Below are positions 1 through 13,817 of a stretch of DNA of 13,817 bases, one piece after another. The translations under genes were made by a program, and so were the position numbers. Numbering within the stretch: position 1 is the stretch's first letter; each line of letters begins with the position of its first letter. The stretch is taken from the IMG/VR virus record IMGVR_UViG_2531839482_000006. The stretch is one strand, 5' to 3'. Source of the DNA: a virus (lineage: Duplodnaviria > Heunggongvirae > Uroviricota > Caudoviricetes). The notes below the pieces were generated by a model. It was given only the letters and a program-made list of their open reading frames with translations. It did not search any database and was not told where the DNA came from.

Positions 1-1284
1 TTACTTCTTCGCCTCTGCAACCACTTTACTACCCACGCCGCGGTTATTGTATTCCCACATGCGGTTGTAGTTAGTGTCATTCAGATTGCGCTGTATTTCG
101 TCGTTATCATCTACGCTGCCGGTATTACCCGCAAACGGACGATTAGAGATCACCGCATCGGCCCACGGTTTAGCCGTGTTAAAACCTTCGTTGATGGCGC
201 TATCACGGATCACCACCTGACCGTTGGTATTGGCATCAACATCCAGCGAGCGGCCCAGTTGCGCCACACCATCACCGAAAGCATTGAAACGGCTGTTTAC
301 GGCGAGGAAACCGTAGTAAATGTTGGACAGCGTAGCCGGTGCAAACACATACGCTTCTTGCTGAGTACGTGAGTTCACCACGCGGAATTCGGTGTTATCG
401 AACACCACTGCGCCGCGACCAGAAACGATATCCACATCCCCTTCAATGTAGCTGTTGGTCACCAGCGTACGCGGCTGACGATTCGTTTCCAGACGGTTCT
501 GCACACCGCTATTGGTGACAAAGAAGGTGTTCTGACGACCGAGAATGTTAACGTTGTTAATCTGTACCTGGTCACCATCAGTACGCAGTGCCACCGCCGG
601 ATGGTTACCTGCATCTACGCTATCGCCCAGCGTGTTTTCGATGGTCAGATTTTGCAGTTGCAGGCCATTGTTTTGTGACCAGAAGACCGCAGAGCAGAGA
701 ACACCGATACTGTCGCTGCGTTTGCTCTGGCAGCTATCGTACATATACCACGCTGGTTTACCTGGCATATATTTGCCGCGCGGGTTGACGTCGTGACGCC
801 AGTCGGCAGGGCTCATGCCACCATCAAGGGAAAGCCCAATCTTCACATCAATCGGTTTTTCACCTGTACCGTACAGAGTAATTCCACCCGGAGCGGCAGG
901 GACATATACCGTTCCCTGATACTCACCAGGCATCACGGCAATATACTGGCGCTTGTTGGTACGCTTGATAATTGCCGCATCTACCGCCGCCTGAATCGTG
1001 GTATGCGTTACACCTTGAGTGCCCGCCGGGCCGACAACAAAGTCAGGTTGCGCAGGCAGGGTAATCGGGGAAGGATTCCACGCTGCTGCACCTGGTGTCA
1101 GGGATGCAAAATAGTGTTGAGCATCGAAATTCTGCGCTTCTTTTGCCGACAGAATCGGGCGAGAAGAGGTACCAGGCGCGGTTTGATCAGAAGGACGTTG
1201 ATCGGGCGGGGTTGAGCTACAGGCGGTCAGCGTCACGCCAAAAGCCAATGCCAGCGCCAGACGGGAAACTGAAAATGTGTTCAC
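1..1284 (-). CDS. ybhC: YbhC, putative outer-membrane lipoprotein of the pectinesterase / acyl-CoA thioesterase family (host gene flanking attB-lambda)
   Basis: Complete 427-aa ORF with stop at 1-3; N-terminal signal peptide with lipobox-like LTAC; recognised from memory as the E. coli gene bordering the lambda attachment site; sits immediately outside the att core. Confidence 0.8.
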   Translation of the reverse strand: MNTFSVSRLALALAFGVTLTACSSTPPDQRPSDQTAPGTSSRPILSAKEAQNFDAQHYFASLTPGAAAWNPSPITLPAQPDFVVGPAGTQGVTHTTIQAAVDAAIIKRTNKRQYIAVMPGEYQGTVYVPAAPGGITLYGTGEKPIDVKIGLSLDGGMSPADWRHDVNPRGKYMPGKPAWYMYDSCQSKRSDSIGVLCSAVFWSQNNGLQLQNLTIENTLGDSVDAGNHPAVALRTDGDQVQINNVNILGRQNTFFVTNSGVQNRLETNRQPRTLVTNSYIEGDVDIVSGRGAVVFDNTEFRVVNSRTQQEAYVFAPATLSNIYYGFLAVNSRFNAFGDGVAQLGRSLDVDANTNGQVVIRDSAINEGFNTAKPWADAVISNRPFAGNTGSVDDNDEIQRNLNDTNYNRMWEYNNRGVGSKVVAEAKK

Positions 1285-1330
1285 AGGTTGCTCCGGGCTA
1301 TGAAATAGAAAAATGAATCCGTTGAAGCCT

Positions 1331-1420
1331 GCTTTTTATACTAAGTTGGCATTATAAAAAAGCATTGCTTATCAATTTGTTGCAACGAACAGGTCACTAT
1401 CAGTCAAAATAAAATCATTA
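1331..1420. other. Prophage attL: lambda-type att core followed by the P' arm (Int arm-type and IHF sites)
   Basis: gctttttatactaa at 1331-1344 followed by gttggcattataaaaaagcattgcttatcaatttgttgcaacgaacaggtcactatcagtcaaaataaaatcattatttgatttc, which matches the lambda P' arm as I remember it; host ybhC on one side and int on the other. Confidence 0.85.
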
Positions 1421-2488
1421 TTTGATTTCAATTTTGTCCCACTCCCTGCCTCTGTCATCACGATACTGTGATGCCATGGTGTCCGACTTATGCCCGAGAA
1501 GATGTTGAGCAAATTTATCGCTTATCTGCTTCTCATAGAGTCTTGCAGACAAACTGCGCAACTCGTGAAAGGTTGGCGGATCCCCTTCGAAGGAGAGACC
1601 TGATGCTTTTCGTGCGCGCATAAAATACCTTGATACTGTGCCGGATGAAAGCGGTTCACGACGAGTAGATGCAATTATGGTTTCTCCGCCAAGAATCTTT
1701 TTGCATTTATCAAGTGTTTCCTTCATTGATATCCCGAGAGCATCAACATGCAATGTTGTTGGGATGGCAATTTTTACGCCTGTTTTGCTTTGCTCGACAT
1801 AAAGATATCCATCTACGATATCAGACCACTTCATTTCGCATAAATCACCAACTCGCTGCCCGGTAACAACAGCCAGTTCCATTGCAAGTCTAAGCCAACA
1901 TGGTGATGATTCTGCTGCTTGATAAATTTTCAGGTATTCGTCAGCCGTAAGTCTTGATCTCCTTACCTCTGATTTTGCAGCGCGAGTGGCTGCGACCGGG
2001 TTTGTTGTTATATGGCCTTCAGCTATAGCCTCTCGGAATGCATCGCTCAGTGTTGATCTGATTAACTTGGCTGATGCCGCCTTGCCCTCGTCTATGTATC
2101 CATTGAGCATTGCCGCAATTTCTTTTGTGGTGATGTCTTCAAGTGGAGCATCAGGCAGACCCCTCCTTATTGCTTTAATTTTGCTCATGTAATTTATGAG
2201 TGTCTTCTGCTTGATTCCTCTGCTGGCCAGGATTTTTTCGTAGCGATCAAGCCATGAATGTAACGTAACGGAATTATCACTGTTGATTCTCGCTGTCAGA
2301 GGCTTGTGTTTGTGTCCTGAAAATAACTCAATGTTGGCCTGTATAGCTTCAGTGATTGCGATTCGCCTGTCTCGGCCTAATCCAAACTCTTTACCCGTCC
2401 TTGGGTCCCTGTAGCAGTAATATCCATTGTTTCTTATATAAAGGTTAGGGGGTAAATCCCGGCGCTCATGACTTCGCCTTCTTCCCAT
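1418..2488 (-). CDS. int: Integrase, tyrosine recombinase (lambda Int type)
   Basis: 356-aa ORF; sequence recognised as lambda Int (C-terminal catalytic region ...HELRSLSARLYEKQISDKFAQHLLGHKSDTMASQY...); position next to attL and overlap with xis. Confidence 0.95.
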   Translation of the reverse strand: MGRRRSHERRDLPPNLYIRNNGYYCYRDPRTGKEFGLGRDRRIAITEAIQANIELFSGHKHKPLTARINSDNSVTLHSWLDRYEKILASRGIKQKTLINYMSKIKAIRRGLPDAPLEDITTKEIAAMLNGYIDEGKAASAKLIRSTLSDAFREAIAEGHITTNPVAATRAAKSEVRRSRLTADEYLKIYQAAESSPCWLRLAMELAVVTGQRVGDLCEMKWSDIVDGYLYVEQSKTGVKIAIPTTLHVDALGISMKETLDKCKKILGGETIIASTRREPLSSGTVSRYFMRARKASGLSFEGDPPTFHELRSLSARLYEKQISDKFAQHLLGHKSDTMASQYRDDRGREWDKIEIK

Positions 2489-2684
2489 TTCTGATCCTCT
2501 TCAAAAGGCTACCTGTTACTGGTCGATTTAAGTCAACCTTTACCGCTGATTCGTGGAACAGATACTCTCTTCCATCCTTAACCGGAGGAGGGAATATCCT
2601 GCACTCGCGTACCCATCGACGAACTGTTTCAAGGCTTCTTGGGCGTCGCTGGCGTGCGTTCCACTCCTGAAGTGTCAAGTACAT
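2466..2684 (-). CDS. xis: Excisionase (lambda Xis type)
   Basis: 72-aa ORF MYLTLQEWNARQRRPRSLETVRRWVRECRIFPPP... recognised as lambda Xis; 3' end overlaps the int start as in lambda. Confidence 0.95.
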   Translation of the reverse strand: MYLTLQEWNARQRRPRSLETVRRWVRECRIFPPPVKDGREYLFHESAVKVDLNRPVTGSLLKRIRNGKKAKS

Positions 2685-2710
2685 CGCAAAGTCTCCGCAA
2701 TTACACGCAA

Positions 2711-2731
2711 GAAAAAACCGCCATCAGGCGG
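2711..2731 (-). terminator. Intrinsic terminator-like hairpin (ccgcc/ggcgg stem) followed by a U6 tract on the minus strand, between the 55-aa ORF and xis
   Basis: Minus-strand reading gccgcc-tgat-ggcgg-tttttt; the stop codon of the upstream small ORF lies in the loop. Confidence 0.5.
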
Positions 2732-2891
2732 CTTGGTGTTCTTTCAGTTCTTCAATTCGAATATTGGTTACGTCTGCATGTGCTATCTGCGCCCACAGCA
2801 TCCAGTGGTCATAGCAGTCGCTGATGTTCTCGGCTTCGATAACTCTGTTGAATGGTTCTCCATTCCATTCACCTGTGACTCGGAAGTGCAT
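2724..2891 (-). CDS. Small conserved lambda-type hypothetical protein (55 aa) upstream of xis
   Basis: ORF below the track threshold, translated by hand: MHFRVTGEWNGEPFNRVIEAENISDCYDHWMLWAQIAHADVTNIRIEELKEHQAA; preceded by GGAG 7 nt upstream of the ATG; the surrounding DNA matches lambda as I remember it. Confidence 0.6.
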   Translation of the reverse strand: MHFRVTGEWNGEPFNRVIEAENISDCYDHWMLWAQIAHADVTNIRIEELKEHQAA

Positions 2892-2930
2892 TTATCATCT
2901 CCATAAAACAAACCCCGCCGTAGCGAGTTC

Positions 2931-2961
2931 AGATAAAAGAAATCCTCGTCAGTGCGAGGAT
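2931..2961 (-). terminator. Hairpin (atcctcg/cgaggat) plus T-rich tract on the minus strand at the left boundary of the replaced segment; tL3-like
   Basis: 7-bp perfect inverted repeat at 2942-2961; minus-strand T-rich run from 2931-2941. Confidence 0.35.
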
Positions 2962-3133
2962 GCTGTTCATTGCTGCTATACACTTTTTTGCTCTCAACGT
3001 AAGCGGTAGCCCATTCTGTTGGGTTGGTGCAGTTGCTTTTAGGAAATGCTATTTACCCCTTAAATGTCGGTTGAAAGAGCTAAAATCCATGCAAAAAATT
3101 TACGCAATTTTGTGTATTATTGTGCAGTAAGTA

Positions 3134-3736
3134 ATGAGCTATTTTCTGCGCAAAAAATGGATGGTAAATTTGTCCGGGTCAGGAAAAATTTTATGGGCGC
3201 TAAACATGAAAAAAGATTCGTATCCTTATTTGATTTGCATGACAGTTTCAGGGCTGATCTTTATTTTCCTTTTCTTCTGGTGGCGGGCAGATATCTACAG
3301 GGTCACGTTTCTTAATCAGAGTATATCCCACTATTACATTCTGTTTAGCATGGGAATAGCTTTTCTGTTATCTCTGTTTTGGGTTAAGAAGGGGATAGTA
3401 AAACAAAGCGGCTGGAAGAGTCTGTCAGCATACCTTAAGGGTTATGCAGGGATGTGCATATTTGCTGGATTTTTTCTGATTATACCCCTTACGACACTAA
3501 CTTATTTTTTGCCTGGAGAGACATCGTCTTATGTTGCACCGTATCGGTATACTTCCGGTAGTTCAAAAAGTTGTTCTGGAGCTGAGGTGGATGACCCCGA
3601 TCTACATGAGAATATTCGCATTTGCTATCCGTATGGCAATTATGAGTACGATAATATTATCTATGTTGAAAAGAAAATTAATATATTAGGTGCGGTAGTG
3701 ACATATGCACAGACCGCGCGTGATGATACTGAATGA
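3134..3736 (+). CDS. Hypothetical multi-pass membrane protein with a ~75-aa Cys/Tyr-containing C-terminal domain; cargo gene in the slot lambda uses for ea8.5/ea22
   Basis: 200-aa ORF on the strand opposite all neighbouring genes; visibly AT-rich; three hydrophobic helix-like segments (LICMTVSGLIFIFLFFWW, YYILFSMGIAFLLSLFWV, MCIFAGFFLIIPLTTLTYFL); followed by its own hairpin terminator. Start is uncertain (in-frame ATGs at 3134, 3161, 3206, 3239; none has a strong Shine-Dalgarno). Confidence 0.55.
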   Translation: MSYFLRKKWMVNLSGSGKILWALNMKKDSYPYLICMTVSGLIFIFLFFWWRADIYRVTFLNQSISHYYILFSMGIAFLLSLFWVKKGIVKQSGWKSLSAYLKGYAGMCIFAGFFLIIPLTTLTYFLPGETSSYVAPYRYTSGSSKSCSGAEVDDPDLHENIRICYPYGNYEYDNIIYVEKKINILGAVVTYAQTARDDTE

Positions 3737-3770
3737 TATAGTATATAGCGGGCAAGTTTTAGTTAATTTA

Positions 3771-3800
3771 TCGAGGTAATATAATTTACCTCGACTCGTT
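3771..3800 (+). terminator. Intrinsic terminator-like hairpin downstream of the plus-strand membrane protein gene
   Basis: 9-bp inverted repeat tcgaggtaa / ttacctcga with a 6-nt loop (3771-3794), followed by a T-containing run ctcgtttgtt. Confidence 0.45.
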
Positions 3801-3946
3801 TGTTCTGGTATTAATATTTCGCTTTACGACCGATTTTTATCTGATGATATCATGCGGTTTTCATATACTGACTTACTGTCTTTTCTCCGTTAGCGATTTT
3901 CTCCTGCTCAGCGATGATTTTATCTTTGGCTTCTAGTTAATTTCGC

Positions 3947-4168
3947 TCACTTCGAACCTCTCTGTTTACTGATAAGCTCCAGATCTTGCTGGCAACTGGC
4001 ACAAGTCCGACAACCCTGAACAGCCAGGCGTCTTCGCTCATCTATCGGATCGCCACACTCACAACAATGAGTTGCGGATACAGTCTGGTAGTTCAGACGA
4101 CGCATTTTTATTGCTGTATTGCGCTGTAATTCTTCGATTTCTGATGCCGAATCAATGATGTCTGCCAT
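3947..4168 (-). CDS. TraR/DksA-family C4 zinc-finger protein (lambda orf73-like)
   Basis: 73-aa ORF with CxxC...17...CxxC (CCECGDPIDERRRLAVQGCRTCASC), typical of the TraR/DksA zinc finger; position between the ea22 slot and the orf61-63-60a block as in lambda. Confidence 0.75.
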   Translation of the reverse strand: MADIIDSASEIEELQRNTAIKMRRLNYQTVSATHCCECGDPIDERRRLAVQGCRTCASCQQDLELISKQRGSK

Positions 4169-4266
4169 CTTCCATTAATCCCTGAATTGTTGGTTAATAC
4201 GCTTGAGGATGAATGCGAACAATAAAAAAGGAGCCTGTAGCTCCCTGATGATTTTTCTTTTCATGT

Positions 4267-4548
4267 TCACCGTTCCTTAAAGACGCCGTTTAACATGCCG
4301 ATCGCCAGGCTTAAATGAGTCGGTGTGAATCCCATCAGCGTTACCGTTTCGCGGTGCTTCTTCAGTACGCTACGGCAAATGTCATCGACGTTTTTATCCG
4401 GAAACTGCTGTCTGGCTTTTTTGATTTCAGAATTAGCCTGACGGGCAATGCTGCGAAGGGCGTTTTCTTGCTGAGGTGTCATTGAACAAGCCCCATGTCG
4501 GCAAGCATAAGCACACAGAATATGAAGCCCGCTGCCAGAAAAATGCAT
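4267..4548 (-). CDS. Small hypothetical protein of the lambda orf61 region; start uncertain
   Basis: 93-aa maximal ORF; internal Met at 4482 would give 71 aa; no strong Shine-Dalgarno at either start; I cannot verify the lambda coordinate mapping. Confidence 0.45.
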   Translation of the reverse strand: MHFSGSGLHILCAYACRHGACSMTPQQENALRSIARQANSEIKKARQQFPDKNVDDICRSVLKKHRETVTLMGFTPTHLSLAIGMLNGVFKER

Positions 4549-4558
4549 TCAGTGGTTG

Positions 4559-4750
4559 TCATACCTGGTCTCTCTCATCTGCTTCTGCTTTCGCCACCAT
4601 CATTTCCAGCTTTTGTGAAAGGGATGCGGCTAACGTATGAAATTCTTCGTCTGTTTCTACTGGTATTGGCACAAACCTGACTCCAATTTGAGCGAGGCTA
4701 TGTGCCATCTCGATACACGTTCTTAACTCAACAGGAGATGCTTTGTGCAT
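4559..4750 (-). CDS. Lambda orf63-like small protein
   Basis: 63-aa ORF at the position and size of lambda orf63, immediately upstream of the orf60a/exo block. Confidence 0.6.
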   Translation of the reverse strand: MHKASPVELRTCIEMAHSLAQIGVRFVPIPVETDEEFHTLAASLSQKLEMMVAKAEADERDQV

Positions 4751-4911
4751 ACAGCCCCCCGTTTATTATTTATCTCCTCAGCCAGCCGCTGTGCTTTCAG
4801 GGGATTTCTGATAACAGAAAGGCCGGGAAATACCCAGCCTCGCTTTGTAACGGAGTAGACGAAAGTGATCGCACCTACCCGGATATTATCGTGAGGATGC
4901 TTCATCGCCAT
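4723..4911 (-). CDS. Lambda orf60a-like small protein
   Basis: 62-aa ORF overlapping the start of exo, as in lambda. Confidence 0.55.
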
Positions 4912-5582
4912 TGCTCCCCAAATACAAAACCAATTTCAGCCAGTGCCTCGTCCATTTTTTCGATGAACTCCGGCACCATCTCGTCAAAACTCGCCATGTA
5001 CTTTTCATCCCGCTCAACCACGACATAATGCAGGCCTTCACGCTTCATACGCGGGTCATAGTTGGCAAAGTACCAGGCATCTTTTCGCGTCACCCACATG
5101 CTGTACTGCACCTGGGCCATGTAAGCCGATTTTATTGCCTCGAAACCACCGAGCCGGAATTTCATGAAATCCCGGGAGGTAAACGGGCATTTCAGTTCAA
5201 GGCCGTTGCCGTCACTGCATAAACCATCGGGAGAGCAGGCGGTGCGCATACTTTCGTCGCGATAGATGATCGGGGATTCAGTAATATTCACGCCGGAAGT
5301 GAATTCAAACAGGGTTCTGGCGTCGTTCTCGTACTGTTTTCCCCAGGCCAGCGCCTTAGCATTAACTTCCGGAGCCACACCGGTGCAAACCTCAGCCAGC
5401 AGGGTGTGGAAGTAGGACATTTTCATGTCAGGCCACTTCTTTCCTGAGCGGGGCTTTGCTATCACGTTGTGAACTTCTGAAGCGGTGATGACGCCGAGCC
5501 GTAATTTGTGCCATGCATCATCCCCCTGTTCGACAGCTCTCACGTCGATCCCGGTACGCTGCAGGATAATGTCCGGTATCAT
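4902..5582 (-). CDS. exo: Lambda exonuclease (Red-alpha), 5'-3' dsDNA exonuclease
   Basis: 226-aa ORF recognised as near-identical to lambda Exo ([50 protein letters not shown]...); overlaps bet. Confidence 0.95.
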
Positions 5583-6364
5583 GCTGCCACCTTCTGCTCA
5601 GTGGCTTTCTGTTTCAGGAATCCAAGAGCTTTCACTGCTTCGGCCTGTGTCAGTTCTGACGATGCGCGAATGTCGCGGCGAAATATCTGGGAACAGAGCG
5701 GCAATAAGTCGTCATCCCATGTTTTATCCAGGGCGATCAGCAGAGTGTTAATCTCCTGCATGGTTTCATCGTTAACCGGAGTGATGTCGCGTTCCGGCTG
5801 ACGTTCTGCAGTGTATGCGGTATTTTCGACAATGCGCTCGGCTTCATCCTTGTCATAGATACCAGCAAATCCGAAGGCGAGACGGGCACACTGAATCATA
5901 GCTTTATGCCGTAACATCCGTTTGGGATGCGACTGCCACGGCCCCGTGATTTCTCTGCCTTCGCGAGTTTTGAATGGTTCGCGGCGGCATTCATCCATCC
6001 ACTCGGTAACGCAGATCGGATGATTACGGTCCTTGCGGTAAATCCGGCATGTACATGATTCATTGTCCTGCTCAAAGTCCATGCCATCAAATTGCTGGTT
6101 TTCATTGATGATACGGGACCAGCCATCAACGCCCACCACCGGAACGATGCCGTTCTGCTTGTCAGGGAAGGCGTAAATTTCTTTCGTCCACGGATTAAGG
6201 CCGTACTGGTTGGCGACGATCAACAATGCGATGAACTGCGCATCGCTGGCATCACCTTTAAATGCCGTCTGGCGAAGAGTGGTGATCAGTTCCTGTGGGT
6301 CGACAGAATCCATGCCGACACGTTCAGCCAGCTTCCCAGCCAGCGTTGCGAGTGCTGTACTCAT
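5579..6364 (-). CDS. bet: Lambda Bet (Red-beta) single-strand annealing protein
   Basis: 261-aa ORF recognised as lambda Beta ([59 protein letters not shown]...). Confidence 0.95.
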
Positions 6365-6369
6365 CCGTT

Positions 6370-6786
6370 TTATACCTCTGAATCAATATCAACCTGGTGG
6401 TGAGCAATGGTTTCAACCATGTACCGGATGTGTTCTGCTATGCGCTCCTGAAACTCAACATCGTCATCAAACGCACGGGTAATGGCTTTTTTGCTGGCCC
6501 CGTGGCGTTGCAAATGATCGATGCATAGCGATTCAAACAGGTGCTGGGGCAGGCCTTTTTCCATGTCGTCTGCCAGTTCTGCCTCTTTCTCTTCACGGGC
6601 GATCTGCTGGTAGTGACGCGTCCAGCTCTGAGCCTCAAGACGATCCTGAATGTAATAAGCGTTCATGGCTGAACTCCTGAAATAGCTGTGAAAATATCGC
6701 CCGCGAAATGCCGGGCTGATTAGGAAAACAGGAAAGGGGGTTAGTGAATGCTTTTGCTTGATCTCAGTTTCAGTATTAATATCCAT
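6370..6786 (-). CDS. gam: Lambda Gam, RecBCD inhibitor
   Basis: 138-aa ORF whose C-terminal 98 aa ([60 protein letters not shown]...) match lambda Gam. Confidence 0.9.
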
Positions 6787-6884
6787 TTTTTATAAGCGTC
6801 GACGGCCTCACGAAACATCTTTTCATCGCCAATAAAAGTGGCGATAGTGAATTTAGTCTGGATAGCCATAAGTGTTTGATCCAT
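6741..6884 (-). CDS. kil: Lambda Kil (host cell-division inhibitor), 47 aa
   Basis: Internal start of the 89-aa track ORF at the ATG at 6884: [47 protein letters not shown]; overlaps gam and cIII as in lambda. Confidence 0.8.
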
Positions 6885-7017
6885 TTTTTGGGACTCCTGG
6901 CTGATTAAGTATGTCGATAAGGCGTTTCCATCCGTCACGTAATTTACGGGTGATTCGTTCAAGTAAAGATTCGGAAGGGCAGCCAGCAACAGGCCACCCT
7001 GCAATGGCATATTGCAT
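6853..7017 (-). CDS. cIII: Lambda CIII (inhibitor of FtsH-mediated CII degradation), 54 aa
   Basis: Hand translation from the ATG at 7017 gives [54 protein letters not shown] with stop at 6853-6855; below the ORF-track size threshold. Confidence 0.9.
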   Translation of the reverse strand: MQYAIAGWPVAGCPSESLLERITRKLRDGWKRLIDILNQPGVPKNGSNTYGYPD

Positions 7018-7089
7018 GGTGTGCTCCTTATTTATACATAACGAAAAACGCCTCGAGTGAAGCGTTATTGGTATGCGGTAACGCCGCGC

Positions 7090-7458
7090 TCAGGCGGCTT
7101 TGATAGTCATATCATCTGAATCAAATATTCCTGATGTATCGATATCGGTAATTCTTATTCCTTCGCTACCATCCATTGGAGGCCATCCTTCCTGACCATT
7201 TCCATCATTCCAGTCGAACTCACACACAACACCATATGCATTTAAGTCGCTTGAAATTGCTATAAGCAGAGCATGTTGCGCCAGCATGATTAATACAGCA
7301 TTTAATACAGAGCCGTGTTTATTGAGTCGGTATTCAGAGTCTGACCAGAAATTATTAATCTGGTGAAGTTTTTCCTCTGTCATTAAGTCATGGTCGATTT
7401 CAATTTCTATTGATGCTTTCCAGTCGTAATCAATGATGTATTTTTTGATGTTTGACAT
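7090..7458 (-). CDS. ea10: Lambda Ea10 (early-left protein, reported ssDNA-binding)
   Basis: 122-aa ORF MSNIKKYIIDYDWKASIEIEIDHDLMTEEKLHQINNFWSDSEYRLNKHGS... recognised as lambda ea10. Confidence 0.85.
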   Translation of the reverse strand: MSNIKKYIIDYDWKASIEIEIDHDLMTEEKLHQINNFWSDSEYRLNKHGSVLNAVLIMLAQHALLIAISSDLNAYGVVCEFDWNDGNGQEGWPPMDGSEGIRITDIDTSGIFDSDDMTIKAA

Positions 7459-7621
7459 CTATTCATATCCTCATAGATAAAAAATCGCCTTCACACTGGA
7501 GGGCAAAGAAGATTTCCAATAATCAGAACAAGTCGGCTCCTGTTTAGTTACGAGCGACATTGCTCCGTGTATTCACTCGTTGGAATGAATACACAGTGCA
7601 GTGTTTATTCTGTTGTTTATG

Positions 7622-7649
7622 CCAAAAATAAAGGCCGACTATGCGGCCT
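7622..7649 (-). terminator. Intrinsic terminator for the inserted membrane-protein gene
   Basis: Minus-strand aggccg-catagt-cggcct (6-bp GC-rich stem) followed directly by uuauuuuugg; lies 5 nt downstream of the CDS stop. Confidence 0.65.
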
Positions 7650-7653
7650 GAAA

Positions 7654-8103
7654 TTACTTAACCAATGATGCTGCATATTCGATAAGGTGAAGCTTTGGGG
7701 CCAGCCAAATTTTTAACCAAGTCATATTGGTTACTACACCAATAATAAAAATCCCCCACAGAGTCAAAACTCCAACCAATGGCATGATAAGAAGATTAAT
7801 ATCACCTTTGCTATCCCAAACCATTGTCGGCCTGTATTTGGGATTTCCTTTCTCCCATGAATATCCTTCATCACCGATTTTACCTGTCTCAACTCTTTGG
7901 CACTGCTTCTTCATAAACCAGAAAACCAGTGGGATTGTTAGAATGGCCATTAATGTTTTAATCAGACTGTCAACCATATTCCATAGCAGCAACTGATGAA
8001 CAACATCAGGAATCTGTGCCTGGCTAAATGAAACAGCCGCGTCTATTCCATTACTGGCTTTTTGCAGTAGTTCTACGAGAATCTTGTTTGCTTGTTCTTC
8101 CAT
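7654..8103 (-). CDS. Hypothetical two-helix membrane protein (149 aa) in an inserted cassette; candidate superinfection-exclusion or abortive-infection effector
   Basis: Complete ORF with a strong RBS (AAGGTGA before the ATG at 8103); soluble N-terminal ~45 aa then two hydrophobic helices (LIKTLMAILTIPLVFWFM, INLLIMPLVGVLTLWGIFIIGVV); own terminator; flanked by a 14-bp direct repeat; no lambda gene corresponds. Confidence 0.7.
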   Translation of the reverse strand: MEEQANKILVELLQKASNGIDAAVSFSQAQIPDVVHQLLLWNMVDSLIKTLMAILTIPLVFWFMKKQCQRVETGKIGDEGYSWEKGNPKYRPTMVWDSKGDINLLIMPLVGVLTLWGIFIIGVVTNMTWLKIWLAPKLHLIEYAASLVK

Positions 8104-8161
8104 ATATCACCTTGATTGTAATAAGCATGAAATTATTTACGGACAAAAATAAAGGCCACCA

Positions 8162-8259
8162 TCAGGCAGCCTTGTAGTTCTGTTTACCAAGTTCTCTGGC
8201 AATCATTGTCGTCGTTCGTATTGTCTACACCATTGATTCTTATCAATAGTCGTAGTCAT
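8162..8259 (-). pseudogene. ral: ral (restriction alleviation) remnant with an internal out-of-frame deletion
   Basis: From the ATG at 8259 the frame reads MTTTIDKNQWC (lambda Ral N-terminus) then RQYERRQ-stop; a second frame reads RTTTMIARELGKQNYKAA-stop (lambda Ral C-terminus); the middle ~37 codons are missing. Confidence 0.7.
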
Positions 8260-8329
8260 ACGGATAGTCCTGGTATTGTTCCATCACATCCTGAGGATGA
8301 TCTTCGAACTCTTCAAATTCTTCTTCCAT
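8243..8329 (-). CDS. Lambda orf28-like acidic peptide (28 aa)
   Basis: Hand translation MEEEFEEFEDHPQDVMEQYQDYPYDYDY with GAGGTGA RBS; overlaps the ral start as in lambda. Confidence 0.55.
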   Translation of the reverse strand: MEEEFEEFEDHPQDVMEQYQDYPYDYDY

Positions 8330-8387
8330 ATCTCACCTCAAATAAGTGGTTTGCTGCCTAATTTCATTTTCTGGCGACCAACACAAG

Positions 8388-8660
8388 TCATCTTGCTGTC
8401 AGTTGTTTGGATTTCCGGTAGCCTGCCGCGTAAAGAGCTACGTTTGGAAGACAAGTTGAGCCTTCATATTTTCTGGTCAGCGTTGTCAGTGTTATTACTT
8501 CTGCTCTCATTGCTGGTTTGCGCTTGCATTGCAAGACCACTCGTGAAGGGGTTGGCCTGTGTAGCTTGTCGGAGCTGATCGCCTTCTGACTTTGCAGATT
8601 TGCGCGACGAGCTCTACGGCGAGAAGCTGCGGTGCCTTTAAATTCTGTTTTTCTGGACAT
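8388..8660 (-). CDS. N: N-type transcription antiterminator, not lambda N; 933W/P22 gp24-like C-terminus
   Basis: 90-aa protein from the Met at 8660 (GGGAGG RBS 6 nt upstream); arginine-rich motif GTAASRRRARRANLQSQK near the N-terminus; C-terminus ...CLPNVALYAAGYRKSKQLTAR resembles the Stx-phage/P22 antiterminator ends as I remember them; cognate nutL upstream. Confidence 0.75.
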   Translation of the reverse strand: MSRKTEFKGTAASRRRARRANLQSQKAISSDKLHRPTPSRVVLQCKRKPAMRAEVITLTTLTRKYEGSTCLPNVALYAAGYRKSKQLTAR

Positions 8661-8758
8661 AGATTCCTCCCGAATAAACTTTGGCGATGCAATCTCGAAG
8701 CTCCTCCTGAGACGGTTGCTTCGGCATTGCATCCCACAGCTCATGTGGTTGGGTGATC

Positions 8759-8806
8759 TGGCTTTTCAGCCACGTAGTCGAGAGTTCGACGTTGTTTAAA
8801 GAGCCT
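8759..8806 (-). promoter_or_regulatory. nutL: boxA-like GGCTCTTTAAACAA and boxB-like hairpin TGGCTGAAAAGCCA (minus-strand sense)
   Basis: boxA-like at 8793-8806 and boxB stem-loop at 8759-8772 in the N leader, in the correct 5'-boxA-boxB-3' order for leftward transcription; same GAAAA loop as the nutR candidate. Confidence 0.55.
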
Positions 8807-8850
8807 GCCAGTCTGTTCCGTTTGGCTTCCAGCGTCCTGCTGACGGTTAA

Positions 8851-8879
8851 ATAGTACGATATGTACTTTATTTGGTCAA
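8851..8879 (-). promoter_or_regulatory. pL-like promoter with overlapping operator dyad (oL)
   Basis: Minus-strand TTGACC (-35), 17-nt spacer, TACTAT (-10); the spacer contains the dyad AGTACGATATGTACT (8853-8867). Confidence 0.5.
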
Positions 8880-9064
8880 TACGATTTGTTCTAAAATGGG
8901 GTGATTTTTTATAACACTTTGTATTTAATAGTGTTGTTTTTTAGCGTGGGTGTATCGCCTCGGCGATGTAAGGAGAGATCAGAATTGCGTGGTTTAGTGA
9001 GTTGTATCTATTTATTTTTCAATAAATACATTTGGTTATGTGTCTTTAGGTGGGGGCGTGAGGC

Positions 9065-9090
9065 AAAGAAAACCCGGCGCTGAGGCCGGG
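9065..9090. terminator. Bidirectional intrinsic terminator at the end of the cI operon (lambda tImm-like)
   Basis: cccggc-gctgag-gccggg hairpin (9073-9090) flanked by aaagaaaa on one side and tttt on the other; lies directly after the last gene of the cI operon. Confidence 0.7.
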
Positions 9091-9092
9091 TT

Positions 9093-9377
9093 TTAGCTAA
9101 TGATTTGGAATCCTATATCCTCAAGCGTTGCGTCACCTCTGCATAACGCATGAAAGTGACGAGCTTTCAGTCCAGCTTGCTTAGCCATGGATTTTATTAA
9201 ATCTCTGGAGAATGGGGCGTGATGCTTATCAACTGTAACCACCCATTTTCCTTTACTGTTCTTGAGAACCCACTGTTCGTGAGAGGTTCCTGTTTTAGGT
9301 TTCATTTCAAACCCCATTTTCTTAAGTCCCCTGATTACCTCGTCGTATTTCAAAGGAGTAAGCTTTTTCAAGAACAT
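9093..9377 (-). CDS. HicA-family (YcfA-like) putative mRNA-interferase toxin with a ~30-aa C-terminal extension
   Basis: 94-aa ORF; HicA-like motifs read by eye: GF...TGTSHEQW...KWVVTVDKHH...LIKSMAKQAGL; start 11 nt after the stop of the upstream partner gene; followed directly by the terminator. Confidence 0.6.
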   Translation of the reverse strand: MFLKKLTPLKYDEVIRGLKKMGFEMKPKTGTSHEQWVLKNSKGKWVVTVDKHHAPFSRDLIKSMAKQAGLKARHFHALCRGDATLEDIGFQIIS

Positions 9378-9388
9378 GTAATGTAACC

Positions 9389-9685
9389 CTAAGCATGAGC
9401 ATCACAAGGCTCAGCAAAGAGTTTTGCTTCACCTCGTTTTCTGACAAAAACCTGAAATGCAATTACCCAATACTTAAGCCACATAGATAAAGGTGCTTTC
9501 CGACTTAGTAGTTGTTTTGCATATTCCGGCTCTGATAGCGCTTCAGTGAAAAAATCTTTAATCTGCTCATCCAGTTTGTTTACAGCTTCTTTCATAGTAT
9601 CTGCTTGCGCTGCCAATGACAGGTCTAAACATGCAGCTACGTAAACGCCGTTCTGCTGGTAGGCCATGCAACGTAAGGTTTTCAT
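9389..9685 (-). CDS. HicB-like (UPF0150-fold) putative antitoxin, no recognisable C-terminal DNA-binding domain
   Basis: 98-aa ORF with GAGGAG RBS 7 nt upstream; N-terminal region GVYVAACLDLSLAAQADTMKEAVNKLDEQIKDF resembles the HicB N-domain pattern; tightly coupled to the HicA-like gene. Confidence 0.5.
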   Translation of the reverse strand: MKTLRCMAYQQNGVYVAACLDLSLAAQADTMKEAVNKLDEQIKDFFTEALSEPEYAKQLLSRKAPLSMWLKYWVIAFQVFVRKRGEAKLFAEPCDAHA

Positions 9686-9857
9686 TTTATCTCTCCTCAG
9701 AAGCTCTCATGTAGGAGCTTAAGTGAAGTTTACCCTATAGGTAATTTTAGACAACCCCAAAATACCTATATTTTGTAAATGTCAATACATTAGCAGCGAA
9801 TACCTTCCAACTTATCCACAAGCCAGAGATTGATAGCTTAAAAAACAAACAGAGAAA

Positions 9858-10511
9858 TTACCCAAACGTCTCTTCTGGCCACTGGCTGGCGATAACTTTC
9901 CCCACAACGGAACAACTCTCATTGCATGGGATCATTGGATATTGCGGGTTTAGTGGCTGTAGAAACACCTGACCGCTATCCCTGATCAGTTTCTTGAAGG
10001 TAAACTCATCACCACCAAGTCTGGCTATGCAGAAATCACCTGGCTCAACAGCCTGCTCAGGGTCAACCAGAATTAACATCCCGTCAGGAAAACTAGGTTT
10101 GGAACCTGTTGGGGCGGTCATCGAGTTACCTTCAACCTCAAGCCAGAATGCAGAGTCACTGGCTTTTTTGGTTGTGCTTACCAATCTCTCCGCATCGCCT
10201 TTGGTAAAGGTTCTGAGTTCTGGAGAGAACATCCCAGCCTGAACATGAGAAAAAACAGGGTACTCATATTGTTTTTTAACTGGGGCCGATGAGTATTCGC
10301 CAACAGGTGAAAATGTCCCGTCGTGGTTGAATGATATGTTATCAATACCAAGGTATTTAAACACCACACCAATATCACTAAGAGATGGATGACGAGATCC
10401 GCGCAACCAGTGTCCAATTCCACCCTGCGTCATACCTAGCTCTTCGGCTAACTTCTCTTGAGTTATGCCGAGCTCTTTCATTCTGGATCTAGCCAGTTCA
10501 TACCATTTCAT
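9858..10511 (-). CDS. cI: CI-type repressor: non-lambda N-terminal HTH domain fused to a lambda-like C-terminal LexA/S24 autocleavage domain
   Basis: C-terminal ~135 aa match lambda CI ([28 protein letters not shown]...GNSMTAPTG...[46 protein letters not shown]) including the Ala-Gly cleavage site; N-terminal ~80 aa ([38 protein letters not shown]...) is unrelated. Start chosen at the Met at 10511 (AAGGA 7 nt upstream); the maximal ORF extends to 10559. Confidence 0.85.
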
Positions 10512-10551
10512 TTTCATGTCCTTATTATTACGCTCTGTATTGCAACCATCC

Positions 10552-10601
10552 ATGCACAATGTGTATTTTTGCTTGCACTAAAAAAGTACATATTGTATTT
10601 T
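10552..10601. promoter_or_regulatory. oR / pR / pRM region: operator-like dyads and a plausible pR
   Basis: Near-palindromes ATGCACAATGTGTAT (10552-10566) and GTACATATTGTA (10586-10597), resembling the oL dyad; pR candidate TTGCAC (10573-10578), 17 nt, TATTTT (10596-10601) upstream of cro. Confidence 0.45.
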
Positions 10602-10628
10602 TTTCTTCATGGTTACTATGGAGGGCAT

Positions 10629-10844
10629 ATGAGCAACCTACGAAAATATCGAGAGTCACTGAATATCTCTCAAACAACACTTGCTAAGGCAGTTGGATGC
10701 ACACAGGGAGCTATCGGACATTGGGAATCTGGTCGTCGCTTCCCAGACCTTAAAACATGCCGTGCTCTTGTTGCGTGTCTAAACAAGTTAGGCGCAAAAG
10801 TAAGTCTTGATGACGTGTTCCCGCCGGAGCACAAAGCCGCTTAA
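10629..10844 (+). CDS. cro: Cro-type repressor (HTH), non-lambda specificity
   Basis: 71-aa protein from the ATG at 10629 (GGAGGG upstream); HTH QTTLAKAVGCTQGAIGHWESG; divergent from cI across the operator region. The upstream in-frame extension in the track has no support. Confidence 0.75.
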   Translation: MSNLRKYRESLNISQTTLAKAVGCTQGAIGHWESGRRFPDLKTCRALVACLNKLGAKVSLDDVFPPEHKAA

Positions 10845-10854
10845 TAAGCGGAGC

Positions 10855-10900
10855 CGCTCTTTGTAACAACGGACATTCGTCCTACGTCGCTGAAAAGCGA
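10855..10900 (+). promoter_or_regulatory. nutR: boxA-like CGCTCTTTGTAACAA and boxB-like hairpin TCGCTGAAAAGCGA
   Basis: boxA-like motif right after the cro stop, and a stem-loop with a GAAAA loop at 10887-10900, mirroring the nutL candidate. Confidence 0.5.
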
Positions 10901-10985
10901 GCCCCAAGATATCTGACCAACTAAGGCCATATGCGTTTCCACGCATACCTTTCAACTAACTATTCACTATTGGAAATCTTAAGAA

Positions 10986-11282
10986 ATGGAACAAACAAAT
11001 TACAGCAAACTATCACAGCGCGACGTTGATCGCGCAGAAACAGATTTACTTATCAACCTGTCAACGCTTACTCAGCGCGGTCTGGCAAAGATGATTGGCT
11101 GTCATGAATCGAAGATAAGCAGAACAGACTGGAGGTTTATAGCTTCGGTCTTGTGTGCTTTTGGCATGGCATCAGACCTCAGTCCGATTAGCAGAGCTTT
11201 TAAGTATGCGCTTGATGAAATCACCAATAAAAAACGCCCGGCGGCAACCGAGCGTTCTGAACAAATCCAGATGGAGTTCTGA
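10986..11282 (+). CDS. cII: CII-type transcriptional activator: hybrid with a non-lambda N-terminal part and lambda-identical C-terminus
   Basis: 98-aa ORF; C-terminal ...TNKKRPAATERSEQIQMEF equals the lambda CII end; HTH LTQRGLAKMIGCHESKISR; the N-terminal ~75 aa differ from lambda. Confidence 0.8.
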   Translation: MEQTNYSKLSQRDVDRAETDLLINLSTLTQRGLAKMIGCHESKISRTDWRFIASVLCAFGMASDLSPISRAFKYALDEITNKKRPAATERSEQIQMEF

Positions 11283-11304
11283 GGTCATTACTGGATCTAT
11301 CAAC
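11226..11304 (-). ncRNA. oop: OOP antisense RNA (lambda oop) with its pO promoter just upstream
   Basis: Minus-strand sequence GTTGATAGATCCAGTAATGACCTCAGAACTCCATCTGGATTTGTTCAGAACGCTCGGTTGCCGCCGGGCGTTTTTTATT, ending in a GC hairpin plus U tract that overlaps the cII 3' end; pO-like TTGAGT, 17 nt, CATAAT on the minus strand at about 11312-11340. Confidence 0.65.
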
Positions 11305-11314
11305 AGGAGTCATT

Positions 11315-12214
11315 ATGACAAACACAGCAAAAATACTCAACTTCGGCAGAGGTAACTTTGCCGGACAGGAGCGTAATGTGGCAGATCTCGATGATGGTTA
11401 CGCCAGACTATCAAATATGCTGCTTGAGGCTTATTCGGGCGCAGATCTGACCAAGCGACAGTTTAAAGTGCTGCTTGCCATTCTGCGTAAAACCTATGGG
11501 TGGAATAAACCAATGGACAGAATCACCGATTCTCAACTTAGCGAGATTACAAAGTTACCCGTCAAACGGTGCAATGAAGCCAAGTTAGAACTCGTCAGAA
11601 TGAATATTATCAAGCAGCAAGGCGGCATGTTTGGACCAAATAAAAACATCTCAGAATGGTGTATCCCTCAAAACGAGGGAAAATCCCCTAAAACGAGGGA
11701 TAAAACATCCCTCAAATTGGGGGATTGCTATCCCTCAAAACAGGGGGACACAAAAGACACTATTACAAAAGAAAAAAGAAAAGATTATTCGTCAGAGAAT
11801 TCTGGCGAATCCTCTGACCAGCCAGAAAACGACCTTTCTGTGGTGAAACCGGATGCTGCAATTCAGAGCGGCAGCAAGTGGGGGACAGCAGAAGACCTGA
11901 CCGCCGCAGAGTGGATGTTTGACATGGTGAAGACTATCGCACCATCAGCCAGAAAACCGAATTTTGCTGGGTGGGCTAACGATATCCGCCTGATGCGTGA
12001 ACGTGACGGACGTAACCATCGCGACATGTGTGTACTGTTCCGCTGGGCATGCCAGGACAACTTCTGGTCCGGTAACGTGCTTAGCCCGGCCAAACTCCGC
12101 GACAAGTGGACCCAGCTCGAAATCAACCGTAACAAGCAACAGGCAGTCGTGACAGCCAGCAAACCAAAACTCGACCTGACAAACACAGACTGGATTTACG
12201 GGGTGGATCTATGA
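11315..12214 (+). CDS. O: Lambda O replication initiator
   Basis: 299-aa ORF recognised as lambda O; contains the ori iterons internally. Confidence 0.95.
   Translation: MTNTAKILNFGRGNFAGQERNVADLDDGYARLSNMLLEAYSGADLTKRQFKVLLAILRKTYGWNKPMDRITDSQLSEITKLPVKRCNEAKLELVRMNIIKQQGGMFGPNKNISEWCIPQNEGKSPKTRDKTSLKLGDCYPSKQGDTKDTITKEKRKDYSSENSGESSDQPENDLSVVKPDAAIQSGSKWGTAEDLTAAEWMFDMVKTIAPSARKPNFAGWANDIRLMRERDGRNHRDMCVLFRWACQDNFWSGNVLSPAKLRDKWTQLEINRNKQQAVVTASKPKLDLTNTDWIYGVDL
11663..11790 (+). repeat. ori-lambda: four ~18-bp iterons followed by an AT-rich unwinding region, inside O
   Basis: atccctcaaaacgaggga, tcccctaaaacgaggga, tccctcaaattggggga, tccctcaaaacaggggga in tandem, then caaaagacactattacaaaagaaaaaagaaaagattatt. 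Confidence 0.85.
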
Positions 12215-12912
12215 AAAACATCGCCGCACAGATGGTTAACTTTGACCGTGAGCAGATGCGTCGGATCGCCAACAACATGCCGGAACAGTACGACGAAAAG
12301 CCGCAGGTACAGCAGGTAGCGCAGATCATCAACGGTGTGTTCAGCCAGTTACTGGCAACTTTCCCGGCGAGTCTGGCTAACCGTGACCAGAACGAACTGA
12401 ACGAAATCCGTCGCCAGTGGGTTCTGGCTTTTCGGGAAAACGGGATCACCACGATGGAACAGGTTAACGCAGGAATGCGCGTAGCCCGTCGGCAGAATCG
12501 ACCATTTCTGCCATCACCCGGGCAGTTTGTTGCATGGTGCCGGGAAGAAGCATCCGTTATCGCCGGACTGCCAAACGTCAGCGAGCTGGTTGATATGGTT
12601 TACGAGTATTGCCGGAAGCGAGGCCTGTATCCGGATGCGGAGTCTTATCCGTGGAAATCAAACGCGCACTACTGGCTGGGTACCAACCTGTATCAGAACA
12701 TGCGGGCCAATGCGCTTACTGATGCGGAATTACGGCGCAAGGCTGCCGATGAACTGACCTGTATGACAGCGCGAATTAACCGTGGTGAGACGATACCTGA
12801 ACCAGTAAAACAACTTCCTGTTATGGGCGGTAGACCTCTAAATCGTGCACAGGCTCTGGCGAAGATCGCAGAAATTAAAGCTAAGTTCGGACTGAAAGGA
12901 GCAAGTGTATGA
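12211..12912 (+). CDS. P: Lambda P replication protein (DnaB helicase loader)
   Basis: 233-aa ORF recognised as lambda P; start overlaps the O stop. Confidence 0.95.
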   Translation: MKNIAAQMVNFDREQMRRIANNMPEQYDEKPQVQQVAQIINGVFSQLLATFPASLANRDQNELNEIRRQWVLAFRENGITTMEQVNAGMRVARRQNRPFLPSPGQFVAWCREEASVIAGLPNVSELVDMVYEYCRKRGLYPDAESYPWKSNAHYWLGTNLYQNMRANALTDAELRRKAADELTCMTARINRGETIPEPVKQLPVMGGRPLNRAQALAKIAEIKAKFGLKGASV

Positions 12913-13199
12913 AGGGCAAAGAGGCAATTATTCATTACCTGGGGACGCATAATAGCTTCTGTGCGCCGGACGTTGCCGCGCTAACAGGCGCAACAGTAAC
13001 CAGCATAAATCAGGCCGCGGCTAAAATGGCACGGGCAGGTCTTCTGGTTATCGAAGGTAAGGTCTGGCGAACGGTGTATTACCGGTTTGCTACCAGGGAA
13101 GAACGGGAAGGAAAGATGAGCACGAACCTGATTTTTAAGGAGTGTCGCCAGAGTGCCGCGATGAAACGGGTATTGGCGGTATATGGAGTTAAAAGATGA
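12909..13199 (+). CDS. ren: Lambda Ren (protection against Rex exclusion)
   Basis: 96-aa ORF MKGKEAIIHYLGTHNSFCAPDVAALTGATVTSINQAAAKMARAGLLVIEGK... recognised as lambda Ren. Confidence 0.85.
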   Translation: MKGKEAIIHYLGTHNSFCAPDVAALTGATVTSINQAAAKMARAGLLVIEGKVWRTVYYRFATREEREGKMSTNLIFKECRQSAAMKRVLAVYGVKR

Positions 13200-13272
13200 C
13201 CATCTACATTACTGAGCTAATAACAGGCCTGCTGGTAATCGCAGGCCTTTTTATTTGGGGGAGAGGGAAGTC

Positions 13273-13817
<545 letters not shown>

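Follow-up and report, generated by a model that had tools for sequence, protein, structure and literature searches.

The window analysed here, a stretch of 13,817 nucleotides from a virus of the Caudoviricetes (IMG/VR record IMGVR_UViG_2531839482_000006), resembles phage lambda on both sides of a short interval of the pL operon, and carries other DNA within that interval. The locus raises the questions of what this DNA encodes, where it came from and what its product might do. In blastn comparisons, lambda 27727–29355 matched window 1333–2961 (97.9% identity) and lambda 30380–34087 matched window 3935–7642 (97.5% identity). Thus, 973 bp (window 2962–3934) stand in place of lambda 29356–30379, which comprises ea8.5 and all of ea22 minus its first 16 nt. 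A preliminary description of this DNA had placed the end of the lambda likeness after a hairpin near 2961 and its resumption at about 3934, with ea22 reduced to the codons VSEIN and a stop; the blastn matches end at 2961 and restart at 3935, and the reduced ea22 is read at 3950–3933 of the minus strand. The t-L4 terminator annotated in M60848 (2292–2322) maps to window 2935–2965, at the left edge of the segment.

The segment had also been described as AT-rich compared to its flanks. The G+C content of 2962–3933 was observed to be 38.3%, the lowest in the prophage part; across the 957 remaining windows of 972 bp in that part the mean was 46.5% (sd 4.1) and none of them was as low. This shift is genuine yet modest (∼2 sd), and the stretch 7200–8400 is nearly as low. 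The sole long ORF in the segment is on the plus strand (3134–3736), and we found no minus-strand ORFs of at least 30 aa spanning the segment. An Rfam scan of the non-coding parts gave no matches at E up to 1, and a small RNA in these parts was dropped as a candidate.

Window 2962–3934 is the phage-434-type allele of the lambda ea8.5–ea22 interval. The segment is 98.6% identical to phage 434 and corresponds to ECs0804 in prophage Sp3 of E. coli O157:H7 Sakai. The phage 434 genes CPT_434_35/36 (OL657226, 27086–27862), the partial 'ORF-22+' of M60848 and ECs0804 are the same DNA (98.3–99.7% identity) at the same site, between orf55/t-L4 and orf73. The annotations of these copies differ from one another and none of them assigns a function. 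We also observed the segment in many Shigella sonnei entries and in 916 of the 5426 complete E. coli genomes (17%). The module is a known yet uncharacterised arrangement of phage 434 and no novelty of this window, and its gene, carried by this classical phage, by O157:H7 Sp3 and by such a share of E. coli genomes, is a common one. The features of the locus are tabled in Table 1.

Table 1. Features of the replaced segment and its borders (window coordinates)
Feature	Position	Strand	Description or basis
pL-operon terminator hairpin (t-L4 in the phage 434 record)	2942–2961	-	Terminator scan; last lambda-homologous sequence, left edge of the replaced segment
Non-coding filler, left part of the segment	2962–3074	.	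Holds most of the 56-aa ORF 2960–3130 (+); absent from P2-type cassettes
Mobile cassette proper (promoter region, coding sequence and terminator)	3075–3826	+	Common to the gpQ–gpA hotspot cassettes of P2-like prophages
Three TTGTGCA-like repeats upstream of the promoter	3099–3126	+	∼10 bp spacing; kept in E. coli and Salmonella P2-type cassettes
Putative sigma-70 promoter	3142–3170	+	-35-like TTTTCT (3142–3147), 17-bp spacer counted to the -10 hexamer, extended -10 TGgTAAATT (3162–3170)
Coding sequence, 176-aa predicted inner-membrane protein	3206–3736	+	Homologue starts, dN/dS, codon-position variation, AlphaFold2, hydropathy
Intrinsic-terminator hairpin of the cassette	3771–3794	+	9-bp stem, 6-nt loop, moderately T-rich tail
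Remnant, 3' coiled-coil part of a non-lambda ea22-like gene (LEAKDKIIAEQEKIANGEKTVSQYMKTA*)	3850–3936	-	Translation; out of frame with the stub; without start codon
ea22 stub, GTG and four codons, then TAG	3933–3950	-	GTG AGC GAA ATT AAC TAG (VSEIN*); GTG overlaps the orf73 stop codon

The preliminary description had read a single plus-strand protein of 200 aa with an ambiguous start codon. A single plus-strand gene was borne out by the analysis, and its length had to be revised. Judged from the alignments, the true start is ATG 3206, giving 176 aa, as every diverged homologue begins at Met25 of the 200-aa reading, which is this ATG. The 200-aa reading from ATG 3134 and the TTG 3170 start of the phage 434 annotation were ruled out on the same ground, and also because the extension encloses the conserved -10 motif. 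The 24 extra codons of the 200-aa reading show 5/2/0 variable sites by codon position and have an in-frame stop in strain 05-3629. The coding sequence from ATG 3206 shows 0/3/9 variable sites among near-identical copies. This pattern, together with homologues down to 42% identity and a dN/dS of 0.09–0.17 (about 0.1) for the 176-aa protein, indicated that the ORF is not a chance frame devoid of homologues, an outcome that had been named beforehand as one that would undo the cargo-gene reading.

The existing annotations compete with one another: that of phage 434 has a 188-aa TTG-start protein and a 56-aa upstream ORF, RefSeq gives 200 aa and M60848 uses another frame. The 56-aa ORF, labelled as a membrane protein in phage 434 and mEp332, was judged to be non-coding, because its variable sites are distributed 7/3/4 by codon position, it has a 1-nt indel in one strain and it lies outside the common cassette. 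It varied at 10.6 sites/100 bp, compared to 2.3 in the real coding sequence, and had no match in the family scans. The cassette showed no second real ORF. The gene model is hereby fixed, the cassette delimited, and one spurious annotated ORF removed.

The cassette is a moron-type unit with a single gene, oriented against pL, having its own terminator and a G+C content unlike that of its neighbours, and being absent from lambda. The extended -10 motif, TGnTAAnTT, was found 44–48 nt upstream of the ATG in the window, in phage 434, in E. coli and two Salmonella P2-like lineages and in Cedecea. The surroundings of the motif have diverged among those cassettes, but the motif itself was retained. 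Transcription is predicted to start at ∼3177. The hairpin following the gene, proposed earlier as its terminator, lies in a 79-nt stretch that folds at -18.7 kcal/mol (z = -3.07), and in the P2-type cassette, judged from the alignment by eye, this hairpin is retained, differing by a mismatch and by a compensatory change of one A-T pair to G-C. From the conserved -10 motif and the hairpin, the cassette looks like an autonomous unit that would be transcribed against pL. The repeats upstream of the promoter may form a regulator-binding site. The phage 434 annotators marked the TTGY-N6-TTGY that overlaps these repeats as a CII consensus match. We set this CII reading aside, as the TTGY-N6-TTGY matches belong to the three TTGTGCA-like repeats, and P2-like phages, which to our knowledge encode no CII, conserve these repeats too. 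We hold the anatomy of the segment and the cassette described above with high confidence.

It could be argued that the gene serves the development of the phage itself, for example in the lysis–lysogeny decision, by replacing the functions of the displaced ea8.5 and ea22. The gene does sit in the exo–xis region, where genes influence lysogenisation and induction (PMC7093339). The lambda genes occupy the same pL-operon interval (t-L4 to orf73), but they are on the opposite strand and encode unrelated proteins; the gene described here has its own promoter motif and terminator directed against pL, occurs in P2-like phages and bacterial chromosomes and has nothing in common with Ea22 or Ea8.5. A role in phage development is, on this evidence, very improbable.

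The cassette was also observed in phages of another lineage. In blastn searches it matched L017, an E. coli P2-like prophage, with 76% identity over 755 bp (E 1e-159), and this identity extends over the upstream region and the terminator as well as the coding sequence. Salmonella P2-like loci matched at 71%, and another prophage remnant, KplE1/CPS-53, was observed to have the same cassette. Seven homologue lineages fall within the gpQ–gpA hotspot of P2-like prophages; P0039, P0043, P0048, P0051, P0054 and P0064 are all located between the portal gene gpQ and the replication gene gpA of P2/186-like prophages. In several of these hotspots the membrane-protein gene is the lone cargo. The window copy is not in this hotspot, but lies between xis/orf55 and orf73 of a lambda-like prophage. 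In a neighbour-joining tree, the 434-type protein was sister to an E. coli P2-like copy, within the phage-borne clade. As the cassette is phylogenetically nested in the P2-like gpQ–gpA hotspot cassettes, it is probably derived from there. These comparisons support a segment that is foreign to lambda and horizontally mobile. The earlier view of the whole segment as horizontally acquired cargo is consistent with this for the cassette, given the P2-like and KplE1 copies, and fails for 3850–3936, which is the leftover 3' end of another ea22 allele.

The family was listed by Rousset et al. 2022 (Table S5B; PMC9122126) as 'System #4, 3 TM', present at 470 of 18,150 E. coli P2-like hotspot loci. The window protein is 52% identical to the Table S5B sequence over 168 aa (BLASTP, E 9e-57). 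'System #4, 3 TM', or PHROG 1416, shares with the window gene its homology, the architecture of three helices and a C-terminal domain, and the single-gene cassette. It differs in being located in the P2 cos-proximal hotspot, whereas the window copy is in the lambda-type early-left accessory region; 'System #4' is a catalogue entry, and the hotspot location is a feature of this entry and not of the protein family. The gpQ–gpA locus, which in P2 has old and tin, is a documented reservoir of anti-phage systems, and is also known to carry non-defence cargo such as partition systems and the cdt toxin (PMC9122126).

The three transmembrane helices and the Cys-containing C-terminal domain of ∼75 aa anticipated in the preliminary description were recovered by hydropathy, homologue alignments and AlphaFold2. 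The helices span approximately residues 5–29, 38–61 and 69–101, and the C-terminal domain spans residues 102–176 (75 aa) with invariant Cys123 and Cys140. The AlphaFold2 pLDDT was 84 over the whole protein and 92.8 over the C-terminal domain. Loop 2 has five K+R and no D+E, and the C-terminal domain has six K+R and 12 D+E. Based on the positive-inside rule, the two invariant cysteines and the AlphaFold2 model, we predict a three-helix inner-membrane protein having a cytoplasmic N-terminus and a periplasmic C-terminus. A small five-stranded OB/SH3-like β-barrel is predicted to arise from the first periplasmic loop together with the last 75 residues, and the two cysteines are probably joined by a disulfide. 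A lipoprotein or a cleaved signal peptide was rejected, as the protein lacks a lipobox, its Cys11 is not conserved, and the homologues keep helix 1 as a transmembrane segment. None of the conserved residues looks catalytic, so that the protein resembles a binding module more than an enzyme. The periplasmic domain is its most constrained part (dN/dS 0.05–0.10).

Family and fold searches gave little more. PHROG 1416 was matched by hmmscan at E 6.9e-51 (residues 113–200 of the 200-aa ORF), and this family, of unknown function, was the only one in PHROGs at E up to 1. The one Pfam match, to DUF6057, fell short of the threshold (E 0.48), the NCBIfam scan gave nothing, PADLOC-DB v2.0.0 had no families at E up to 1, and the BFVD fold search had nothing at E ≤ 0.001 (best E-value 0.0099). 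A profile-search match to P0121, a 3074-aa repeat lipoprotein (E 1e-7, 9 stretches), was attributed to short Cys-containing motifs whose score the repeats had inflated.

The location of the seven homologue lineages in the gpQ–gpA hotspot lends support to a role in exclusion or defence. We consider it quite possible, at slightly under even confidence, that the protein, expressed from the prophage, stops phage genomes from entering at the envelope. In a lysogen, where pL is repressed, the cassette would be expressed from its own promoter, placing the protein in the inner membrane. There the periplasmic domain would attach to some conserved component of the envelope, for instance an inner-membrane entry factor like ManYZ or PtsG, or to a periplasmic part of the incoming phage; entry of the superinfecting phage genome would thereby be blocked, resulting in superinfection exclusion. 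Those exclusion proteins known to stop DNA from entering are small, encoded by prophages and located in the inner membrane, and the inner-membrane ManYZ is needed for entry by phage 434 and lambda (PMC6832061).

The moron gp15 of HK97, a small inner-membrane protein from an autonomous cassette of a lambdoid prophage, resembles the window gene in these respects. HK97 gp15 causes superinfection exclusion, and is proposed to act on the entry of DNA when this reaches the inner membrane (Cumby et al. 2012, 2015, as summarised in PMC6832061). The PHROGs scan showed no sequence or profile similarity between the two proteins, and the function of gp15 is proven, whereas that of the window protein is one that we infer. 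HK97 gp15 differs further in being a short protein with one membrane helix, encoded among tail genes. Other accessory exclusion genes of phages and prophages, of the kind proposed here, are old and tin of P2, sieB and rexB of lambda, sieA of P22 and imm of T4. SieA, Imm and RexB are inner-membrane proteins, and old and tin share the P2 locus with homologues of the window gene. In Pfam, PHROGs and PADLOC, the window protein had no homology to these or to other known exclusion or defence proteins, and we know of none among the six that has a C-terminal periplasmic β-barrel with two invariant cysteines.

A multi-pass membrane protein in anti-phage hotspots could instead be an abortive-infection effector, inert until infection and then depolarising or permeabilising the inner membrane like RexB or the transmembrane effectors of CBASS, retrons and Thoeris; transmembrane proteins of known systems are thought to be suicide effectors (Rousset et al., PMC9122126). 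We consider such an effector improbable. The gene has no sensor partner and is solitary in most contexts, there is no PADLOC effector match, and >40% of the protein is a predicted folded periplasmic domain, an odd place for sensing a cytoplasmic cue. A toxic effector is also argued against by the chromosomal orthologues, which are stable and vertically inherited.

The same orthologues make a non-defence envelope function a real possibility. Syntenic chromosomal copies were observed in six Enterobacter species (E. cloacae, E. mori, E. quasihormaechei, E. intestinihominis, E. vonholyi and E. sp. RIT637), with flanks 78–92% identical and a gene G+C content equal to that of the flanks, which suggests a cellular role independent of prophages. 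They form their own clade in the neighbour-joining tree, apart from the phage-borne copies. Because of them, the main rival explanation is that the protein serves the envelope or host fitness and has no connection with phage defence, as a case of lysogenic conversion; the partner of its periplasmic domain would then be a conserved protein or ligand of the host envelope. The protein might modulate a sensor kinase or a transporter as MgrB or MzrA do, or provide orphan immunity to a bacteriocin or secreted effector that acts in the periplasm. Such a factor would fit with the copies in Citrobacter, Pseudescherichia and Klebsiella, which are chromosomal and lack phage markers, with the strong purifying selection on the periplasmic domain, and with the presence of virulence and maintenance cargo in the P2 hotspot. 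It would also fit with the retention of the gene in defective prophages (such as O157 Sp3 and the KplE1 remnant), which is, however, equally expected of a defence gene. On the other hand, every phage-borne copy is in a variable accessory locus enriched for anti-phage genes, and no toxin, sensor or transporter gene is conserved as a neighbour. Taken together, we regard the envelope factor as a serious possibility, though distinctly short of probable. If it is a host factor captured by phages, the Enterobacter orthologues offer a route to its cellular role.

With respect to exclusion, it counts against this proposal that the low dN/dS of the periplasmic domain shows no arms-race signature, as do the syntenic Enterobacter orthologues, the non-defence cargo of the P2 hotspot and the negative outcome of the Pfam, PHROGs and PADLOC searches for homology to known exclusion or defence proteins. 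We tentatively extend the exclusion proposal, as a rather doubtful one in its full form, to a single-gene family of envelope-level anti-phage proteins founded by the 176-aa protein. Its members would shuttle between the P2-like gpQ–gpA hotspot and the lambda ea region and keep phage genomes out by using the OB-like domain, with its probable disulfide, to bind a conserved entry factor of the host inner membrane or periplasm, and the Enterobacter orthologues would be domesticated or ancestral forms. An exclusion factor of this kind would represent a new single-gene mechanism acting at the envelope, and a documented exchange of cargo between accessory hotspots of two unrelated temperate-phage lineages.

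The right end of the segment bears on how the cassette arrived. The locus has no intact Ead/Ea22 or Ea8.5 gene; apart from the VSEIN stub, it has only ∼28 codons of another ea22 allele (3850–3936). The sequence indicates that the cassette is bordered by what is left of an ea22-like gene after an internal deletion. The Ead/Ea22-like gene of L017 (Pfam PF13935), which in that prophage is convergent to the membrane-protein gene, matched the remnant at 77% nucleotide identity. The cassette could plausibly have entered through recombination at the 5' end, which is conserved among ea22-like genes.

The window holds a lambda-like prophage, which occupies the attachment site of lambda. By blastn, window 1333–2961 matches lambda 27727–29355 (97.9% identity) and window 3935–7642 matches lambda 30380–34087 (97.5%). 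From these two flanking alignments, 973 bp (2962–3934, the segment) substitute for lambda 29356–30379, an interval that contains ea8.5 and, apart from the first 16 nt, the whole of ea22. The left edge touches a hairpin (2942–2961) found by a terminator scan and annotated as terminator t-L4 in the phage 434 record M60848. At the right edge, the minus strand reads GTG AGC GAA ATT AAC TAG (3950–3933), the VSEIN stub of ea22. The G+C content of the segment is 38.3%, compared to a mean of 46.5% (sd 4.1) for the other 957 stretches of 972 bp in the prophage part, none of which is as low. The preliminary description, which had lambda homology ending near 2961 and resuming near 3934, ea22 reduced to five codons and a stop, and an AT-rich replacement in between, was therefore accurate. 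Phage 434 carries an extra 436 bp (ORF114; L001 2315–2750) between xis and orf55, at the position of window 2712–2715. This insert is missing from the window and lambda alike, which shows that the window differs from a straightforward phage 434 prophage.

Features of the segment and of the neighbouring pL operon
Feature	Window position	Strand	Remarks
int	1418–2488	minus	
xis	2466–2684	minus	
orf55	2724–2891	minus	
Three TTGTGCA-like repeats	3099–3126		upstream of promoter motif; conserved in P2-type cassettes
-35-like TTTTCT	3142–3147		
Extended -10 motif TGnTAAnTT	3162–3170		44–48 nt before ATG; conserved across cassettes
Cassette terminator hairpin	3771–3794		found by terminator scan
orf73, TraR-like	3947–4168	minus	
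exo	4902–5582	minus	

The segment is not new DNA; it is already present and annotated in classical phage 434 (98.6% identity), and it also matches mEp332 (99.7%) and phage 2B8 (98.7%). Of 5426 complete E. coli genomes, 916 carry it, in every case on the chromosome. Its membrane gene corresponds to ECs0804 of the defective prophage Sp3 in O157:H7, and strain 05-3629 has the same cassette in the KplE1/CPS-53 remnant, adjoining torI. The annotations of this gene are inconsistent: a 188-aa TTG-start protein with an upstream 56-aa 'membrane protein' in phage 434, a 200-aa protein in RefSeq and a different frame in M60848. The paper on the phage 434 genome assigns no function here, remarking only that the morons differ from those of lambda (PMC9119081). 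The feature is real and correctly located, and its kind is the ordinary one of a moron.

We observed that homologues from Salmonella, Klebsiella, Enterobacter, Cedecea and Citrobacter (identity down to 42%, 169–181 aa) all start at the Met at residue 25 of the 200-aa ORF. Among near-identical copies (434, mEp332, O157 and 05-3629), variable sites at the three codon positions number 0/3/9 over 3206–3733. Over the 24-codon extension the numbers are 5/2/0, with an in-frame stop in strain 05-3629. The dN/dS of the gene against P2-type homologues is 0.09–0.17, and lowest (0.05–0.10) in the C-terminal domain. Taken together, these data set the CDS at ATG 3206 to 3736, encoding 176 aa. The 200-aa protein proposed earlier (ATG 3134) is thus replaced by a shorter one, although its position on the plus strand, opposite to the pL operon, holds, and the homologues and dN/dS answer the concern that it might be a chance open frame. 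The 56-aa upstream ORF was rejected as a gene (7/3/4 and a 1-nt indel). The 176-aa CDS is the sole real gene of the segment.

Homology at the DNA level to a P2-like prophage of E. coli (L017) spans 3075–3826 at 76%, with 130 bp before the ATG and 90 bp past the stop included. The extended -10 motif is shared by the window, phage 434, P2-like lineages of E. coli and Salmonella (two diverged ones in the latter), and Cedecea, even though the sequence around it has otherwise changed. Together with the -35-like element, it gives a predicted start of transcription near 3177. A start there, beyond ATG 3134, once more rules out the 200-aa reading. The conserved upstream region (3074–3158) also contains a 26-nt direct repeat, GAGCTA...GCAAAAAAT (3074–3099 and 3133–3158; 73% identical, 59 bp apart), together with the TTGTGCA-like repeats; no known regulator site was recognised in it. 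The terminator noted previously is borne out: 79 nt around the hairpin fold better than shuffles (z = -3.07), and the P2-type copy retains it with one compensatory pair. The segment had no match to Rfam families.

In L017, an Ead/Ea22-like gene (Pfam PF13935) is convergent to the membrane gene. Window 3850–3936 reads LEAKDKIIAEQEKIANGEKTVSQYMKTA* on the minus strand and has 77% DNA identity to the coiled-coil part of that gene, and the VSEIN stub fits its 5' end as well as that of lambda. The 434-type arrangement therefore combines the membrane-gene cassette with an ea22-like gene that has an internal deletion and is out of frame; recombination may plausibly have taken place in the conserved MSEIN 5' end of such genes. 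The L017 gene is itself broken across two frames (6622–7004, minus strand; 111-aa and 50-aa ORFs matching the N- and C-terminal parts of PF13935), and is either a pseudogene with a frameshift or the product of a sequencing error. Genes of the Ead_Ea22 type are found repeatedly in P2 hotspots, next to the StbA/StbB partition genes (Rousset et al., Table S5A).

The membrane protein has three hydrophobic helices (residues 5–29, 38–61 and 69–101), as described before, and its net-acidic C-terminal 75 residues hold the only invariant cysteines. Loop 2 has five K+R and zero acidic residues; these features together predict an inside N-terminus and an outside C-terminus. AlphaFold2 predicts the C-terminal domain as a five-stranded beta-barrel (pLDDT 84 for the whole chain and 92.8 for the domain on its own) and a short sixth strand in periplasmic loop 1, which we assume would pack against the barrel. 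Conserved positions in the homologue alignment are Cys, Gly, Pro and hydrophobic residues, with no catalytic-looking set among them, and the protein has the look of a binding module. The anatomy has good support: a cassette of one gene, apparently autonomous, that lies opposite to pL and encodes a predicted inner-membrane protein with a predicted periplasmic beta-barrel.

The family is small and confined to Enterobacteriaceae, with 61 clusters among 1.84 billion representative proteins and 10 loci among 185,579 species genomes, and all members are annotated as hypothetical. One locus is a 3.5-kb contig binned to a 'Candidatus Nanosynbacter' metagenome-assembled genome; its membrane gene is 99% identical, it bears lambda-type exo and orf73, and it is almost certainly E. 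coli prophage contamination. In six lineages (P0039, P0043, P0048, P0051, P0054 and P0064) the gene lies in P2/186-like prophages between the portal gene gpQ and the replication gene gpA, convergent with gpA and at some loci the sole cargo. The position is that of the old/tin locus, described as a hotspot for anti-phage systems, and 'System #4, no Pfam, 3 TM, 470 occurrences' is listed there (Rousset et al., Table S5B; PMC9122126). The System #4 protein shares 52% identity with ours. Its motifs do not appear in the tables of systems tested in that study, which therefore did not assay it. The family is common and catalogued, yet wholly uncharacterised. Neighbour-joining places the 434-type protein inside the phage-borne clade, with the E. 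coli P2-like copy as its sister, which suggests that the gene passed from a P2-like phage into a lambda-like one. This nesting, and the same cassette in a P2-like prophage and the KplE1/CPS-53 remnant, uphold horizontal acquisition.

Orientation, the cassette's own promoter motif and terminator, and its presence at two accessory loci of prophages, one of them documented as a hotspot of defence, favour a function assigned by association, which we put forward tentatively, at a little under even chances: the prophage would express the cassette, placing at the envelope a protein that blocks superinfecting phages. DNA entry of phage 434 and lambda requires the inner-membrane ManYZ, and known exclusion proteins act at this step (PMC6832061); the constraint on the predicted periplasmic domain agrees with a host target that is conserved. 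That conservation would also suit the main rival, in which the protein serves the envelope or host fitness independently of phages, a substantial possibility given the vertically inherited Enterobacter orthologues. These are syntenic in six species, match their flanks in G+C and form a clade apart from the phage-borne copies. Chromosomal copies lacking phage markers also occur in Pseudescherichia, Klebsiella sp. R390 and Citrobacter. The Enterobacter gene is convergent with a HAMP-GGDEF membrane protein gene; in E. mori a LysR-family regulator gene on the same strand ends 16 bp before it, and the two may be co-transcribed. An abortive-infection effector is improbable, with no partner gene and a large predicted periplasmic domain, and a role in phage development very improbable, considering the strand opposite to pL and the distribution of the family.

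Other features were noted elsewhere in the window. The immunity region (7643–11220) is unlike those of lambda and phage 434 and matches phage 2B8 (98.7%); its repressor resembles lambda cI only in the S24 peptidase half (93.6% over 9862–10268). Directly downstream of this cI-like gene (9858–10559), in the rexA/rexB position of lambda, are a HicA toxin gene (94 aa; PF07927, E 8e-11) and, upstream of it, a 98-aa partner with no Pfam match, presumably a HicB-type antitoxin (9093–9685, minus strand). A non-lambda part of the pL operon (about 7643–8130), between a DUF2528 gene at the ea10 position (7090–7458) and a ral-like region, contains a 149-aa ORF (7654–8103, minus strand) that has hydrophobic stretches and lacks Pfam matches; it is a further uncharacterised accessory gene. 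Lambda homology ends at 13358, immediately past ren, and 13425–13718 (minus strand) encodes 97 aa from the C-terminus of an IstB/IS21 helper ATPase (PF01695, E 7e-43); thus, an IS21-family element interrupts the nin region (13359–13817).

What the first reader, a model, noticed from the sequence alone, without database searches (positions are those of the whole stretch)
7623..8157. Precisely bounded cargo cassette with a two-helix membrane protein inserted between ea10 and ral
A 521-bp segment carries one gene with its own strong RBS and terminator, flanked by an exact 14-bp direct repeat (caaaaataaaggcc at 7623-7636 and 8144-8157). Deleting the segment and one repeat copy restores a lambda-like ea10-ral junction as I remember it. 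The protein (149 aa, soluble N-terminus then two transmembrane helices) resembles no lambda protein, including SieB. Small membrane proteins at this early-left position are typical of superinfection-exclusion or abortive-infection effectors, so this is a candidate single-gene defence or host-modulating gene of unknown family.
Basis: partly seen in the sequence, partly recalled or inferred. Interest (0 to 1): 0.75.

Follow-up and report, generated by a model that had tools for sequence, protein, structure and literature searches.

The report
Shuffled early phage membrane-protein gene module
The segment is a real extra gene module in a lambda-like prophage, encoding a small two-helix membrane protein from a very large, uncharacterised phage family (Sf6 gene 34 type) that sits in the lytic early-left operon, so it looks like a lytic-cycle accessory function rather than a defence gene expressed by the resting prophage.

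Summary
An exact 14-bp direct repeat (7623-7636, 8144-8157) brackets a 149-aa ORF (7654-8103, minus strand), and removing 521 bp restores the lambda ea10-ral junction.

The repeat is not an insertion scar. Each copy is the 3' arm plus U-tract of a hairpin, and related phages share this module with joints at several discrete linker sequences. That pattern fits recombination at lambdoid "boundary sequences".

The protein belongs to PHROG 3054 (Sf6 gene 34). The family has about 2,550 clusters at 50% identity. It occurs in lambdoid and P22-like temperate phages and in virulent N4-like and phi92-like phages, always among early genes. The N-terminal ~42 and C-terminal ~20 residues are conserved; the two transmembrane helices and the loop are hypervariable.

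No sigma-70-type promoter-like site precedes the gene. It lies in the pL operon behind N and a strong hairpin, next to the lytic-only sRNA PreS. No defence, Imm, SieB or holin family matches. A family member (orf47) gave no reported phenotype in a 200-gene accessory-gene screen.

Best reading: a delayed-early inner-membrane accessory protein. Its exact role is unknown; my guess is envelope-level exclusion or protection. It is a new member of a known but uncharacterised kind, of moderate interest.

The parts
7654..8103 (-). CDS, 149 aa, Sf6 gene-34 / PHROG 3054 family. Acidic N-terminal segment, TM1 about 44-64, loop 65-102, TM2 about 103-126, conserved C-terminal helix 128-148.
   Evidence: ORF; phrog_3054 E 5.3e-63 over the full length; hydropathy; conservation profile; AF2 helices.
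8106..8113 (-). Shine-Dalgarno AAGGTGAT, 4 nt before the ATG. The RBS plus first codons (8092-8112) are 90% identical to the orf28 start (8318-8338). This is the commonest upstream recombination joint.
   Evidence: Sequence; repeat family D2; 40 of 80 loci break at 8112/3.
7622..7649 (-). Intrinsic-terminator-like hairpin AGGCCGCATAGTCGGCCT plus U-tract, just after the stop codon. It contains repeat copy 1 (7623-7636).
   Evidence: fold -12.3 kcal/mol, z -2.0; shared by Gally, HF4s, Stx2_EH2086, Sf6 and SPN9CC.
8142..8173 (-). Terminator-like hairpin AAGGCTGCCTGATGGTGGCCTT plus U-tract, overlapping the old ral stop codon. It contains repeat copy 2 (8144-8157). It is strong here and degenerate in lambda.
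   Evidence: fold -17.6 kcal/mol, z -3.6 against lambda -4.7, z +1.1.
8162..8259 (-). ral remnant: 103-bp internal deletion relative to lambda (joint near 8219/8220), frameshifted.
   Evidence: Pairwise alignment to lambda; RefSeq 'antirestriction Ral family protein, frameshifted' in strain RM8082.
8243..8329 (-). orf28 homologue, intact (MEEEFEEF...).
   Evidence: Alignment to lambda; lambda annotation.
7479..7566 (-). Approximate homologue of the lambda sRNA LPR1/PreS, ending at tL2a (hairpin about 7486-7505). This equals the Sf6 'bsq4' boundary sequence plus tL2A and is the conserved downstream linker of the module. Coordinates are inferred from the 88-nt size and the tL2a 3' end.
   Evidence: Lambda identity; Sf6 annotation; PreS location and lytic-only expression; 23 of 80 loci break at 7477/9.
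7090..7458 (-). ea10 (DUF2528), the downstream neighbour.
8388..8744 (-). N-type antiterminator gene (longest ORF; RefSeq calls the stretch equivalent to 8388-8660), upstream in the same leftward operon. A pL-like promoter lies at 8879-8851.

Best explanation
Shown: the segment is a mosaic gene module of the lambdoid early-left (pL) operon, made of an RBS, a 450-bp ORF and a hairpin terminator. It is not a transposed element. It sits immediately after the ral stop codon and before the PreS/tL2a linker, the same slot as gene 34 of Sf6. Related phages share the module with homology breaks at a few discrete conserved linkers. These are the orf28-like RBS and start, the '...KAA-stop plus hairpin' end of the upstream gene, the gene's own hairpin, and the PreS/bsq4/tL2a sequence.

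Inferred: the module is therefore gained, lost and re-assorted by homologous or short-homology recombination. The 14-bp repeat is simply the duplicated 3' half of two related hairpins. Recombination between the copies would regenerate a lambda-type junction.

Shown: the product is a two-TM membrane protein of a very large phage family. The family conserves about 42 N-terminal and about 20 C-terminal juxtamembrane residues (F26, P32, V34, Q37-L38-L39, W41; I132, A135-P136-K137, L140, E142-Y143). The TM hairpin and loop vary freely. At the DNA level the centre is swapped between near-identical gene ends.

Inferred: both conserved segments lie on the same membrane face. Charge statistics favour the periplasmic face (loop inside), at roughly 65:35. 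Together they form the working part, and the hairpin is an anchor or specificity element. With no sigma-70-type promoter-like site of its own and a strong hairpin in front, the gene should be transcribed only from pL by N-modified polymerase. That makes it a delayed-early lytic gene that is silent in the lysogen.

Most likely role, a low-confidence inference at about 0.3: the protein acts at the inner membrane of the infected cell to protect the infection, in the manner of T4 Imm. This could be exclusion of superinfecting DNA or stabilisation of the envelope against premature permeabilisation. It is not immunity conferred on the lysogen.
For: Module and junctions: clean 521-bp difference from lambda; both repeat copies lie in hairpins; Sf6 order ral, gene 34, bsq4/tL2A; shared linkers; SPN9CC is 99% identical over codons 1-34 and from about codon 131 onward, and unalignable between; break classes in 80 loci; RBS homology to orf28; unrelated genes ending in KAA-stop.

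Family: 181 phage records, including Schitoviridae, Justusliebigvirus, Vibrio and Pseudomonas phages; 2,554 clusters at 50% identity with E<=1e-3, all 70-185 aa; entropy 0.8-1.0 bit at positions 31-40 and 131-149, against about 3 bits or more at 51-120.

Topology: (K/R within 12 residues: 0.53 before TM1, 2.48 after TM1, 1.06 before TM2, 0.73 after TM2; the N-tail has 6.0 D/E against 2.3 K/R).

Timing: no promoter-like site between 8104 and 8260 on the minus strand; pL-like site at 8879-8851; early or DNA-metabolism neighbourhoods in virulent phages; the adjacent lambda sRNA is seen only in the lytic cycle. In this prophage the lysogen-expressed rexAB slot is occupied by HicAB instead.
Against: No experiment addresses this protein. 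The AF2 models are low-confidence (pLDDT 64.5), and fold searches found nothing. The specific role is therefore an analogy and has not been tested.

The 121-aa family member orf47 is not among the superinfection-exclusion, counter-defence or cell-death hits reported, or named in the run notes I read, when expressed alone against lambda, T2-T7 and P1 in ECOR strains.

The same 149-aa allele occurs in phages with different tail and entry types. This argues against an exclusion specificity matched to the phage's own entry route.

Whole-loop K/R totals are nearly balanced (5.0 outside against 5.6 inside), so the topology is uncertain.

The promoter scan is a consensus scan only. A weak TACAAT -10-like element precedes the RBS (my reading), and the gene is intact in a prophage whose ral is decayed (exo is also frameshifted in the near-identical RM8082 copy). 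Some expression or benefit in the lysogen is not excluded.
Confidence: 0.55

Rival explanations
1. The gene is a prophage-expressed single-gene defence: a superinfection-exclusion or abortive-infection membrane effector that protects the lysogen.
For: It is a small membrane protein with presence/absence polymorphism among close relatives. The gene is intact although ral is decayed (and exo too in the near-identical RM8082 prophage). It has its own RBS and terminator. Morons and Sie genes are often membrane proteins (established knowledge; PMC3594210 was listed but not read).
Against: No promoter-like site was found. The gene sits in the repressed pL operon behind N and a -17.6 kcal/mol hairpin. 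The adjacent PreS is lytic-only in lambda. The family is common in obligately virulent phages. There is no PADLOC hit. orf47 is not among the protective hits reported or named in the run notes I read. It co-occurs with sieB in SPN9CC, so it is not a SieB substitute.
Confidence: 0.1
2. The gene is a counter-defence (anti-immunity) factor. The membrane-tethered protein would neutralise a membrane-associated host defence effector or sensor during early infection.
For: It lies in the accessory region that carries ral. In P22-like relatives it lies in the same early-left operon as abc1/abc2. Silas et al. selected it as an accessory gene on this basis. It has early timing, a hypervariable centre and conserved ends, and it occurs in virulent phages.
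Against: orf47 is not among the counter-defence hits reported, or named in the run notes I read, in the ECOR host panel with 8 phages. No similarity to any known anti-defence protein was found. The conserved part is conserved from Vibrio and Pseudomonas phages to coliphages, which suits a conserved target better than a strain-variable defence system.
Confidence: 0.2
3. The gene is a lysis-timing or pore-forming protein (holin, antiholin or viroporin-like).
For: It has the size and two-TM architecture of class II holins. The low-confidence monomer model is compatible with an oligomer.
Against: It is an early-operon gene far from the lysis cassette. No holin family matched any of 15 members at E<=10. 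It has no charged C-terminal tail, and its transmembrane helices are the least conserved part.
Confidence: 0.05
4. The cassette is a mobile-element insertion, with the 14-bp repeat as a target-site duplication.
For: An exact 14-bp direct repeat flanks a single gene, and lambda shows the empty site.
Against: There is no transposase, integrase or terminal inverted repeat. The repeat is half of two hairpins whose similarity extends imperfectly beyond 14 bp. In 80 loci the module's joints fall at several other linkers, and 40 lack the upstream copy altogether. The gene centre itself is exchanged between conserved ends.
Confidence: 0.03

Closest known systems
Shigella phage Sf6 gene 34 protein (NP_958210) / PHROG 3054 / POG-VOG0622 family
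   Same: Full-length homologue, about 50% identity overall and near-identical at the N- and C-terminal ends. It has the same two-TM layout and the same genomic slot, directly after ral and before the bsq4 boundary sequence and tL2A.
   Different: The central TM1-loop-TM2 allele differs (149 aa here, 140 aa in Sf6, 121 aa in SPN9CC and HK633). The family has no assigned function, so membership does not explain the mechanism.
Lambdoid 'boundary sequences' (bsq, as annotated in Sf6; concept from the HK620 and Sf6 genome papers, recalled from memory) and the lambda sRNA PreS/LPR1 with tL2a
   Same: The module's downstream linker is the sequence annotated bsq4/tL2A in Sf6 and corresponds to the lambda ral-ea10 intergenic region that encodes PreS. 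Break points cluster at such linkers.
   Different: An RBS/start-codon linker shared with orf28 is used even more often.
Morons (extra genes between genes that are adjacent in related phages)
   Same: An extra gene lies between two genes that are adjacent in lambda, and it has its own terminator.
   Different: No promoter of its own was found. It is embedded co-directionally in the repressed pL operon, and its composition is like its neighbours. It therefore lacks the autonomous, lysogen-expressed character of a classical moron.
T4 Imm (Pfam PF14373), an early two-TM superinfection-immunity protein of a virulent phage
   Same: Both are small two-TM inner-membrane proteins made early in lytic infection. 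This is the working analogy for function.
   Different: No sequence or profile similarity (hhalign probability 0.2). Imm scored as an exclusion hit in the screen, whereas orf47 is not named as a hit in the run notes I read.
Lambda SieB and P22 SieA exclusion proteins
   Same: They are membrane-associated proteins encoded near N and ral in lambdoid phages.
   Different: No similarity to SieB. SieB is on the opposite strand and is expressed in lysogens. The family co-occurs with sieB in SPN9CC.

Membership tests
Sf6 gene 34 / PHROG 3054 family | Significant full-length match to the family profile | tested here: met
   phrog_3054 E 5.3e-63, residues 1-149 against profile positions 1-137 of 137; tblastn to Sf6 gene 34 at 100% coverage, E 2e-27.
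Sf6 gene 34 / PHROG 3054 family | Conserved N-terminal motif (F..P.V..QLL.W) and C-terminal motif (I..APK..L.EYA..L) flanking two hydrophobic helices | tested here: met
   All of these positions are present in the window protein. They are >=83% conserved in 143 representatives and invariant in alignments A2 and A5. 125 of 142 representatives show two TM segments.
Sf6 gene 34 / PHROG 3054 family | Location among early genes (in lambdoids: the pL operon just downstream of N or ral) | tested here: met
   virulent phages.
Moron | Extra gene between genes that are adjacent in a related phage | tested here: met
   Lambda has ea10 and ral adjacent; the window has 521 extra bp.
Moron | Own promoter allowing expression from the repressed prophage | tested here: not met
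   No sigma-70-like site on the minus strand between 8104 and 8260 at the scan's threshold. This is a consensus scan only, so weak or non-sigma-70 promoters are not excluded.
Moron | Own terminator | tested here: met
   Hairpin 7649-7632 plus U-tract.
Moron | Nucleotide composition distinct from flanking genes | tested here: not met
   Cassette GC 0.39, against ea10 0.38 and the intergenic region 0.40 (window average 0.46).
Known anti-phage defence proteins (PADLOC-DB) | Match to any defence-system profile | tested here: not met
   0 families at E<=1.
T4 Imm (PF14373) | Profile similarity to the Imm family | tested here: not met
   No Pfam hit; hhalign probability 0.2.
T4 Imm (PF14373) | Blocks DNA entry of superinfecting phage | not testable with these tools
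   The only indirect data are the run notes of the Silas et al. screen that I read, which name no hit for orf47.
Lambda SieB | Sequence similarity to SieB | tested here: not met
   Best BLASTP segment is 19 residues, E 0.23.
Holins | Match to a holin family, and location in the lysis cassette | tested here: not met
   No holin family among hits at E<=10 for 15 members. The gene is in the early-left operon.
Transposable or insertion element | Transposase or integrase, terminal inverted repeats, and the repeat as a target-site duplication | tested here: not met
   Single ORF with no enzyme domain. No terminal inverted repeats. Joints vary among loci.

The most novel reading that the evidence does not exclude
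The Sf6 gp34 family may be a previously unrecognised, near-universal class of early phage membrane effector in Gammaproteobacteria. A generic, freely exchangeable TM hairpin would display two short conserved juxtamembrane helices, probably on the periplasmic face. These would act on a conserved envelope component to seal or re-programme the infected cell's inner membrane, as lytic-cycle superinfection immunity or protection against membrane-permeabilising suicide effectors. A more speculative variant applies if the termini are cytoplasmic: the invariant Q-L-L-x-W resembles a beta-clamp-binding motif, and the gene sits next to PreS, which up-regulates dnaN. I put this variant at about 0.03.
Probability: 0.25. 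Interest if true: 0.6.

Novelty: new member of a known kind. Interest (0 to 1): 0.4.

Why it matters
The gene itself is not a discovery. It was annotated in Sf6, it is catalogued as a PHROG, and one member has already been screened. The checks do sharpen the picture in three useful ways.

First, they show how a lambdoid early-left accessory gene is packaged for exchange. Several short linkers serve as alternative recombination joints: an RBS and start shared with orf28, a 'KAA-stop plus hairpin' gene end, and the PreS/tL2a sRNA sequence. The gene's own conserved ends allow its centre to be swapped.

Second, they move the gene from 'prophage defence candidate' to 'lytic-cycle membrane function'. 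This changes which experiments are sensible.

Third, they flag a family of about 2,550 clusters at 50% identity, shared by lambdoid, P22-like, N4-like and phi92-like phages, with a sharply defined conserved core of about 60 residues and no known function. That is a tractable open question. Single-gene deletions are easy in lambda-like, Sf6 and BASEL phages.

Tried and rejected
- Pfam, NCBIfam and PADLOC scans of the protein gave no hits. Pfam scans of 15 diverse members gave only scattered single-member noise, such as Claudin_2.
- A profile search of PDB sequences found nothing at E<=10.
- Two AF2 runs, with 52-sequence and 90-sequence alignments, both gave pLDDT 64.5. Foldseek against BFVD and PDB found nothing below E 0.6. 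The afdb50 library was unavailable.
- hhalign against T4 Imm and BLASTP against lambda SieB showed no relation.
- Cluster names across public sources are only 'hypothetical', 'Phage transmembrane protein' or 'Gene 34 protein'.
- Literature: Martinsohn 2008 mentions ea10 and ral only as engineering sites. The Tai paper and the svsR sRNA paper are unrelated to this locus. The epsilon34 genome paper does not discuss the gene. Accession searches found no paper.
- orf184 of Silas et al., which shares the accessory region with ral and triggers gop-beta-cII, is a different, soluble protein.
- The target-site-duplication idea was rejected on the break-point distribution.
- A neighbour-gene search for a conserved partner failed. 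The 80 loci returned were all close lambdoid relatives, and annotated contexts in distant phages share no common neighbour.
- Rfam found only the cIII thermometer in the window.
Full report
**1. What is in the sequence**

The 14-mer CAAAAATAAAGGCC occurs exactly twice in the window, at 7623-7636 and 8144-8157. None of 200 shuffles gave two copies. Between the copies lies one ORF on the minus strand, 7654-8103, of 149 aa. It is preceded by AAGGTGAT four bases from the ATG. It is followed by a GC-rich hairpin and U-tract at 7649-7632 (-12.3 kcal/mol, z -2.0). The protein has an acidic N-terminal segment and two hydrophobic helices at about 44-64 and 103-126. Removing 7637-8157 (521 bp) makes the window collinear with lambda across the ea10-ral junction.

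**2. What the repeat is**

Both repeat copies are the 3' stem arm plus U-tract of minus-strand hairpins. The upstream hairpin (8173-8152) overlaps the old ral stop codon. It is strong here (-17.6 kcal/mol, z -3.6) and degenerate in lambda (-4.7, z +1.1). The two hairpins resemble each other imperfectly beyond the 14 bp. There is no transposase and there are no terminal inverted repeats. The repeat is a duplicated terminator half and does not look like a target-site duplication.

ral itself is a remnant. It has a 103-bp internal deletion relative to lambda and is frameshifted. RefSeq annotates it this way in the near-identical prophage of E. coli RM8082, which is integrated next to the tRNA-Arg gene by fimZ. 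orf28 is intact.

**3. How the module moves**

In Sf6 the homologous gene 34 sits in the same slot. The order is N, gene 36, ral, gene 34, then a feature annotated 'bsq4; boundary sequence' and a terminator annotated as homologous to lambda tL2A.

A six-phage DNA alignment shows that Gally, HF4s, Stx2_EH2086 and Sf6 share the downstream linker. This linker runs from the stop codon through the hairpin and the lambda-type ral-ea10 intergenic sequence. Gally, Stx2_EH2086 and Sf6 also share the upstream hairpin together with the last codons '...KAA-stop' of whatever gene precedes it. HF4s shares only the RBS.

I aligned 80 IMG/VR loci that carry a close relative against the window.
- Upstream, homology ends at the RBS (8112/3) in 40 loci, at 8138 in 4 and at the foot of the hairpin (8178) in 5. 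It ends at the ral deletion joint in 15, meaning those loci have an intact ral. It continues further in 11.
- Downstream, homology ends just after the gene's hairpin (7594-7624) in 19 loci and at the end of bsq4/tL2a (7477/9) in 23. It continues into ea10 in 31.

The RBS and first codons are 90% identical to those of orf28, which explains the RBS joint. Unrelated genes of this region also end in KAA-stop: ral, Gally gp31, and orf184 of Silas et al.. The module is therefore re-assorted by recombination at a handful of conserved linkers. A crossover between the two 14-bp copies would produce the lambda arrangement.

**4. The downstream linker is an sRNA gene**

In lambda, the ral-ea10 intergenic region encodes the Hfq-dependent sRNA LPR1/PreS. 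It is about 88 nt long with its 3' end at tL2a. It is detected only in the lytic cycle and up-regulates dnaN (bioRxiv 10.1101/2024.10.31.621285). The corresponding window sequence is about 7479-7566 (minus strand). This explains why the 'boundary sequence' is conserved. It also shows that this stretch of the operon is silent in a lambda lysogen.

**5. The protein family**

The protein is a full-length member of PHROG 3054 (E 5e-63). It has no Pfam, NCBIfam or PADLOC match.

tblastn finds homologues in 181 of 50,697 phage records. These include:
- lambda-like and P22-like temperate phages (Sf6, CUS-3, HK633, HK639, SPN9CC);
- virulent Schitoviridae of Vibrio, Klebsiella, Salmonella and Shigella;
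- Justusliebigvirus myoviruses of about 148 kb;
- Vibrio, Pseudomonas and Rheinheimera phages.

In annotated examples the gene lies among early or DNA-metabolism genes and has no constant neighbour. An exhaustive profile search found 2,554 clusters at 50% identity with E<=1e-3, and 1,207 with E<=1e-10. All are 70-185 aa and single-domain. Public names are only 'hypothetical', 'Phage transmembrane protein' or 'Gene 34 protein'. About 55 of 5,426 complete E. coli genomes hold the queried stretch 7300-8500, which spans part of ea10, the cassette, the ral remnant and orf28, at 80% coverage or more.

**6. Anatomy of conservation**

Across 143 representatives, column entropy is 0.8-1.0 bit for residues 31-40 and 131-149. 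It is about 3 bits or more for residues 51-120. All 21 positions conserved in at least 80% of sequences lie in residues 1-41 or 130-147.

At the DNA level the window and Salmonella phage SPN9CC are about 99% identical from the RBS through codon 34. They are 96-99% identical again from about codon 131 through the downstream linker, and they are unalignable in between (see also the two-piece hits). The working part is thus the pair of juxtamembrane segments, and the TM hairpin and loop form an exchangeable centre. Within the 149-aa allele group the loop does carry invariant residues (G74, W83, W96), so the centre is not unconstrained.

Charge statistics over 125 two-TM representatives favour a cytoplasmic loop with both termini outside. 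K/R counts within 12 residues are 0.53 before TM1, 2.48 after TM1, 1.06 before TM2 and 0.73 after TM2. The N-tail has 6.0 D/E against 2.3 K/R. Whole-segment K/R totals are nearly balanced, however. I rate N-out/C-out at about 65%.

AF2 gives helices at 3-17, 33-68, 106-125 and 128-148 and a small beta-hairpin in the loop. Confidence is only pLDDT 64.5 in both runs, and fold searches found nothing.

**7. When it is expressed**

This part is inferred. No sigma-70-like site was found upstream of the gene on the minus strand. A pL-like site lies at 8879-8851. The gene follows an N-type antiterminator gene and a strong hairpin. By the established logic of lambdoid pL operons it should be read only by N-modified polymerase after induction or infection.

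In this prophage the slot normally used for lysogen-expressed accessory genes, between cI and pL, carries a HicA/HicB pair instead. Together with the family's presence in obligately virulent phages, this argues for a lytic-cycle role.

**8. Functional evidence from the literature**

Silas et al. (bioRxiv 10.1101/2023.04.06.535777) chose the 121-aa family member of SPN9CC (AEW47744.1, their UDP0047/orf47, TMHMM 2 TM) as one of 200 accessory genes. Genes were expressed singly in ECOR strains, with and without infection by lambda, T2-T7 or P1.

orf47 is not mentioned in the main text, nor in any supplement held as text other than the gene list. It is not named in the first part of the run-notes file, which names Imm, Cor, UDP79 and UDP183 as exclusion hits. 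This lowers, but does not exclude, strong broad exclusion or counter-defence activity. The allele, the hosts and the phage panel were not matched to the family's natural settings.

**9. Verdict**

It is probably wrong on the defence-of-the-lysogen emphasis and on 'unknown family'.

My best-supported statement is as follows. The gene encodes a delayed-early inner-membrane accessory protein of the Sf6 gp34 family. It is carried on a module shuffled by linker recombination, and its function resides in two conserved juxtamembrane segments. My committed but low-confidence guess for the role (about 0.3) is Imm-like protection or sealing of the infected cell's membrane. The rivals are a membrane-tethered counter-defence factor (about 0.2), a lysogen defence (about 0.1), a lysis-timing protein (about 0.05) and a transposon insertion (about 0.03).

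It is a new member of a known but uncharacterised kind. Interest is moderate, because the family is large, sharply defined and experimentally tractable.

Noticed in passing
window ~7479-7566 (-), hairpin ~7486-7505: The conserved linker downstream of the cassette corresponds to the lambda ral-ea10 intergenic region, which encodes the Hfq-dependent, lytic-only sRNA LPR1/PreS ending at tL2a. Sf6 annotates the same sequence as 'bsq4 boundary sequence' plus tL2A. In the window the tL2a stem carries one substitution relative to lambda (GAGGGC to GAAGGC). It folds weakly (-7.2 kcal/mol, z -0.7), so termination or sRNA 3'-end formation may be impaired here.
   Followed up: partly
window 8162-8259 (-): ral is a pseudogene, with a 103-bp internal deletion relative to lambda (34145-34247) and a resulting frameshift. 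11 of 80 related IMG/VR loci appear to share the deletion and 15 have an intact ral upstream of the same cassette.
   Followed up: yes
window 9093-9377 (-) and 9389-9685 (-): A HicA toxin / HicB-like (DUF1902) antitoxin pair sits between cI (9858-10559) and the pL-like promoter (8879-8851). This is the slot lambda uses for rexAB, where genes are co-transcribed with the repressor in lysogens. It is a more plausible lysogen-expressed defence or addiction cargo than the cassette under study.
   Followed up: no
window 8092-8112 vs 8318-8338: The RBS and first codons of the cassette gene (AGGTGATATATGGAAGAACAA) are 90% identical to those of orf28 (AGGTGAGATATGGAAGAAGAA). Half of the related loci have their upstream homology break exactly there, so this short translational-start sequence acts as a recombination linker.
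   Followed up: partly
window 8158-8178; L005 (Gally) ~2940-2990; Silas et al. orf184: Unrelated proteins encoded in this accessory region end with the same residues ...KAA-stop followed by the same hairpin: ral NKAA/YKAA, Gally gp31 YNKAA, orf184 DKAA. The linker therefore reaches into the 3' coding end of whichever gene lies upstream.
   Followed up: partly
window 7557-7604: A 22-nt imperfect inverted repeat (82% complementary, 4-nt loop) lies between the cassette terminator and the inferred PreS 5' end. It is conserved in lambda, Sf6, Gally and HF4s. Its role is unknown; it could be a processing or structure element of the PreS precursor.
   Followed up: no
window 6972-7030 (-): The only Rfam match in the window is the lambda cIII thermoregulator element (88.5 bits), confirming the lambda-type cIII leader.
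   Followed up: yes
residues 37-41 of the 149-aa protein (window ~7981-7995): The near-invariant Q-L-L-x-W just before TM1 resembles the bacterial beta-clamp-binding pentapeptide (QL[SD]LF, recalled from memory), and the gene lies next to PreS, which up-regulates dnaN. This is probably coincidental, because the motif abuts the membrane and the predicted topology places it in the periplasm. It could not be tested here.
   Followed up: no
L007 (Klebsiella phage MY01) 4001-5456: In this N4-like virulent phage the family member is immediately followed by a 61-aa membrane protein and a 286-aa lipoprotein, downstream of the RNAP II genes. This may be a small envelope-directed early gene cluster.
   Followed up: no

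Follow-up and report, generated by a model that had tools for sequence, protein, structure and literature searches.

The window, a 13,817-nucleotide stretch of DNA, very probably carries the lysis/lysogeny control (early-regulatory, immunity) region, of the VT2-Sakai/Nil2 type, of an E. coli prophage that is lambda-like and integrated at the lambda attachment site. Its patchwork character relative to lambda is genuine, but the immunity type is already described and widespread: the 'hybrid' is the standard VT2-Sakai/Nil2 immunity type and not a new recombinant, and parts of the region are matched by ~2,300 of 5,426 complete E. coli genomes. Only one feature stands out as unusual, a pair of small toxin-antitoxin-like genes at the position of lambda's rexAB.

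Layout, antitermination and operators

When the window was mapped against lambda, the backbone was found to be 97.5-98.5% identical, with non-lambda blocks at 8355-8972 and 10269-11220 and lambda-like islands at 8973-9092 (90.8%) and 9862-10268 (93.6%). DNA homology to Escherichia phage 2B8 is unbroken over 9857-12900 (98.6%). A first-pass annotation had placed a mosaic immunity region at 8330-11210; these coordinates are apt, and the region is indeed mosaic relative to lambda, with both joints inside coding sequences (cI and cII). The left edge is set by a homologue of lambda orf28 (8246-8329, minus strand; 27 of 28 residues identical by tblastn). The reported absence of sieB was borne out, with a gap of exactly 58 bp (8330-8387) between orf28 and the N stop (8388-8390), and none of sieB, rexA and rexB was found by tblastn. 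Most of this gap is taken up by the remnant of a lambda/21-type N gene, from its 3' end (8338-8391, minus strand; MTCVGRQKMKLGSKPLI and stop); the remnant and the present N stop overlap in different frames. When the remnant is compared with N of the imm-lambda prophages L006 and L008, 16 of its 17 residues equal the imm-lambda N C-terminus, and the DNA at 8327-8390 is 98.4% identical to L008.

The N antiterminator itself (90 aa; 8388-8660, minus strand; Pfam PF25694 (N_peptide), E 4e-32) carries an arginine-rich motif (AASRRRARRA), is preceded by the Shine-Dalgarno sequence GGAGG and is essentially unrelated to lambda N. It is identical to N of 2B8 at 90 of 90 residues, and to those of VT2-Sakai and the Morioka Stx1 phage at 89 of 90 each. 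Its C-terminus, CLPNVALYAAGYRKSKQLTAR, is a motif common to the 933W-class, P22-like and HK620-like N proteins by alignment, so that the earlier description of a non-lambda N with a P22/Stx-phage-type C-terminus holds for the motif; the protein is, however, the short VT2-Sakai form, not the 127-aa 933W-class N, to which it is only ~40% identical (tblastn).

This short N would be expected to act at two putative nut sites read from the sequence, each consisting of boxA, a dyad-bearing spacer and boxB (5-bp stem, GAAA loop). nutL (8759-8804, minus strand) comprises boxA GCTCTTTAA (8796-8804), the spacer dyad GTCGA-ACTC-TCGAC and boxB UGGCU-GAAA-AGCCA (8759-8772; hairpin −7.1 kcal/mol, z −4.1), while nutR (10855-10900, plus strand) comprises boxA CGCTCTTTG (10855-10863), the dyad GGAC-ATTC-GTCC and boxB UCGCU-GAAA-AGCGA (10887-10900; −6.5 kcal/mol, z −2.6).

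Six 17-bp sites of the form AAGTACA-N3-TGTAYTT are present at OL and OR; the pattern gave 6 hits against 0.83 expected, 5 of the 6 in OL or OR, and no lambda-type operator was found within three mismatches, in agreement with the earlier claim of non-lambda operators. OL (8852-8926, minus strand) holds OL1 (8852-8868), OL2 (8877-8893) and OL3 (8910-8926); OL1 exactly matches an annotated operator of NC_004913, in which six operators are annotated, and OL2 and OL3 are one and two bases off, respectively. OR (10527-10601, plus strand) holds OR3 (10527-10543), OR2 (10552-10568) and OR1 (10584-10600), of which OR1 and OR2 are exact matches to NC_004913 operators and OR3 is one base off. The similarity between OL and OR also appears as inverted repeat I1. 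Six VT2-Sa operators were described earlier, according to a passage in PMC10742460 citing Fattah et al. 2000.

A promoter scan flagged an element at 8851-8879 (minus strand; TTGACC, 17 nt, TACTAT), read as PL from its position upstream of N; it coincides with leftward promoter elements in NC_004913 that are labelled there 'putative maintenance promoter for CI'. PR (TTGCAC at 10573-10578, 17 nt, TATTTT at 10596-10601) was assigned from hexamers in the sequence, with PRM divergent from it; neither PR nor PRM was flagged by the simple promoter scan. The operator, promoter and nut assignments are putative: they derive from the sequence and from features that a separate record annotates as 'putative'. 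In a lysogen, CI would bind the three OR and three OL operators via a 434/P22-style HTH, and such binding would repress PR and PL and autoregulate PRM.

The lytic regulator Cro (71 aa; 10629-10844, plus strand; HTH_3, E 4e-12) belongs to the HTH_3/XRE fold class and not to the lambda Cro fold; no alignment to lambda Cro was obtained, and all 71 residues are identical to Cro of 2B8, VT2-Sakai and the Morioka phage. As an XRE-type HTH protein, it has no relation to lambda Cro.

The gene pair in the rex slot

Two genes between N and cI, in place of rexAB, were overlooked by the first-pass annotation. The replacement spans 9093-9857, in a slot (9093-9861) that corresponds exactly to lambda 35827-37230 (rexB-rexA). 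The first gene (98 aa; 9389-9685, minus strand; phrog_12841, E 1e-52) encodes a putative antitoxin resembling the HicB N-domain (DUF1902-like) that has no DNA-binding domain. Pfam DUF1902 falls below threshold (16.4 bits versus 22), and the PDB folds ranking highest for its AF2 model (pLDDT 78.5) belong to HicB antitoxins (6g1c, probability 0.99, TM 0.53-0.60), with weak E-values for the fold matches (best 0.05). The second gene (94 aa; 9093-9377, minus strand) encodes a HicA-family toxin (Pfam HicA_toxin, 42.3 bits versus a gathering score of 27, E 8e-11; phrog_353 'toxin', E 2.5e-18), whose GTSHEQW motif is conserved in homologues.

The pair is conserved in three unrelated contexts, namely the tail regions of prophages in Klebsiella and in Arsenophonus and the chromosome of Atlantibacter, and hicA comes directly after the HicB-like gene in every case. 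No DNA match to the cassette was found in 50,697 phage records, and PADLOC and NCBIfam gave no hits for it. Of 5,426 E. coli genomes, 20 carry it; in 3 of these 20 it adjoins a true lambda cI (imm-lambda genes), 99.9-100% identical, with the homology ending at 10268.

Downstream of the slot lies a lambda-like segment (8973-9092, minus strand; lambda 35708-35826, 90.8% identical) that is common to all compared phages (87-100%), where an intrinsic terminator ends the cI operon (stem 9069-9094, −16.3 kcal/mol, then U-tract UUUUCUUU). The spacer between cI and the cassette (9686-9857, minus strand) contains a hairpin/inverted repeat at 9729-9779 (I16; −16 kcal/mol, z −3.8) and is not conserved in the other contexts except for a TAAACTTC motif. 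The strength of this hairpin counts against co-transcription of the cassette with cI.

In lambda lysogens, rexAB is co-transcribed with cI. The same probably holds for the cassette in lysogens of this prophage, judging from where it lies and from there being no terminator in between. Here rexA-rexB is replaced, between the cI stop and the lambda-like terminator, by a gene for a putative HicB-N-domain-like antitoxin followed by that of a HicA RNase toxin. Across prophages the slot holds genes for NYN, DUF1828, BRO, ParA, KilA-N, BstA C-domain and Clp-fold protease proteins as well as rexAB, and most likely serves as a cargo hotspot, its contents being swapped among heteroimmune prophages that recombine in the conserved flanking DNA.

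The pair could instead be a dedicated anti-phage abortive-infection module that replaces RexAB and is triggered by superinfection, rather than an addiction-type toxin-antitoxin system. Its exact placement at the rexAB position fits this, as do its occurrence as a moron in prophage tail regions and the known or suspected exclusion/defence genes held by the same slot elsewhere, namely rexAB and a gene for a BstA C-terminal-domain protein (BstA being, according to PMC8585504, a defence protein that prophages encode). Yet PADLOC returned no match, the cassette is also found at a non-phage chromosomal site, and a prophage-borne HicAB of P. putida is presented, in a passage of PMC12894663, as a functional toxin-antitoxin system not implicated in defence. 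A defence role is possible but less likely, and the pair is treated here as a toxin-antitoxin-like cassette.

The joints in cI and cII

cI is a hybrid at the protein level. Its C-terminal part (9858-10268, minus strand; Pfam Peptidase_S24, E 1e-28) consists of a linker with an Ala-Gly cleavage site and an S24 peptidase/oligomerisation domain of the lambda class; 136 of 137 codons specify the same residue as in lambda, the sole difference being W129L. In lambda cI, the 137 aligned codons include the catalytic Ser and Lys. The N-terminal HTH domain (10269-10517, minus strand; HTH_3, E 2e-10) is of the VT2-Sakai/Nil2 type, without a DNA match to lambda and 100% identical to that of Nil2, the Morioka Stx1 phage, the PA phages and 2B8 (98.8% to VT2-Sakai). 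The full-length protein matches 2B8 and the Morioka Stx1 phage at 219 of 219 residues and VT2-Sakai at 218 of 219. Its start is probably ATG 10517, leaderless from PRM, as judged from the PRM annotated in NC_004913; database annotations place it at 10553.

The joint, which immediately precedes YEYPVF in the linker, lies at 10268/10269 and was reproduced independently as the end-point of homology to three imm-lambda prophages. The non-lambda DNA-binding domain proposed earlier is confirmed, whereas the 'lambda-identical' C-terminal domain is so (W129L apart) for the protein only: its DNA is 93.6% identical to lambda (26 mismatches in 407 bp). The joint is old and a feature of the whole immunity type: the codon changes from lambda are 27 synonymous versus 1 non-synonymous, and the allele of this domain goes with the immunity type, being 97.6-100% identical among its members but ~94% identical to each of the lambda-type cI genes. 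Since the Ala-Gly site is present and only W129L differs, CI should show lambda-like RecA-stimulated autocleavage, and also oligomerisation; the earlier statement that the lambda-type autocleavage domain and oop are kept is upheld. [quoted passage not shown]

The joint in cII is a real crossover at the oop 3' end, placed at 11220-11225 by three-way alignment and common to 2B8. cII (98 aa; 10986-11282, plus strand; Pfam Phage_CII, E 8.5e-34; 97 of 98 residues identical to 2B8, 87 of 98 to VT2-Sakai) has a VT2-Sakai-type body to ~11219 and a lambda-allele tail from ~11225; upstream of the joint the window follows VT2-Sakai and not lambda, downstream lambda and not VT2-Sakai. The last 19 residues of CII are lambda's because this part of its gene lies antisense to lambda oop. 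The earlier reading of a non-lambda N-terminus with a lambda tail over oop is thus correct, but the supposed domain joint is better called the boundary of the oop unit.

The oop unit (11225-11340, minus strand) was delimited by promoter/terminator scan, with a promoter at 11312-11340 (TTGAGT, 17 nt, CATAAT), a terminator at 11231-11258 plus U-tract and a transcript of ~77 nt (fold −28.7 kcal/mol, z −3.6). Over the interval 11221-11322 (oop transcript, terminator and promoter start), identity is 100% with lambda but 79% with VT2-Sakai; the remainder of the promoter, on its upstream side, falls in the following lambda-like block, and the whole block 11221-13358, through O, P and ren, is 98.55% identical to lambda. 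The crossover that links the immunity module to the oop-O-P-ren replication module of lambda falls in the oop terminator U-tract. CII boxes occur at the PRE position (TTGC-N6-TTGT; TTGCTGTAATTTGT, minus strand, 10995-11008) and at a lambda-type PI, and CII, with its Sakai-type body, would serve in establishing lysogeny.

The prophage may be partly defective: ral is internally deleted, and an IS21-family element after ren truncates the region. If so, the module may maintain merely a cryptic element. That the module is itself a non-functional remnant, its mosaic a by-product of decay without a working switch, is improbable: these two lesions, and the frameshifts annotated in bet and other genes of the closely related CB9615 prophage, stand against intact N, cI, cro, cII, O, P and ren, identical or nearly so to those of the complete-record phages 2B8 and VT2-Sakai, against strong purifying selection on the cI C-terminal domain, and against operators, promoters, nut sites, oop and terminator that are all intact.

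Very improbable is a newly formed module in which recent lambda crossovers inside cI and cII create a novel specificity. The breakpoints relative to lambda do fall inside both genes, and the cII joint is relatively recent, as the cII tail and oop are 100% lambda-identical versus 79% for VT2-Sakai, but the oop joint is also in 2B8, many described phages carry an identical cI N-terminal domain, the C-terminal domain is 6.4% diverged from lambda in DNA with its 27:1 changes and type-specific allele, and a passage of PMC10742460 citing Fattah et al. 2000 has the hybrid CI described in 2000. The first-pass annotation had held that full-length near-identity to one known type, with continuous homology, would refute its proposal, and such near-identity was found in 2B8 and the Morioka Stx1 phage (cI 219/219, Cro 71/71, N 89-90/90); a 'new' recombinant was rejected on this ground. 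The standard VT2-Sakai/Nil2 type is retained.

Comparison with known systems

The closest described phage is 2B8 (NC_049952; Alegriavirus), which shares N (90/90), cI (219/219), Cro (71/71), cII (97/98) and O (299/299), the joint at oop with a replication module of lambda type, a left arm resembling lambda's and the ral remnant, and likewise has no sieB. It differs in carrying an NYN-domain gene in its rex slot instead of the HicB-like/HicA cassette, and in lacking the 149-aa ORF insertion at 7643-8132 of the window.

The Stx-converting lambdoid phages VT2-Sakai, Nil2 and Morioka (Stx1 and Stx2 II) share cI (218-219/219), Cro (71/71), N (89/90), the OL/OR operators (three exact, three within 1-2 bases), the hybrid cI architecture and continuous homology from the cI stop to the O start. 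They differ by an HK022-like O and DnaB-like P, a divergent oop/cII tail (79% in DNA; KKKSPAATEDFKQIDMQF), other hypothetical genes in the N-cI slot and a Sepvirinae rather than lambda-like backbone.

With lambda, the gene order and logic (N-rexB-rexA-cI-cro-cII-oop) are shared, as are the C-terminal part of cI (136/137), the terminator after the rex slot (91%), oop, O, P and ren (98.5-100%), three 17-bp sites per operator region and a CII box at the PRE position. In contrast, N, the nut sites, PL/OL, the cI DNA-binding domain, OR/PR/PRM and the CII body are heterologous, as is Cro, of a different fold class; sieB and lambda-type operators are absent, and rexAB is replaced.

As in type II HicAB toxin-antitoxin systems, the cassette combines a HicA-family toxin domain with a conserved His motif and an adjacent small partner with a predicted HicB N-domain fold, as a two-gene unit in varied mobile contexts. 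Unlike them, it has the order antitoxin then toxin, reversed relative to canonical hicAB, an antitoxin without an RHH or HTH DNA-binding domain and a HicA with a ~25-residue extension, and it sits inside the cI operon.

Layout of the lambda-like prophage segment

The window is a segment of a lambda-like prophage. In E. coli O55:H7 CB9615, an equivalent element (98.5% identity over 13.4 kb) adjoins ybhC and carries an int-xis region 97.9% identical to that of lambda, locating it at the lambda attachment site. In a block map produced by local BLAST of the window against lambda 27000–41999, three backbone blocks with identities in the range of 97.5–98.5% cover att/int/xis (1333–2961), exo to ea10 (3935–7642) and oop, O, P and ren (11221–13358; O from 11315). 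Two lambda-like islands, at 8973–9092 (lambda 35708–35826; 90.8%) and 9862–10268 (lambda 37231–37637; 93.6%), are more diverged than the backbone. Non-lambda stretches are located at 7643–8132, 8355–8972, 9093–9861, 10269–11220 and 13359 to the end; the left arm carries a further non-lambda substitution in its b2/ea part (2962–3934), whose CB9615 counterpart harbours a hypothetical gene and a TraR/DksA-family gene.

Several other features of these arms were recorded. The full Rfam model Lambda_thermo (the cIII translational thermoregulator) matched 6972–7030 on the minus strand at 88.5 bits. Relative to lambda, VT2-Sakai and Escherichia phage 2B8 (NC_049952), ~490 bp (7643–8132) are inserted between ea10 and ral. 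The product of a minus-strand ORF in this insertion (7654–8103) is 149 aa long and has hydrophobic stretches which, judged by eye, resemble membrane-spanning segments; it matches phrog_3054 (unknown function) and had no match in Pfam, NCBIfam or PADLOC. The ORF occurs in few phages (Stx2_EH2086/2085, Gally, HF4s and Oslo), with the HF4s copy annotated as 'TM helix-containing protein'. The ral gene (8165–8259, minus strand) is a remnant with an internal deletion and a frameshift: 16 residues at the N-terminus match lambda Ral in one frame and 19 at the C-terminus in another. At the right end, 13359–13817 is the end of an IS21-family element (IS100kyp, istB) inserted right after ren, at the start of ninB. 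The IS/ren junction was found as one continuous match in none of 5,426 complete E. coli genomes, the best giving 88% query cover in two pieces.

An immunity module of the VT2-Sakai/Nil2 type

On sequence, the immunity module is assigned to the VT2-Sakai/Nil2 type, a known lambdoid immunity type. The cI N-terminal domain (83-aa query) is 100% identical to that of Nil2, the Morioka Stx1 phage, PA phages, ev207 and 2B8 and 98.8% identical to that of VT2-Sakai, and full-length CI is identical at 218–219 of 219 residues across phages of the type (219/219 in both 2B8 and the Morioka Stx1 phage). Moreover, Cro is identical to that of the latter two phages at all 71 residues, N agrees with 2B8 at 90/90 and with the Stx phages at 89/90 residues, and DNA homology with 2B8 is unbroken over 9857–12900 (98.6%). 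No DNA match to lambda was found over 10269–11220, and the module is therefore not of the lambda type; for Cro (10629–10844, plus strand), no alignment with lambda Cro was possible. The first-pass annotation had described heterologous N, hybrid cI and cII and non-lambda operators: every such factual statement holds and the mosaic interpretation was right in kind. The outcome that it had named as refuting its reading is nevertheless the one observed: cI, cro and N are near-identical to those of one known type with continuous homology. Parts of the region are matched in 2,347 of 5,426 complete E. coli genomes; the type is already known and common, and the distinct immunity specificity that had been predicted is questionable.

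The hybrid nature of VT2-Sa-type CI was noted earlier by Fattah et al. 2000, according to the summary of that work in PMC10742460. Apparent KD values of lambda CI are 3.7–6.4 µM on the six VT2-Sa operators and 0.21–0.35 µM on lambda OL1 and OR1 (PMC10742460). The lambda-class C-terminal domain (CTD) common to both repressors might let the window CI form mixed oligomers with lambda CI, which, if true, might underlie the reported VT2-Sa/lambda cross-immunity.

Within three mismatches, no TATCACCGCCAGTGGTA-type site was found, so the operators are non-lambda; six 17-bp sites of the form AAGTACA-N3-TGTAYTT are present, three at OL (8852–8926) and three at OR (10527–10600). The degenerate operator pattern yielded six matches versus 0.83 expected, with five of the six in OL or OR. 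The operator centres lie ~24 and ~33 bp apart at OL; at OR the two distances are ~32 and ~25 bp. In lambda the operators are spaced by 20–24 bp, and spacing bears on whether a lambda-class CTD supports the same pairwise cooperativity. In NC_004913 the early promoters are annotated, as are six putative operators divided equally between OR and OL; all six recur in the window, three exactly and three within 1–2 bases. The genes of the module are intact. Also evident from the sequence are PL, a promoter and a terminator for oop, and a terminator following the rex slot (the interval next to cI that holds rexAB in lambda); PR and PRM, which a simple sigma-70 scan did not pick up, were assigned by manual reading together with the NC_004913 annotation. 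Pairs of boxA and boxB (8759–8804 and 10855–10900) occupy both positions expected of nut sites, downstream of PL and PR, with boxB forming a stable hairpin of a 5-bp stem and a GAAA loop. At E ≤ 0.1, the cIII thermometer was the sole Rfam match; since Rfam lacks families for oop and for nut sites, these are identified by lambda identity and folding. CI would repress PL and PR via the six sites, and Cro, N and CII would act as in other lambdoid phages, N through antitermination.

A TTGC-N6-TTGT box is found at the PRE position, and the Sakai-type CII is identical to lambda CII at 38 of 98 residues. The lambda PI-type CII box TTGCGTGTAATTGC is kept at 2697–2710 (minus strand) in the lambda-like int/xis arm, and the Sakai-type CII would thus have to recognize lambda-type TTGC repeats there.

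N (8388–8660, minus strand) is not lambda N. With a profile match to Pfam PF25694 (111 bits versus a gathering score of 27.9) and an arginine-rich N-terminal motif, it is placed in the lambdoid N antiterminator family, where it is the short VT2-Sakai form. Its C-terminus CLPNVALYAAGYRKSKQLTAR is common to 933W-class, P22-like and HK620-like N proteins. The earlier label of 933W-type N stood for the C-terminal 21–24 residues, which are near-identical, but not for the rest: identity to the 127-aa 933W-class N is ~40% by tblastn and a central segment of ~30 residues is missing, which rules out equating the two. Absence of sieB was borne out, as tblastn with lambda RexA, RexB and SieB gave chance-level matches only, outside the region.

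Joints in N, cI and cII

A 58-bp gap, as noted in the first pass, separates orf28 (starting at 8329; 27 of 28 residues identical to lambda orf28) from the N stop codon (8388–8390). Most of it is what remains of the 17 terminal codons of a lambda/21-type N (MTCVGRQKMKLGSKPLI and stop), with 16 of the 17 residues matching the N gene of two imm-lambda prophages (E. coli prophages with lambda-type immunity genes). This relic is a direct marker of where the heterologous N block is joined on its left side.

In cI (9858–10517, minus strand; start at 10553 in database annotations), the C-terminal 137 codons, previously described as lambda-identical, differ from those of lambda by one residue (W129L). 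At the DNA level this part shows 26 mismatches in 407 bp, and its codon changes are 27 synonymous and one non-synonymous. Lambda homology starts exactly at the cI stop codon and stops at 10268, with the joint located in the inter-domain linker, immediately 5′ of the YEYPVF codons. The catalytic Ser and Lys of lambda cI sit in the aligned C-terminal region; as only W129L differs, the Ala-Gly site and the Ser/Lys-bearing region are unchanged. Together with a match to Pfam Peptidase_S24 (E 1e-28), this places CI, by homology, in the LexA/CI-type class of autocleaving repressors (Peptidase S24), and cleavage after SOS induction would proceed through the lambda-class domain.

The relative ages of the joints were judged segment by segment against lambda, 2B8, CB9615, the Morioka phage, VT2-Sakai and three imm-lambda prophages. 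CTD alleles of the Sakai type share 97.6–100% identity with one another but ~94% with each lambda-type cI. The allele tracks the immunity type, so the hybrid cI has evolved as a unit under purifying selection, and the cI joint is old. That the CTD travelled with the cargo of the rex slot was rejected, since the CTD allele goes with the N-terminal domain.

The cII gene (10986–11282, plus strand) ends in 19 residues that are those of lambda, and the DNA is lambda-like from 11221, in line with the earlier description of its tail. Up to ~11219 the window follows VT2-Sakai and not lambda; from ~11225 it follows lambda (100% over 11221–11322) and not VT2-Sakai (79%; tail KKKSPAATEDFKQIDMQF). The cII joint is a genuine crossover, younger than the cI joint, and 2B8 has the same cII/oop joint. 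The crossover falls in the U-tract of the oop terminator (11231–11258; promoter 11312–11340), so that the boundary is the end of the oop unit, where immunity genes of the Sakai type give way to a replication module of the lambda type. The oop unit has its leftward promoter at the cII-O junction, a predicted ~77-nt transcript over the cII 3′ end and an intrinsic terminator, with full lambda identity over 11221–11322 and a fold z of −3.6. Lambda controls CII by oop antisense RNA and a C-terminal degradation signal, and the CII tail and oop would preserve this control.

A HicB-like/HicA cassette in the rex slot

The stretch 9093–9861, overlooked in the first-pass annotation, corresponds exactly to lambda rexB-rexA. 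Both borders of the slot are conserved, one being the cI stop codon and the other a lambda-like terminator that begins inside the hicA stop codon and consists of a −16.3 kcal/mol hairpin and a U-tract. The slot harbours two minus-strand genes, encoding a 98-aa protein (9389–9685) and a 94-aa HicA-family protein (9093–9377). The former matches phrog_12841 and, below threshold, Pfam DUF1902 (16.4 bits versus 22). Its AF2 model (pLDDT 78.5) has HicB antitoxins as top PDB matches, the best being 6g1c (probability 0.99, TM 0.53–0.60, but E 0.05), and it is without the C-terminal RHH or HTH DNA-binding domain that serves autoregulation in HicB antitoxins. The latter matches Pfam PF07927 at 42.3 bits (gathering score 27), and its GTSHEQW motif, kept in homologues, lines up with GGH in 1whz; against PDB chains its sequence matched weakly (1whz, E 0.17). 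A HicA domain with the conserved His is present, and the 98-aa protein is a candidate partner that may have a HicB (partial RNase H-like) N-domain fold.

Three unrelated contexts contain the pair in the same order: tail regions of Klebsiella and Arsenophonus prophages, and a non-phage Atlantibacter chromosomal site. The two genes are 9–22 nt apart there, except in two Arsenophonus assemblies, where they overlap. Thus it behaves as an autonomous toxin-antitoxin cassette. A conserved promoter or operator of its own was sought by upstream alignment of four contexts, in which only a short TAAACTTC motif recurs. The 172 bp that separate cI from the cassette contain a stable hairpin or inverted repeat (9729–9779, minus strand; −16 kcal/mol, z −3.8), which could be an operator, processing site or attenuator; it is not kept in the other cassette contexts.

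Cassette DNA had no match among 50,697 phage records and was found in 20 of 5,426 E. coli genomes. The prophages that carry it beside the repressor are those of serotype O55:H7, of the O157:H7 strains 493/89 and LSU61, and of a variety of isolates from animals and the environment. In three of the 20 (L3Cip3, PigCaeca_1 and GPEC79-13-647), the cassette is 99.9–100% identical and sits beside a genuine lambda-immunity cI-cro-cII (90–99% identical to lambda); in all three, homology with the window stops at 10268. The content of the N-cI slot was therefore exchanged very recently. In PigCaeca_1 (locus L007, 2501–2713), the annotated hicA product is shorter, at 70 aa; the copy differs from the window by one base, and this change may have truncated or inactivated the toxin. 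Among prophages sharing the flanks, the slot holds NYN, DUF1828, BRO, ParA, KilA-N, a BstA C-domain, a Clp-fold protease or rexAB, and it is therefore a hotspot at which cargo is exchanged through recombination between conserved flanks.

The cassette would be transcribed with cI in lysogens. It is conceivable, if rather unlikely, that 9093–9685 is a lysogen-expressed functional replacement of RexAB, that is, an abortive-infection or exclusion module co-transcribed with cI and swapped between imm-lambda and imm-VT2-Sakai prophages via the conserved cI-3′ and terminator flanks. PADLOC and NCBIfam gave no matches for the cassette. A prophage HicAB of P. putida is described, in a section of PMC12894663, as a functional toxin-antitoxin system not implicated in defence.

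As stated, the mosaic finding matters little, for modular mosaicism is textbook knowledge of lambdoid phages and is met again here in a known case: the immunity type was sequenced in 1999–2003, and its hybrid CI was discussed in 2000. Some didactic value lies in one locus where three kinds of joint can be told apart: the cI domain boundary has an old joint, within the gene and maintained by purifying selection; the oop end has a younger crossover; and the rex slot has a very recent cargo swap. Only the HicB-like/HicA cargo adds a little to what is described; it is of modest practical interest, being absent from ~50,000 deposited phage genomes yet repressor-adjacent in E. coli prophages, and, if it mediates phage exclusion, would be one more item in the repressor-adjacent defence hotspot. 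It differs from canonical HicAB, in which hicA is followed by hicB, in that the antitoxin-like gene comes first in every context examined.

Follow-up and report, generated by a model that had tools for sequence, protein, structure and literature searches.

Results

Organization of the cI-tImm interval

The window, meaning the whole 13,817-nt stretch of DNA analysed here, belongs to a lambda-like E. coli prophage, in which a hicB-hicA gene pair lies on the minus strand downstream of the repressor gene cI. The features of this interval and its borders are as follows:

10553..9858 (9858..10553), minus strand: cI repressor (HTH_3 and Peptidase_S24 domains), with the start taken from PGAP and uncertain
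9093..9857, minus strand: whole mobile cassette of 765 bp, consisting of the 172-nt leader, the hicB-like gene, the 11-nt spacer and hicA, with edges given by the cI stop codon and by the base at which the tImm hairpin region begins
9686..9857, minus strand: leader of 172 nt, part of the cassette, corresponding to the cI-hicB gap
9389..9685, minus strand: hicB-like antitoxin gene, 98 aa
9378..9388, minus strand: 11-nt spacer, GGTTACATTAC, read directly from the sequence
9093..9377, minus strand: hicA, 94 aa, HicA-family toxin and predicted His-dependent endoribonuclease
9062..9094, minus strand: tImm-like intrinsic terminator, with a 10-bp stem at 9070-9094 and a U-tract reaching 9062
8851..8879, minus strand: pL-like promoter in the oL region, TTGACC-17-TACTAT, lying immediately past the terminator as it does in lambda

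This layout agrees with the preliminary description, which had reported open reading frames of 98 and 94 aa spaced by 11 nt on the cI strand and separated from cI by a 172-nt gap. The cI gene spans 9858-10559 in the open reading frame list versus 9858-10553 with the PGAP start, and its product matches the Pfam S24 (E = 1.3e-28) and HTH_3 (E = 2.1e-10) families. The pL-like promoter falls where a Stx1 phage record annotates putative oL/pL features. With a GC content of about 40%, the cassette is not distinctive versus its flanks (39-50%), and an Rfam search of the cassette returned no RNA family.

The terminator stem, AAAACCCGGC/GCCGGGUUUU, comprises 10 bp with a folding energy of -16.3 kcal/mol (z = -2.7), is followed by UUUUCUUU, and overlaps the hicA stop codon (9093-9095). 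It was overlooked by a simple terminator scanner because the first four U residues are absorbed into the stem. The gene pair does stop at this tImm-like hairpin, as had been described earlier; the hairpin itself, however, is a backbone feature common to lambda, 2B8 and Stx phages, so that the mobile unit is delimited to 9093-9857.

The distal gene encodes a HicA-family protein

The 94-aa protein had been assigned to the HicA/YcfA family from the motifs TGTSHEQW, VVTVDKHH and KQAGL, all of which are present, and the profile search bears this assignment out: Pfam HicA_toxin (PF07927/YcfA) matches at E = 8.4e-11 and 42.3 bits, above the curated GA cut-off of 27, with residues 12-70 aligned to positions 2-58 of the 58-position profile. 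The protein also matches PHROG 353, annotated as "toxin" (E = 2.5e-18), and adopts a dsRBD-like fold that matches HicA. Residue H33, located in TGTSH after a Gly-containing loop, is invariant across 41 homologues and aligns with the His of Thermus thermophilus HicA (1whz); the equivalent His in other HicAs is catalytic and determines toxicity, and in solved complexes HicB buries it (reviewed in PMC11594946). The identification of the distal gene as a HicA-family toxin is thus supported, and RNase activity is predicted for its product.

The C-terminal extension of 30 aa that had been remarked upon as unusual amounts in fact to about 15 variable, low-confidence residues, a minor feature found only in the Enterobacterales branch. 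An apparently truncated toxin in strain PigCaeca_1, for which PGAP calls a 70-aa HicA, was considered and rejected: apart from one synonymous SNP at 9249 the sequences do not differ, and the shorter call therefore reflects a choice of start site in the annotation and not decay.

The proximal gene encodes a HicB-like protein lacking a DNA-binding domain

The 98-aa protein has a partial RNase H fold (beta-beta-beta-alpha...beta) that matches the HicB N-domain, and some of its database homologues carry the source name HicB. At the level of sequence profiles, Pfam returned DUF1902 only (E = 0.01, 16.4 bits, below the GA of 22), the NCBIfam search gave no match, and a profile search of the PDB retrieved TTHA1013 weakly (E = 0.47). 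In the profile check proposed for the HicB assignment, the sequence profiles all remain below threshold; the fold fits. The single fold takes up all 98 residues, and for a DNA-binding domain neither an HTH or RHH match in Pfam nor an extra domain in the model was found, in keeping with the earlier characterization of the protein as a HicB-like N-domain without a DNA-binding tail. Because it has no DNA-binding domain, the protein would be placed with the DNA-binding-domain-less class 2 HicBs, and not with class 3 or 4.

The leader and the expected expression of hicBA

The 172-nt leader travels together with the cassette. It contains a strong Shine-Dalgarno sequence, GAGGAG (9698-9693), preceding hicB, whereas the Shine-Dalgarno-like element for hicA in the spacer at 9378..9388 is a weak AGGG only; the strong site for HicB and the weak one for HicA suggest that the antitoxin would be made in excess. 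No consensus sigma-70 promoter was found in the leader under a 9-of-12 rule with spacers of 16-18 nt. When the spacer rule was relaxed, and only then, two promoter-like sites appeared, TTGACA-15-TATTTT (9785-9759) and TTGTCT-16-TAAACT (9754-9727), and a 12-nt inverted repeat (9736-9747/9759-9770) overlaps both. In the Klebsiella oxytoca copy of the cassette, a TAAACT-type element is likewise present, equally far from the ATG. These sites are suggestive only. The copy in Pseudomonas phage Medea1 has a near-consensus promoter and a terminator of its own.

Between cI and hicB, the scanner detected no terminator, and the RNA folds were indistinguishable from those of shuffled sequences. In a lysogen, transcription from PRM would continue into hicBA, in the way it reaches rexAB in lambda, and a promoter within the leader would probably add to it; this transcription would end at tImm. 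Since no terminator separates cI from hicB, hicBA expression is expected to track the CI status at least partly. If expression came from PRM only, prophage induction would free HicA, which argues for independent control.

The cassette fills the rexAB slot precisely

In blastn comparisons with phage 2B8, a Stx1 phage and lambda, homology stops at 9092 and resumes at 9857/9858, or, for lambda, at 9862, 4 nt inside the cI 3′-end. On the terminator side, positions 8973-9092 of the window align at 90.8% identity with lambda 35708-35826, a segment that finishes with the rexB stop codon; on the other side, positions 9862-10268 share 93.6% identity with lambda cI. From the homology breaks at 9092/9093 and at the cI stop codon, it follows that the 765-bp cassette fills the rexAB slot precisely, and the proposal that the pair occupies the rexA-rexB position thus holds at single-base resolution against lambda itself.

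The same replacement is found in other prophages. In the E. coli prophage L016, cI-cro-cII is 99.2% identical to lambda and hicBA stands in place of rexAB; its cassette is 100% identical to the present one, beside a different cI N-terminal domain. A second prophage, L017, has the same arrangement, with an immunity region that is lambda-like but more diverged (about 90%). Judged from these alignments, the cI of the window is a chimera with a lambda-type C-terminal domain. Other genomes with the same flanks carry BRO, DUF1828, DUF2335, NYN-nuclease, b63 or rexAB cargo. The hicBA cassette occupies the slot in 20 of 5426 genomes, whereas parts of the flanking query are matched in about 1695. As documented by alignment at base resolution, the cI-tImm interval is a cargo-exchange hotspot.

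Conservation and spread of the cassette family

Compared with about 40 homologues, neither open reading frame is shortened, and the key residues are invariant. Adjacency of hicB and hicA is kept in 33 of 39 GTDB species-level loci, with spacings from -35 to +19 nt, and hicA follows hicB in all four gene-context sets examined. Across genera, non-synonymous change in both genes is 0.15-0.30 per site and synonymous change 0.64-0.98 (saturated), giving a dN/dS of 0.10-0.20 where it could be computed; by this substitution pattern, hicB and hicA are under purifying selection.

Members of the family are found within tail-gene regions, behind tail-fibre assembly genes, adjacent to int and behind ERF-SSB, and many copies are located at plain chromosomal sites beside housekeeping genes; putAbiC genes occur in the neighbourhood of other copies. 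In Medea1, the order cI, hicB, hicA recurs at 39% protein identity, so that the cassette is found directly after cI independently in two unrelated phage groups. An operon in which cI and hicBA are always joined was considered and rejected, as Peptidase_S24 was detected in only 2 of 130 neighbouring open reading frames; a phmmer search with cI retrieved one repressor, 5 kb away. The earlier notion of a module wired into the immunity operon is not sustained, given that the leader moves with the cassette and that copies exist in tail, int-adjacent and chromosomal sites. The travelling leader, the sites outside immunity regions and the Medea1 copy's own promoter together indicate an autonomous module residing in a permissive slot, and the many ordinary chromosomal copies imply that a phage-related role is not required for its persistence.

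Discussion

HicAB modules are among the most abundant toxin-antitoxin (TA) families, and neither the type of cassette nor the cargo slot reported here is new. The arrangement had at first not been recognised as a described system; however, PGAP already names the pair as a DUF1902 protein and a HicA toxin, the slot cargo is textbook knowledge, and a TA pair in a lambdoid immunity region has been published. Extra genes on the PRM transcript, namely rexAB, 933W stk and 434 hex, commonly exclude other phages (PMC3564112), and in the lambdoid immunity region that carries paaR2-paaA2-parE2, the TA pair shares a transcript with a CI-like repressor gene (PMC8630535).

The pair agrees most directly in its properties with the class 2 hicBA modules (Gerdes 2024, mBio, PMC10865869), in which likewise hicB comes first, the genes are close, a recognisable DNA-binding domain is lacking, and HicA is dsRBD-like and HicB a partial RNase H fold. 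The HicB of 98 aa lies within the class 2 range of 63-103 codons, whereas the HicA of 94 aa slightly exceeds the quoted 60-85 aa owing to its variable tail of about 15 residues. No repressor-adjacent or rex-slot location is described for class 2 in that paper, and toxicity and neutralisation of these modules have never been assayed (PMC10865869). The canonical HicAB systems (E. coli K-12, Yersinia pestis HicAB3, Burkholderia pseudomallei, Streptococcus pneumoniae) share the toxin fold, the catalytic-type His and the antitoxin N-domain fold, but their gene order is reversed relative to hicB-hicA here, and the identity of the pair to solved HicAB structures is only 9-26%. The known mechanism of HicB autoregulation cannot apply to a HicB that has neither an HTH nor an RHH domain.

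With lambda RexA-RexB, the pair shares the slot between the cI stop codon and tImm, the strand, the number of two genes and the absence of a terminator before the first gene, but no sequence or fold relationship, and no Rex family was among the Pfam, PHROG and PADLOC matches of the pair. In the Rex system, whose exclusion phenotype is known, a DNA-binding sensor, RexA, is paired with a membrane effector, RexB. The predicted HicA, unlike these, would be a cytoplasmic RNase held by a protein antitoxin. The paaR2-paaA2-parE2 system (CP-933P, E. coli O157:H7) likewise has a type II TA pair directly downstream of a CI-like repressor, and operon regulation there does not come from the antitoxin itself, which we count as a feature shared with hicBA (PMC8630535); it differs in the toxin, ParE being a gyrase poison and HicA an RNase, and in its repressor family, and unlike it hicBA brings its own leader and is also found outside immunity regions. 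The 933W stk, 434 hex and other prophage cargo genes are similarly non-essential, lysogen-expressed and repressor-adjacent, and similarly vary among related phages, but stk and hex encode a tyrosine kinase and a RecA-cleavage inhibitor, respectively, and phenotypes have been demonstrated there.

We propose that a compact class 2 hicB-hicA type II TA cassette replaced rexAB by recombination and that defence is its likeliest benefit, a reading to which we assign about an even chance of being correct. HicB would bind HicA and mask its active site while in excess; upon depletion of HicB, through transcription shut-off or proteolysis on infection by another phage, or through loss of the cassette, free HicA would cleave mRNAs and cause growth arrest. 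The likeliest selected benefit, and the least certain step of the proposal, would be lysogen-expressed abortive infection or exclusion of superinfecting phages, with hicBA as a functional stand-in for RexAB to which it is unrelated. By analogy with the other cargo, such a role is plausible. A defence role for HicAB has been proposed from gene neighbourhoods only (PMC10865869; reviewed in PMC11594946), and in the literature searched no report was found of a stand-alone HicAB protecting against phage. The functional prophage HicAB2 of Pseudomonas putida P1 gives no phage protection (PMC12894663), and for the lysogenically expressed HicAB-like pair of mycobacteriophage Adephagia there is no identifiable target phage (reviewed in PMC11594946). 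No family in PADLOC-DB 2.0.0 matched either cassette protein at E ≤ 1, and PADLOC likewise gave no match for the neighbouring unknown proteins of 149 and 200 aa or for b63; a link to a catalogued defence system was accordingly not found. A more specific version, which can be entertained only tentatively, is that hicBA was recruited as a CI-controlled, lysogen-specific abortive-infection system in place of RexAB, its level being set by the prophage switch through a transcript shared with the repressor and not by autoregulation through a HicB that lacks a DNA-binding domain, and that it was placed behind cI independently in the E. coli lambdoids and in Medea1.

Other explanations have to be weighed against defence. 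The cassette might serve addiction or stabilisation, in that cells losing the prophage, or swapping the immunity region with a heteroimmune phage, would be killed or arrested. This is the role favoured by the authors for paaA2-parE2 in the CP-933P immunity region, with plasmid-stabilisation data (PMC8630535), and a Paracoccus prophage HicAB also stabilises a plasmid (reviewed in PMC11594946). Furthermore, the cassette is physically joined to the lambda-type C-terminal domain of cI, with the N-terminal domain, the operators and cro exchanged, and such a swap is the recombination scenario discussed for CP-933P (PMC8630535). Nevertheless, we consider addiction rather unlikely, since HicAB2 of P. 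putida P1 is without effect on prophage excision or copy number (PMC12894663), integrated prophages are seldom lost, so that the benefit would be small, and the cassette is rare in the slot. It is less probable still that the pair is a selfish or neutral hitch-hiker, an autonomous TA module inserting wherever tolerated, here into a permissive, recombination-prone slot, with no gain to prophage or host. The scatter of the family over tail regions, int-adjacent sites, positions after ERF-SSB and sites between housekeeping genes would suit such a module, as would a leader with promoter-like sites and the promoter and terminator carried by the Medea1 copy; against it stand the strong purifying selection on both genes across genera, the independent placement after cI in two unrelated phage groups, and the fact that most characterised cargo of the slot is functional in lysogens.

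A part in the phage's own cycle or in counter-defence appears improbable. With CI cleaved and PRM shut off, freed HicA could silence host mRNA and so bias the switch to lysis, as RexA biases that of lambda, or HicB could act as a decoy for HicA-type defences of the host. In favour, a role of RexA/RexB in the lysogenic-to-lytic transition is documented (bioRxiv 10.1101/2021.04.19.439022), hicBA expression is expected to track the CI status at least partly, lytic growth is impaired in the Adephagia mutant delta-gp90, affected in a HicB-like gene, and antitoxin acquisition by phages is known (the last two reviewed in PMC11594946). An unselective RNase would, however, cut phage transcripts as well, and a pure decoy would not need the toxin gene, which is intact and conserved with the antitoxin. 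Finally, that the pair is non-functional as a TA system, whether as a degenerate remnant or as two small proteins that do something else, is very improbable: the antitoxin does fall under every sequence-profile threshold, but the full-length reading frames, the invariant key residues, the tight linkage and the low dN/dS all speak against it, and the fold matches to HicB and HicA are specific.

If the pair were merely a selfish TA cassette, the result would be ordinary. If hicBA does act as a CI-controlled replacement for RexAB, it would be the first stand-alone HicAB shown to defend against phage and would supply, within the best-understood of phage backgrounds, the first functional data on class 2 hicBA. 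Prophages with lambda immunity that carry hicBA exactly at the rexAB position, between identical flanks, constitute a natural clean swap, which makes exclusion or stabilisation by hicBA, the regulation of a HicB without a DNA-binding domain, and the fate of the toxin on CI cleavage readily approachable in lambda. Moreover, as several cargo types are found between the same flanks, the cI-tImm interval is a useful place to mine for more lysogen-expressed functions.

A hicB-like/hicA cassette in the cI-tImm slot

Two ORFs lie downstream of cI on its strand, and all the elements that the preliminary description had listed, namely the ORFs, their spacing, the gap to cI and the terminator, were found in the sequence. 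The spacer between the two genes is 11 nt and the gap between cI and the 98-aa gene is 172 nt.

9785-9759, leader: promoter-like site TTGACA-15-TATTTT
9754-9727, leader: promoter-like site TTGTCT-16-TAAACT
9736-9747 / 9759-9770: 12-nt inverted repeat overlapping both promoter-like sites
9389-9685, minus strand (that of cI): 98-aa hicB-like ORF
9093-9377, minus strand (that of cI): 94-aa hicA ORF
9070-9094, minus strand: terminator hairpin, 10-bp GC-rich stem directly 3′ of the 94-aa gene (-16.3 kcal/mol, z -2.7), then UUUUCUUU

The hairpin was overlooked by a simple terminator scan because its stem runs into the U-run.

Homology to phage 2B8 and to an Stx1-converting phage, which have the same cI, reaches 9092 and restarts at 9857/9858, so that the foreign segment, 9093-9857, begins with the hicA stop codon and ends one base short of the cI stop codon. 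Against lambda, 8973-9092 matches 35708-35826 (90.8%), with the lambda match ending at the rexB stop codon, and 9862-10268 matches the 3′ part of cI (93.6%). These edges bear out the proposal that the pair occupies the rexA-rexB slot, and they indicate that the 765-bp hicBA and the 1.4-kb rexAB cassettes are alternative fillings of one slot. The slot is walled by the cI stop codon and tImm, and the terminator is a part of the backbone, outside the cassette.

The same cassette is found behind lambda-like immunity regions. In E. coli GPEC79-13-647, a cI-cro-cII region 99.2% identical to lambda precedes a hicBA cassette that matches that of the window at 100% identity; E. coli PigCaeca_1 is arranged alike, its lambda-like immunity region being more diverged (~90%). 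The cassette is rare, occurring in 20 of 5426 complete E. coli genomes, 17 of which have the immunity type of the window. Between the same flanks, other cargo includes BRO, DUF1828 and DUF2335 proteins, an NYN-domain nuclease (2B8), rexAB and, in Stx phages, b63, a 173-aa ORF with no family match. The cI-tImm interval is a cargo hotspot, with equivalents in comparison loci L002 (2797-3787) and L003 (2790-4113) and among database matches H59-H91.

The cI gene itself (9858-10553) is chimeric, with a break near 10268: its S24 C-terminal domain has 93.6% nucleotide identity to lambda cI, and its N-terminal HTH part belongs, together with the operators and cro, to a different immunity type, common to Stx1, Nil2, 2851 and 2B8 phages. 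Prophages of at least two immunity types have the hicBA cassette linked to this lambda-type C-terminal half of cI.

Prophage setting

The window corresponds to the early region of a lambdoid prophage, which is inserted beside ybhC, at the lambda attachment site.

Minus strand, in order: int, xis, exo, bet, gam, kil, cIII, DUF2528 (ea10-like), a 149-aa unknown protein, N, pL/oL region, hairpin terminator, the hicB-like/hicA pair, cI
Plus strand, in order: cro, cII, O, P, ren, then an IS21-family fragment

Across 13.3 kb the window shares 98.5% identity with a prophage of E. coli O55:H7 CB9615; this homology ends at 13358, so that the prophage in the strain of the window is interrupted or truncated just past ren. 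The IS21-family fragment (13425-13718, minus strand) is a C-terminal part of an IstB ATP-binding protein (Pfam E 6.8e-43). The intact 261-aa bet ORF (5579-6364, minus strand) is annotated as frameshifted in the CB9615 prophage (5515-6301 of that locus), and an Rfam Lambda_thermo element, the cIII translational thermoregulator, is present at full length as in lambda (6972-7030, minus strand, 88.5 bits). Two hydrophobic cargo-like proteins, neither with a Pfam or PADLOC match, are a 149-aa protein between the ea10-like gene and N (7654-8103, minus strand, PHROG 3054) and a 200-aa protein whose gene has the opposite orientation and lies between xis and the exo region (3134-3736, plus strand, PHROG 1416).

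The pair and its proteins

By all tests applied, the 94-aa protein is a predicted HicA toxin. It matches Pfam PF07927 (42.3 bits against a cut-off of 27, E 8.4e-11) as well as PHROG 353 'toxin', and His33 in its TGTSH motif is invariant across 41 homologues and aligns with the histidine of Thermus HicA 1whz. In characterised HicAs this histidine is needed for RNase activity and toxicity, and is buried by HicB (PMC11594946). The preliminary description had noted an unusual 30-aa C-terminal extension; an extra tail is present, but it comprises only ~15 poorly conserved, low-confidence residues, since the Pfam model stops at residue 70, the 1whz alignment reaches residue 78, and a well-predicted helix spans 72-80. 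These ~15 residues are absent from relatives of Pseudomonas and other taxa (80-82 aa). PGAP calls a 70-aa HicA from Met25 in PigCaeca_1 (3029-3241 of that locus); a truncated protein was rejected there, as the gene differs from that of the window solely by a synonymous SNP at 9249, and the call is an annotation inconsistency.

Family assignment of the 98-aa protein by sequence only fails: DUF1902 is sub-threshold, NCBIfam gives no match and a PDB profile search nothing significant. Three strands, helices and a last strand make up its structure model (pLDDT 74), and this one fold occupies the entire chain, so that neither an HTH nor an RHH domain is present. The family is a large one, with 1460 clusters (50% identity, E <= 1e-3), nearly all of 95-125 aa. 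PGAP labels the pair 'DUF1902 domain-containing protein' and 'type II toxin-antitoxin system HicA family toxin'.

Relatives of the 98-aa protein are encoded at 39 loci when one genome is scanned per species, and at 33 of these a HicA of the same subfamily lies within -35 to +19 nt downstream. In comparisons between genera, synonymous change has reached saturation (pS 0.64-0.98) and non-synonymous differences are 0.15-0.30, with dN/dS of 0.10-0.20, where computable, for both genes alike. The hicB-like gene has a strong SD (GAGGAG, 7 nt upstream of ATG) and hicA a weak one (AGGG only), the usual arrangement yielding antitoxin excess. Linkage, selection and the SD pattern together argue that the pair is a real functional unit.

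The leader and related cassettes

The 172-nt leader travels with the hicBA genes, and RNA folding gave no terminator-like structure between cI and hicB. A palindrome at the equivalent position before hicB differs clade by clade (comparison loci L004 and L019-L030), and HicB has no recognisable DNA-binding domain. Related cassettes lie between tail genes and the tape-measure gene in a Klebsiella oxytoca prophage, 3′ of tail-fibre assembly genes in Xenorhabdus, 3′ of ERF-SSB in a Neisseria prophage, beside int in Pseudomonas phage YMC11/02/R656, in Atlantibacter between the genes for a TonB receptor and an esterase, and beside purine-biosynthesis genes (purK/purE-type domains) in four loci. In Pseudomonas syringae phage Medea1 (NC_074658), a 39%-identical pair is located directly 3′ of cI on the same strand, showing that the cI-adjacent position recurs.

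2696-2714: terminator-like hairpin with T-run, before the Medea1 pair
2889-2916: near-consensus promoter TTGACA-16-CATAAT, upstream of the pair
2980-3300 and 3301-3543, plus strand: hicB-like gene and hicA, unannotated; GenBank has the opposite-strand ORF gp56 there
3575-3590: terminator-like hairpin with T-run, after the pair

In view of the cassettes elsewhere and of the Medea1 pair's own promoter, the hicBA module is not tied to the promoter of the repressor.

Discussion

Both proteins of the pair belong to known families, lysogen-expressed accessory genes are known to reside in the slot, and a toxin-antitoxin pair behind a CI-like repressor has already been published, paaA2-parE2 in CP-933P (PMC8630535). 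In the literature searched, no description was found of hicBA in the rex slot or of a base-exact hicBA/rexAB swap in imm-lambda prophages.

In lambda, PRM drives rexAB in the same slot along with cI and transcription stops at tImm, and PRM transcripts of phage 434 traverse hex (PMC3564112). By analogy, the pair would be transcribed in the lysogen through PRM read-through, to which its own promoter probably adds. As in solved HicAB complexes, excess HicB would mask His33 of HicA, and upon HicB depletion HicA would cut mRNAs and growth would stop.

As to the pay-off, we rank first a lysogen-protective abortive infection or exclusion, as the preliminary description had suggested, because of the other cargo that the slot carries and because the position behind cI recurs. 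However, no stand-alone HicAB protecting against phage is reported in the literature searched, no PADLOC model matches the pair, no target phage was found for the HicAB-like pair of Adephagia, and HicAB2 of the P. putida P1 prophage, a functional toxin-antitoxin system, gave neither protection nor stabilisation (PMC12894663), all of which count against defence. An addiction or stabilisation module, the role argued for paaA2-parE2 in CP-933P (PMC8630535), comes second, ahead of a purely selfish cassette and, last, a function in induction of the phage itself or in counter-defence.

With its antitoxin-first order, small HicB lacking a DNA-binding domain and tight linkage, the pair corresponds to the class 2 hicBA of Gerdes (2024; PMC10865869), a class without experimental examination according to that author and for which no functional test was found in the literature searched. 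For the question of what HicAB systems do, the cassette provides an unusually clean experimental entry point based on lambda.
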